A DNA stretch of 64,000 nt from Ascoidea asiatica JCM 7603 (taxonomy: Eukaryota; Fungi; Ascomycota): contig BCKQ01000006.1 of the NCBI GenBank assembly GCA_001600695.1, positions 70,782 to 134,781 on the forward strand, given 5' to 3'. The notes under the pieces are model-generated. The model was not told the origin of the DNA. It worked only from the letters and a program-made list of their open reading frames with translations, and made no database searches. The translations under genes and the position numbers were made by a program. The stretch's first letter is position 1, and every line of letters begins with the position of its first letter. Positions 1-64,000 of this stretch are shown here, piece after piece.

Positions 1-433
1 TACAATAAAATACAATTCAACAAATTACTGATATTATATATTCATATTTATATATAAACTTATTAACTCGTTCTCTATTGTTGTGATTCATTGTCAATTA
101 CCTTCAATCAATTATCAATTATCAATTATCAATCATCAATTATCAAGGTTATTCTATCAGTATTATCATTCTCATTATCCCTTTAACATTCTCATTAAAT
201 AACTAAGGTACTGTATATTAACTATAATATAATATCTTATAATATCTCATAATCTCATATAATATTATATAATATAACTTATAATATATTCATTCAAATA
301 AAAAAATAAGGAAAAAAAAAAGTAAATGATTTCAATTAATTATAATTTAATTTAATATTAAAATATATAATTAAATATATAATTATATCAATATAATAAA
401 ACAATAAAATAATATAACTATAAAATATTAAAT

Positions 434-1225
434 ATGTCTACTTTTGTTTTAAATCCAATTAATGAAGAAAAAGATAATAATTCTTCTGAACTGAATCAAC
501 TGTCAATTAAATCTAAATCTTTTAATTCAATAAATAATAAAAGCAATAAAAATAATCAAATTCCTTCATTACCGCCTCAATCAATAGCTTCTTCTTCTTT
601 ATCTTCTAATTTATCTTCTCCAACTAATAATCATCCAGATACAACTTCAAATTCAACAATAAAATTATCTAATTCTGTTTCCAATTTCGATTTAAATTCT
701 ATTAATAATTCTATAGACAATTCAGTGGATAATTCAATGAATAATTCAATTGAGGATATAAATTTAAATATCAATACAGAAACAATAAATGATAAAAATT
801 TCAATTTAATTAATAATAAACTTGAAAAATCAAGATCAAGATCAACTTCAATGTCAACTTCAAGTAATTTATCTTCAATAGATACAACAACCAATGATAT
901 TTTGAAACATACTCCAAAACATACCCCAAAATTATCTCCCAAACAATCTCCAAAACATTCTCCAAAACATTCTCCAAGACGTAATTCTCATAATTCTCCT
1001 AAAAATAATTCAAGTACTCGCATTAATTCTCATTCACATTCTCATTCTCATTCAAATAAAAAAAAAATTCGTCCAAAATTAAAAAAAAAATCTTCAAATA
1101 ATTTAAATAATTCTTTAAGTAATTTAAATTTATCAAAATATGATAAAATTGCAAAATTAAAAGTTGAAAAAGAAATTGTTGATTCAATTTCAACTTTAAA
1201 TATTCCTTTTCAATTAAATTCAATA

Positions 1226-1266
<41 letters not shown>

Positions 1267-4192
1267 ACAACTTAACAATAATATAAATAATAATAGTAAT
1301 GGACATTTAATAAATTTAAATTCTAATTCAAATTCAAATCCTAATTTAATATCTGATGATCAAAATTCAAATTCCAATTCCGTTTATGGTTCTCCAGTTT
1401 TAAAACCAACAGCAAATTTATTATTTCAACAACAACAAATATTGAATGAAAATATAAATAATAATAACTTAAATAATAACTCATCTAATAATATATCTCC
1501 AATGAAATTACAAAAAATGTCAAGCTCTAATAATATTTCTCACGTACAACAATATAATTATAATAGTGATAATGAAAATGCTCCATTAAATTTCATGCCA
1601 CCATTATCTCCATCTGCTCATTATAAATTAAAAAATAATAATAATAATAGTAATAATTATGAAACTTCTTCAGTTTATAGTAATTCTTCATTTTTCAATC
1701 CTCAAAATCTTTCTCATATTCAACAACCTCCACCTCAACCTCAAAGAAATAGTTCAATATTTGGTGGTTCATTATTATTTAATACAAATGAAGATATATC
1801 TTCAGATTCTGATGAAACGTTTGTTTATGAATCAAGAAATGATTTTCAAAAAATTAAAAATTTACAAAATGATTTATTTGTAGTTCCAAATAATCAAAAC
1901 AATCAAAATACTACTTCTAATTATACTTCAAACCCAAATTCAAATTCAAATTCAATTAATTATAATCCAAATAATTCAATAAGTAATAAGATTTTGAAAA
2001 ATCAAAGAAGTAAAAATATAAGGCATCATTCTCATATTAATAACCCATTAATTAGTCAAATAATTACAAATTCAAATTCTAATATAAATCCTAACTCAAA
2101 TTCAACCCCAAATACAAATACAAATCCAAACCCAAATACGAATTCAAATAATCATTCAAATTATAATTCAGATACAGATTCAAGAAGTTATTTGAGTACT
2201 GATCCAATAAGTGCCGATAATACTACTCATAATTCCAATACTAACGCTAATAATATTATCAATAACTCAAATACAAATAATCCAGATAATAATGGAAATC
2301 AGTTAAATTCTAATAGAAAATCTTTTTTAACTTCTCCAAAAGTAGCACGTAGAAATTCTCTGAGAATTCAAAGCGTTAATGAAATAAATACTAAAACCTC
2401 AAATTCATCTTCATTCAATACTCAAAATGAAAAGTTCCATCAGCAACAATATCAACCATCTAATTTAAAAAAAAGTGGTAGACCAAATTTATCAAATCTT
2501 GTTATAACTAATCCTAATATTGCAAATATTGTTCAAGAGCATAATCATACCAGAAGAAATAGTAGCTATTCCTCTGCTTCCAGAAGATATCCTCAAGATT
2601 ATAATCTTTCATCCGATGAATCTGATAATGATTCTATTGTTGAAGATTATTGTATTAATGAAAATACACCTCTAAATTTAGACATAAGTAGTATCAGAGG
2701 GAATCAAAATAACAACTCAAATTCAAGTCCTAACCCCCCTCCTCAAACTATAAATAAATATCAGAATTCAAAAAATGATAATCACAACATAACTAGAAGA
2801 ATTCTGGCCAATTTATCTTCAAATAATAGAAGTTTACGTGAAACTTTATCAAGACTTACAATGATTGATTCCTTTCCTCCTGATCAAGATCAAAATCAAA
2901 ATCAAAATTCTAATGAAAATTATAATAATAGACGAGGTAATAATATCAACAATAACTCAAACTTAATTCCAACAAAAAGCTTGAATAGTTCACCATTAAA
3001 ACCTCCATTGAAAATGAGTAAAACTAGAAAATCATATTTTTATGGAGCTACTAATGATCATTTACCAAATCAACCTCTTAATCCAGGTTATTTCCCAGCT
3101 CCATCATTATTTCATTCAGAATCCTTTTATAATGGTAAAGGAAATTCGTCTTTAGATAATATTCCATATTCATCAGGATCCACCCCACTTTTAAGTAATA
3201 ATGGATCAAACAGGAGATCATTAGACAGAAATAATAATTATTACAGAAATTCTAAACATAGTTATAATTTTATATTAAAATTTTGTTTAAATATGTTAAT
3301 TTTTTCAATGATTATGATTATTTTCCTATTTTTCATAGCATATTCACATTTAAGTAATCCACTTATGAAATTAAAAATTGATAAAATCAATCATGTTTTA
3401 AGTGCAGAAAATTTATTAATGTTTGACATTAATGTTGAAGCATATAATCCAAATTGGAATGATATAAAAATATATTATGTTGATTTAGATATTTTTGCTA
3501 AAACAGCATATGCGAATCCTGTTGATGAAGGTACTGACCCAATTAATCCCGGTGATTCAACTGGGTTAACAAGTACTAAAGAAATGGATGGTTATGAAAC
3601 TGTACTTCTAGGTAATGTTTTGGAATTAGATGCACCTTTTGATTTTCCAGGAATGGTATCATTTGATGGATTATTTAATTTTTCATCTCATCCACCTAAA
3701 AGTTTTTTAAGTACAGGTCAAGTTAAGCTTATGCATCCATGTGAACCAATTAATGATGATAGAAATCATGGAATTGATGATGGAAGTCAAACTGATCCTA
3801 TTGATCATGAAGGACCTGATAATAGTGATGATGGAGATAATGACGATCTATTACCTATTATTTCTAAAATTTTAGATCGTGTTCGTCGTTATCTCAAAAG
3901 ACAATTTGGAAATTCTGAATCTGATTCTGATTCTTTTTGGAATGATTTTGGCAGTGGTTCTGGAAATCAGCCATATTTTGAGAAAACTAATGTAATTCAA
4001 AAACAATCAAATTCAGATAAAGAAGAGCCTTCCGTTAAAAGATATGATCAATTAGAAGACCCAGCTATTCGTTGGAAAAGAATTTCTTCACATCCATATG
4101 CCCTAATAGTTAGAGGAATGTTGAAATATAAAACTTTTTTTGGAGATGGAAGACTTATAAGTATTTATGAAACAGTTAATGTTGAAAAATAG
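434..4192 (+). CDS. VAC7: Vacuolar segregation protein Vac7 (Fab1 PI3P 5-kinase activator)
   Basis: Long N/S-rich cytosolic N-terminus with SDSDETFVYES, one TM helix (about aa 950-972), and a C-terminal Vac7-like lumenal domain (DLDIFAKT, ETVLLGNV, GQVKLMHP, PYALIVRGMLKY). Confidence 0.85.
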
Positions 4193-4920
4193 ATTGTCTT
4201 CAAGAAACTTATCAAATCGGTTTGAATGATTACCTAGTTTTTGAAAAGTAATTTCCTTGTTTTGGCTATCATTGGTTTTTAATCTCCTTGCTATATTTTT
4301 TTTGTTCAAAATTCAAAAAATTTTAAGATACTATAATGTTACTACTTAATTCTATATGTTTCAATATAGAAACTATCAAATCTACTGAATTATTTGATTA
4401 CTATTTTTTTTTAACAACTTGCTTCTCAATATTGTTGATTATTCATACTATTTTCTTCTTTAATGCTCTTTTTTAACTTTTTTCTTATATTTTTTTTTTT
4501 TTTTTGCGAAGAATCTAAATAAAAAAAATTTGATGTATTATAGCTTATTGATTTATTTTATTTACTGGTTTTTGCTGGCTTTTATCTAATTTTAATTCAT
4601 TTTCTTGCACAAGGATTTTGAGATTAAGAGTTGCATGAATCTTAGTTATTCTTAATCTCTTAATTCCATTTCTATTTCCATTTTCCTATATAGAAACAAT
4701 CCTTTTTACAATTACATTATTGTTATTATTATATATATATATACTATACATAAATCTCTTTGATTTTTTTTACGGTTTTTATATATTTTATATATTTCAT
4801 ATTTTATACATTTTATACAGTTTATACATTTCATTTACATTTTTTTTTCAAATCAATCCCAGATACATTCAAATTCCTTACGAGAATACGAATTGTTAAT
4901 GAAATTTAGAACATAGAAAA

Positions 4921-4928
4921 GTCACGTG
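4921..4928 (+). promoter_or_regulatory. Cbf1-type E-box GTCACGTG upstream of HIS6
   Basis: Exact RTCACGTG about 150 bp upstream of the ATG in AT-rich DNA. Similar CACGTG sites occur at 6496, 13155, 13175, 29993, 36623 and 50847. Confidence 0.5.
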
Positions 4929-5071
4929 GAATTTCGATGAAGTTATAAAATTGTTTCTATTATTTTTATTGGTAGTTGAGTTCATTTTAATAACTTTAGA
5001 TCTCTTTAATCTTTTCTTTTTTTTAATTTTAAAAGAAAAGAGTTGGATATATTTGGATAATATAGTAGAAG

Positions 5072-5932
5072 ATGACTGTGTTTAGAGGTTGCATAGATAT
5101 TCATGATGGACAAGTGAAACAAATAGTTGGATCAACTCTTACCGAGAACAAAACAGCTGAAGCAAGTAGTAAAAATAATGATTTGAATTTATCAACAAAT
5201 TTCATTTCAGATAAGGATAGTTCATATTATGGAGATTTATATTTCGATAATAAAATATATGGAACTCATATTATAAAATTAGGAGCATCAATAAAAAATG
5301 ATTTAATTGCAGAAAGTTTAGTTAAATTACATCCTGGATTTTTTCAAATTGGTGGTGGTATAAATGATAAAAATTGTTTAGATTGGATTAAAAAAGGTGC
5401 AAAACAAGTTATTATAACTTCATGGTTATTTTCTAATGATGAATTTCAAATGAGTAAAGTTAAAGAATTAAATAAGATTTTATCAAGAGATCAATTAATT
5501 ATTGATTTAAGTTGTAAAGTAAAAATTAATTCAATTTCAAAGAAAAAAGAATGGTTTGTAACTATAAAAAAATGGACAATTTTGACCAAATTAAAATTAA
5601 CTCTAGAATTATTTGAAGAATTATCAAGTTATTCAAGTGAGTTTTTAATTCATGCTGCTGATGTTGAAGGACTTTGTAAAGGTATTGATTTAGATTTAAT
5701 CGCAGAATTAAGTTTATGGTTAAAAAGAAGTAAAATATTAAATGAAAAACAAAATAAAATTAAAATTGTGTATGCTGGTGGTGGAAAAGATATAAATGAT
5801 CTAAAGAAAATCGATGAAATTTCTGAAGGAAGAATTGATTTGACTTTTGGTTCTGCATTGGATATATTTGGTGGTTCTTTGGTGAAGTTCGAGGATTGTG
5901 TTCAGTGGAACCGAATTCATGAAAATAATTGA
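5072..5932 (+). CDS. HIS6: ProFAR isomerase, eukaryotic His6 type
   Basis: FRGCIDIHDGQVKQIVGSTL, QIGGGIN, EFLIHAADVEGLCKGID and DLTFGSALDIFGG are His6 motifs. Confidence 0.97.
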   Translation: MTVFRGCIDIHDGQVKQIVGSTLTENKTAEASSKNNDLNLSTNFISDKDSSYYGDLYFDNKIYGTHIIKLGASIKNDLIAESLVKLHPGFFQIGGGINDKNCLDWIKKGAKQVIITSWLFSNDEFQMSKVKELNKILSRDQLIIDLSCKVKINSISKKKEWFVTIKKWTILTKLKLTLELFEELSSYSSEFLIHAADVEGLCKGIDLDLIAELSLWLKRSKILNEKQNKIKIVYAGGGKDINDLKKIDEISEGRIDLTFGSALDIFGGSLVKFEDCVQWNRIHENN

Positions 5933-6695
5933 ACTTGCAAAGATTTCATAATTTTTGAAATAATTCTTTCATATCTATCTAAGATCTATCTAAGTTATTC
6001 AATTCATCTATATTATCAAAAAAATAAATATTTCAATTAAAACTTTAAAAATTCTTAGCATTTGTTTTAATTGAAGAGATTTATACTCAATTTTACATAA
6101 AAATGTTTTGATTGAATTGAAGATTTTACTTTATTATTTGATATAATTATGTTTAATTTATTTATAAGTGGTTACTTTTCTTGCTTATTTTTAAAAGACT
6201 TTATTTACATTTTGAGGAAAATTGTTATGATTATGAATATTTGATGGTTTTTTTGGGAAGGTCTGAAATTTTGAAGTCATAAATCCAGCTGAATATCAAG
6301 AAGTTTGATAAGTTTTATAAATATATTTTCAACTCCTTTTTAGTCACTTTATTCTATTAAAGTTTTCAACTCATTGTAAGTATCTATATCATTCAAACCA
6401 TGTAACTGATAAATCACTCAAATGAATAAATAATTCAAATAACGATTTTTTGAGGAAGTTTATTTCTCCATCTTTAATATAAAAGAAGACACTCGCACGT
6501 GATCTTGCTTATCGTTTGAGGAAATAAACAAAGAATTTGTGAGATTTGAGCATAAACAAAATATTGTTTTGCATTGTTGAGATTCAGACATAATTAGAAA
6601 TAGATTTAATAAAAAGAAGCAAAAGGATTATTGAATTACTATTCAGTATAATAATCAACTAAGCTGTGATCAAAGCTGAATCATAAACATTGAAT

Positions 6696-8450
6696 ATGGA
6701 AAACACTCAGTTAGGAAGAAGATCTCGTAAAACGGGGTTATTTATAAGTGACGATTCTCAAATTAAAAAAACAGATGATGGTATAGAAGATCTCAATGAT
6801 TTTTATAATTATTTAGATAAAAGCAAGCATTCTACTCCCTTAGGAAAATCAAAGCCAATAGTTAATACATATAAGTCCAAAAAAAAATCAACTCCATTGA
6901 AAAAAAGTAGTAAAACTAATAATTCAACTCCTTCAAAAAAATTAGCTTCATTGTCAATAAATTCTAATTCTAGTAAAAAAAGAAAATCCAGTATTGATTC
7001 AAATGTTAATTCAAGTATGAATTCAAATATTGAAAATGCTTTAAAATTTACTCCTATAAAACCTTCAAAATCAAAAGTGAAATCAAATTCCAATTTGAAT
7101 TCAAATACAAAGACTAAAACAAAAAAAAATTCCAAATTGAATTCAAAAATAAATGAGAATATTTCAAATAGTCCAATTGATCAAAATGATTTTGATGTGG
7201 ATATGGATACAGATTCAAAATCAAATAGTAGTAGTGAAAGTGATATTGAATTAGAAGAGCAGAATGAAAATATACCAATAAGTAAAAGATTGCAAAAGGA
7301 AAAGGATAAAATGTTGAGTAAAAAAAAAGTAATAAATCATAAACAACCCACGAATCATAATAATAGTAATAAAAATAATAATTTCAGTGATAATGATGAT
7401 AATGATTCAATGTCGGATTTTGATGATATAAATGAGAATGAAATTGAAAATAAAAATATAAAAAGTCCGATTAAAAAACAAATATCAAAATCAGCAACGA
7501 AAAAACAATTAAGTAGTAAAACTAATACTAAAGTTAAACCAAAATCTAATACTAAAAGAACTACATCAAATAAATCTAAAATTTCAAAGTCCAATATTAT
7601 AAATAAAAAAAAAATAGAAAATGATATAGATTCAGATACTCAATCTTTAAATGAATTAAGAAGATCTTCAAGAACTAAAGTTAAACCATTAGCATTTTGG
7701 AAAAATGAATCAATTGTGTATGATTATAAAAATAATAAAGATCATGTTGGTACTATCTTAGATGTTAAAAGAAATGATCAACCTGATTTTACTTATTTTC
7801 AACCACAAAAATCTTCAAATAAGAAAAAAGTTTTAAATAAATCAAAAAATAATATTAACAGTAATACTAGTAATGAACAAGAAAAAATCAAAATAAAACA
7901 TTATGGTAAAATTGATGATTTCTATGAGGATGAATTAAACGAAATTAAATCAGATAAGAATATTTCAAAAGATGAAATTAGCTGGTTTAATAATAAAAAT
8001 GGTAATTTAACTGTAAACGTATTTAAAGCCCCTGATAGTAAAGAAAAAGTGAAAAGAACTGTAGCTCATGCTCCAAATAAACAATCATTCAAAGAAGTTC
8101 TAGGAAGTACAAAAGATAATTTCAAGTTGACCGTATTATTTCAAGAAGATAAAGAATTTGCTGCAAGTGGTATGTTATTATTACCAATAAATGGTATGAA
8201 ACAATTGAAAAATACTGATAACACATATTTTATTTTTTTTGTTATAAATGGTATAATTCAAGTAACCTTATCAGATAATACTTTCATCGTTTCTAGTGGT
8301 TGTTCATTTGAGATTCCAATGGGTAATTTTTATCAATTTGTTAATAAAGGTAAAACTGAAGCCAAAATGTTTTTTGTACAAACAAAATATGTTACTTTAG
8401 AAGATGAATATGATGATGACGAAGATGAAGATGGAGATGAAGAAGAGTAA
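6696..8450 (+). CDS. MIF2: Inner kinetochore protein Mif2/CENP-C
   Basis: N-terminal LGRRSRKTG, CENP-C motif LRRSSRTKVKPLAFWKNE and C-terminal cupin (FEIPMGNFYQFVN...MFFVQ). ATG at 6696 is preferred over the TTG at 6690. Confidence 0.93.
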   Translation: MENTQLGRRSRKTGLFISDDSQIKKTDDGIEDLNDFYNYLDKSKHSTPLGKSKPIVNTYKSKKKSTPLKKSSKTNNSTPSKKLASLSINSNSSKKRKSSIDSNVNSSMNSNIENALKFTPIKPSKSKVKSNSNLNSNTKTKTKKNSKLNSKINENISNSPIDQNDFDVDMDTDSKSNSSSESDIELEEQNENIPISKRLQKEKDKMLSKKKVINHKQPTNHNNSNKNNNFSDNDDNDSMSDFDDINENEIENKNIKSPIKKQISKSATKKQLSSKTNTKVKPKSNTKRTTSNKSKISKSNIINKKKIENDIDSDTQSLNELRRSSRTKVKPLAFWKNESIVYDYKNNKDHVGTILDVKRNDQPDFTYFQPQKSSNKKKVLNKSKNNINSNTSNEQEKIKIKHYGKIDDFYEDELNEIKSDKNISKDEISWFNNKNGNLTVNVFKAPDSKEKVKRTVAHAPNKQSFKEVLGSTKDNFKLTVLFQEDKEFAASGMLLLPINGMKQLKNTDNTYFIFFVINGIIQVTLSDNTFIVSSGCSFEIPMGNFYQFVNKGKTEAKMFFVQTKYVTLEDEYDDDEDEDGDEEE

Positions 8451-8620
8451 GCTTAAATAGATCTAGAGTAAAGCTTTTTTTTTTCTTATTCAACAGATGT
8501 TTTCAATATCTTTTTTTGTTTTTGTTTTTGTTTTTATGGCTCTAACTGTAATTATATAATTGTAATTTTAATATTTTATTCTCTTTCATTAATAATTGTT
8601 TCACTAAATACAGTCAACAA

Positions 8621-10042
8621 CTACTCTATATCATCCAAGTTATCAATAATTATATTTTCCTGGACTTTAGAAAAATTTTCCCAGTAACTTTCGAATAAAT
8701 TGATTAAAATTTTAACATCATCGCTACCGCAAGTTTCTCTAATACTATGCATACTTAATTGAGGATTACCAATATCAAGACATCTAATACCTAATTTTGA
8801 ACAAACTATTGGACCAATTGTAGAACCACAAGAACTATCATTTTTTACAACAAAAAGTTGTAAGGGAACTTTTTCTTTTGCTAATTCTGCACATTTTTTA
8901 ATTAATATAATACCTGGAGAATTTGTTGAATATCTTTGATTTGCATTTATTTTAATTACAGGACCCTTATTTAAAAAAGGTTTATGATTTTTTTCATGAG
9001 CTGATGAATAATTTGGATGAACACCATGAGCCATATCAGATGATAAAAAAAAAGATTTAGCTGCAGATTCATAAAATCTTGAACCATTATTATCTAAATT
9101 TGATAATCTATCAAGTACAGAAGGTAAAAAATTTGAATCAGCACCTTGAGCAGATTTACTACCTATTTCTTCATGATCAAAACAAGTGAAAACTTTAATT
9201 GAAGATTCAATTGATAAATTTTTTGAAGAATTTATAAAAGCTTCTAAACCTGCAAAACATGAAGTTAAATTATCCAATCTTCCACTGAATATAAATTCAT
9301 CATTAATTCCACCCATTGTAGAAGGATTTGTATCATGTAAAATTAATTCAAAATCTTCTATATCATTCACCTCACAATTACATTCATTTGCAATTAAATC
9401 AATTAATTGATTATTGTGTCTTTTAATAATTTCTGGAAAAAAAGGTAATTCTTTCTCTATTTCTTTTTTTTTAGAACATGAATGATTTTCACCTTCTAAA
9501 CCAAATATTGGTGTTAAATGAGTTTCTTTATTAAATTCAAATTTTGTATTAACAGTTCTATCTAAATGAATAGCTAAAGTTGGAATATTTAAAATTGGTT
9601 TATTTATTTGAATTAATTTTGGAATTATTTTATTATTATATTTGATTAAAACTCTACCACTTAAACCAAAAGATCTATCAAAATAAGTATGAAATATTCC
9701 TCCACCATAAGTTTCAACACCAAGTTGAAGATAACCATTTGAAGTAATTTTTGAGACTGGTTTAATTCTTAAACTTGGAGAATCTGTATGAGCGCCAACA
9801 ATTGAAAATCCAGCACCTGAAGTTGCTTTAGAACCTATTTGAAATGCAATTATTGAAGAACCATTTCTAGTAACAAAATAAGACTTTCCCTTTTGTATTT
9901 TATCAACCCAAGATGATTTTTCAGAAAGTTCTTTAAAATTTTCTGAAAGAAGTCTTTTTTTCATGTTTTCAACCGCCAAATAAGGAGATGTTGAAGCATT
10001 AAGAAAAGAGACAAACTCCTTTGCTACTGTTTTTGAAGACAT
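8621..10042 (-). CDS. APE4: Aspartyl aminopeptidase (M18 family)
   Basis: GAHTDSP, GRLDNLTSC, FDHEEIGS, SSDMAHGVHPNY and LSMHSIRE. Confidence 0.96.
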   Translation of the reverse strand: MSSKTVAKEFVSFLNASTSPYLAVENMKKRLLSENFKELSEKSSWVDKIQKGKSYFVTRNGSSIIAFQIGSKATSGAGFSIVGAHTDSPSLRIKPVSKITSNGYLQLGVETYGGGIFHTYFDRSFGLSGRVLIKYNNKIIPKLIQINKPILNIPTLAIHLDRTVNTKFEFNKETHLTPIFGLEGENHSCSKKKEIEKELPFFPEIIKRHNNQLIDLIANECNCEVNDIEDFELILHDTNPSTMGGINDEFIFSGRLDNLTSCFAGLEAFINSSKNLSIESSIKVFTCFDHEEIGSKSAQGADSNFLPSVLDRLSNLDNNGSRFYESAAKSFFLSSDMAHGVHPNYSSAHEKNHKPFLNKGPVIKINANQRYSTNSPGIILIKKCAELAKEKVPLQLFVVKNDSSCGSTIGPIVCSKLGIRCLDIGNPQLSMHSIRETCGSDDVKILINLFESYWENFSKVQENIIIDNLDDIE

Positions 10043-10264
10043 TACTAATAACTGATTTCAGACTATTGAAACTATTAAAGATAGCTCTGTGTGATGGTTC
10101 TTTCTTTTGAGAAAATAATATCCACTTTGAATCAAATCAAATATGATCTAATACTGAATTTCTCAGAATTAGACTTGGAAGTTTGTTTTATTATGAGAAT
10201 TCGTGGGAGCATATTTGTTGTGAAGAAGCTAAAATTGAATTGGGTTTGTTTATTTGGAGGCAAA

Positions 10265-10325
10265 CGGGTAATTTCCCCATAGTTAAGAAAACGGCAGTGA
10301 GTTGAGTTAACCTCACTGCCGTTTT
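10265..10325. promoter_or_regulatory. APE4/MDM35 divergent promoter core: Reb1-like CGGGTAA plus a perfect 14-bp inverted repeat
   Basis: CGGGTAA at 10265-10271. Arms AAAACGGCAGTGAG (10288-10301) and CTCACTGCCGTTTT (10312-10325). Confidence 0.55.
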
Positions 10326-10542
10326 GTATTGCGAAGACAACTCTGAAGAAAGTCACAGCAAAGAAATTCTTTTTTTTTTTCATGAAGTTTTATAAATCGA
10401 AGAGATAATTGAGATAATGGATGATGATAAAGATTATTAACAAAAAGAATTACATATAGAATTCTTGAGAATAAGAATAAGAGTAAAATATATATTAAAT
10501 ATAGATACGATTAGATTAAATAAAGTATCTAATAGTTAAACA

Positions 10543-11163
10543 ATGTCTAATAGTTTTGAACCAAAATGTACGGAATATAAAAAAAAATATGATAAATGTT
10601 TTAATCATTGGTATACAGAGAGTAAGTTATATTCAAATAAAAAAGTGAATTGAGATTATTATTTTAAATTTAACAGAAAGAAAGAAAGAGAGAATATATA
10701 TATATATATGATATTAACAGTAGATTTAATTTATTTTATTAATAATTTCTTTTAAAAGAATTTTTAACTGGGAAAAGTGTAAGTTGAAGACTTAAATGAA
10801 TAAGATATTTTAAATAAAATAAAAAGTTAAAAATGAAATAAAATATTAACAATAAAAAATTCATTAATTTAGAATAAAATTGAATGTGAAGATTTATGGA
10901 AAGATTATAAAACATGTGTGGATGTAAGTAAACTAAAATTAATCGATTGAATTTTCTTTTTTTTGATTTTTTTTGAATTTTGAATTTTGAATAAATTTAG
11001 ATTGAAATATAATTCTAACGATTTAAATTTTTAAAATAAATAGAGTGCCTTAGCTAAAAATGGTTTAATAAAAATGATTGATAATGCAAGAGAAGAAGCA
11101 CCATTTGAGAATGGAGGTATTCCAAGAGATACTGAACCTGCTTCAATTGAAAGGAAAAGTTGA
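10543..11163 (+). CDS. MDM35: Mitochondrial intermembrane-space twin CX9C protein Mdm35, four exons: 10543-10621, 10759-10778, 10873-10923, 11044-11163 (89 aa)
   Basis: Manual splicing gives MSNSFEPKCTEYKKKYDKCFNHWYTEKFLTGKSNKIECEDLWKDYKTCVDSALAKNGLIKMIDNAREEAPFENGG...*. There are three GTAAGT...AG introns with TATTAAC or TTCTAAC branch sites, and the frame is preserved across all junctions. Confidence 0.95.
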
Positions 11164-11694
11164 AGAATGAAAACAGGTGAAATTTTGAGAATTTAAAAAT
11201 AAATTGTGAATAAATGAATAAAGTAAATAAATAAATAAATATATAAATAAATTGTAAATATTTGTAATTCAAATTGAATAGTTCTGTAAAGTAAATTAAA
11301 AAAGCAAAAAAAAAGGAAAATGAATCTAGATTTAAATTAAGTATCAATATTTTCTATAATCTATATATTTAATACAAAAGCAAAAAAAAAAAAAAAGAAA
11401 ACAGTTTTTTTGTAGAAACTTGAAATTCAATTAAGAATTAGTCATTTTTAAATTCAATATTCATAATAAAACTTTAGATTAATATCATGAAAAAGAATGA
11501 ATTGAAAAAAGATTGAATTGGGGCTTTTTCGAATTAAAATTCTTTGAATAATTTTCTACTTGAATTTCTACTTTTATTTTTATATTATATCTGGGTTGCT
11601 TATTTTTTTATTTTTTATTCTGTTTTATTATTATGTTTTGTTTAAGTTTTGTATATGTTTTATTCTTATTTAATTATATCTTTTACTTATTATA

Positions 11695-11780
11695 TTATTT
11701 TATTTTATTATTTTATTATTTTATTATTTTATTATTTTATTATTTTATTATTTTATAATTTTATTATTTTATTATTTTAT
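11695..11780. repeat. (TTTTATTA)n microsatellite
   Basis: Tandem 8-mer, about 10 imperfect units. Ends approximate. Confidence 0.8.
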
Positions 11781-12001
11781 TCTTAATATAATTTTATTTT
11801 TCATTTTTTTTAATAATACATATATTTAATTTTATTGAACATTTGAACTAGAATTTATAATTAAAAAAGCAAAAGCAAAAGCAAAAGCAAATCAAGATTA
11901 TTATTAATTATTAATTTTTAATTTTTTAGATTAAAAATTAAAAAATTAAAAAAATTAATATATTTGAGGATTGATATTAATATTAGTATAGTGTAATTGA
12001 A

Positions 12002-12760
12002 TTAATATGGACGAAAACCACCTCTACCTCTGAAAGAACCTCTATAAGGTCTTCCTCTAGCGCCTCTACCTCTGAAACCAGCTCTAAAACCGCCTCTACC
12101 ACCTCTACCTCTCATATATAAACCAGGAACATTAGTTCTTTTTTGAACAACTTTTAATTCTCTACCTCTAAATAAAGATTCATTTAATAATAAAGCTTGT
12201 TGAACTAAAGAAGGATCAGCAAATTCAACATATGCATAACCTTTTGGATGACCAGTGAATTTATCTAATAATATTGTTACTCTATTTATTGAACCACATG
12301 AATTAAAATGTTTTTGTAATTCTTCAGGAGTTGTACCATAATCAACATTACCAACATAAATACTTCTTGCATCAGTATCTTCTTTTGATTCTTTATTTGA
12401 ATCTGAAGATTCTTTTTCTAAATCTTTTTGAAGTTCTCTTAATTTTGCAGCTTCAGATTCCATTTCTGCCATTCTTGATTTCATTGCAGCTATTTCATTA
12501 TCTTGTTCAATTTCATTTCCTTCTAATTCTCCTTGAAGATTAGTATCATTGATGTTATTATCATTATTATTGTTATTATTATTATTATCGTTATTGTTAT
12601 TGTTATTGTTATTGTTATTGTTATCGTTGTTAATATTATTATTATTCATATCACTATTATGATTGATATTATTAGTATTATTTAAATCAGATTCAGATTG
12701 ATTTAAGTTGACATCTTTTATTTCTGGCATTTGTTGGGTATTTATATTCTCTGAAGACAT
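12002..12760 (-). CDS. SGN1: PABPN1/Pab2/Sgn1-type poly(A)-binding protein (single RRM)
   Basis: Coiled coil, then RRM ([17 protein letters not shown]), then RGG tail ending in a PY-NLS-like RPY. First ATG at 12760. Confidence 0.88.
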
Positions 12761-13152
12761 TTTATTCAATTGATTAATATTATATTTATTATTATTTATT
12801 ATTGATTGTTGATATTTATTTATTTATTTATTTATTTATTTATTCATTATTGATTGTTTATCGATGTTAAAAATATTCTTTATTATTAAACTAGTTAATG
12901 TTTTATTTTTTTCAGTTTTTCAAAGAGATAATATTATGTAAGCTCCGTGTTGCTTTGAACTGAGCAACGTTTCGCCATGAAGAAATTATGTAAAGAAATA
13001 AAACAGAGACCAAGTTTGTGGATCACATTTGGAATACATTGAAGTAACTTTTATAGTAACTTTTATATTTTTCTGGTTTTCTTGTAACGGCAATCAATTT
13101 TATTTAATTAAAGCCTTCACCTTATTCATATAAAGCCCAAAAATGAAAAACA

Positions 13153-13274
13153 GTCACGTGAACTGTACACTCTACACGTGACACTGTTTTTTATTATAAA
13201 TAAAATAATAAACCATGTTTCTGGGTACGTCGGAAGGGGACTAATACCACACAGTCGCGCGAGTCACGAGTCAG
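13153..13274. promoter_or_regulatory. SGN1/JSN1 divergent promoter: two E-boxes (GTCACGTGA, CACGTGAC) and tandem GAGTCA sites
   Basis: E-boxes at 13153-13161 and 13175-13182. GAGTCACGAGTCA at about 13261-13273. Confidence 0.5.
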
Positions 13275-13465
13275 TGGGATCTGAAGTTAGCATACTGAAG
13301 CTAGCACAAACGAAGGTGAAAAGTGTAACTGTACTATTAAAGTATCGAAGTATCAAAGTATCGAAGTATCAAATTATGTATGTTCAAACTTGAGATTTCC
13401 AGCTTCACTTTCAAACCGCAGACTTAAAAGCTTTGGTCTTTTACCGCAGTAATAAAACAAAATAA

Positions 13466-13515
13466 AACTGAACTGAACTGAACTGAACTGAACTGAAGTG
13501 AAGTGAAGTGAAGTG
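13466..13515. repeat. Compound pentanucleotide repeat (AACTG)6(AAGTG)4
   Basis: Read directly. Further simple repeats nearby: (TTACTA)n about 13595-13633, (TATAAA)n about 13733-13770, (TCAA)n about 14191-14220. Confidence 0.9.
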
Positions 13516-14189
13516 AATTAATTCGTGAGCGTTCGTTGACTGAGATTGAATTTACCGTAACTTGGATCAGATTTAGGCTTGCAATAGCAGTTATTTTACT
13601 ATTACTATTACTATTACTATTACTATTACTATTAGCTACAGTAATTAGTAGTAAACACTTTGTTATTTCACTTCTTTATTTTCTTTCATTCAATTACTTA
13701 GCTTTAGTATCTGATATAAAATATAAATTATAATTATAAATATAAATATAAATATAAATATAAATATAAAAATAAAAATAAATATTTATACATACTTAAC
13801 AATACCCATTTTATTCAAACTTATATAAAATTTTATTAAAAATCATAAAAAAAAGTAAAAAAAAAGTAAAAAAAAAATTCATCATAATTAAAGTCAATAA
13901 TATTCAATTATTTCATTCTTCTTTGAAATTTTAGACTTTGATTCTTAAATTCACTTCATTTTCAATTCATTTTTAATTCATCTTTAATTCATTAGCAATT
14001 AATTACCAGTTAATTAGCAATTCAATCATATCAATTCATTTTAATTCATCCTTATTTATAAAAAAATACAATAATATATTAATATCATTTCTCATCTTTA
14101 ATTATTCTATAATTTAGGATAGAATAGATTTGATCTGTTCAATATTAATATATCTATCAGTATTAATATTAATATCACTCTTTATCTCT

Positions 14190-14220
<31 letters not shown>

Positions 14221-14347
14221 CTTTATGAAATTTAAAATTTAAAAAAACATATATTGAATTATCAAATTATTATTTATAATTATCTAAAATCATTATATCA
14301 TTATTTTCATTTTTGTCTTATAATTGAAATCATTCTTTATTTTAATA

Positions 14348-16852
14348 ATGTCTTCAAATAATACAAATAATATATCCAATATACCTAATATAAATAATTC
14401 AAATAGTTCTAATACTAATACTAATACTAATACTAATAATACCAACATCAATACTAATACGAATACCATTAACACTACCACTACCACTACCACTAATAAT
14501 AATAATAATAATAATAATTACTTGTCAACAAATTCAATCTCAAGTTCACATAATGGTTCAATTTCAAGTTTAAATAATTTATCAAATAAATCTCCAATAA
14601 GGTCAATATCTCCAATTATATCATTATCTAATAATTCTTCAATTAATTCTTCAATTAATTCTTCAATTAAACAAAATATTAATTCAAATATAATTTTAAA
14701 TAATAATATATCTCCACAATTAGGTAGTTTTAGATCAAGAACAAGAGCTGGTACTTTACCTTCAAGATTTTATCCTCTAGATTCAACAAATAATTCAACA
14801 AATTCAACTTCTTCATTATTATTACCTCCATCTTCAATAAATCCAATTTCAAATAATATTGATCCATTTAATTCAATTACTTTCGATTCAAATAATTCAA
14901 TCAATTCAATTAATTCTATCAATTCAAATACCAAAAATACTTCTTCAAATTTAACCGCCAATACAAATAATACAAATAATATCAACAACAACAACAATAA
15001 TAATAATAATTTATCAGCGGTTAATTCAAATACAAGAAGATTAAGATCTGGTTCTTTATTTACTTTAAATGATTCTTCAATTTGGTCAAATAATTCAATT
15101 TCTTTAACTTTAGATAATTTAAAAAAAAAATCTCCAATTCAATTACCAAAAGATTTTAAAATTTTAAATTCTTCAAATATTGATAATAACATTAATAATA
15201 ACATTAATAATAACAATAATAATCATAATACTTTAAAACATCATCACTCTATTCAATCTTTACAAAATATTCAATCAATTGTTGATGGTCATTTAAGTTT
15301 AAATTTAAATAATATTAATAATATTAATAATATTAATAATTTAAATAATTTAAATAATATAAATACTTATTCTAATTTATCAAATATTAATAATAATAGA
15401 ACAAGATCTTATACTACAAATAATTCAATTCCTCAAAATAATTCAAATTTCATCTTAGGTCAAAATCAAATTAAAAATTTAGATCAATTAAATTCACTTA
15501 ATAATATTAACCTAATAAATAATAATAATAATAACAACAATAATTCAAACACAATTCAAAATCAATCAGTAAATTTTCAATCTCAACCAATATCTCCATA
15601 TGATTATGATCATGATTATGATTATGATAACTCAACTAATAATATCAACAACAACAATAATAATAATAATAATAACAGCTTAGATTATTTTGATTCTAAA
15701 AGTATTTCAAATAATTTACCAAATAATTTAATAAATAATAATAATAATAATATTAATAATATTATTACCGCCAATAATAATATTAATAATTTATCTTTAA
15801 TTGATGATTTACATAGACCAAGAGCTCAAACTTATTCAAGTGGTATAAATCCATTATTATCTCAAGTTTTACCTCAAGATAATTTAAATGATCAATATTT
15901 AAATTTAAATAATCAAACTTCCTACAATAATAACATCAATAATAATAATAATAATAATAATAATATCAATAATAACAACAACAGTAACAATAATATTAAT
16001 AACAACATACCTCAATATGTTGATTATTCAAATCAAAATAGTTTAAATATGAACCAAGTTAATAATAGTAATAATACTGGTAATATTACAAATAATAATA
16101 CTAATATCAATAATAAAAGTAATAAGATAAATTTTATGAAAAATAATAATAATCAATTATCTCCAGTTTTATTAGATAATGTACCTTTAAATTCTTTATC
16201 TTTTACTTCAACTTTTAATAATCCAAAATTAGGTCCAACTAAAATTGTACTTTTATTAAATTTACCACCTTTATCTTATAATATAACAACAAGTTTTAAT
16301 TTATTTAAAATGTGTTCAGTTTTTGGAAAAATTTTAAGTATTAAAGTATTTAATTCTGCTTCTTCAATAACTTCTTCTTCTTCTTCTTCTTCTACTACCA
16401 ATGTTAATAATAATAATAATTCAAGTTTAGATCAAAATTCATCAATAACTCCAATTCAAAATATTATACCAATTTCATCAAATTCTTCATCTCCAACTCC
16501 AAATATAAATTTAGTTTCAATTTCTTCTTCAAATAGTTCTTTAAATGAAATTGATGAAAAAGATTTAAAAGATTTAAAAGATTTAAAAGATTTAAAAGAT
16601 TTAAAAACTTCTAAAATTAAATCAATTAAACCAAAACCCGTTAAAAAAGATTCTAAAAAAGATATTAAAGAAATTAAAAATGAAATGGCTACTATTTCTG
16701 AAGCTGATGAAAATATTGAAGATGATAGTTTATTATCTTCTCAAATTCATGATTTTGATTCTTCAAAATTAAGTAGTAATAATTCTATTACTCCAACTTC
16801 TGCAACTTCAATTTCTACTAATGGTACATTATCACAAAAAGATAATTATATT

Positions 16853-16910
<58 letters not shown>

Positions 16911-19348
16911 GCAATAATAATATTAATGAAAATAATCTTAAAGAAAATATTATTACTCCTGTAAATAATTCTATTTCAGAAATTGAGAATATTTCTGCAT
17001 TAATTGAATTTGAATCTATTGAAATTGCAATGCAGGCTAAAGCTCAATTGAATCATAGAGAAATTTATAATGGATGGCCATGTTATACTGGTTTTGCTAA
17101 AATGATTCAACAATTAAATTCAATAATTCCTTCTGAACCTCAACCATCAATTCAAGTTCAACCTCAAGTTCAAGTTCAATCTCAACAAATATCTCAGTCT
17201 CAAAATATTATTCCAAATCAAGTATCTTTATCAAGTCAAATTCAACTTCAATTACCTACTGGTAAAAGATCTAGAACTAATAGTTTACAAGATACTAATA
17301 ATAATATTTCTATATCACCATCTAATGAAAAAATTGAAAATAAAGAAAAAATTGAAAAAGATAAAAAATCAATTATTAAAATTACAATAAAAGAAAAAGC
17401 TCCTGAATTTAAAGATATTATTGAAGATTTACGTTTATTAGTTTCAAATTTTAATTCTTTAAATCTTAATCAAAATGATTCAAATCAAAATGAATTAAAT
17501 CAAGGATCAATTCAATCTAATTCATTCTCAGAATCTGAAATTAATTATTATATTTCCAAAGCTGTTAATTATCAAGGATTTGTAAAAGATTATGGTCCAT
17601 TACCTGATCCAATTTCAATTCGTCAATTTGATGCACCTAAATTAAGAGAATTACGTAAATCAATTGATTCAAACATGTTATCAAAATTTGAGATTGAAGA
17701 ATTAGCTTTAGCAATGCTTGATGAATTAGCTGAATTATCTTCAGATTATCTTGGTAATACAGTTGTTCAAAAAATTTTTGATATTTGTGATAATTCTATT
17801 AAAGATATTATGTTACGTCAAGTTTCAAAATATTTATCTCAAATGGGTATTCATAAAAATGGTACATGGGCAGCACAAAAAATAATTAATGTTGCAAATA
17901 GTCCAAGACAAAAACAAAATATTTCAAAAAGTTTATTACCATATATTACTCCTTTATTTAAAGATACTTATGGTAATTATGTTTTACAATGTTGTTTAAA
18001 ATTTGGATCCCCTTGGAATGATTTTGTTATTGAAGTAATGTTAGCAAATTTTTGGTTAATTGCTCAAGATAGATTTGGTTCTAGAGCAATTAGAGCTTTT
18101 TTAGAAAGTGCAGATTCTAATTCAGAACAAACATCATTATTAGCATCAGTTATTGTTTTATATGCAGAATATTTGGCAACCAATTCAAATGGATCATTAT
18201 TATTAACTTGGTTTTTAGATACATGTATCTTACCTGATAGACATAAAATACTTGCACCTAGATTATTACCACATTTAGCTCAATTATGTACTCATAAGTT
18301 AGGAAGTTTAACTGTTTTAAAAATTTTAAATAATAGAACAGATACAAAAGGTGGAGAATTAATTCTTGAGGCATTATTTGGAAAATTTGAATTTTCAAAT
18401 TCTGAAGCAAATCTTGAAACTCAAGACAGTCAAGAAGTAGAAATTGAAAAATCTAATAATTGTGTTCCTCCAGAATTATTGAAACAAATTTTAAGTGAAA
18501 ATAATTATGGATCAACATTTATTCATAAAGTTTTATCTGCACCATTGATTTCTGAAGGAAGATCACCAGATTATAAATCATTTATTGTAGAACAAATTAG
18601 AACAGTATTATTAGATCTTAATATACCTTCATATCAAGGATATAAAAGATTATTAGAAGAAGTTGGATTAAAAGTTGAAGGTGGAAGTAATAGACATCAT
18701 TCTCATACAAGAAATCATTCAAATAATAATAGAAGAAGAAATAAGAATTCTAATACTCAAATGCAAATGTTTCCTCCAGAACTTATAAATCCATTAGTAG
18801 GTGGACAAATTTCAGCCAATTTTCTTATGAATGGTCAACAACATTATATGAATATAAATAATATGAGTAACATTAATAATAACGTTAATAATAATAATAA
18901 TAATAATGTTAATGATAATAATGAGATTTATAATGGCATTCAAAATACAAGTTTCAATAACTTCCTTAATCAAATACCAAACAATAACAATAATAATAAT
19001 AATAATATCAACAGTAATAATGTAGATAAAAATTATAATATGGTACCAAATCAAATTCCATCAATGAATAATAATAATAATAGATTTGATATTGGTATAA
19101 ATCAATCATTTGAGCAAATAAATTTGAATGGTTATTCTAGTAATTCTAATGGTTCTAATTCTAACTATCAACAACAACAACTGCAACAACCAATTCAGAT
19201 ACCAATTCAATCAATTCCTCCAAATCAATATAATAATTCTATTCCTAGTGGTTTAAATCAAAATAATTATAATTCTTTAAATAATGGACCACAAATGATG
19301 AATCCAAATTTCAATCAATTTAATGGTAATCAATTTGGTTATCATTAA
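14348..19348 (+). CDS. JSN1: Pumilio-family RNA-binding protein with RRM (Jsn1/Puf2 type)
   Basis: RTRAGTLPSR, split RRM, and Puf repeats (SSDYLGNTVVQKIF, HKNGTWAAQKII, DTYGNYVLQCCL, DRFGSRAIRA). First ATG at 14348. Confidence 0.9.
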
Positions 19349-20150
19349 ACTTTTATTAAATCATAATTATTAAATCATAATTATAAAATATTAATTATAA
19401 AATACTAATTATTAATTACTAATTAGTAATTTTTAAATAAATTTTCATTTTTATTTTTTAAATCATGAGTTTATCTTACTTTCATTTATTACATTTGAAT
19501 TCACATTCGTTTTAAAATTTTCAGTTTTTCTTAAATTTTTTTTTTTTATATTCTCTGCATTTGTTTTTTATACTACTGCATTGTAAAGAGTGTTTTTATT
19601 TCTATTTTTTGGATCTTTTTATTTATTATTTTATTTTATTTTATCTAATTTTTATCTTGATATTTTACTTATTTTTTATACATTACAATTATTACATTAT
19701 ATTTTATAAAGAAAGGAAAAAAAAAAAAATTTTACAAACAAAAAGAAGATATTCATTTATTATCATCCATCATCAATTCAATAATTTTCTTATTTGATTA
19801 TATATTAAGAAAAGAATAATAACAAAAGGATTGGTAATATAGTTATTTGTTTATTATTTTATACCTTTTAACATTCAATTTTATAATAAGAGATTTGTTA
19901 AATAATATTATTATAATTTTTTATTTATATTGATCTTATTATATTGTATATATATATATAAGTTATAATCTTTTAGTCTTGACTAATTCATTATAACATT
20001 CATTTATGGTTCATAGAAGCAAATAAAAGTTTATTTTTTATCTAAAACTCTGTAGAAACATTATTTCATTTGTCTTCATTTTTTTATATTGAATTGAAAT
20101 AAATATAATAAAAATAAAACATAAAAATAAAAATAAAAAAAACTGAAATA

Positions 20151-20222
20151 TAGCGCCGCTTGGTTTCGATCCAAGGACCCTAGGGTTATGAGCCCTATGC
20201 GCTTCCACTGCGCCACGGCGCT
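20151..20222 (-). tRNA. IMT: Initiator tRNA-Met (CAT)
   Basis: Minus strand reads AGCGCCGTGGCGCAGTGGAAGCGCATAGGGCTCATAACCCTAGGGTCCTTGGATCGAAACCAAGCGGCGCTA. It shows A1:U72, GGG/CCC anticodon-stem pairs and an ATCGAAA T-loop, with a downstream T-run terminator. Confidence 0.97.
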
Positions 20223-20635
20223 AAACTTTTGTTTATTGCTTTGTCCTCCGTGTACAAAACCTTACCAATAAGAGAAATACAGAATATTTTCGATTTCCAA
20301 CAAAGTGTTAGACTTGGATGAATTTTAAAAACCACAAATATAAAAAACTAAATAACAAATGTAAACAATTCTTTTTTCATTGACTGTTTTAATTAAATTG
20401 GAAATGTTCTGGGATTGATTAATCTCTGTAACGTTAGTTATTGTTAGTTATTGTTAGTTATTATGGAGGGAATTAAGTGAAAGCACTTCTGATGGTTCTA
20501 GTTTTGCTTGTTTTTATATACAATTTATTGATATGCTTTAGTTTTGGGTTGTTGATTATTCCTAAGATTCAGTCCCAGAGTATTCAATATAAGATAAAAT
20601 GATAATGAGTAGCTAAAGTTTCAAATTTTGTATCA

Positions 20636-22195
20636 ATGGATCAAATAAAAGGAAAATTCACTATAAAAATTCATGATGTTCAGTCTATCTTATTTAATTC
20701 TTCACAAAATTTCACAAAAGGAAGTGTTATTACAATTCACAATGAAAATGTAAAAAATGATTCAAATAATCCCAATAATGAATTTAAAATAACTTTAGGA
20801 AATAAAATAGAATCAGAAAATAATGAAAAAATAACAAAAGAATCAATTGATTTAAGTCTTTATAATCTTAAATATGGTGTATATTTAGATTTAAAAGATG
20901 ATAATTTTAGAAATGCATTTACATTTCTTATATTATTATATTATGAAGAAAATCAAAAACAACCAAAATTTAAAATATATATACCACCAAGTAAATATCC
21001 ATTTGAAAATATTTCAATTTTTGAAAATGAAAAAAGTTTTTTAATCTCAACTTTTGGAACTTTATATCTTAAATTTTATTTATATTATCCAAGAAATACA
21101 ACTATTAAAAATAATAATAATATATTAATGAAAAAATTTAATCCAAAAATATTTCATTTAGGTGAATCAATTATTAAATTAAATGATTTTTTTAAAGGTA
21201 TTTATGTTCAAAAATTTAAAATTCATCATAAATTTATTTGTCAAAATTATAAATTTTCTGAAATGAATTTTACAATAAATTTTAAACCAAAAATGTTTTT
21301 AAAAAAATTTATAAATTCAACTGAAATATTTAAAACTTTATATTTAGAACAAAAATCTTTAAATTTAGAAAATCAATTAATTTCATTTAATGATTTTAAA
21401 TTACATTCAATTATTGGTTATGAAGGTAATGGAACTGTATATTTAGGAAGAAGAAGAAATACTTTAACTCTTTATTCAATTAAAATAATTTATAAAAAAT
21501 ATATTAATAATAATTTTGAATTCTCTGATTCTTGGCCTGAAAAAGAAATTTTAGAATTGTTTTCATTTGAACCTCTTTTTTTTATTCGCTTATTTTATAC
21601 TTTTGAAAATAATTCAAAAATTTATTTAATTAGAGAACCAATAATTAATGCAAATTATCTTGATAAAGTAATAAAATTCCAAAATATTTCATTATCACTC
21701 ATTAGATTTATTGCAATTCAAATTGTTTTTATTTTATCTAAAATTCATGAAAAAAATATTATTTATAGAGATTTAAATACAAAAAATATAATTTTATATG
21801 ATACTGGTTTTATAAAAATAACAAATTTTGAAAATGCAAAAAAAATTTTTAAACATGATAATAAAAAAGAATATGAATATTATAATGCAGGTTCATATTC
21901 AGCTCCAGAATTATTAACTTCAAGAGGTTATAATAAAACTTTAGATTGGTGGACATTTGGAATTTTATTATTTAAAATTTCAACAGGTTCAGTTCCTTTT
22001 AAAGGTGAAAACATTGATAAATTAAGTGTTGAAATACTTTCATTTAAAGAAATTTATCCAGAAAATATGAATTTAAATTTAAAAGATTTAATTTCAAAAT
22101 TATTAATTAAAAATCCAGAAAATCGATTAGGAAATAAAAATGATTATGAAGAAGTTTCAAAACATTGTTTTTTTCGGGATTCTGATCGAATCTAA
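20636..22195 (+). CDS. Divergent Ypk/Gad8-like AGC kinase, probable pseudokinase
   Basis: Kinase fold motifs IIYRDLNTKN, APE, DWWTFGIL and NPENRLG are present. The Gly loop is GYEGNG, DFG is replaced by NFE, and there is no AGC C-tail. Confidence 0.8.
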   Translation: MDQIKGKFTIKIHDVQSILFNSSQNFTKGSVITIHNENVKNDSNNPNNEFKITLGNKIESENNEKITKESIDLSLYNLKYGVYLDLKDDNFRNAFTFLILLYYEENQKQPKFKIYIPPSKYPFENISIFENEKSFLISTFGTLYLKFYLYYPRNTTIKNNNNILMKKFNPKIFHLGESIIKLNDFFKGIYVQKFKIHHKFICQNYKFSEMNFTINFKPKMFLKKFINSTEIFKTLYLEQKSLNLENQLISFNDFKLHSIIGYEGNGTVYLGRRRNTLTLYSIKIIYKKYINNNFEFSDSWPEKEILELFSFEPLFFIRLFYTFENNSKIYLIREPIINANYLDKVIKFQNISLSLIRFIAIQIVFILSKIHEKNIIYRDLNTKNIILYDTGFIKITNFENAKKIFKHDNKKEYEYYNAGSYSAPELLTSRGYNKTLDWWTFGILLFKISTGSVPFKGENIDKLSVEILSFKEIYPENMNLNLKDLISKLLIKNPENRLGNKNDYEEVSKHCFFRDSDRI

Positions 22196-22472
22196 TCAAA
22201 TTTCACTAATTTCATTTTCTCTTCTGTTTTTTAAACCTTCTTTTTTTTTTTTTTTTTTCTGTTTATACAATTATTAAAGACCCGTTGTTTTGGAGTCAAA
22301 AGTATCACATGCATGCAAATAACAGAACAAAAAAACAGACTTTAAAATGTAATAAAAAAAAAGGTCTGAAGGGAATTGATTATTTTATTTATATTCACAA
22401 AGAAGATATGTTTGATTTATGAGGAATAGAAAGAAAGAAAAGAAAAAAGAATATGAGTATAGACAGAATGAA

Positions 22473-24461
22473 TTAAAATAATCCTTCAATTTCACCTTCT
22501 TCATTAACTTCAACATTCATAAATCCACAATGAGTAGGTAAACCAGGAATTGTTTGAATTTCAGCTGCTAAAGCATATAAATATCCAGCTCCTATACTTG
22601 CTCTAACATCTCTAATTGGAAATGTAAAACCAGTTGGAACACCTTTTAATTTTGCATCATGAGATAAAGAATATTGAGTTTTTGCAATACAAATTGGTAA
22701 TTTTCCAAATCCTTGTTTTGTATATAAATCAATTTTATCTTGAGCTTCTTTTGTAAATTCAATATCTTTTGCTCCATACATAATTTTTGCAATTTTAGAA
22801 ATTTTATTTTCAACAGAATCATCTGTTGAATATAAAAATTTAAAATTTTTTTTTAATTTTGAAGCTTTTATTACACCTTTTGCTAAATCAATTGCTCCTA
22901 AACCACCTTGTTCCCAATGATTTGAAACTATAGCATCAACTGCACCAGCTTTTAAAGAAACTTCTCGAATTATTTCATGTTCTTTATTTGTATCTGATGT
23001 CATTTTATTAATTGCAACAAGAACTGGTAATCCATATTCTTTTGCATTTGAAATATGTTTAATTAAATTTGAACAACCTTTTGATAATAATTCAATATTT
23101 TCTTTTGTATATTCTGATGCTAATGGAGTACCAGCTTTAACTTCAGGTCCACCACCATGTACTTTTAAAGCTCTAACAGTTGCAACAATTACAACAAGAT
23201 CTGGAACTAAACCTGATGATCTACATTTAATATTAATAAATCTTTCTCCACCCATGGTGAAATCGAAACCAGCTTCAGTAACAACATAACCATCATTATC
23301 ATTATCATTGTCTTCTTCTTCATCATCTTCTTCTTCTTCTCCGACTTCATCATTTTCATCATTGGTAATATTTTTTTTAGGAGTACCAGTTAATTTTAAA
23401 GCAATTTTATCAGCTAATACAGAATTTGCACCAATTGAAATATTTGCAAAAGGACCTGCATGAATTAAAACTGGAGTACCTTCTAAAGTTTGCATAAGAG
23501 TTGGTTTAATTGCATCAACTAATAAAGCAGTTAAAGCACCAGCTGCACCAATATCTTCACAAGTTATTGGAATTCCTGAATTTGAAGATGCAACAACAAT
23601 TTTACCTAATCTATTTCTTAAATCAGATAAGGAATTTGATAAAGCTAAAATTGCCATACATTCAGATGCAACAGAAATATCAAAACCTGTTTTTCTTGTC
23701 ATTCCTCTTTCAGTTGGAGCTTCACCAATAGTTATACCTCTAAGAAATCTATCATTACAATCAACAACTCTTTTCCAAGTAATGGAATTTGGATTAATAT
23801 CTAATCTAACAAATTTAGAAATTTCTTCAGAAGTTAAATCATTTGGATTAATTTTATTAATATTTAAATTTTTTAATCTTTTTAACATTGAAGGTGTAAA
23901 ATTTCTTTTACCATTTTTTATTGGTACTAATCTTTTATATAAAGGACCATCTTTTTGAGTATTTTCATGAAAAATTCTTGTATCTATAGCAGCAGCTAAT
24001 AAATTATTTGCCATTGAAATTGCATGAATATCACCAGTTAAATGCATATTAAATTCATCCATTGGTATAACTTGAGAATAACCACCACCTGCAGCACCAC
24101 CTTTAATACCAAAAGTTGGACCCATTGAAGGTTGTCTAACAGTTGCAAAAACTTTTTTATTTAAATGAGATCCTAAAGCTTGAGTTAAACCAATAGTTGT
24201 AGTTGATTTACCTTCACCTAATGGAGTTGGAGTTATACCAGTAACTAAAATATATTTACCATTTTTATTATTCTTTAATCTATTTAATATAGATAATTTA
24301 ATTTTTGCTTTTGTTGAACCATATGGTTCAATTTCATTTGATAAAATTCCAGATTCTTCTGCAACTTTTATAATTTCTTTTGGTTTTTGAGATCTTGAAA
24401 TTTCAAAATCTGATGGAACTGGATTTAATAAATTTAATTTCAATGGAGTAAAATTTGACAT
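22473..24461 (-). CDS. Formate-tetrahydrofolate ligase; synthetase domain of Ade3/Mis1 only
   Basis: [43 protein letters not shown] and AKTQYSLSH. The dehydrogenase/cyclohydrolase domain is absent. Confidence 0.93.
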
Positions 24462-24814
24462 TTTTATTAATTATTAAATTAATGATTTCTATAAATATGA
24501 AAATATTTTAATTTTTTTATACAAACTACTAAAGAGACAATGAAACTAAAGAAAAATTGAAGTGATTACAATGACTTTAAATAATTTTTCACAAGAACCA
24601 AATTTCTTCTTAAATTGAATAAAAATAAATATAATAATAAATAAATATAAGTCTAAAAATTAATGCAAGTTTGAAAATGCAAATAAAGTTTAATTAATAT
24701 ATCAATTAATTTATGGGAGATTTCCAAATGAAATATTTTGGAGATCGAGAAAACGAGAAAAAAAGACTCGGAGCTACGCACTCTTTTTTATTTCGGGCAA
24801 AGATCAGTAAAACT

Positions 24815-25028
24815 TGACTCGGGTTAAGCTTGCCACACGCACCGCCACAGAAAAACAAGTACACCAGCCACTACCGCTGGATTTTTTCCGCCCTGCGACA
24901 ATGGAACATTTGGAAATTACCACTTGAAAATGTGTTCATTCACGATGTTCTTGCGAGAAGTTAAGAAAACAAAGTGTTTCTTTACAAAACTGATTTCTTG
25001 ATCGGGTGAACAATTTCCGGTCTGACTC
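24815..25028. promoter_or_regulatory. TGACTC (Bas1/Gcn4-type) sites in a GC-rich promoter island upstream of the FTHFS gene
   Basis: TGACTC at 24815-24820 and 25023-25028. Such sites are typical of purine and one-carbon genes in yeasts. Confidence 0.5.
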
Positions 25029-25391
25029 GTGACTGTCCTGTTTCAAAGGATTTCCTGGTTTCCTGAAATTGATTTTTTTAGCTGCTAGCTGCTGCTGGTT
25101 TAGGTCTTCCCTGCAGAAACCACAAACACAAAAAAAAGCTGATCTTTTTCAATAAAAAGCAAGCTTTATTATCGGGATAATGTTTAATGAAATACAAAGA
25201 AATAATATGATTTGTCTGTAAGTTAATTAATTGTATATTTGAACTAATCTATTGAATTTAAGATACTTTTTCATTTCAGTGTTTATCTTTTTTTCAGCTA
25301 TCTTCAGGATACTTTACTAATAAAACAACATTTCACAAATTCAATAATTGTTCAAGATTGTTATTGAATTTTAATATCATTTAATAATAAT

Positions 25392-27110
25392 ATGGATTAT
25401 TTTCAATTTAAAATAACTTTTTCAATTCATAATGCAATCAATATTTTATCTTCTTCCCAATTAAATCTTGATTCTTCTCGTTTCACTGACTTTTATGACT
25501 CGTTAATAATCGATTCTAATAAAGATAAAGTTATAAAAAGTTTTAATTCAAAAAAACCTGAAAATTATGGAGATCTTATAATTAAAATATTTAATTTGAA
25601 TAATAGAAGAAAAAAAATTATACCTAGAAATTTAAATACAATTAATAAAATTAATAAAATTCCAAATATTTTTTGTCATATTAAACATTGTGATACTAGA
25701 AATTCAAAATTTAATTTTGAAAAAATTATCTATCCAACTTCAGGAAATTTTTCAAATCCAAATTTTGATGATACAACAACTTTTTTACATTCTGGTAAAT
25801 CAATAATTAAAATTAAATTTATTTTAGTTTTACCAAATTTTCAAATAAATAATAAATTCATAGAAAGATCTTTTTTTCCATATTATATTGATTTAGGTTT
25901 TATTAATTTAACTTTGTCTAATTGGAACTGTCAATCATATGAAAAATTTTTTTTTTTGAATGAAAAAATTTCATGTCTTTTGAATAATGGATTTTTTAAT
26001 CTAATTTTTTCAATCAAATATCATTTATATAAAAAAGTTTCTAAAAATGAATCTTTAAAATTATTATCAAAAGACCTTCCCTCAGATTATTTATCAAAAT
26101 TTTTATTTACTGAATTGAATTATCATCATTCATGTTTCTCTTCAAAAAAATTAAAAATACTAAGAATTATTGGTAAAGGAAAATTTGGAATTATTTTTGT
26201 AGTTCAAAAAATTGAAACTAGAGAGAAATTTGTAATAAAAAAAATTAGAAAATCTGATTTAATTTCTAATAAATCCATAAATCAAGCTTTCGCTGAAAAA
26301 TATATTTTAGAAACAATAAAATCTCCATTTTTAATTCATTCATTTTGTTCTTTTCAAAATTCTCATAATTTATATTTATGTATGAAACTTATGAGGGGTG
26401 GGAATTTATTTTATCTTTTATCTAAACAGAAAAAATTCAGTGTATCCCGAACTAAATTATATTCTTCAGAAATAGTTTCTGCCATAGGTTCATTACATAA
26501 AAATAATATTATGTATAGACATTTAGATTTATCTAATATTTTAATGGATTTGGATGGACATTTAAAGCTTTGTGATTTTCATTTATGTAGATATGAAAAG
26601 AAAGGTGGTATAAAAGATTTTGATTTTAGTGGAACAAGAGATTGCTTAGCACCTGAAATTATTTTAAGAAAACCTTATACGAAATCTGTAGATTGGTGGG
26701 CTCTAGGAATAGTTATATTTCAAATGCTTACAGGTTATCATCCACTTCTTACACCTGAAAATAATGATTTGAATCAAATAGTTACTAAAGAATTCATAAA
26801 CTTTCCTTCTTATGTTAATGATGATGCTAAAGATCTAATAACAAAATTATTAGTCAAAGATCCTGAATTTCGTTTAGGTCATGGAAATATTGAAGAAATT
26901 GAAAATCATGATTATTATAGAAACTCATATTGGCGTACTTATTTAATCAAAAAAAAAAGAAGCCCAAGATTTAGACCAAAAGAAAATCATTATTTACATT
27001 CTGTGGATTATCATTTAAATTCAGCAATATCTAAACCTTATGAAATCAATAAGATCAATAAAACCCCTAAAAAACTAATTCATTTCAAAGATTGGACTTG
27101 TAAACAATAA
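25392..27110 (+). CDS. Divergent Ypk/Gad8-like AGC kinase, probable pseudokinase
   Basis: GKGKFG, FVIKKI, APE, DWWALG and a C-terminal HFKDWTC hydrophobic-motif-like end. The catalytic loop is YRHLDLSN (catalytic Asp replaced by His) and DFG reads DFH. Confidence 0.85.
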   Translation: MDYFQFKITFSIHNAINILSSSQLNLDSSRFTDFYDSLIIDSNKDKVIKSFNSKKPENYGDLIIKIFNLNNRRKKIIPRNLNTINKINKIPNIFCHIKHCDTRNSKFNFEKIIYPTSGNFSNPNFDDTTTFLHSGKSIIKIKFILVLPNFQINNKFIERSFFPYYIDLGFINLTLSNWNCQSYEKFFFLNEKISCLLNNGFFNLIFSIKYHLYKKVSKNESLKLLSKDLPSDYLSKFLFTELNYHHSCFSSKKLKILRIIGKGKFGIIFVVQKIETREKFVIKKIRKSDLISNKSINQAFAEKYILETIKSPFLIHSFCSFQNSHNLYLCMKLMRGGNLFYLLSKQKKFSVSRTKLYSSEIVSAIGSLHKNNIMYRHLDLSNILMDLDGHLKLCDFHLCRYEKKGGIKDFDFSGTRDCLAPEIILRKPYTKSVDWWALGIVIFQMLTGYHPLLTPENNDLNQIVTKEFINFPSYVNDDAKDLITKLLVKDPEFRLGHGNIEEIENHDYYRNSYWRTYLIKKKRSPRFRPKENHYLHSVDYHLNSAISKPYEINKINKTPKKLIHFKDWTCKQ

Positions 27111-27188
27111 TTAAATACATTCAATATTCATATACATTGTTAATTAGTTTAACAAACTTTATTGATATAATTATTGAATTTTATTTTT

Positions 27189-29332
27189 TCAGTAGCAAAT
27201 AATTTTATTTTCTTCGTAATCATCAATTCTTATTTTAGTCTTGAATTCATCAATTGAGCAAGATTTTGGAATATTTTCAATATAAAAATTAACTGTATTT
27301 CGAATGCTAGCATCAGTCAAACCATACGGAAAATTATTCATTTTACGTTCATTAAATTCAACAAAGCCTAAATGTTTTAAATTTATAATCATTTTGAAAT
27401 TTAAATCCTTTATAGTGATTATTGGGTTATTACATAAATTTAAATGCCAAATATTTTTTAAATTATTTAAATTTTCAATTTTTTTAATATTATTACTTGA
27501 TAAATTTAATAATTCAAGATTTATTAAGAAATTTAATTGATTTGAAATTTGATTTATTTTATTATTTGAAAAAGATAGATTTTTTAATAGTTTGTTATTA
27601 TTAAGATTTTCAATTTCAATGATATTATTATTTGATAAATTTAACAGTGTCAATTTAGTTAAATTATTCAAATTTTCGACCATTGAAATATTATTATTTG
27701 ATAAATTTAATTTTTTTAAATTTATTAATTGATTTAAATTTTGAATTTTTGAAATATTATTATTTAATAAGTTTAGTTCAATCAAATTTTTAAAATATTT
27801 AAAACAATTTTTTTCAATATTTTTAATTTTATTATTTGATAAAAATAACTTTTTAAGTTTTGGGAAATTGATAAAATTGATAATTTCATTGATTTTATTA
27901 TTTGATAAATCTAATTCAATTAGATTTAATAAATTATTTAAATTTCTTAAAATTGATATATTATTATTAGATAAATTTAGATAAATCAAATTATTTAATT
28001 TTGAAAAATCTATTGAAATTTCATTAATAAAATTTTTAGATAAATCAATTTCTTTTAATTTTTTTAAATTTTTAAAATTATTAAACTCATTAATAAAATT
28101 GCTTGATAAATTTAGTTTTCTTAAATTGATTAAGTTATTGAGATTATTTAAATTACTGATTTTATTATTAGATAAATTTAACACCTTTAGGAAGATTAAA
28201 TTATTGAAATAATTAGGAATGAAATTGATTTGATTATTATTTGCGATTAAAATTTCAATATTTTTTAAAGGAACTTTTTCAAATCCGTAGAATTGATTGA
28301 ATTGAGAATTTGATTGAAATTCTAAAGTTGAAATTTTATTGAAATTTATTTTTAAAATTTTCAAAGAAGAATTATTTTTATTTAAGAAACTTAAATTTTT
28401 TAGATTATTTGAAGATAATTTTAGAAAAGTAATTTTTTTTGAAAATTTCAAAAAATTAGAATTAATTGAATCAATTGAAGAATTATTTAGAATTAATTTA
28501 TTCAAATTTAATAATTTTAAAGAATTATTTAACTGAATGAGATTTGAATTGTAAGATAAGTTTAAGATTTTTAGATTTGAATTTGATTTTGAATTCAAAA
28601 TTAATGGAATTTTATTAAAATTATTTGATTGTAAATTTAATTTATATAAATTTTTTAAATTAGATAAGAAAATTAAATTTGAAGAATTTGATAAATTACA
28701 ATTTGATAAATTTAAATTTTTTAAATTTTTAAAATTTAAAAATAAGTTAATTTCTAAGTTTGAATTAAATATATTTAAATTTGATAAATTTAAGTTACAT
28801 AAACTAGTTGAATTTAAATTTTTTAAAGAAAGTTTGAAATTATAGTTATTATAGAATTATCTGAATTTATTAAATCATTTGAAAATAATAATAATTGAAA
28901 AGATTTAATATTTTTTGAAGATTTAATTAAAAATAATAAATTTTTAAAATAATTTTGTAATTGATTATAATTATAATGAGAATTAAAGTTTAGATTAAAG
29001 TTATTTAAATCGAATTTGAAATTATTTGTACAAAAAAGTAAAAAATTATTAGAATGATTAATTTTAAGTTGATAATTGATAAAAGAATTTAAATTTTTAT
29101 AATTTAAATAAATTTTGAAGTTTTTATTATTATTATAATTTGAATTATAGATTGAATTATTGATTGAATTTAAAGAATATTTAAAATAAATTGAATTAAA
29201 TAATTTTTTATTTGATAAATATTTTAAATTATAATTATTTGATAATGTAAATAATAAAATAATATCATTTGATAAATTATCTAAAATTTTTTTAATTATA
29301 AAAATTGGTAAATTATTAAAATAATTAAACAT
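27189..29332 (-). pseudogene. F-box-like / SDS22-type LRR gene interrupted by a single frameshift at about 28823-28856 (pseudogene or sequencing error)
   Basis: The N-terminal ORF begins MFNYFNNLPIFIIKKILDNL (F-box-like). The LRR frame is open from 28856 to 27189 with many LxxLNLSxNxI repeats and overlaps the first ORF in the -1 frame. Confidence 0.75.
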
Positions 29333-29990
29333 TATTATAATATTATTATAATATTATTATATTTGTTATATTAATATATATTGATATAATATAAGATTGT
29401 TCAACATTTTTGTGAAATTAAAGAAAATAATTCATGATTTATATAATTTTTATATAATCTTTATAATTATATAAAAAAAAATTGACTTCGTTTAATAGGG
29501 ATATATCCAATACATTGATTGGATTGAATTATAATTTCGTGACCATATATATATTGATAAATTATGAATGTAATATATTAATGATAATAATATATTGATT
29601 GATCAATTGATCGATTGATTTAATATGTATTATTGAATAGTATTAAGATCATGGGAAGTTATTAAAACTATTTGATTATCTGATTACTTTGATATCCCCT
29701 ATTTATGAAATCTTCTTGGATTATATTTTCTTGTGAGTTTTGATTTGAGCTTTATTTAAATAATGAAATCATTATTATCTAATGATTTGAATATAAAGGA
29801 TATTGTTATTCATTATTAACTGATTGATTGATTAATTGATAGATTGTATCATTTATATTCTTTGTTCTTTATCCTTTATTGTTTAATCTTTTATTCTTTT
29901 ACTTTTTATTCTTTTATTCTTTTATTCTGTTATTCTTTTATTCTTTTATTGTTATTTGAATGATTGTTTATTTTTTATATTTGATGGCGT

Positions 29991-30011
29991 ATCACGTGCA
30001 ATACCGGGTAA
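29991..30011. promoter_or_regulatory. Adjacent Cbf1-like (ATCACGTG) and Reb1-like (CCGGGTAA) sites
   Basis: Both motifs are exact, in the divergent region between the LRR gene and the small secreted protein gene. Confidence 0.5.
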
Positions 30012-30598
30012 CTTTTAAAATCATGCTGATTCAGCGCTGACTAATCTTTTGTTTTTGTGGTTTGTTCTGGGAAATAAAATAAAGTTTGATAAAGCTTGTT
30101 TCCGCGTTTTGTTTGACCAGAACCCAAACTTTAAACAAGACTTTTTGTTCTTACCAGGATTTTTTACCTTTCAAACCAGGACACTTCATATAAAAGCCAA
30201 TTAAATGGTACTAATAATCTTCATCAACAAATGATATTTTAGTTAAATAAGTAGTGTTTTATTGAATTGAAATAAATAAATAATAGTATTCTAATAATTA
30301 TTGAAAAATCAATAAAAGTTTTCTTGATAATGGTTTGTTTGCTATTGGAGGTATTGATAATGTAAAGTCAGTTATTCATAGGCTATGTAAGTCATAATAT
30401 TACTAAAAAGCTACGCCCATTTTTCGATGTATTATTTACGAGGAAAACAATAATTTGATAAACATTGAGACAATTTATTGATTTATACTTTTAGTAATAA
30501 TTGTAATAAATTATAATAATATATAAAGAGATAAATTACCTAAATTTTAGAGATTATACTGTATAATTACATAATTACTTGGTTTAATATATAAGCTA

Positions 30599-30643
<45 letters not shown>

Positions 30644-30653
30644 GTGTTTATAA

Positions 30654-31100
30654 ATGTTTTTTTTAAGAAATATATATAAAAATTTATCAATAATTATTTT
30701 ATTAGTTTATTTAATAGAATTAATCAATGGATCTCCAATTTTAGATATAAGTAATGAAGTGAATAAAAATGAAGAATTATCAATTGTATCAATATTAACT
30801 AAAAGAATGGCAAATGCAATTCCATTTGCTGGACATGGTTCTGGTGGTGCTCATGGAAGTGGTGGCAGTGAAGGTTCCTCATCTTCTTCCGGTTCTTCTT
30901 CTTCTACTTCCGGCTCCAGCTCCACTCTTTACGGCAACACCCAATCCGGAACTCGTCACAACTCTTCTTCTTCGTCTTCCTCGTCTTCCTCTGCTGCTTC
31001 TGCTTCTGCTTCTGCTTCTGTTTCTGGTCTCTTTTCCTGCTGTCATTCTCTTTATCTCCAGTTTCTGCTGCTTCTGCTTCTTTTCTTTCTAATCTTTTAA
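30654..31100 (+). CDS. Small secreted, Ser/Gly-rich, probably GPI-anchored protein
   Basis: Signal peptide (...LING/SP), dibasic KR site, G/S-rich body and hydrophobic C-terminal tail. Confidence 0.7.
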   Translation: MFFLRNIYKNLSIIILLVYLIELINGSPILDISNEVNKNEELSIVSILTKRMANAIPFAGHGSGGAHGSGGSEGSSSSSGSSSSTSGSSSTLYGNTQSGTRHNSSSSSSSSSSAASASASASVSGLFSCCHSLYLQFLLLLLLFFLIF

Positions 31101-31474
31101 TCAACTCTTCACTTATTGCTTATATGAAACTAGAAAATGAATATATTCAATATCAATTATACAGTTTTATAAAAGCCTTATTTCCTATTTCAGTTACTTT
31201 TGTAATATTCTTTGTTATATTGTATAAAATAACGTATTTTTTATGAATTCAATTGCATATTTTATCTCAAAGATGCTTTAATCTATTATTAATTCATTAT
31301 CAATTCATTATCAATTCATTATTTAAATTCATTTTATTATAAATATCTTCAATTCTCCTAATGTTTTTTTTTTATTCTTTTATTATTTTTTATTCTTTTG
31401 CTTTTTTTTATTTCGGCGCTTAATTTTTTTTTTTTTTTTCTAATTCAATAAGCTTTAATTCAATTCAATTCAAA

Positions 31475-32809
31475 ATGAAATTATTAATAAATAAATTAAA
31501 TCAAGAAAATAATAACAAAAATTCAAAATTCGATAAACAAACTGTTTTAATAACTGATGGTGATACTTATATTGGAGTTTATTGTATTTTAGAATCTTTA
31601 AAAAATGGTTATAAAGTTAAAACAATTATAAATAATTTAAATTCAATTGAAAAAAAAAAAATTTTAATTGAAAATTGGATTTCAATTTCAAATTTAAATC
31701 CAAATTTATTTAATAATAATAATTTAAAATTTTATAATTTTAATCTTTTAAATAATAATTTAACCGCCAATAATAATAAAAATGAATGGATAGAATTATT
31801 TGAAAATTGTAATTATATTATTCATATAATCTCATTATATTCAAATTTATTCTTACCAATTTTAAATGATGATATAAATTATAATTCAAATAATAAATTA
31901 ATTGATCAAATTTATAAAAAAACTTTAAATTTATTTAATTTTATTCAAAATTTTAATATTATCTCAATTAAAAGAATTGTCTTAATTTCTTCATTATCAA
32001 TTATAACTTTTGGTTATGAAAATAATTTTTTAAAAAAAAAAATTTTTAATGAAAATGATTGGAATAATTTAAATAAAATTAATAATAATTATTTAAATTC
32101 AAATTTAATTTTAGAAAAAAAAATTTTAAAAATTTTTAATCAATTTAATTCTAATAATAAATGTAATTATAAATTAATAATTTTAAATTCTGGTATAATT
32201 TTAGGTCCACCTTTAAAATATTATAATAATAATAATAATAATTCATTTTTAAATTCTTTTATAAATGGTAATTTTAATTATTTTATACCAAAATGTTATT
32301 TAAATTTTATTGATATTAGAGATTTATCTAAAATTTCAGTAAATTCTTTAAAAAATTTAAAAATTATTAAAAAATTTGAAAGATTTTTAATTTATTCAAA
32401 TTTAAATTCAATTAATCATTATTTTTTCTCAAATAATAAAAAAATTAATTTAAATTCAATTACTTTATTTCAATTTTTTAAAATTTTTAAAAAAAAATTA
32501 CCAATTTATAATAATTTAATTCCAATTTTTCAATATTCTAATTTTTTTATAAAATTTATAAATTCATTATCTAAATTTAATTTTTTTAATAAATTTAAAT
32601 TTATAAAAAAAAATTTTAAAAAATTAAATAATTTAATTAATTTAAATAATTTTGCTAAAAATTTTAATAATAATTGTAAAATTGATAATTCAAAAGCAAA
32701 AAAAACTTTTAATTGGACTCCAATAAAAATTGAAAAAACAATTATTGATACAATCAAAGATTTTAAATCAATTGATTCTGCAGTTTTAAATATTGATGAT
32801 TCAATTTAA
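31475..32809 (+). CDS. Degenerate NAD(P)-dependent aldehyde reductase/epimerase (Gre2/Ari1-like extended SDR)
   Basis: TVLITDGDTYIG, IIHIIS, KRIVLISS, FNENDW, ILGP, FIDIRD and DNSKAKK match the fold, but the cofactor glycines and catalytic Lys are altered. Confidence 0.75.
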   Translation: MKLLINKLNQENNNKNSKFDKQTVLITDGDTYIGVYCILESLKNGYKVKTIINNLNSIEKKKILIENWISISNLNPNLFNNNNLKFYNFNLLNNNLTANNNKNEWIELFENCNYIIHIISLYSNLFLPILNDDINYNSNNKLIDQIYKKTLNLFNFIQNFNIISIKRIVLISSLSIITFGYENNFLKKKIFNENDWNNLNKINNNYLNSNLILEKKILKIFNQFNSNNKCNYKLIILNSGIILGPPLKYYNNNNNNSFLNSFINGNFNYFIPKCYLNFIDIRDLSKISVNSLKNLKIIKKFERFLIYSNLNSINHYFFSNNKKINLNSITLFQFFKIFKKKLPIYNNLIPIFQYSNFFIKFINSLSKFNFFNKFKFIKKNFKKLNNLINLNNFAKNFNNNCKIDNSKAKKTFNWTPIKIEKTIIDTIKDFKSIDSAVLNIDDSI

Positions 32810-33023
32810 AACTTCTCTATTTCTTTTGCTATTTATTCATATTTTCTTCTCTTTTCTTTTCTTTTCTTTTCTTTGCTTTTCTTTAATTTTAATCAATATT
32901 CAATTCAAATATATAATTTCAATATAATTTCAATATTCAAAAAAAAATAATAACCAAAATGATTGACTCAATTCTCGAACCGAGGTTCTTCAATTTCAGC
33001 CCCGTATTTTGAACTTTTAAAAC

Positions 33024-33088
33024 CAGGGCTCTAACCCAAATTGCAGGGCTCTAATAACCAGGGCTCTATTTACTTTTTCAGGGCTCTC
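33024..33088. repeat. Four dispersed copies of CAGGGCTCT(A/C)
   Basis: Copies start at 33024, 33044, 33059 and 33079. Confidence 0.85.
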
Positions 33089-33195
33089 GTTCAAATCAAA
33101 AATCGAATGAAAATCGAATGATTTTGCAGTGGAATCAGAAACAAAACAGAAACAGAAAGAAACAGCACAAAAATAAAACAAGCACCAAAAGCACC

Positions 33196-33243
33196 AAAAC
33201 CACCAAAACCACCAAAACCACCAAAACCACCAAAACCACCAAA
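33196..33243. repeat. (AAAACCACC)n tandem repeat
   Basis: About 5 units, preceded by AAAAGCACC variants. Confidence 0.85.
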
Positions 33244-33782
33244 GGAGAATTGATTCAATTCAAAAACAACAACCGAAATACAAACATAAATTGAAATCAG
33301 CCTGAATAAAAATTGAAAGATTCAATTGAGTGATTGATTGAAATTGAGAACTGATTAAATTCAGTTTATTCTCACTTTGGAAATTGGAACCACTTTCAAA
33401 GTAAATTCAAGTTTTATAATGTTATTTAAAGTTATAACTTCATTTATTTCATTTATATTTTCAATTAAATTAAGTAATTTCTTATTATTTTAGTAATAAA
33501 AATTCACCATTTGAATGTGTTTTTCTTATCGGTAATTGAAATCAGATTATTATTTTTACGCTAAAAAATGACTAAAAAATCATGAAAATCCCAAATAAAA
33601 AAACGCGTCATATTTTCACAGATATCCAAATATTTTAATAATTGAAATTATTTTTATTAACTATAACCTGGTTACCAGAATATATAAAAGACCTATTTTA
33701 TTCTGTCTTGAATTATTCAATAAAATGATAATAATAATAATATTACTACTAATATTAAAGTAAATATACTGTATAATTAAAA

Positions 33783-34781
33783 ATGTCATCATCAAATATT
33801 CTTAATAATACAAGTTATTTATTAATTATTAAATCTTTATCAGTTCAAAAACATTCAAAGAATTTAAAAACTTTTAAGAATATCTTTTTAAATAATCCTT
33901 TATTATTAAAATGTTTAATTTCTGGTTCATTAGCTGCTTTAAATGAAATCATTTCAACTTTATTATCCTCTTCAATCTCTGATTTAAATTTAAATTTAAA
34001 TTCAAATTCAAATTCAAACTCCTCAAACTCATCAAACTCATCAAATTTAAAAACAAAATGTAATTTAAAAAAATTAAATCAAATTTTAATTAATTCAATC
34101 TCAAAAATCTCAAAATCAAAAGTTTTATTACTTTCAATTTTTGGTTTTTTAATAAATGCTCCTTTAAATCATTTTTTTTATAAAAAATTAAATAATTTAA
34201 AATTTTTTAAATATTCAAATTTATCTTTATTTAAAAAAATTTCTCAAATTCTTATAAGTTTAATTTTTTTTACTCCATTAATTAATTCAATTTTTATAAC
34301 TTTTACAAGTTTAATTAATTTTGATTATAAAAAAAATAATTTTAAATTAACTTCATTAACTTCATTGAATTCATTAAATTCATTAAATTCAATTAAAAAT
34401 TCAAATTTTTTAAATTCAATTACTTTTACAATTTTAAATTCTTTTAAAAAAAATTTTAAACCATTAATGAAATCTTCTTGGATTGTTTCTCCAATTTCAA
34501 TTTTTTTCGCTCAAAATTTTATTAATCCAAAAAATTGGTCAATTTTTTTTAATTTTATTTATTTTATCTTAGGTACTTATCAAAATACTTTAATTAAAAC
34601 AAAATTATCAAATAATCAAGAAAACACCAATGATTCCAATTTCATTTCTCAATCACAAAACCAATACCAATCACAATCTTCTTCAATGAATGAATCTCAA
34701 TTTCAAAATATATCTCATTCAGAAATTCAATCTTCTTCAATTCATACCACTGAAAATAATAGTAATAATCATAACAATTAA
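33783..34781 (+). CDS. Mpv17/PMP22 family (peroxisomal) membrane protein
   Basis: NPLLLKCLISGSLAALNE, FGFLINAPLNHFFY and MKSSWIVSP...FAQNF...FFNFIYFILGTYQN. Confidence 0.85.
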   Translation: MSSSNILNNTSYLLIIKSLSVQKHSKNLKTFKNIFLNNPLLLKCLISGSLAALNEIISTLLSSSISDLNLNLNSNSNSNSSNSSNSSNLKTKCNLKKLNQILINSISKISKSKVLLLSIFGFLINAPLNHFFYKKLNNLKFFKYSNLSLFKKISQILISLIFFTPLINSIFITFTSLINFDYKKNNFKLTSLTSLNSLNSLNSIKNSNFLNSITFTILNSFKKNFKPLMKSSWIVSPISIFFAQNFINPKNWSIFFNFIYFILGTYQNTLIKTKLSNNQENTNDSNFISQSQNQYQSQSSSMNESQFQNISHSEIQSSSIHTTENNSNNHNN

Positions 34782-35101
34782 TTAATCTTTAAAGTATATA
34801 TAATCTTTTATGTAAAACTCAATTATCTAACGCGTTTTTTTTTTGTTTTTTTTCCACTTATTAGCTATATAACAATATAAATAAAAATATTAATTAATAC
34901 AAGCTAGTGAAGTAATAAATAAACTTATAATTAAAATAACATTGAATTCATTTAAAGCACTATAAATACTATAAAGAATATAAATTACTATAAATATACT
35001 TAAAAATACATAAAATTAATACGATATAAAATAAATTAAAACAAACATAAACAGAAAAATAAACAGAAACATAAGAAATAAAAAAACTTAATTATTAAGA
35101 T

Positions 35102-35839
35102 TTATTTATATTGAACTGGAGGAATTGGAGCAGAATTTTGAGTTCTTGGATATCCTTCAACATCATAAAATTGATCATTTGTACCAGTGGTAGTAGTATG
35201 TTGAGCATTATGAGATGCAGGATATTGCCTATTTGTAGTTGTATAAGCAGCATTATTATCATTTTGTTGATAAGTTTCACTTGTTGTAGGATATGAACCA
35301 CTTGATTTTGTTGAATGACCTTGATTTTGATTTGGATAAGTTGAACCTGAATTTCCATATCTAGAAGTATTATTATTATTAAGATTATTATTACCATAAG
35401 TATTTGAAACTCCAGATGTATTTCTATTTGGATTTAAAGTTGAATTTGGATTTACATTTGCATTTGTGGTGGTATTTGCATTAGCATTTGAATTAACATA
35501 ACCAGTATTTGCAGTATTTGTATTATTTCCAAATTCATTTGAAGAAGTTGAAATATAATCATCTGGATGATTATAATTTCTTGATTCTTTTTGAGATTGT
35601 TTATAAGAAGGAGGTAAAATCCAAGTTTCATAACTCTTTAATGGAGTACCATTTCTTGCTTTCTTTCTTGCTGCAACACAACAACAAACTAATAATAATA
35701 CAAATAAACATGGTAAAATAAATAATAAAAAAAATAACCATCTTGCCCAATGCCATGTTGAACTTCCAGTACAAACATAATTACCATATGAATTATATCC
35801 ACAAGTTCTTCTTTTAACTAATTCTACAACAGATGGCAT
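35102..35839 (-). CDS. RCR-family (Rcr1/Rcr2-like) single-pass PY-motif protein, detached copy
   Basis: MP start, KR, Cys pair, WHWARW plus TM helix, and WILPPSYKQSQ. Confidence 0.8.
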   Translation of the reverse strand: MPSVVELVKRRTCGYNSYGNYVCTGSSTWHWARWLFFLLFILPCLFVLLLVCCCVAARKKARNGTPLKSYETWILPPSYKQSQKESRNYNHPDDYISTSSNEFGNNTNTANTGYVNSNANANTTTNANVNPNSTLNPNRNTSGVSNTYGNNNLNNNNTSRYGNSGSTYPNQNQGHSTKSSGSYPTTSETYQQNDNNAAYTTTNRQYPASHNAQHTTTTGTNDQFYDVEGYPRTQNSAPIPPVQYK

Positions 35840-36647
35840 TTTTAATTGTTTTCTTTGAGTAATATACTTATTATATGTATTATTTTATTTATTTCTTTAT
35901 TTCTTTATTTTTAGCTTGCTTTCAACAAAATTTCACTTAATTGACACTTAATTTTGCAATCGTATTGTATACTTTAAATAAATAAGTTATTGAAATTACT
36001 AGTTTTTAAAAATATAAATATAATTCAAATTTGATGATACCATTGACAGTTTATATATAAAATTGATAAAATATTTTTAATATATATTTTCCTTTTTACG
36101 TAACTGAAATTGATAGATTTATACTAAGATTCATCATCCTTACTTGCTCGAATCTTTGAATAGATCCAAGAACTAACTGCACTTTAGACGTTAATTATTT
36201 TGTTTAAGAGCAATCTAATAGCTTTTAAGTATGTCTATTGGTTTCCACATAAACTTAACCCATTTCATATGCGTTATTAAATAGAATAATTAAATGATGT
36301 CTTCCAATTTCATATTTCTGCTGACTTCATATTCTCATGAGTAGTAATAAGCAGTTATAAGATATTTCTCGACTAATAAAATATGGAATTTCTTCATGTT
36401 TCTTTTTTATTCATCTTGTTTGCTCAGCAAATTAGAAATATCCAAAGCTTAACGAAATCTTACACAGTGCTAAAACAGAAAACAAAAAAAAGAAGATAAA
36501 GAAAATGAACCATCAAAAATTTAAAAATTGGAAATTGAAAAATAAAAATGAAAACGAGACCAGAGCTGTGGGACCAATACCGGAAGTAAACCCATGTGAC
36601 TGAGTGGTGTCTGCCCTCGGAACACGTGCTTTTTGAGATTGGAAAAA

Positions 36648-36653
36648 ACGCGT
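36648..36653. promoter_or_regulatory. MCB element (ACGCGT) upstream of MSH2
   Basis: Exact MluI box about 260 bp upstream of a G1/S-type gene. Confidence 0.6.
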
Positions 36654-36909
36654 CATTTTCTTTTTTAAGATTATTTCAGTTCAAAAATAAATTCTAAGTT
36701 TGGCGTCGAGAATTTGGTGATTTTGCTTTTGCTAAAGATTATTTTTGATTCATGAATAAATGATAAAAAGAATATTGATAATAATCAATCAGTCAATTAC
36801 TTCCATTACTTTACAATCTATTGATATAGACATTTCTTCTTTTCATTTAGATAAATCAACAATAATCATTAACTAATTTCCATTTTTTTAACAAAATATA
36901 CTCAAATAA

Positions 36910-39879
36910 ATGTCAAGTACAAGACCTGAATTGAAATTTTCTGATAATTCAGATGAAAGAAATTTCTATAAAAATTTAAAAAAATTACCAGATTCTCCTT
37001 TAAAAACAATAAGAATATTTGATAGAGGTGATTATTATACTATATTCAATAAAGATGCTCATTTGATAGCTGAAGAGATTTATAAAACTTCAAGTGTAAT
37101 AAAAACTAAAGAAAATGTAAAATATGTTACAATAAGTAAACAAATCTTTAATAAAACTATTGAAGTATTTGTACTTTCTCAAGGTTATAAATTCGAAATA
37201 TATAATAAATCTTTTAAAATTATTAAAAATTTAACTCCAGGAGATTTAAATTCAATTGAAGAATATATAAATAATGATCAAGATAATGATAATGATAATT
37301 ATAATACGGATTCTAATAATACTAATATTGCAAGTCTTAATTCTTACCTTTCATCTTCAAATAATACTTTAATCGCTTTGAAATTATCGTTCAAAAATGA
37401 TGGATTTTACGTTGGTTTATCCTTTATTGATTCAACTTTAAAATTAATAGGAATTTGTCAATTTATTGATAATGATTTATTTTCAAATTTAGAAACTTTA
37501 TTAATTCAATTAAGTGTTAAAGAATGTATATTACCTTCATCTCATATAAATACTCATCATAATAATAATGATACTTTTAAAAAATTAATTCAAGTTTTAA
37601 ATAGATCTGATATTACAATTTCTGAATTAAAACAATCTGATTTTTCAATTGAAGATATTGAAATTGATTTAAATAAAATTTTAGTTCAATCCGATTCAAA
37701 ATTATTTAAAACAAATTCAAATCTTTCTGGTAATGATTTATCATTAAGTTGTACTTCGGCTTTATTAAATTATTTAAATATTTTAAATGATGAATCAAAT
37801 TTTAATAAATTTAAATTCATTATTCATACAATTGATAAATTTATGAAATTAGATTTATCTGCAACTAAAGCTTTAAATTTATTTCCAATTTCTTCAAATT
37901 TTAATTCTTCAACTTCTAAATTTTCAAATCTTTATGATTTATTAAATCGTTGTAAAACAACTGAAGGTAAAAGAATCTTATCTCAATGGATTAAACAACC
38001 TTTAACTGATATAAATATTATAAATTCAAGACATCTTTTAACTGGTTTTTTAGTTAATGAATCTTTAACAAGAGATTCTTTAAGAGATCAATATTTATTA
38101 CAAGTTCCAAATATTAGAAGATTAACTAGAAAATTATCTAAAAGTTCTGCAAAATTAGATGATGTTTTAAGTTTAAATAATTTAGTTGTTATTTTACCAG
38201 ATATTATAAATTTAATTCAAAGTTCTTATGATAATATAGATGAAAATAAAGATCAATATGATTTTTTACAAAATATTCATGAAAAAGATTCTGATAAAGA
38301 TTTAATTCAATTAAAAAATTTAATTAATGATGATTGGATTAAAAATTTAAATTCAAATATGTTATCATTATTAAATTTTCAAGAAATGGTTGAAAGTACA
38401 ATAGATTTAGAAGCTGCTGAAAGTCATCATTATATTGTTAAACCGTGTTTTGATCCTGAATTAACAGATTTAAAAAATCGTCTTGATCAAGCAAGAGAAG
38501 AAATTGATCAATGTCATTCAAATGTTGCGAATGATTTAGGCCTTGATGGTGAAAAAAAACTTAAATTAGAAAATCATATTAATCATGGTTATTGTTTACG
38601 AATTACAAGAAATGATTCTTCAGTTTTAAGAAAAAAAAAACATTATATTGAATTACAAACTGTTAAGGCTGGTGTATTTTTTACTACCTCTGAACTTAGA
38701 TCTTTATCAGAAGAAGCACTGCAATTACAACAAGAATATGATAAAAAGCAATCTCAGTTTGTAAAAGAGGTTATCTCTGTAGCTGCCACTTACTGTACGG
38801 TATTTGATAATTTAGCTGGAGTTTTAGCTGAAATTGATATAATTTCTTCTTTTGCTTTTGTATCCAGTTATGCCCCTGTTTCTTATGTTAGACCTTTAAT
38901 GCATGAAATGAACTCTACAGAAGGTAAAACCATAATAAAGGAAGCTCGTCATCCCTGTTTGGAAGCTCAAGATGATATTTCATTTATAAGTAATGATATT
39001 GAATTATCAAGAAATGAAAAGGAATTTTTAATAATAACAGGACCAAATATGGGGGGAAAATCAACATATATAAGGACAGTTGGTATAATAACTTTAATGG
39101 CTCAAATTGGTTGTTTCGTTCCTGCTACTGAAGCTGAATTGTCTATTGTAGATGCTATATTATCCAGAGTTGGTGCTGGTGATTCCCAATTAAAAGGATT
39201 GTCTACATTTATGTCTGAAATGTTAGAAATGTCTAGTATTTTGAAAACTGCTACTAAAAATTCTTTGATTATTATTGATGAATTGGGTAGAGGAACAAGT
39301 ACTTATGATGGATTCGGATTAGCTTGGGGTATTAGTGAACATATTGCCAAAAAAATACATGCCTTTACATTATTTGCTACTCATTTTCATGAGCTAACTT
39401 CTTTGGCAGATCAAGTTCCTACTGTTCATAATCTTCATGTAGTTGCACATATAAATGATAATCAACTCAATGAGGAAGATACAAATACTGAAAATATAAC
39501 TTTGCTTTATAAAGTAGAGCCAGGTATATCTGATCAATCATTTGGTATTCATGTGGCAGAAATTGTAAAATTTCCTTCTAAAATTATTCATATGGCAAAG
39601 AGAAAAGCATCCGAATTAGAAGACTATGGAACTAAAAAGAATGGTTCAAGGGATGATCCATATGTTGCTGACAAAAGAACTAAATGTAATTCAACTGAGA
39701 TAATTGAGGGAAATAATTTACTAAAAAGAATTCTTCAGAGCTGGAGATCTGAAGTTGGAAATGATCTTGATCAAATGAAGGCTGATGAGGCTGCAGCCAA
39801 ATTAAAAAACCTAGTACATAACAAATTTAAAGATGAAATAAAAGGAAGTAAATTTTTACAAGAAGTTCTATCTTTATAG
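36910..39879 (+). CDS. MSH2: Mismatch repair ATPase MutS homologue 2
   Basis: MSSTRPELKF start, TGPNMGGKSTYIR, STFMSEMLE, IIDELGRGTSTYDGFG and DQSFGIHVAE. Confidence 0.98.
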   Translation: MSSTRPELKFSDNSDERNFYKNLKKLPDSPLKTIRIFDRGDYYTIFNKDAHLIAEEIYKTSSVIKTKENVKYVTISKQIFNKTIEVFVLSQGYKFEIYNKSFKIIKNLTPGDLNSIEEYINNDQDNDNDNYNTDSNNTNIASLNSYLSSSNNTLIALKLSFKNDGFYVGLSFIDSTLKLIGICQFIDNDLFSNLETLLIQLSVKECILPSSHINTHHNNNDTFKKLIQVLNRSDITISELKQSDFSIEDIEIDLNKILVQSDSKLFKTNSNLSGNDLSLSCTSALLNYLNILNDESNFNKFKFIIHTIDKFMKLDLSATKALNLFPISSNFNSSTSKFSNLYDLLNRCKTTEGKRILSQWIKQPLTDINIINSRHLLTGFLVNESLTRDSLRDQYLLQVPNIRRLTRKLSKSSAKLDDVLSLNNLVVILPDIINLIQSSYDNIDENKDQYDFLQNIHEKDSDKDLIQLKNLINDDWIKNLNSNMLSLLNFQEMVESTIDLEAAESHHYIVKPCFDPELTDLKNRLDQAREEIDQCHSNVANDLGLDGEKKLKLENHINHGYCLRITRNDSSVLRKKKHYIELQTVKAGVFFTTSELRSLSEEALQLQQEYDKKQSQFVKEVISVAATYCTVFDNLAGVLAEIDIISSFAFVSSYAPVSYVRPLMHEMNSTEGKTIIKEARHPCLEAQDDISFISNDIELSRNEKEFLIITGPNMGGKSTYIRTVGIITLMAQIGCFVPATEAELSIVDAILSRVGAGDSQLKGLSTFMSEMLEMSSILKTATKNSLIIIDELGRGTSTYDGFGLAWGISEHIAKKIHAFTLFATHFHELTSLADQVPTVHNLHVVAHINDNQLNEEDTNTENITLLYKVEPGISDQSFGIHVAEIVKFPSKIIHMAKRKASELEDYGTKKNGSRDDPYVADKRTKCNSTEIIEGNNLLKRILQSWRSEVGNDLDQMKADEAAAKLKNLVHNKFKDEIKGSKFLQEVLSL

Positions 39880-40076
39880 TTTTTCTTTGATTACTTTTAT
39901 AAAATGATTACCTGAAACAATTTTAGACAATCTAATTTAGGATTTATATATATAATGAAAAAAGTGTTCTTCTCAGATTACCGGAGAAGAATTATAATGC
40001 ATTTGAAACTAGAATGAAAACAATAAAATAAAAACAGTAAAATAAATATACAATAAATAAAAAGATGAAGTAAAAT

Positions 40077-43000
40077 CTATACAGAAACACCTTCAGTGCT
40101 TGAGGGAATCATAAATCCAAAAATACTAGACATATCAACAAAACGACGAGCACAATTATCAAGATACTTTTCTACAACACTCCTGGACGCATCAAATAAA
40201 TCTCTATTTTGCTCACATAAAGCAGTAACCTGTGCAGAAGGTAATTTTGAAGGGATATCATCTTCATTTTTAGCCTCTGAATGAATGTATAATGGTCTGA
40301 GAGCCTCTTTTTTATTTTTTTCAATATCAAATATTGAATCAAAATACAATAGCTGATTATACAACTGTTTATCACTGAAGCGATATCTCATTATTCCTTT
40401 ACATTCTTTTGATTTTCCACCAGTTCCAATACAGCATCGGCCATATACTGATATTTGCCTTGTAATAATACCACAAGCAGGATCATCACACACAACCCAA
40501 CCAGCATAATATAGAGAAATATATGATCTTATAATATTTTCCAACTGGGCGTTTAGCATTAAAGGCGTTATCATAGAATCACATTTAGAACATTTAATCC
40601 CTTTAAAAGTTACTTGATAATCATTCGATGCCTGTATACCTCCAAAACGAAATTTTGATTCACAATTAGCACATTTCACCCAAAGAGCATGACAATCTTG
40701 AAATCTATCTTTATCTGTTAAACTATGTTCCAAAGGTTCTAACTCCTGATTATTTCCTGAATTATTTCCTCTATTTTTATATTTACTGCCATCAAGACCT
40801 AAAGATTCAGCTAGTCTAACAGGATCAACACCCTCTATTCTTTCCAATAATCTTTCAATTGGAGCTAAAATTTGTTTTTCAAGATAATATTTGGAATCTG
40901 GCTTATAAACTGAATCTTTTGCTAAAACCTCTTTCAACGATCTTGCTCTATCAGCTGTCGAGGTTCCATCTTCACCTTCTGTTATTATATAAGTAACAAC
41001 AGAGCCTGCTTTTATGATAACCCCACTTTTTCTCAATCTTAAAGCAACTTGAACTTGTGGCATTTTTGCACCATTTGGATAATTTTTAGGATCTTTTGAT
41101 AATTTGGTATTTATTTTGAACTTATCTGCCCTGTATTCGTTTTCTTTAATTTTCTTGCTGACATCAGTTAAATAGTCGTATATTTCAGTTAATAGCTCAT
41201 CTGAATCACTTTCTGATCCCAACAATTTTTCTAAAACAAAAATAGAAACTTCTTTAGATAGTGGACAATACTCTCTTCTTCTCATATCAAGACCTTTGAC
41301 TTCTAAAGTAGTAGAAAGATCTCCGTTTTTTTCTGTTACATTAAGGGCAGCATATTTCTTCTTAGCATGCAAAAGAATTCTTTTAAATATATTATCAATG
41401 TCAATTTCCAATAATCTGAAACGTTCATTGATTTTTAATTTAAATTCTTCCCCAATCTTTAAAGCTTCTTTGTAATCTTGAGTACCTGTATCAATCATAA
41501 CCGAATCAGTATCACCATAAATAACTTTGAGATTTATAGACTCTGCCATTTGACGTGTATCCATCAAAATTTCTCTACCTTTATTTGTGACCAACATGGC
41601 TAGCGGTTTAGCATAAAATCTACTATTTACATAACCTAAACAACCATACATAGAATTGGCAGTCAATTTTAGAGCTTGTTGTCTAATATCATATTGCATT
41701 CTTTCAAAGTTTGTATTTTTTGGATCTTTCAAAAGCTTTTTAACTTCTCGACGACGACTAACTAAGGTATGCAATAATCTAGGTAAAACTCCCTGCTCAG
41801 TATTATGATCAGGATACTCTGGTAGTTCCTCATCATTATGATTGATATTGTATTCATCTCTTTCCACAGTGGTAAAACAAATATTGAACTCTTGAATAAT
41901 ACTAGGATAAAGCGAGTTGTAATCCATTACCAAAATATAATTTCTATGTAACCCCTTTTCAGGATCAAAAACCAAACCACCTTGAAATTTGGACTTTTTG
42001 TTTGAAACTTGAGTTTGAGCAGAATCTTCATCATTAGGGATTTGGGTATCTTGAGTTTGTTGCTGGACTTCCTTTAAATTAGCATTCTTTCTCTGCCAAT
42101 TAGACTCTTTGTCAGGTATAATAAATCCTTTTCTAGAAAATTCATGTAAAAGAATACTTTCATTTCTACCTGCTCTGGTACCATTTAATGTTAGCGACCA
42201 AGCATTACCAGCAATATTTGTAAGCTGCTTAGATAATGATAATATCTGAATTTCAAATGCTATTTCCGCTGATATTCGAACTGTTGCAAGATTTTCTTTT
42301 AGTACCATCATTAAAAAAGTGGGGTCATCAGAATATTGAGGATCATTCAAATTATAATCCAAGACAAAATGTTTTTTCTTACAACATACTTCATACATTT
42401 CATTCAAATCCCATGACTGACATTTACTTGTTAATGATTGACCTAATTCATTGGCAATATCACATAACAATCTACCTTGGAAAATTTCTCGTAATTGAAT
42501 ATTATTCGAACCAGCTCCACGACTACGACGAGTAAATGATTCTGGCCAAGATTTTCTGTTTCTTCGTCCAAGGAATGACCATGTTTGAATATTTAAACTG
42601 TGTAGCCTATGAACCAAAACATCTAACGAGATATTTTCTAAGCGATGACCGATAAATACATCTGGATCAACTTGTTTTATCATGGCCATTAGACAACCAA
42701 GTAAAGCTTTCTCAGAGTTAAAAGTTCTGAGTGGAAAGTTATGCTTCTTAGCAAGTGCATTAAAACCTGGAGGAAGACTTGATTTTAGAACTCCAACTGG
42801 TCTAACCAAAGTGAATATATCATCTGGCTTCAAATTTTCATCAATTGGTTGATCTTGAGGTAAATTTTTAAAAGTGGCAAACGAAACTGAAGCAACTTCT
42901 TGTGTGTTGTCCTTGGCGTTCATTATCGTCTGAACAGAAATTGACATACAATTTAAAGAAGGTGGAATTAAATTTAATTCCTTTTGTTTAATATCTTCCA

Positions 43001-44993
43001 TAACCTTAACAAATTTAGGATCCGAAACTGAAACTTCAATTCCACAATGAGATATATTACTCAAAGCTGTGAAATCAGGATTAGATATTTCTAGCCAACA
43101 TGGTCCCATGATATTATTCTGTAAAATAAAACTTTCAAATATACTAGTATTCGAGCCAAAAACTTTTGAGAAAGTTTCACCCTCTAAATCTGAAGGAATA
43201 TTAACTTTTCTGTTCAAAGGTGTCTGGTAAGGTAATAGAACCTTCAAATAATCAGCTTCTTTGGGAATTTCAGGTAATTCAAAACAATATTTCTTAGTTT
43301 CAGGTTTTGCTCTTAGCGTTTTCAACCCATATTTTCCTACAATTAAAGGAACAATTTCCTCATGAACATCTGCTGTAGTTATTTCTTTTACGTCATCATC
43401 ATTATCATTGTTGTCATCATTATCAACTTCTTCTTCCTTATCTTCGGATTTTTTTTCGATCCCTTCAGATTTATTACTTTCTTTGTTCTTTTGCTTATCA
43501 CCATCATCATCATTATTAACAGATTCAACTTTTTCCTTTGAAGGCTTTTTGAAAGTTCTTGGAAGAAAATACAATTCTTTACAGATATTATTAATTTGAA
43601 CAACACCTGAAACAAATTTTTGTTTTTTATTATTTTTATTATTTTTCAAATTAGAATTACTATCATAATCATTCACAGGAATTTTTCCAAATAAAAGTAA
43701 AGAATTATCAGCCGCTTCAGCATAATCAATCCAATACATTTTAAAAGTATCATTTGAATCTAAAATATCATCTTCTGAAACTTTTTTACTAGGAGACATA
43801 TAATTTTTAGAAGGTGATGAAGATGGATTTAAATTCATATTATAATTATTGGCAGCACATGGAGCTTTTATTTCAACTTTTTTTGAAGTCATATTTACGT
43901 CTCTTTTTATATTACCTGTTGTTCCTCTAGGTCTTTTTGCAGCAATAAATTCATCATCTGAGTCAGAATCAAAATCTGATTCTGGCTCTGATTTTATTTT
44001 TAAATTTGATTCTTTTTCAGATTCTGTTTTCTTAATTTCTTTTACTTCTTCTTCCTTTTTAATTTTTAAAGATTCCTTTGAAGGTAAATTCGAAGCAGGA
44101 TTAGGATCATCAAAATCCATTGATGCAAAATCCACATCATGATCAAAATCATTGTCCATTTGAAAATCATCATCATCATCATCATCATTATATAGATTAG
44201 ATACTTTCTTTGGGAAATTGCTACTACTTGATATTTTTTTTGTTGGAGAAGATAATACGAGAAACTCATTATCCTTTGATCTAAATGATGGGAATGTAGT
44301 TGTAGATGATTTTGACGTTCTTGAAGAAAATAATCTTTTTCTTTTTGGTGAGGATCTAGTGGTTAATAAATCTAAATCATCAAAATTATCATCGTTTTGA
44401 AAATCAAATTTTTGTCTAAATTTTGAAGTATTTTTTGAAATTGAATTATTATTATTTTTATTCCCGCTTTTATTTGAATCTTTGAGAGAGTTTTTATCAT
44501 TTTTATCATTATCATCATCATAGAAATCATTTAATATATCGTCAACATTAGTTAATTTTTTAGAGTTTGAACTTTTATTATTTGAAGAATTTTTATTATT
44601 TATATTAATATTAGGTTTGAAAAACTGATTGATTTTCATGGTTTTTCTAATTCTTCTTCGTTTTATTGGTTTGATTGAGCCATCGGGATTAACTTGATCA
44701 ATATCATTATCATCAATTTCATATTCCTCATTATCTTTATTATTATCATCATCATCAGAATAATATTTATGTTTTTGATCCCAATCATCTAATCCATTAT
44801 CTGCATAACCCTCACCATTATCATCTACTATGAAATCATCTTTTAATAGGTTATCCCTTTTACGTCTTCTAAAAGTTTCTTCATCCACTTCTTCATAAAT
44901 ACTTTCAAATTCAGGATCTTCATATCCTCCACGCACAGAAGTCTTATTTGCTCGAGCAGCTCTCAATGCTGCAAATTTATCTTTTCTTGCCAT
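40077..44993 (-). CDS. POL1: DNA polymerase alpha catalytic subunit
   Basis: DDFIVDDNGEGY N-terminal motif, motifs A (DYNSLYPS), B (KLTANSMYG) and C (YGDTDS), and C-terminal Zn fingers. First ATG at 44993. Confidence 0.98.
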   Translation of the reverse strand: MARKDKFAALRAARANKTSVRGGYEDPEFESIYEEVDEETFRRRKRDNLLKDDFIVDDNGEGYADNGLDDWDQKHKYYSDDDDNNKDNEEYEIDDNDIDQVNPDGSIKPIKRRRIRKTMKINQFFKPNININNKNSSNNKSSNSKKLTNVDDILNDFYDDDNDKNDKNSLKDSNKSGNKNNNNSISKNTSKFRQKFDFQNDDNFDDLDLLTTRSSPKRKRLFSSRTSKSSTTTFPSFRSKDNEFLVLSSPTKKISSSSNFPKKVSNLYNDDDDDDDFQMDNDFDHDVDFASMDFDDPNPASNLPSKESLKIKKEEEVKEIKKTESEKESNLKIKSEPESDFDSDSDDEFIAAKRPRGTTGNIKRDVNMTSKKVEIKAPCAANNYNMNLNPSSSPSKNYMSPSKKVSEDDILDSNDTFKMYWIDYAEAADNSLLLFGKIPVNDYDSNSNLKNNKNNKKQKFVSGVVQINNICKELYFLPRTFKKPSKEKVESVNNDDDGDKQKNKESNKSEGIEKKSEDKEEEVDNDDNNDNDDDVKEITTADVHEEIVPLIVGKYGLKTLRAKPETKKYCFELPEIPKEADYLKVLLPYQTPLNRKVNIPSDLEGETFSKVFGSNTSIFESFILQNNIMGPCWLEISNPDFTALSNISHCGIEVSVSDPKFVKVMEDIKQKELNLIPPSLNCMSISVQTIMNAKDNTQEVASVSFATFKNLPQDQPIDENLKPDDIFTLVRPVGVLKSSLPPGFNALAKKHNFPLRTFNSEKALLGCLMAMIKQVDPDVFIGHRLENISLDVLVHRLHSLNIQTWSFLGRRNRKSWPESFTRRSRGAGSNNIQLREIFQGRLLCDIANELGQSLTSKCQSWDLNEMYEVCCKKKHFVLDYNLNDPQYSDDPTFLMMVLKENLATVRISAEIAFEIQILSLSKQLTNIAGNAWSLTLNGTRAGRNESILLHEFSRKGFIIPDKESNWQRKNANLKEVQQQTQDTQIPNDEDSAQTQVSNKKSKFQGGLVFDPEKGLHRNYILVMDYNSLYPSIIQEFNICFTTVERDEYNINHNDEELPEYPDHNTEQGVLPRLLHTLVSRRREVKKLLKDPKNTNFERMQYDIRQQALKLTANSMYGCLGYVNSRFYAKPLAMLVTNKGREILMDTRQMAESINLKVIYGDTDSVMIDTGTQDYKEALKIGEEFKLKINERFRLLEIDIDNIFKRILLHAKKKYAALNVTEKNGDLSTTLEVKGLDMRRREYCPLSKEVSIFVLEKLLGSESDSDELLTEIYDYLTDVSKKIKENEYRADKFKINTKLSKDPKNYPNGAKMPQVQVALRLRKSGVIIKAGSVVTYIITEGEDGTSTADRARSLKEVLAKDSVYKPDSKYYLEKQILAPIERLLERIEGVDPVRLAESLGLDGSKYKNRGNNSGNNQELEPLEHSLTDKDRFQDCHALWVKCANCESKFRFGGIQASNDYQVTFKGIKCSKCDSMITPLMLNAQLENIIRSYISLYYAGWVVCDDPACGIITRQISVYGRCCIGTGGKSKECKGIMRYRFSDKQLYNQLLYFDSIFDIEKNKKEALRPLYIHSEAKNEDDIPSKLPSAQVTALCEQNRDLFDASRSVVEKYLDNCARRFVDMSSIFGFMIPSSTEGVSV

Positions 44994-45198
44994 TACTATT
45001 TGGAAAATAAAGTGACAGAGAAACACCAAATAATAAAATAACTGCTTCCTGATCTGAGTATGTTTGAATTGGAGATATATAACTTATGATCAGATATTAT
45101 CAAAATAGAAAAACATCCCAGCTTAAAGCGATTCAGAACAAAAAAATGAAATTCTTCTCCAAGTGCACTAAGATTGAAAACTTGAATATTAAAAGAAG

Positions 45199-45204
45199 AC
45201 GCGT
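45199..45204. promoter_or_regulatory. MCB element (ACGCGT) upstream of POL1
   Basis: Exact MluI box about 205 bp upstream of the POL1 ATG. Confidence 0.65.
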
Positions 45205-45954
45205 CACGTAAACAATTAATTAATAGAACACTGAAATAAAATATCGTTTATTTTTACGTGTCAGATTTTGGCTGCGGCCCGTGTCTTTTCCGTTCTTGAG
45301 TCCACTTTTGTGGTTTTTATTTTGGATTCTACTTTTTTTTTCAAGTGATCTATTTCTTGGTCTGGAACGGGCAAAGCGCTGATGCTGACAAAGTTACTTA
45401 AGGAAATTGGCTTCAATGACAAATAAACAATATCAAAAAGCAATCAGGCAAATATCAAAATAAAATATAGATCGAATAGCTTATAAACCATATTTTTTTT
45501 AAATTTAAACATCCAAAAGTGATTAATCATTGGCTTTATTACAAATGCACTCCAGACTTTCCAAGAGATGCACTTTCCTCAAATAGTGTGTATGCTCTCG
45601 TAATCTATTGTCAGCTACTGCAGTTAATCAATCCTATCGTCAATGGTTATCAATTATGACTTTGTTTCGAGCTCCAGAATCTTCAATGTTTTGTAATAAT
45701 AAATAATGATTAGATTTTTTGTGGGTTTTAAATCTTTGGGATAATGAATTTTTATTGGTTATTGTTATGAATCTCTTCAAGGGATTATAAATCTACAAAT
45801 CTATCAAAAAGGCACTACATAATATACTGAAGAATTACTTAATATAAATTAAAGCATTCTTCCACTATAATATTTTTAAAAACTTTACAGAAATCAATCA
45901 AAATAATCAAATATAAATTTTTATAATATATCAAATTAGTCAAATCAATTCACA

Positions 45955-46650
45955 ATGCCAGTTATAAAAATTTTTCAAAAGAAAATATCTTTAGAACAAA
46001 GAGATCAATCTAATAACATTACTACAAGCGCTATCAGCTACAACAGTAATTCGGACGATCAAAATGGAAGTGATATCAATAATTATAATTCAACTGGCAC
46101 TGATAATAGTTCAAATAATTATTCTAATCATACAGCAGAAACATTGCATTGGCATTCAGGAAAATGGTTATTGTTTTTAATACCTCTAATTTTTTTCTTT
46201 ATACTTATTTATATCATTTATAAAAATAAAAGCGAAAATTATAAAAGAACCAGATTACTTTTTGGTAATTTATCAAAAGATCAAGTAATAATCAAATTTA
46301 ATAATATTTTCAAAAGGCCTCCAACTTATTCTATCTCGGAAAAACAAAAGAATATGAGTACCAATAACAATAAAAAAAATAATGGTTTTAACTCAAATAT
46401 TCAATTACCTTTGTATACTCAAAGCCTAACAAATAATGATGCCGGATCTTATGATAATGATGGTTTCTTTCAACCAAGTGATTCATTTTTGAAAACAAAA
46501 TCAAAATCAAATTTAAATGCTCATAAGAGGGTTGCTGCAAAGGAAAATATAATCAAACAAAATTTTAAGTTTATACCTAAACTTTCTAATACTATTCTAT
46601 CTATACCTCCTTTGGCACATATCAAATCTAATAATAAAGAAACAAATTAA
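45955..46650 (+). CDS. RCR-family PY-motif membrane protein, array copy 1 (divergent)
   Basis: WHSGKW plus TM helix, PPTY, and LPLYT...NDAGSYDNDG. Confidence 0.8.
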   Translation: MPVIKIFQKKISLEQRDQSNNITTSAISYNSNSDDQNGSDINNYNSTGTDNSSNNYSNHTAETLHWHSGKWLLFLIPLIFFFILIYIIYKNKSENYKRTRLLFGNLSKDQVIIKFNNIFKRPPTYSISEKQKNMSTNNNKKNNGFNSNIQLPLYTQSLTNNDAGSYDNDGFFQPSDSFLKTKSKSNLNAHKRVAAKENIIKQNFKFIPKLSNTILSIPPLAHIKSNNKETN

Positions 46651-48417
46651 ATTTTGATATTATTCTATTAAAACTATAATTATTATCATGTTTTTTTTGA
46701 TTTTTCTCTTCCTTTTTTGCTTTTTGTTCCTTTTGATTAATGAATTGTTTTTTCTTAATTTTTTATTAAATCTTAAATTTTTACTCATTGTAGCGGCTTC
46801 GAAATGGTCAAGAACTTTCGAATATTAATTATTGTTTTTGAAGTTCAATTTTTTTCTATGGATATTTTGAACCACACACAAAGTATCCAAAACTAGGTTC
46901 TGATTGAATGAAAAATAATAGAGAAAAATAATTTTGAATTTCAAGATGAAAACAATTTAAACTTTATAAATCATTGCGGATTTTTTTTCTGGGGTTTTCC
47001 TAGGAAAAGACAGTGCTACGAATATTTGCAAAAAGTTTGTTTTTTTGAAATCTGAATCTCAAATTAGTTCGAATTAGTATCTAAATTGGTTTGAAGTTAG
47101 TTTGAACTAAGGATAAAGAAATAAGCATGCAAGTTGATATATAATGGCAGAAAGAAAGAATCAAATATATACAAGCAAAAGTATTGGCCCTTTAGTTCAA
47201 AAAATAAATTTCTTTTGTCTTTTAGTAGAATAAGTGTATCATATTTTTTTTTAAAAAGATTGAATTTATAAAATACACTAGCAATCATGACTTGTAAATT
47301 CATTTAATAGTTTATTAATAGTGAAAGCAGTAGAAGATCAACTCAAACTTCTAATCTTTCAAAAAATAAATATTGAAAGATATTATCTTATTGAATGTTA
47401 CCACAAATCCCTAGAATTCAGTCAATCAATTTGCTGATAAAAAGTTTGGTTAAGAAGGATTATATTTTTTTTGGCTCAAGTATTATCAAGGCCAAAAGCT
47501 TTATGCAGGGAAGTAAATAGGAAGAAGTAATGTTATGCATATACCTGCATTTAACACTTTTTTTAGGAAGATAATGCGAGAGAAAAAAAGCTCCCCTCAA
47601 ACCAGGAATATTCTTCAAACACAAAAAGGAAATCAAACACCCTCCAGATATGGATTTTGTTTTTTTTAGCACTTGTCTTAAGAGGCCCGTGGAAAGGAAC
47701 AAATTTCCCGCAACAAGGGAAACGGGTCGGGAGAGTCCACTTTTTTAATCTCCTTTCCAAATCATGTGTGTAATAAGAATATTGATTATTATTCTGGATT
47801 ATTGAAAATATAAGCAGCTCAGCCATTAAAAATTGTACTGTAAATACTTTTAAACAAACTAAAGTTTTGTTGTTTATTACTATACTAATAATCTAATACA
47901 TTACAGTGTTTGTTATTTACAATTTGATTTGATTTTGAAAAGCTCATCGATTTGTAAACAATTCCAAGTTACTTAGAAAAAAAAGCATTGGTAATAGATA
48001 ACAAAAACTATTTGTCGGTTTTAATTGGACTGAAATGAACTTTGAAGCAGTTTACTTTGTTTTGAAATGATAGATTGATGCTTTTTTTTTGCAGAATTGT
48101 TCTAGTAATTAGTCATGTCTGATGGAAATAGGCTGGATTTTTTTTCTCAATCAAAAATACAGCCAATGTTTATGATAATGGTATTCATTTTATCACATAT
48201 TTTATCTATTTGTAATAATTTACTTCATTTTTCTTACTTTCATTTAAGAGGAAAAAAAAAGTACCCCGATATAAGAACATTCACTTCTCAATAAATTAGA
48301 CGACTTTTTCCTTGTTTTAACTTGTGGTTTGTATAGTTGAAATACATTTTTTTAAAGAAATTGGAATTTTAATGATAAACTCTAGCAAGTTACTTAAATC
48401 AAAAATATTGAGTAATA

Positions 48418-49179
48418 ATGCCTTTCATTAAAGAATTAAAACTGAAAGTTAATGACTTCATTAACGATTCTTCCTTAATGCTATTAAGAAGGGAAGATGA
48501 TGATGATGCTGACTCAACAAGTGGCAAAATGAATTGGAAAGCAGGTAGATGGATATTATTTGTAATAATTGGTGTTATTTTTTTTATTTTTTTTATAACT
48601 TTGACTATTGTAAATGTTAGAAGGCATAGAAAGGGTATTAAACCAGTTGTTGGTACTGCATGGATAGTACCTCCATCTTATAGGCAAAGTCAAAGAGAAT
48701 ATAATCAACCCATTAATCAAGATTTTGTACCTAATGTTCCACAATATTCAACTCAAGTTAATGATTTTGATGCTGGCCATTTTGATAAACAAGGTGTATT
48801 TCACCGAAATAAAAATCTAATCAAAAATCAATTTGTTAATATTGATGAAATTAATGGATCGAGTAATACTAATTCATCTATAACAATGATCAATTCAACT
48901 GAAAATAATTCAAACATCAATACTACTACCAGCAATAATAATGATATACCAATGGATAATTTAACAATTAGTCACTCCGATAATAACTCTCACATTGCTT
49001 CAATTGAAGCAGACCAAAGAACAATTAATTCAAATGAGGATTCAACTGGTTTACTTCGAAATAATAATCCTAATGATAATCAGAATACACCAGTTGTACC
49101 AAATGAAGAAAGTAATTTAGCTTTACCCCAGTCTACTTTTCAACCCCCTAGCACACCTCCACTTATCCGTCATATATAA
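48418..49179 (+). CDS. RCR-family PY-motif membrane protein, array copy 2
   Basis: WKAGRW plus TM helix, GTAWIVPPSYRQSQ and VPQYS...DAGHFDKQGVFH. Confidence 0.9.
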   Translation: MPFIKELKLKVNDFINDSSLMLLRREDDDDADSTSGKMNWKAGRWILFVIIGVIFFIFFITLTIVNVRRHRKGIKPVVGTAWIVPPSYRQSQREYNQPINQDFVPNVPQYSTQVNDFDAGHFDKQGVFHRNKNLIKNQFVNIDEINGSSNTNSSITMINSTENNSNINTTTSNNNDIPMDNLTISHSDNNSHIASIEADQRTINSNEDSTGLLRNNNPNDNQNTPVVPNEESNLALPQSTFQPPSTPPLIRHI

Positions 49180-49894
49180 AATGAATAAATTCAAATAGAA
49201 TGTTTTAGTGCAATTTTATTTATATTTTTTGAAAATTTTCAGAAATGAAAAGCTCCTAAATAATTGAAAATAAAATTTTTTTTTCTTTTCTCTCTGCAAT
49301 TATATGATTTTTTTCATTTATTTTTAAGTAAAGTACTAGAACCAGCCCTGATCTTAAACTTTTCGATGGTTTATTCTTATATTTTTAATTTATTTTTCTT
49401 GATTAGGTAAAATTTTAGAATTTACCTATTATCAAATACTTTCTAGTCAATTTTTTTTTTTTTTGACCTTTGTCTCTCTTCAAATCCTTGTTTTTTTTTT
49501 TGATTTGATGTCTTTAAAAAGCTATGAGGAATTTAGATACACATTTGAAAGGCAATGTATTCTAAAAATAAAAAACCATGGATAAGTTGACCAATGAAAA
49601 TCTAAACAGGAGTATAAAGCTGAAAAAAAACTTTTTAATGGATCTCCAAATTGAAAGGTTACTGTAAATCAGTGATTCAAACTGTAGGTCATTTTAAAAT
49701 ATACTGAATATATATATCTGTAAAAATCCTTATTTATATTTTTATTTTTGAAGGCGGAATTTTTGTTAAACCTTCATAAATATGATTAAGTAACATTTAT
49801 TTCAAATCATTAATAATAAAATAATTTGATATTATTCTAAATTAAACCCTAAGTTAAAAAAGTTAAATAAAATAGGCATTTTATTCTCTTGAAA

Positions 49895-50602
49895 ATGCCA
49901 AGTTTAGTCGAACTATTAATCAAAGAAAGATACAAGGAAATAGAATTGAATTTGAATGAAAATAAAGTCACATTAATTAAAAGAGTACTTAAAGCAAAAA
50001 TAAGCAGTACTGCAACATATGCTTGTATTACGGCCAGTATAATAGTTGCGATTGGACTTTTAGTTTCATTATGTTTTGCTAATGAAGACGATAATAGTAA
50101 GAAAAATAAAAAAAAAGAAGGGTCTTATAATAATACAAATAATCAAAATTTAAGTCCCGAAACATCTCAAGACCAGATTTTAAGTCCCGAACCATCTCAA
50201 GACCAAAATAGAGTTAATTCTAATTATCAAAATGTTGCCCCAGATATTACAATGACTCCAAGTTTAAGTGAACATTCCAATTTAAATTCTAACTCAAAAG
50301 AAGTATCAGTAAAAATAGAAACTCATAAACAACCAGAAAAAGCTTATTTGAAACCAATTGAAACTCCAGAAGAAATTACAACTACATCTAAAGTTGCAGA
50401 AAGTAAAACATATTTGAATATTGAGTTAAATTCAAGAACAAATTTAAGTGTGAGTAATTCTACAAATTCAAGTTTAAGAAGTCCAGAAGCAGACTACAAT
50501 AATAGAGATAGTCAATATACTATAAGGGGAGTTAATAGTTTAAGAGATGATAGTTGTGCGAATATATCTTCCCCACCACCAGTCTATATGGAAAGCATAT
50601 AG
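49895..50602 (+). CDS. Highly divergent single-pass PY-motif protein, probably RCR-derived (array copy 3)
   Basis: MPSLVELL start resembles MPSVVELV of the 35839 copy. It has KR, one TM helix and a C-terminal PPPVY, but the core RCR motifs are lost. Confidence 0.6.
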   Translation: MPSLVELLIKERYKEIELNLNENKVTLIKRVLKAKISSTATYACITASIIVAIGLLVSLCFANEDDNSKKNKKKEGSYNNTNNQNLSPETSQDQILSPEPSQDQNRVNSNYQNVAPDITMTPSLSEHSNLNSNSKEVSVKIETHKQPEKAYLKPIETPEEITTTSKVAESKTYLNIELNSRTNLSVSNSTNSSLRSPEADYNNRDSQYTIRGVNSLRDDSCANISSPPPVYMESI

Positions 50603-51474
50603 CAAAGAAAATTTCCTAGATAATACATACAATATGTCCTATTAGATATTTTATATTTTTCTCTGTGGAAATTGAAGATTATAAATTATAAATTTTAAAG
50701 TTTAGCTTCATTCTCTTATGCTTTAGTACACACCAAGGAACTTTTTTTAAGGACCCTAAACAAAACGTCACCTAATGATACTGCGCCAACTTAAGAGTAT
50801 GTTCTTGAAAAAGGTGGCGCAGCATCCTTAAAAATATGAAACCTATCACGTGGAATATTATACCAAATTGCTTACCCTGCTCTTTGTTGTATTTTTTGAG
50901 CCATTCTTTTGCACCCGCAGCCGGATGAGCCGCAATAGCCGAAAAAATAAATCCGGGGTTAATTCGGAAGGGGCTCGGAAGTCAATATTTTCGAGATTGC
51001 TCCAGTTCTTGCGAGCTTGCTAAGAGAAGTGCTCTGATAACCTTACTGAGGAAGTCTCCAAAGGAAGAGAAAAGAAAAAAAGGTTCATGACATCAAATAT
51101 ACTTCTTCGCAAAGGATAGAACTAGAAGCCAAGGTTTTTTTACTATTGATTCAATTGCAATATTTGCATGCTTATCAAGCACTTAAACTCAAAATCAAAG
51201 TGAAATGATTTCAAGGAATAGATTTTAATTTTTTTTTTATTTAGCTTGATTGTTTTTAATTCTTTATAACTGTTTTTTATAGATATTTGAAATTACAATT
51301 CTGACTTTTTAATTTCATATTTTTGATCATTTAATATAATTATTATACTATATAAAAGGATCATAGACCTACTTTAGAAAAACAGAGAAACCAAAAACTA
51401 TAATACCCTTCAATACTGTTTCACTAAGACAAATATTATAAATTTTATTAATAATATCGACAAATTAAATTACA

Positions 51475-52017
51475 ATGCCAATAATAAATCATCATCATTT
51501 AGATAGACGCTCAATTAACTATTTAGATAAAAGAGCAAATGAGAATTCGAATTGTATTGGATGGAATTGTGCAACTGCAAACACTTGGAATTGGGCAAAA
51601 TGGATTCTACTCTCTTTTGTTATAGTTTTTGTATTAATTATAATACTTGCAATTTTTAGAATTAATAGAAAAAGATCAAAAAATGGGGATAAATTAATCC
51701 TAGGCACTTCATGGTTAATGCCACCTTCATATATGCAATCACAACAACAGTATAATCAACCAATAGAACATATAGGTAACAGTAATGTTGTTCCTGAATA
51801 TACTAAAGATGTTAATATGAATGATGCTGGATTTTATGATAATGATGGAAAATTTCATCCAAATGATAATTGTAATCATATTGAATATTTATCTGATAAT
51901 TTAAATGATTCCATTAATAATGACAATACCCATATTGATGATAATAATAATACTAATAATAATAATGAACATTACGAAAGACCAAATTATCCCCCTCCAG
52001 TTCATCTAATACAATAA
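51475..52017 (+). CDS. RCR-family PY-motif membrane protein, array copy 4
   Basis: WNWAKW plus TM helix, GTSWLMPPSYMQSQ and VPEYT...NDAGFYDNDGKFHPN. Confidence 0.92.
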   Translation: MPIINHHHLDRRSINYLDKRANENSNCIGWNCATANTWNWAKWILLSFVIVFVLIIILAIFRINRKRSKNGDKLILGTSWLMPPSYMQSQQQYNQPIEHIGNSNVVPEYTKDVNMNDAGFYDNDGKFHPNDNCNHIEYLSDNLNDSINNDNTHIDDNNNTNNNNEHYERPNYPPPVHLIQ

Positions 52018-52833
52018 AAGATTCTTACAATTCCAGAATTTATTCATTCTACTATTTTATATTATAATTACAAATTACTTTCTTCATCTTTTTTTATTTT
52101 TCTTTTTTATTCTTTCTCTGTTTTCTGGTTTGCTTCTTTGTTGTCTATTTTTTTTCAGCTTACTTGTTCTCTTTATCTGCCGGTTGTTATATAGTTGAAT
52201 ATTTATTCTTATTCTTGCATCTTAAGAGGAAGATTGAGATTATTAAACTCCTGAACAATTATTGTTCGTGAATTTTAAATAAATAGATAATAATAAATAC
52301 ATAATCAATAATCCATAATCAATTATGACCAAATAATGTGAATGTCTGTAGTTTTAGATATTTCCGGTGTTATAATTTTCCTCTTTAGGCAATAATTATC
52401 AGCCTCGACGGTTCGATTTATCAACATCTCGACCGGATATACCGCCATTCTGACAATAAGCAAATAATGGCTGAGAATTATTCAAAGTGACAACAGAAAC
52501 CCTCAAAACGAATATTGCATATCAGTAATTGAATCAGTAATTGAATTTGTAATTGAATCTTTAACTCAACTTTTAAGTATAGATAAATTGAAATATAATT
52601 AAAAAGATAATCAAGTCAGCAACTGAATTATTAATTCAATTATGATCAGTTCAGGAATCATACATACTTAAATCAAAATACTGTGTGTCTTAATTTTACT
52701 TCAAGGTTACGATTGCTATTTCATTTATAAAATTGTAATTTTTTATATTTAACATACTGTATATGTTTGTTTATATTTAAATTTTATTCATCACTTAAAA
52801 ACTTATTAATTAGATAAATAAAAAAAAATAAAA

Positions 52834-53646
52834 ATGCCTGTGATATTAAATAAAAGCTTTTTGAACTCAGATCAGTTGTCAGAATTATTGAATAAAACTC
52901 CTACAATATCAAGTAAATTGAATTTATCTTTATCAAAAAGAGATGACAACGAGTGCTATAGTTGGAGTTGTGGATCATCAAATAGTTGGGAATGGGCAAG
53001 ATGGATTTTATTTGTTTTATTTGGTGTCTTTATATTTTCTTTATTTCTAACTACAAGAAGTATCAATAGAAAAAGAGGTAGAAACGGTGTAGCCCCAATA
53101 GTTGGTACTGCTTGGATTACTCCACCTTCTTATTATCAATCCCAACAACAATATAATCAACCACCTGGAGGCACTGGTGCTGCTCCAAATGAAGCTCCAG
53201 TTCCTCAATATACCGCTGATGTTAATCAAAATGATGCTGGCTATTATGATAATACTGGTACTTTTCATCCAAATGATAATCATCAAAAACCTTCTCCATT
53301 AAATACTAATTCAACTACTAGAGAACAAAATAATACTTCCACTTCTTCAGATAATCCTTTCGAAGGTGTCCCAGCTCCTCAAGCGGCTGCTGTTAATAAC
53401 AGTCCTAACAATGCTGCTCATTATGATGATGACCAGTTTAGAAGAGATTTTACAAACTATTATGGTACAAATGATAATCAAAATAATGCAAATAATAATA
53501 TTGAATTAAACACATTTCAAAGACCTGAAGGTCCACCCCCTTCCAATGTAGTATCTTCAAATGAAAATGAAAATACAAGCTCAGATTCTAATACTTATCA
53601 AAGACCTCCAGGATCTCCTCCTCCTCCTTCTCATCTTAGAAGCTAA
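52834..53646 (+). CDS. RCR-family PY-motif membrane protein, array copy 5 (most canonical)
   Basis: WEWARW plus TM helix, GTAWITPPSYYQSQ, VPQYT...NDAGYYDNTGTFHPN and YQRPPGSPP. Confidence 0.93.
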   Translation: MPVILNKSFLNSDQLSELLNKTPTISSKLNLSLSKRDDNECYSWSCGSSNSWEWARWILFVLFGVFIFSLFLTTRSINRKRGRNGVAPIVGTAWITPPSYYQSQQQYNQPPGGTGAAPNEAPVPQYTADVNQNDAGYYDNTGTFHPNDNHQKPSPLNTNSTTREQNNTSTSSDNPFEGVPAPQAAAVNNSPNNAAHYDDDQFRRDFTNYYGTNDNQNNANNNIELNTFQRPEGPPPSNVVSSNENENTSSDSNTYQRPPGSPPPPSHLRS

Positions 53647-54198
53647 AGTCTTATTTCTTTACCTTCTTATAACCAATCTCAATTTCAATACAATATTCAA
53701 AATTCAATCTTTAGTATTCCAACTGAAGTTTCATTCATAAATTTAATTTTAAATTCAATTGATGGTCTTATTACTGGCTCTATTACTATTTTTAATAGAA
53801 TTTTTAACCAAAGCATTAATAGACAATCTGAAAATTTACCAGACTATACTGAAGATTTAAATCAAAATGATTTAGGTTATTATGATGATTTTGGTAGTTA
53901 TCATGAAAATGATAATAATTTAATTAATCAAAAAAACGAGTTATTATCATTTCTTAAAAAATTTTTATTATCTCAATATCATTATATATATTTTTTATAT
54001 TCTAATTTTGTATCAAATTTCCTATCTTTAAATTTAAACACAATTATTACTATCGTTAATATTTCTTTATCATTAATTATGTTATTCTTGCTTTGTTTTC
54101 TACTTCTTAATATACTATTCTTTTTTTTTTCAATGGATAATTTATTATTTTTTTTTTGTTTATTACTTGCAAGTGCAAGATTTTTGCTGTTAATATAA
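53647..54198 (+). other. In-frame post-stop RCR-like module of 183 codons (readthrough extension or 5'-truncated copy)
   Basis: The same frame as 52834-53646 reads SLISLPSYNQSQFQYN...LPDYTEDLNQNDLGYYDDFGSYHEND...hydrophobic tail, ending at TAA 54196-54198. There is no ATG before 54079. Confidence 0.8.
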
Positions 54199-54307
54199 AT
54201 TAATTATTATTACTAACTCTATTTTATTATGAATTTATTAAAAGCTTTTCTTTTATGTAAATTGGATAAGTTTTTTATGAAAAAAAAAAAAAAAATTCAT
54301 TACGTTA

Positions 54308-56524
54308 TCATACATTATCTATGCTGTCGTTTTTAAAGTCTTCCTTTGAAATACTTTTTTCGTCATCATTATTTTGATTACCAGTTTTATTTTTCTTGAT
54401 TTCATTGAAAATATTTTGACTATTAACAAGAATTAACTTTTTTTTACCTTTTTTATTTTTCTTAAATTGTTTTTTCTTATCTTTTAATTCTTTTTTTAAT
54501 TGACTTGACTTTAAAATTTCTTCAAATTCATCAATTTCACTATCATCTTCTTTATTAACTATTTCACTAGATTTATTCTGAATTAATTTTGTACCCCATA
54601 TTGTTTTTCTTTCAACCGAATTATTTGAATTGTTCCCATTATTATTATTATTATTATTTAAACTATTATCAGAACTAATTTCAGAATTTATTAGATTAAT
54701 ATTTGATCCATGATTACTAATTAAAGCTGGAAAATGTGTTTCATCATTAATTTCAATGATTTCCCTATTTAAGTTATTAACATAATCGAAATATTCATCA
54801 TTTTCTTTTAAATAAAATTCTTTTGCCTTTATTTCCAAATTTTTCAAAGCATTATTTTTATTTTTTTCTTCTTTTTTAAATTTTTCAGTATTTCTCTTCG
54901 ATCTTAAAAATATTTCATTCTTAAAACTTTCATAAATGTTTTTGTTAATTTGAATATAACCTTCATTATTATTTGAATTATTATTTGTATTATCATTATT
55001 ACTATTAGTATTATCATTTTTGTTATTTGAATGAGAATAATGAAATTTCCAATTAATATCAATAAAAGCCAATTCAGTTCCAATTGGAGAATGCCCTAAG
55101 AATTTCAAATTTTTGATAACATTTGTTGAATTTAAATAAATACCATAATTTATATTCTCTACTTTTACTTTAATTGAATTTGGAAAATTTGAATAATTAT
55201 GATAAATTGATTTTAAAATTTTAATATCTAAATTTGATAATAAATAAACAATACTTGAACTAAAAGAGGTTTGATAATAAAATTTTGCTAATGATTCATC
55301 AATTTGATTAAATTTTTGTTGATTTGAAATATTATTAATATTTAAACTATTTAATGAATTTGGTAATAAATTTTCAGTAATTTGATTTTTATTTGAATAA
55401 TTTTTTTCAATTAATTTAATATGTGTATTTATTTGATTTAAAGCTTTATTAACATATATTAAAGAATCATTATTATTATCATTATCATTATAATTATATA
55501 ATAGTTTATCATTATTATATTGATCTAAAATACATTTTTTTTCATTATAATATTGATTTAAAATAAATTTATTATTTCCTTTCATAATTCTAACATAAGG
55601 ATAAATATTATTATCTAAATCAATTGAATTTGGTTGAGAACACCAAGGAATTTTATCTAAATTATTCAATACTTGAGGTGAATCAATTAAAGATAAAGGT
55701 AATGAATAATTTAAATCATTTGGTTTAATTAATAATTTAAATATTATATCTTGATTTTTTTTAGGTATATCAAATCTTTCATCAAAAGATTTATCTAAAT
55801 AAACAGGTAATATTGAATCTAAATTAATTGATTCATGACAAATTGGACAATCTTTTTTAATTTTATTTTTTGATAAATTTGGAGAATCTAAATATCTTAA
55901 AAGACAAGTTAAACAAAATAAATGACCACAATTTATAATTCTTGGAGAAATTAAATCAATTTCTAAACAAATTGGACAAATATTACCTTTTTTAGTAATG
56001 ACTCTTAAAATATTACTTTTATCAATTGGAATATTTGGATCTAAGATTTGATTTGAATAATCACCTTTATAACTTACAATAAATTTACAAATTAAATTTA
56101 TATAAGATTCACCAGTTAAATTATTATGAAAAGAATTTATATTTTTAGTTGAACGATTATTTGATTTATATGAATTATGTGAGTTATAAGAATTATGTGA
56201 GTTATGTGAATTATGGGGATGATAGTAATAAAAATCATCATTATTATCATCTAAAAGATCAATTTTTTTATATTTTTGAACTTTTTTTTTCTCTTTGATA
56301 TTTTTACTAATTTCTGTAGAAGTTTCATCAATATTTATAATTCTTTTTTGATTTTTTCTTTTATTGAGTAATAAGTTCTCTTTTTTATTTTTTTTAAAAT
56401 TAGTTGAATTCATTTTTTCATTCAATTTCAAAGATGATTTATATTTTGAAAAATTATTAGTAGAAGATAAAGATGAATTTGAAGATAGTGACTGATTTAT
56501 AATTTGGTCCTTTTTTGAACTCAT
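54308..56524 (-). CDS. MAG2: RING-finger E3 ligase Mag2/RNF10 type
   Basis: C3HC4 RING (CPICLE...CGHLFCLTCL...CPIC) preceded by FIV...DY...DPN, and followed by FYYQT, LSNLDIKIL and KTIWGT. Confidence 0.85.
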   Translation of the reverse strand: MSSKKDQIINQSLSSNSSLSSTNNFSKYKSSLKLNEKMNSTNFKKNKKENLLLNKRKNQKRIINIDETSTEISKNIKEKKKVQKYKKIDLLDDNNDDFYYYHPHNSHNSHNSYNSHNSYKSNNRSTKNINSFHNNLTGESYINLICKFIVSYKGDYSNQILDPNIPIDKSNILRVITKKGNICPICLEIDLISPRIINCGHLFCLTCLLRYLDSPNLSKNKIKKDCPICHESINLDSILPVYLDKSFDERFDIPKKNQDIIFKLLIKPNDLNYSLPLSLIDSPQVLNNLDKIPWCSQPNSIDLDNNIYPYVRIMKGNNKFILNQYYNEKKCILDQYNNDKLLYNYNDNDNNNDSLIYVNKALNQINTHIKLIEKNYSNKNQITENLLPNSLNSLNINNISNQQKFNQIDESLAKFYYQTSFSSSIVYLLSNLDIKILKSIYHNYSNFPNSIKVKVENINYGIYLNSTNVIKNLKFLGHSPIGTELAFIDINWKFHYSHSNNKNDNTNSNNDNTNNNSNNNEGYIQINKNIYESFKNEIFLRSKRNTEKFKKEEKNKNNALKNLEIKAKEFYLKENDEYFDYVNNLNREIIEINDETHFPALISNHGSNINLINSEISSDNSLNNNNNNNGNNSNNSVERKTIWGTKLIQNKSSEIVNKEDDSEIDEFEEILKSSQLKKELKDKKKQFKKNKKGKKKLILVNSQNIFNEIKKNKTGNQNNDDEKSISKEDFKNDSIDNV

Positions 56525-58731
56525 TACTACGGAAAATAGTTAAGGAAGAATTTTGAAAAACTGAAAAATCTGAAAAGCTTAAAACTTTAGAAAAAATTAT
56601 TTTGAGATATTAGGATGCTAATATATTGAAATATTGATATATTGAAATATTGAGATATTGAGATATTCAATTAAGTGCTAGCAAATTATTATTATATAGA
56701 CATTCATTTATATTTTTGATTTGCAATGGTATCTTGATTTGTATATAGAAAGATGCTTTGATAGATGCTATTTATTGGACTTGGCACTTCAACAGGAAGT
56801 GCTTTGAATATGCCAATATGATTTAAAATAAATAGAATCCAGAAACTTATATTAAATAACTGGTTAATTGACCCAAAAGAAACACAATAGACAATTCAAT
56901 TGAATCGATATTCTATGTTCATAGTTAATGAGTGAAGTTCTTCCTCCAGCGGCCAAAATGAGATCAGCATCAGCAGCCCAGCCAATAAACAAAACTGGGC
57001 CGGTCCACGAAGCACGAGGATCGTGACACAACTCCAGAAACGCAGTGACTTCACAGAAGGCGATTTCTGTGGCTCGGGCAGAGACAGATCTTGCTCGCTT
57101 ATGTCAGCATTCCCTCGTTACTGACTCAGCAGCCGAGTGCTGGAAAACAACTGTGAGAGAAGCACTGCAATAGCAAAAAAAATCAGAAAATGTTTGTGAT
57201 TTAGTCAATGGAAAAACTTGAATTGGTCAGTGTTCTATAGAATATGTAATTGAAGTATCAAAATTTGAAGTTTAGTTCCGAGGTATTGTGATGCACAATC
57301 AATATAAAGTTTTGACTTAATTTTTTTGCGCTATTGTTCACATTGAGAATTTCATTAAGGTACACATCAAAATACTTATTATAAAGTAAATTCAAGTTAG
57401 TTGAATTTCGTTAACTTATTGTTTTATTTTTGCTCAATTTAAGTATTCAATGAAAAAGAGCTTAAAGTAAATACTGTTAAGGGAAAATTTATATCCTCAT
57501 TTTATTGAAATATTTCTATTCTCTTTTATTTCAATTGAATTTTTTTGGTATATTTTTAAAAACTATTTTTTTCTTAAGCATTTGATTTCTTTTCTAAAAA
57601 AGCTAAAAAAACTTTATAAACATGAAGAAATATAATTCCAACTTCAAAGTGGAATAAAGGAAATTTCAAATCTCTAATAAACACAAAAGTTCAAAAATCA
57701 TAATATTGAGAAAATCAAAGTTTTATCACTAAAAAATTCTTAATAGAAATTAAGGGAGTAAAATTTTTAAAGAAATCAAATTTGAAAAAAAATTAGCAAT
57801 TCTACTTGATTTCCTATGTTAAACTTCAATCAAATGCAAGCTTAACTTCAAAAGATTTTTTAAATGAAGATACAAATTAACTAGAATAATTTATCATGAG
57901 AAGTTAAAGAAAGATCAAGGTTATTGTACTGAATTATACTGCCTCAGTGATTAATGAGGTAGTGAAAGAAAAATGGGTTGATATAAATGACTTTAAGGTT
58001 AGAAAAATATCAAAAAATGAAATCAAAAATCATCAATTGTACAAATCACCATATTTGTTGATGTATTTTAAAATATAATTTGATTGCTTTTCCTTTCTTA
58101 CTTATTTAAGTTCTTAAGTGTAAGATTCTAGAATCATTATATTTATAGTATAATAATAGAAACTGAATTTTATGTATTCCACATATATTAAAAATTTAAT
58201 TTATAAACAAAAAATCACTTGCTTTTACTATCTTTTATGATTAATCACAATTAATTTGATTAATTTATTTGATTAATCAAAAGATTCTATCTAAAAATTT
58301 ATAACTAAAGATGTACACAAATGTATTCAAAGGCATTCGAATGCCAAGAAGCATTCTTGGTCAAAATAAAGTTATGCTTCAGCACTGGTTCATAACCAAC
58401 TTTAAAAAATAAACAACAATGGGAATATAATAACAACAATAGAAATATAACAAAGAATGCATTTTTAAAATAAAATATATATATTTATTTATTTTAATTT
58501 TTTTTGATTGCTTTATTTCATTCGAATCTTTTTAATTGTAACTAAGTAAAATGTAACAGGCAAAAATATTAATATAAAAGGAGGGCCTTCCTCCTTTTTC
58601 TTTTAATTTCTTCAAATTCTTAATTATATTTTCTTCTTTCTTCAAAGATTCTCAATTTGATTTTTTCCATATTAAATAACTAAACAATTACACTAATTAA
58701 TATCTTTTATCAATAAAATAAAATTTCCAAG

Positions 58732-60450
58732 ATGACTATTAATATTTCGACTGCAAATACTTATGCTTCTCATTTATCAATCAAAATTCAACAAGGTGAA
58801 GATATCAAATTACCATTTAATATCAATCTCAATAAATACACTTTAAGAAACATTAAAAATAATTCTTTTAATTTTAATCCAATTGGTCTTTCTAAACTTA
58901 TTCATCGTTATTCAAAATATAAAGAAGGAAGTGAACCTTCTTTATATGTGAGTAAAAAACACTCTAATGAGATTTTACCAGCTTTAGTTACAAATCTAAA
59001 ATTAACTGGAGAACAAACAATTCCATTAATCAAGATTATAGCTCAATATAATAACGCGCGTGAAACACATATTCCTTCTGGCGGTTCAATCAAAAATCCA
59101 ATGTTTCATTCAGAATCAGTATTTGAAATTGAAAAAAATGGAACATTGAATATTAAGTTATATTCAAATTTACCAGATTCTTTGGTTCCCGGTGATTTAG
59201 GTATAAATCCAAAAAAAATATATCTTGGTTCAGTGAAAGTTAAGTTAAATCTTTTTAATAATTATCATCCTACAGCAAAATCTATTAATATTTGTAAAGA
59301 AATAGTTTATTATGGAAAAGTTAATGGTAAATTAAAATTTTTATTAGAATTTCAACCTTCTATTCTCTCTCCAAATTACTTATCTCTTTCTTTATTAAAT
59401 GCTATAACAAGACCTATTGAAAAAAATCTTCCTCTTGAATTAATTAACTCTAAATCCTCTTTAAGCAATACAAAAATAGGTTTAGATGACTTCAAAGTAG
59501 AAAAACTTATTGGAAGTGGGGGTTTTGGTAAAGTTTTCTTGGTAACCAACAAAAATAATAATAAAACCTATGCAATGAAATCAATTAATAAAACTTGTTT
59601 ACTTGGAAGTGTACCATCCAATGAATTAATGACCGAACATAATATACTTTCAAAAGTTAAAAGTCCATTTATTGTCCCATTAAGATACTCTTTCCAAACA
59701 AAAAACGAATTATATTTGGTAATGGACTTCATTTGTGGAGGAGAACTATTTTTTCATTTGAGTAATTCATATGAATTTAGTTTATCAAGAGCAAAATTAT
59801 ATGCAGCTGAAGTCATTTGTGCTTTAGATGCACTTCATAAAAAAGATATAGTTTATAGAGATTTGAAACTTGAAAATCTACTTTTGGATGAAGAAGGTCA
59901 TATAAAACTGTGTGATTTTGGTTTATCTAAAGAAAATGCTAAAGAAAATAAAAAACTCTATTCAAAATGTGGAACTCCGGTTTATATTTCACCTGAAATG
60001 ATAAAAAGAGAAGGCTACGGAAAAGCAATCGATTGGTGGGCGCTTGGTGTTTTATTATATACAATGTTGTTTGGGCGTTTACCATTTACAGGCAATAACT
60101 ACTATCATTTAAAAGATTTAATTAAATATGCTCCAGTGAAGTTTCCTAAAAATGCAAATAAATTAGCAAAAGATCTTATAGAAAAATTATTAGAAAAAAA
60201 ACCAAAAAACAGATTAGGTTACAATGGTTCTGATGAAATAAAAAAACATCCATTTTTTCATAGAATGGACTGGGATAAAGTAGCTAATAAAGAATACCAA
60301 CCTGATTTCATACCATCTATTATTAATTTGAAAGATACTACTAATTTTGAAGACATGAGTTGGAAATCATCAGAACATTCAGACGATGTAGAAGAAGTAA
60401 GAGAGGAAAAACAAAAGCATTTCAAAGATTGGTCCTTTATTAGTGAATAG
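58732..60450 (+). CDS. Ypk/Gad8-like AGC Ser/Thr kinase, catalytically intact
   Basis: GSGGFG, YAMK, YRDLKLEN, DFG, CGTPVYISPE, and an AGC tail ending HFKDWSF. The N-terminal region is C2-like. Confidence 0.92.
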   Translation: MTINISTANTYASHLSIKIQQGEDIKLPFNINLNKYTLRNIKNNSFNFNPIGLSKLIHRYSKYKEGSEPSLYVSKKHSNEILPALVTNLKLTGEQTIPLIKIIAQYNNARETHIPSGGSIKNPMFHSESVFEIEKNGTLNIKLYSNLPDSLVPGDLGINPKKIYLGSVKVKLNLFNNYHPTAKSINICKEIVYYGKVNGKLKFLLEFQPSILSPNYLSLSLLNAITRPIEKNLPLELINSKSSLSNTKIGLDDFKVEKLIGSGGFGKVFLVTNKNNNKTYAMKSINKTCLLGSVPSNELMTEHNILSKVKSPFIVPLRYSFQTKNELYLVMDFICGGELFFHLSNSYEFSLSRAKLYAAEVICALDALHKKDIVYRDLKLENLLLDEEGHIKLCDFGLSKENAKENKKLYSKCGTPVYISPEMIKREGYGKAIDWWALGVLLYTMLFGRLPFTGNNYYHLKDLIKYAPVKFPKNANKLAKDLIEKLLEKKPKNRLGYNGSDEIKKHPFFHRMDWDKVANKEYQPDFIPSIINLKDTTNFEDMSWKSSEHSDDVEEVREEKQKHFKDWSFISE

Positions 60451-60785
60451 ATATAATATTAAAGTATAATTAGTTCAGCAGAGTTTTGTTTTGTAAATTT
60501 ATTATTTTTTTTCTTTCTATTATTTTGAATATTTTTGTTTGATTTTATTTCATTTTTTTCACTTTTTTTCATAAACTTTTATAATTAAATGATTTTTTAT
60601 TCTTTTACCTATAATAAATAACTCCCTTTAAGCACATTTTGTATTGTAATATTTGTTCGATATTTTCAAAGTAATATTGATAGGTGAGTAGAAGTTTTCC
60701 AATATTTCTTTAAATAACCACCATTTGCAAAGGAAAAAAATTTTAAACTTAATGTAGAAAAAAAAAAATATTGATGAGTTAAAAT

Positions 60786-62192
60786 TTATTGATTTTGAAA
60801 AGAATAGTTTGGTGGATCTTGATATTTTGGTAATATATCAAATTCATCTGTTTTATAATACCCAGTACTTTGAACACTTCTAATATAGCTTGTGTATTCT
60901 CGAAATTGATTATTTGATTTGTTGATATTTAATAATGAAGTATTTGGATAGGATATTCTATTATTCAATAATTTGACATCTTTATTAAGATTATTTAGAT
61001 TTAAATTCAAATTGACTAATCTGATATCATGAATAAGCTCAATAGTTTTTGAAACTGAGTTATTGAAATTAGAAAATTTACAAATTACAAATAAATCATA
61101 AGAATTTTTAATATTAATTGAATTAAAAGAGGAAAATAAATTGTTTGGAATTATAACTTGATTTATTAAAGAGTTTGGAAATTTAAAAGAATTTTTGTTG
61201 TCTAAATCTGATTCTTGATTTCTGATTGATAGGGAGTTTGAGTCTAAAATTGAAATAGGAATTCCAATTGCCAAATTAGTTAAGTTCAACAAATCTATGT
61301 TAAAAGTGATATCCTTATCATGTAATATACTTTTCAATTGGGAAAGAGAAATATTATTACGTAAGCTAATTTGAATTGATTGAAGATAAATCTTATGATC
61401 TGGAAATTTACTAAGTAGTTTAGGTATATTATTATTGTTGATACTGTTATTATTATTACTATTATTATTAAAATTAATAAAATTGAGATGTAAGCTCAAA
61501 AATGGAGATAAATTAGAATTGGTTAAGATATATGCTGGAGAATTGAATCTGATCTCAAATTGAAAATCATTTAAAAAAGTTCTCCTTATATAAAAATTTG
61601 ATTTATAATCCGTAGTTAAATTAGATCTCATTGTATTATATGGGTAATTCAAAGAAGGACCTGATCTAAGTGAAGTCAATAATAAGGGATAATTTGGATT
61701 AAAGTTGAACGATTTTGAGAATCTAATTGGATTAGATAATGTAGTATTAATAATATAAAAGTTTACTGAATAATCAATTTCAATCAATAGATTTGAATCC
61801 AAAGAGTCTCTCTTTAAAGATGGAGGTAAAAATTTTTCAGTTGAATCTGAAGTTTCAGTGAGATTGTTTGATAAAAAGGGTAATGAGAAAGAAAAAGCAT
61901 AATTATAAGTTCCAGCAGGGAGTATAACCTTACTTGAGGCTAATGAAATTGGGTTTAATAAATAAAGAAACCTTTCAGAGTTTATATTATATTTCGAAGT
62001 ACCTTCCAAGGAAATAAAAATTGATGAAATGTTTGCTAATGGCTTTCTAAGATATAATTGAACAGAACCATTAACGTACTCGAAATTTGTGAAAAATGAT
62101 TCATTTGGACCTCTATTTGGATTCTTATTGATATTGATCAAAGCAGAATACTCTAAACTTGAAGTTGAAATAGTATTAATAAAGCTCATCAT
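60786..62192 (-). CDS. Alpha-arrestin (ART-like Rsp5 adaptor), divergent
   Basis: Arrestin-N strands (VNGSVQL, ISLEGTS, LPAGTYNYAFSFSLP, LPPSL, IDYSV) and C-terminal LPKY and PPNY motifs. Confidence 0.75.
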   Translation of the reverse strand: MMSFINTISTSSLEYSALININKNPNRGPNESFFTNFEYVNGSVQLYLRKPLANISSIFISLEGTSKYNINSERFLYLLNPISLASSKVILPAGTYNYAFSFSLPFLSNNLTETSDSTEKFLPPSLKRDSLDSNLLIEIDYSVNFYIINTTLSNPIRFSKSFNFNPNYPLLLTSLRSGPSLNYPYNTMRSNLTTDYKSNFYIRRTFLNDFQFEIRFNSPAYILTNSNLSPFLSLHLNFINFNNNSNNNNSINNNNIPKLLSKFPDHKIYLQSIQISLRNNISLSQLKSILHDKDITFNIDLLNLTNLAIGIPISILDSNSLSIRNQESDLDNKNSFKFPNSLINQVIIPNNLFSSFNSINIKNSYDLFVICKFSNFNNSVSKTIELIHDIRLVNLNLNLNNLNKDVKLLNNRISYPNTSLLNINKSNNQFREYTSYIRSVQSTGYYKTDEFDILPKYQDPPNYSFQNQ

Positions 62193-63654
62193 TTGAAGTA
62201 AAAAGTTAGTTATATAATTGTTTGAAGAGAAGAATCTGCCAATTTTACTTTGAAATCTTTATTGTTTTTTTTTAAAAAAAAGAGCAACCCCATAATACAA
62301 TTACTTTTGAAAGTATTTATACATTTTTAAAATTTCTTTTTTGTTCTATAAGTGATTTTTTCTATTGTTTTTCGGTAAAAAATCTTTAAAAGACTTCACT
62401 ATTGTTACTGATTGTTTTAGAACCTAACACAAAAACCATGATTATGAATTGTGAAGAATTCCTTAAAGATAAAGAGTAACAACATTGATGGACCTAGGTT
62501 GTATATTGTTTTCAATATTTCTTCAATCCTAAATCAAGAACATGTGAAAGTTTGTTGAAAGAAAAATATGTAAGAATCTTTTGATTGCATGAGTTTATAA
62601 TTGTTGGCTAAATTTTATTTAATATTTTCATCGGTCTTAAAAAAATAAGTTTCAAATCAAACCTAAATCAAAAACCTAAAACAATGCAGCCACTTTAAAA
62701 CTCGAGAATAATTGCGAGAATAAACCCATTTTAATTATAGAAAGAACAAGTAATTGAATAAAGAAAACTTTATTTAAGAAAAAGTGAAAAAAATTATGTA
62801 CGATTTGAAATAATATATTGCATTGGTATAAATTTATAAATAATTGATGACAAGTTTTTGATATTAAGTGACTCATTAGCCAAGTTTCTAAATAATAATA
62901 GACAATTTCTGACCAGTTATTTCAAAACTAAAGAATAAGAGTTTTGTGATTTGGAATCTGAAAACAGTTTTCAAAGCTTCTATAATCAAATACAAAAGGA
63001 TTATTTCAATAAATATATTTCTAATTGACCCCATTGAATCAATTAAATCTCTGGCTTTCAAAATCAAAATTTGTATCAACCTCAATATTTTCACGATAAA
63101 AGTTTTAATAACAATCCATTCACATATTAATAGTTTGAGATTGAATAATTGATATATTTTTGAGCTCCAATATTTTTCTTGAACTATGGCTCTCATTGAG
63201 ATGAGAATTATAATTTGTGTTCATTAGAGACTAAAAAAGGGGTAAATTATATCAAAATACTTCAATTGAAGACCAAGAAATTAATTCTATTTTCATTTGT
63301 TTTAAATTTAACAACTTCTATCAATTTCAATCTAATAACAGTTAATAAGTCTTATTCATCAGACTTGGCTTTAATTATTGAACTCAATTTTGATGTTTCA
63401 AATCCAGTTTTATTCAATTTGAAGATTATATTTTGGCCTTTAGCAATAGCTTGAGAACATTAAATCCATTCTGTTGGATTAGAACTTCTTTTGCACTAAA
63501 TAATTAACGTTAAATAAATGAACAAACAAACAGATTTATTTGTTTATTTATTTAATTATTGATTAGATTACACAGAAATGAAGTTCTAAGATTAAGGTCA
63601 AGTAAAAATTGTATTAAATTGAAAATAATATACAAAAAAGTAAAGAAAAATAAT

Positions 63655-63717
63655 AAAAAAAGATAAAAAAGATAAAAAAGATAAAAAAGATAAAAAAGAT
63701 AAAAAAGATAAAAAAGA
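63655..63717. repeat. (AAAAAAGAT)n 9-mer tandem repeat
   Basis: About 6 perfect units. Confidence 0.9.
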
Positions 63718-63793
63718 ATTAAAAACATATCACATATCACATATTACATTATACATTACCAATTTCAGAAATAATTTTGCTTTTCATACGCTA

Positions 63794-64000
63794 TTATACT
63801 GTTTCAATTGCATCACTATCAACAAACTCCATTTCAGTGTCCATTAAAGAATCATTTTTTAATGGTTTAAGTTCTGGAATATACTCTTTATTCATTACTT
63901 TTTCCCAATCAATATCTTCAAAAAAAGGATGGTTTTTGATTTCTTGAACACCATTTTTACCTAATCTTTCCAATGGGTTTTTAATTAATAATTTTGAAAT
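63794..64000 (-). CDS. 3' end of a fourth AGC kinase paralogue (partial, runs off the window)
   Basis: Minus strand reads ISKLLIKNPLERLGKNGVQEIKNHPFFEDIDWEKVMNKEYIPELKP...ETV*. Confidence 0.85.
   Translation of the reverse strand: MSKLLIKNPLERLGKNGVQEIKNHPFFEDIDWEKVMNKEYIPELKPLKNDSLMDTEMEFVDSDAIETV

Follow-up and report, generated by a model that had tools for sequence, protein, structure and literature searches.

RCR genes and the open frame behind copy 5

The DNA analysed here, referred to as the window, is a 64,000-nucleotide stretch of the genome of Ascoidea asiatica JCM 7603, an AT-rich budding yeast whose assembly comprises 20.3 Mb in 71 contigs. Five to six genes of the RCR type (Pfam PF12273) form a tandem array on the + strand at 45955-53646, and one inverted copy lies outside this array at 35102-35839. 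RCR proteins, represented in Saccharomyces cerevisiae by Rcr1 and Rcr2, are single-pass membrane adaptors of the Rsp5 ubiquitin ligase. Copies 0, 1 and 3 of the array are strongly remodelled, and DNA identity among the paralogues does not exceed 77%, over 75 nt. Copy 5 is the most canonical member by its Pfam score (Table 1); hydropathy places its membrane helix at residues 53-78, and its PPSY and VPQY motifs are encoded at 53122-33 and 53200-11.

Copy 5 ends as the first-pass annotation had read it, with ...PPPPSHLRS-TAA at the usual C-terminus of the family (copies 4 and 2 end in PPVHLIQ and PPLIRHI before their stops). Because the distance to the terminal PP motif is the same as in copies 2 and 4, this TAA is the native stop. 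Directly behind it, with no spacer, the frame of copy 5 runs on without a stop for 183 codons, again as noticed beforehand. The 3′ end of the MAG2-like gene lies 110 nt from the end of this open frame.

Table 1 Features of the copy 5 region, in window positions
Feature	Position	Strand	Description and basis
RCR copy 5	52834-53646	+	Intact gene, 270 aa; ORF list; Pfam PF12273, 96 bits, E 3e-27
TAA stop of copy 5	53644-53646	+	Context AGC-TAA-AGT
RCR-derived part	53647-53931	+	Putative former coding (or coding) fragment of a sixth paralogue; BLASTP, MAFFT family alignment, codon usage, P(no stop) 2.7e-4
T-rich tail	53932-54195	+	53% T, 16% GC; hydrophobic reading; open in frame 0 only
First TATATA-type element after the copy 5 stop	53983-53992	+	TATATATA; 336 nt downstream, inside the open frame; S. 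cerevisiae consensus
Closing TAA of the 183-codon frame	54196-54198	+	Frame-0 reading, stop counts
MAG2-like RING gene	54308-56524	-	Convergent; ORF list; best match Ascoidea rubescens MAG2, 47% identity

No RCR gene was found within 10 kb of the A. rubescens MAG2 locus, and the contigs that carry RCR in other yeasts show no synteny with the present locus. In three other yeasts, a single RCR gene stands at most 6 kb from a gene of the RSN1/PHM7 family and is directly adjacent to it in two of them (L033 and L036); no such neighbour was seen beside the RCR array in the 64-kb window. With the RSN1/PHM7 neighbour not seen here and no RCR gene beside MAG2 in A. rubescens, the array gives the impression of having expanded within this lineage at a new site.

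Two further open reading frames were recorded. The first, of 1219 aa (L035 47-3706, - strand; G000:C1:1461047-1464706), starts with an RCR-like membrane helix and a KGTGW linker and carries a YTGYYD-like motif near its C-terminus; its Pfam RCR score of 29.7 bits is barely above the cut-off, and it appears to encode a giant RCR-related protein of low complexity. The second is a leucine-rich-repeat gene (window 27189-29332, - strand), split into an ATG-started ORF of 169 aa (28823-29332) and a stretch of 555 open codons in another frame (27189-28856). The two overlap by ~34 nt, and an intron, a frameshift or an indel in the assembly could account for the split.

A partial RCR module follows the stop codon

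The first-pass annotation had taken the stretch behind the copy 5 stop for a second RCR module, and BLASTP identifies it as a genuine one, with E values of 4e-11, 8e-10 and 6e-7 to copies 5, 4 and 2. The extension begins with I-S-L-P-S-Y (LPSY at 53659-70), followed by QSQ-QYN, and both elements are family-like. An insertion follows within 53695-53835, which measures 33 aa in the MAFFT family alignment (~35 aa in the earlier reading) and is present in 0 of 36 relatives. The core, LPDY...DLGYYD...YHEND at 53836-53916, matches copy 5 at 63% of 27 aa (E 4e-11). The fragment thereby matches the conserved cytosolic core of the family, xPxY[TS]...DxG[YF][YF]D...GxFHxN, with the near-invariant columns all kept or conservatively changed, and both of its PY-like motifs read LPxY.

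The fragment is devoid of an N-terminus, a membrane helix, the GTxW tryptophan and the terminal PP motif. No hydrophobic segment precedes its motifs and it contains no Trp, so that the N-terminal helix and GTxW-xPPSY linker of PF12273 are not found; the Pfam model scores it at 13.4 bits (E 0.13, model positions 60-90 only), under the gathering cut-off of 27.8 bits. The usual C-terminal region of the family, 48-120 residues long and ending in the PP motif, is likewise absent from the extension. What follows the core is the long hydrophobic tail that had been described earlier, rich in Leu and Phe, with hydrophobic segments at extension residues 126-183. The first in-frame ATG is codon 144, in agreement with the earlier observation that none precedes the conserved motifs. 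In being homologous to a functional paralogue, truncated and devoid of a start of its own, the fragment resembles a pseudogene. The extension contains no internal repeats of note, the region has no match in Rfam, and a search of the window for other RCR relics with the core motif, itself noisy, found none.

The end of copy 5 and the start of the extension are also spanned by an ATG-started ORF of 59 codons in frame +1 relative to copy 5 (window 53561-53740, + strand). It is probably due to chance, its Leu-rich hydrophobic product arising from a CCT (Pro) run read out of frame.

The frame is open beyond what composition allows

Over the extension, frame 0 contains 0 stops, the other + frames contain 10 and 25, and the - frames 14-32. 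Given the local composition, the probability of finding no stop is 8e-7 for the whole extension, 2.7e-4 for 53647-53931 and 3e-3 for the tail (53932-54195); empirically, 0.23% of noncoding 88-codon windows with the T/A content of the tail are open. For 70 ORFs of at least 200 aa, taken from 264 kb of this genome, the frame stays open past the stop for a median of 6 codons, and for at most 49 when copy 5 is set aside. The first-pass annotation had called the frame unusually long for such DNA, and it is indeed far longer than composition allows (P ~8e-7). A chance open frame is ruled out by this probability together with the stop counts in the other frames and the 70-gene comparison. Because the open frame so far exceeds composition, the extension was coding until recently or still is.

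The caution raised earlier, that the T-rich tail is stop-poor anyway, is weakly true, but 4 and 5 stops interrupt the tail in the two remaining + frames, which rules out stop-poor composition as the full explanation at copy 5. Behind copy 4, the post-stop region at window 52018-52194 is open for 59 codons in two of the three + frames. Its openness is explained by composition, because the region is A-poor and T/C-rich and two frames are open, whereas only one is open at copy 5.

The two parts of the extension are unlike in character

Coding character was assessed with a codon log-odds score trained on 55 long ORFs versus noncoding trinucleotides, in which genes have a mean of +0.29 (sd 0.16) and intergenic DNA has a mean of -0.41 (sd 0.29, 95th percentile +0.18). 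Per codon, the core scores +0.64, the segment with LPSY and the insertion (53647-53835) +0.15, and the insertion alone +0.19. All parts of 53647-~53931 thus lie in the range of gene codon usage and about at or above the intergenic 95th percentile, and this part looks like coding sequence.

The tail scores -0.19. This value fits within the intergenic distribution; it falls short of the 1st percentile of gene windows and is lower than any of 26 real hydrophobic gene windows (minimum +0.045). Its translation contains no Gly, Pro or Trp and consists of Leu and Phe to 47%; real membrane segments in the same genome contain ~10% Gly, 9% Ala and 7.5% Val. The T content of the tail, 0.53, is about that of ordinary 3′ flanks, which have 0.48 T over the first 100-150 nt after the stop. 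In these respects, the tail resembles the ordinary T-rich DNA of a 3′ flank or terminator and differs from sequence that codes for real membrane proteins. The T-rich zone normally comes directly after the stop; at copy 5 it is shifted by ~300 nt, to just past the core, and from this displacement a gene seems once to have ended near 53930-50. The TATATA-type element TATATATA is, by analogy with S. cerevisiae, a candidate 3′-end efficiency element.

The tail is no more similar to the flanks downstream of other RCR copies than to unrelated 3′ flanks, so that homology between them is rejected; lenient blastn matches are an effect of AT-rich composition. Even as a 3′ flank, the tail is unexpectedly open (P ~0.002-0.003).

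Age and relatives of the fragment

The fragment and copy 5 can be aligned over 42 codons, where their dS is ~0.6, similar to dS between intact copies, and the sixth paralogue is therefore old. The corresponding dN/dS is 0.48, with 0.34-0.60 for intact copies among themselves (42 codons only), and a rough three-point estimate of low power over the same 42 codons gives ~0.47 for the fragment branch. The probability that a neutral frame of this make-up stays open is 0.18 once divergence reaches 5% and 0.03 at 10%, indels not counted. Since 6.2% of point changes in the frame give a stop, a never-translated copy would still be open with P ~4e-8 at dS 0.5. Such a copy could not have stayed open; therefore, either the sixth gene was still complete in the recent past or selection acts on the frame at present. 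The 183 codons contain 0 nonsense or frameshift mutations, which, if the fragment is a relic, fits a young one only.

No homologue of the extension with comparable length (0.55-1.75 times the query) was found in a collection of 5.8 billion proteins. The closest relatives of copy 5 are at most 43% identical, and a metagenome scan returned only a relative with 33% identity.

A probable, recently truncated sixth paralogue

We favour, with moderate confidence, the reading that the extension is a young untranslated relic, namely a recently truncated sixth RCR paralogue that would now lie in the 3′ UTR of copy 5. Originally, the complete paralogue, copy 6, would have been the next member of the tandem array behind copy 5. 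It may then have lost its first ~90 codons, which would have encoded the ectodomain, the membrane helix and GTxW, through a deletion of ~1.1-1.4 kb that also took the spacer between the genes and the 3′ flank of copy 5. The resulting junction would have put the PY-motif region of copy 6 against the base after the native TAA of copy 5, and a 1-in-3 chance would have brought it into frame. The first ~95 codons of the extension would accordingly be former coding sequence that has collected no stop yet, which would limit its neutral age to ~5-10% divergence, and the last ~88 codons would be ordinary T-rich 3′-flank DNA, open in this frame by an unusual coincidence. Ribosomes would halt at the copy 5 TAA, leaving the fragment in the 3′ UTR of that gene.

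The confinement of the homology to the cytosolic family motifs, with no N-terminus, helix or terminal PP motif, is consistent with such a relic, as is the apparently lineage-specific and plastic nature of the array, seen in the remodelling of copies 0, 1 and 3 and in the A. rubescens MAG2 locus without RCR. The relic reading explains the missing N-terminus, helix and C-terminus, the absent start, the tight stop, the noncoding-like tail and the displaced terminator-like zone. The first-pass annotation had listed a recently 5′-deleted tandem copy, in frame by chance, as an alternative to readthrough; given the missing parts, the tight stop and the noncoding-like tail, this alternative fits better than readthrough.

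Several observations weigh against a relic. It needs a recent deletion, a junction 0-6 nt from the stop, the correct frame and a stop-free 88-codon tail (P ~0.002-0.003), all together, and it leaves the open tail unexplained. The fragment has undergone three large structural losses, yet no nonsense or frameshift mutation. Its core retains every family-critical residue, including DLGYYD, and both PY-like motifs are LPxY. Substitutions on its branch, with the low power of 42 codons, do not look neutral (dN/dS ~0.47). If the fragment is a relic, the locus illustrates ordinary birth-and-death turnover in a lineage-specific RCR array, in which a recent deletion is dated and copy 5 is now on a borrowed 3′ end.

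Possible readthrough of the copy 5 stop

The first-pass annotation had preferred a readthrough or recoding isoform, in which some ribosomes would decode the copy 5 UAA to give a 454-residue protein and selection would hold the frame open. Such a product would carry two extra LPxY motifs (four PY-type motifs in all), a sorting motif of the LxYYD type and a hydrophobic C-terminal tail. We regard this as unlikely, and as unlikely to a similar degree the variant in which the UAA is bypassed at a low rate or under certain conditions and a new hydrophobic anchor has been recruited from T-rich 3′-flank DNA. In favour of readthrough, the frame is open far beyond chance, tail included, the core motifs appear intact and PY-competent, and the extension abuts the stop with no spacer. 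T-rich intergenic DNA is moreover a known source of membrane-spanning segments for new coding sequence (PMC7005711). The openness of the tail favours readthrough only if the tail itself is functional, and its codon usage is noncoding-like.

The stop codon itself speaks against translation of the extension. Of the three stop codons, UAA is the one that S. cerevisiae reads through least; at +4, A and G are the two bases that permit readthrough least, and A is favourable to it at -2 and -1 (PMC8087045). By these rules, the copy 5 stop, a UAA with A at +4 and G/C at -2/-1, falls into the poorly leaky class; of the features of leaky stops (UGA or UAG, C at +4, CARYYA, A at -1/-2), none is present. 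The earlier caveat that the context, AGC-UAA-AGU-CUU, has no CARYYA-like motif and does not belong to the known leaky class is borne out, and TAAA is the commonest stop tetranucleotide among the genes of this genome (21 of 68). No stimulatory RNA structure was found in the 130 nt after the stop, whose fold of -11.6 kcal/mol (z -1.5) is matched by 14 of 200 shuffled sequences. Reassignment of TAA is ruled out, since long conserved ORFs contain no internal TAA and TAA closes 48 of 70 genes.

The TATATA element and the T-rich zone inside the frame further suggest that transcripts may end before 54196. The protein collection described above offers no extension homologue of comparable length in support of a longer isoform, and the only 'double RCR' protein found (P0001, see below) appears to be a gene model in which ~1 kb of predicted intron sequence links two tandem genes. 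The readthrough or recoding isoform thus finds no support in the stop context, RNA structure, splice paths or codon usage of the tail. Were the extension nevertheless translated, this would be a rare instance in fungi of readthrough past UAA into a domain-bearing stretch, and a live example of a new membrane anchor from T-rich noncoding DNA; with readthrough, a gene fusion and a de novo membrane segment would have been caught at birth behind a retained stop codon.

Splicing, separate expression and assembly

Introns in this genome have GTATGT or GTAAGT donors and TACTAAC-type branch sites. Examples are an RPL8-like gene with ATG/GTATGT...TACTAAC...TAG (L013 9640-9815, - strand) and a TFIIA gene with GTAAGT...AATTAAC...TAG (L011 9235-9325, - strand). 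Because introns carry these S. cerevisiae-like signals, several real genes show as long open frames with no ATG. At copy 5, as had been cautioned, no consensus donor that would skip the stop is present, and no branch site occurs at 53460-54040. A stop-skipping intron is ruled out, as the weak GT sites at 53548 and 53551 join out of frame and canonical donor and branch sites are lacking. A perfect TACTAAC occurs 13 nt past the closing TAA (window 54211-54217, + strand); with no upstream donor and no room for an exon before MAG2, it is probably there by chance.

Expression by another route, from an own transcript with a non-AUG start or through a non-canonical splice from the membrane-helix exon of copy 5, is very unlikely. 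Its product would be a PY-motif adaptor anchored by a C-terminal hydrophobic tail, with a topology like that of Bsd2. The retained open frame is compatible with it, the order of cytosolic PY motifs followed by hydrophobic segments (residues 126-183) would keep the membrane orientation of the motifs, and in many genes of this genome a short 5′ exon precedes a main exon that has no ATG of its own. Here, however, there is no ATG, and a preceding exon would have no space because the copy 5 coding sequence lies directly upstream. For such a splice, canonical donor, branch and acceptor sites are all missing, and the tail is unlike real membrane-protein coding sequence.

There is an even slimmer chance that the junction or stop is an assembly error, or a deletion that is heterozygous or private to the laboratory lineage, so that the natural genome would hold a complete sixth gene. 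Tandem arrays are prone to misassembly, but these paralogues are too diverged to collapse, as their DNA identity reaches no more than 77% over 75 nt. In the 20.3-Mb assembly the extension is present a single time and is not accompanied by an alternative haplotig, and the stop stands at the native C-terminal position of the family. Lastly, a partial tandem duplication of the copy 5 segment from PPSY to the stop, whose second copy was never translated, would yield exactly the single stop-against-PPSY junction seen here and segments of similar length (179 and 184 codons), but dS is ~0.6 even in the conserved motifs, the segments are unalignable elsewhere, and an untranslated copy so old would be open with P ~4e-8, so that this origin is effectively refuted unless the copy is translated.

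Comparison with known systems

The S. cerevisiae BSC genes and PDE2 are yeast ORF pairs parted by one in-frame stop, or readthrough genes. Like them, the locus presents two long ORFs in one frame with a single stop between. Unlike the documented leaky cases, in which UGA or UAG is followed by C at +4 or by CARYYA, it has UAA-A with neither motif nor structure (PMC8087045). The 'Protein RCR2' of Spathaspora sp. JA1 (P0001, NSGQ01000081.1) resembles the hypothetical long isoform in its length of 454 aa and in combining two RCR modules in one annotated product. It differs in that both modules are complete, each with a membrane helix, and its gene model occupies 2411 nt (L036 3001-5411) for 1365 coding nt; P0001 is likely a mis-annotated fusion of two tandem genes and not a readthrough product.

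Membrane-spanning segments can arise from T-rich noncoding DNA (PMC7005711, PMC10063215). The tail resembles such segments in being 3′-flank-like DNA whose in silico translation is hydrophobic and rich in Leu and Phe. LxYYD is the exomer sorting motif of S. cerevisiae Rcr1 (PMC7401822). In common with Rcr1 and Rcr2, the fragment keeps a PY motif (LPSY), the core xPxYT...DxGYYD...GxFHxN and, as DLGYYD, a version of the Rcr1 LxYYD motif. Unlike these proteins, it is without an ectodomain, membrane helix, GTxW, second sorting motif, PP motif and start codon, and it has the 33-aa insertion.

The fragment is also comparable to the gene relics and unitary pseudogene fragments of yeast tandem arrays under birth-and-death evolution: it is a truncated paralogue at the edge of an array, with no start codon or promoter. 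It differs from such relics in carrying no lesion in 183 codons and in lying exactly in frame, abutting the stop of the upstream gene.
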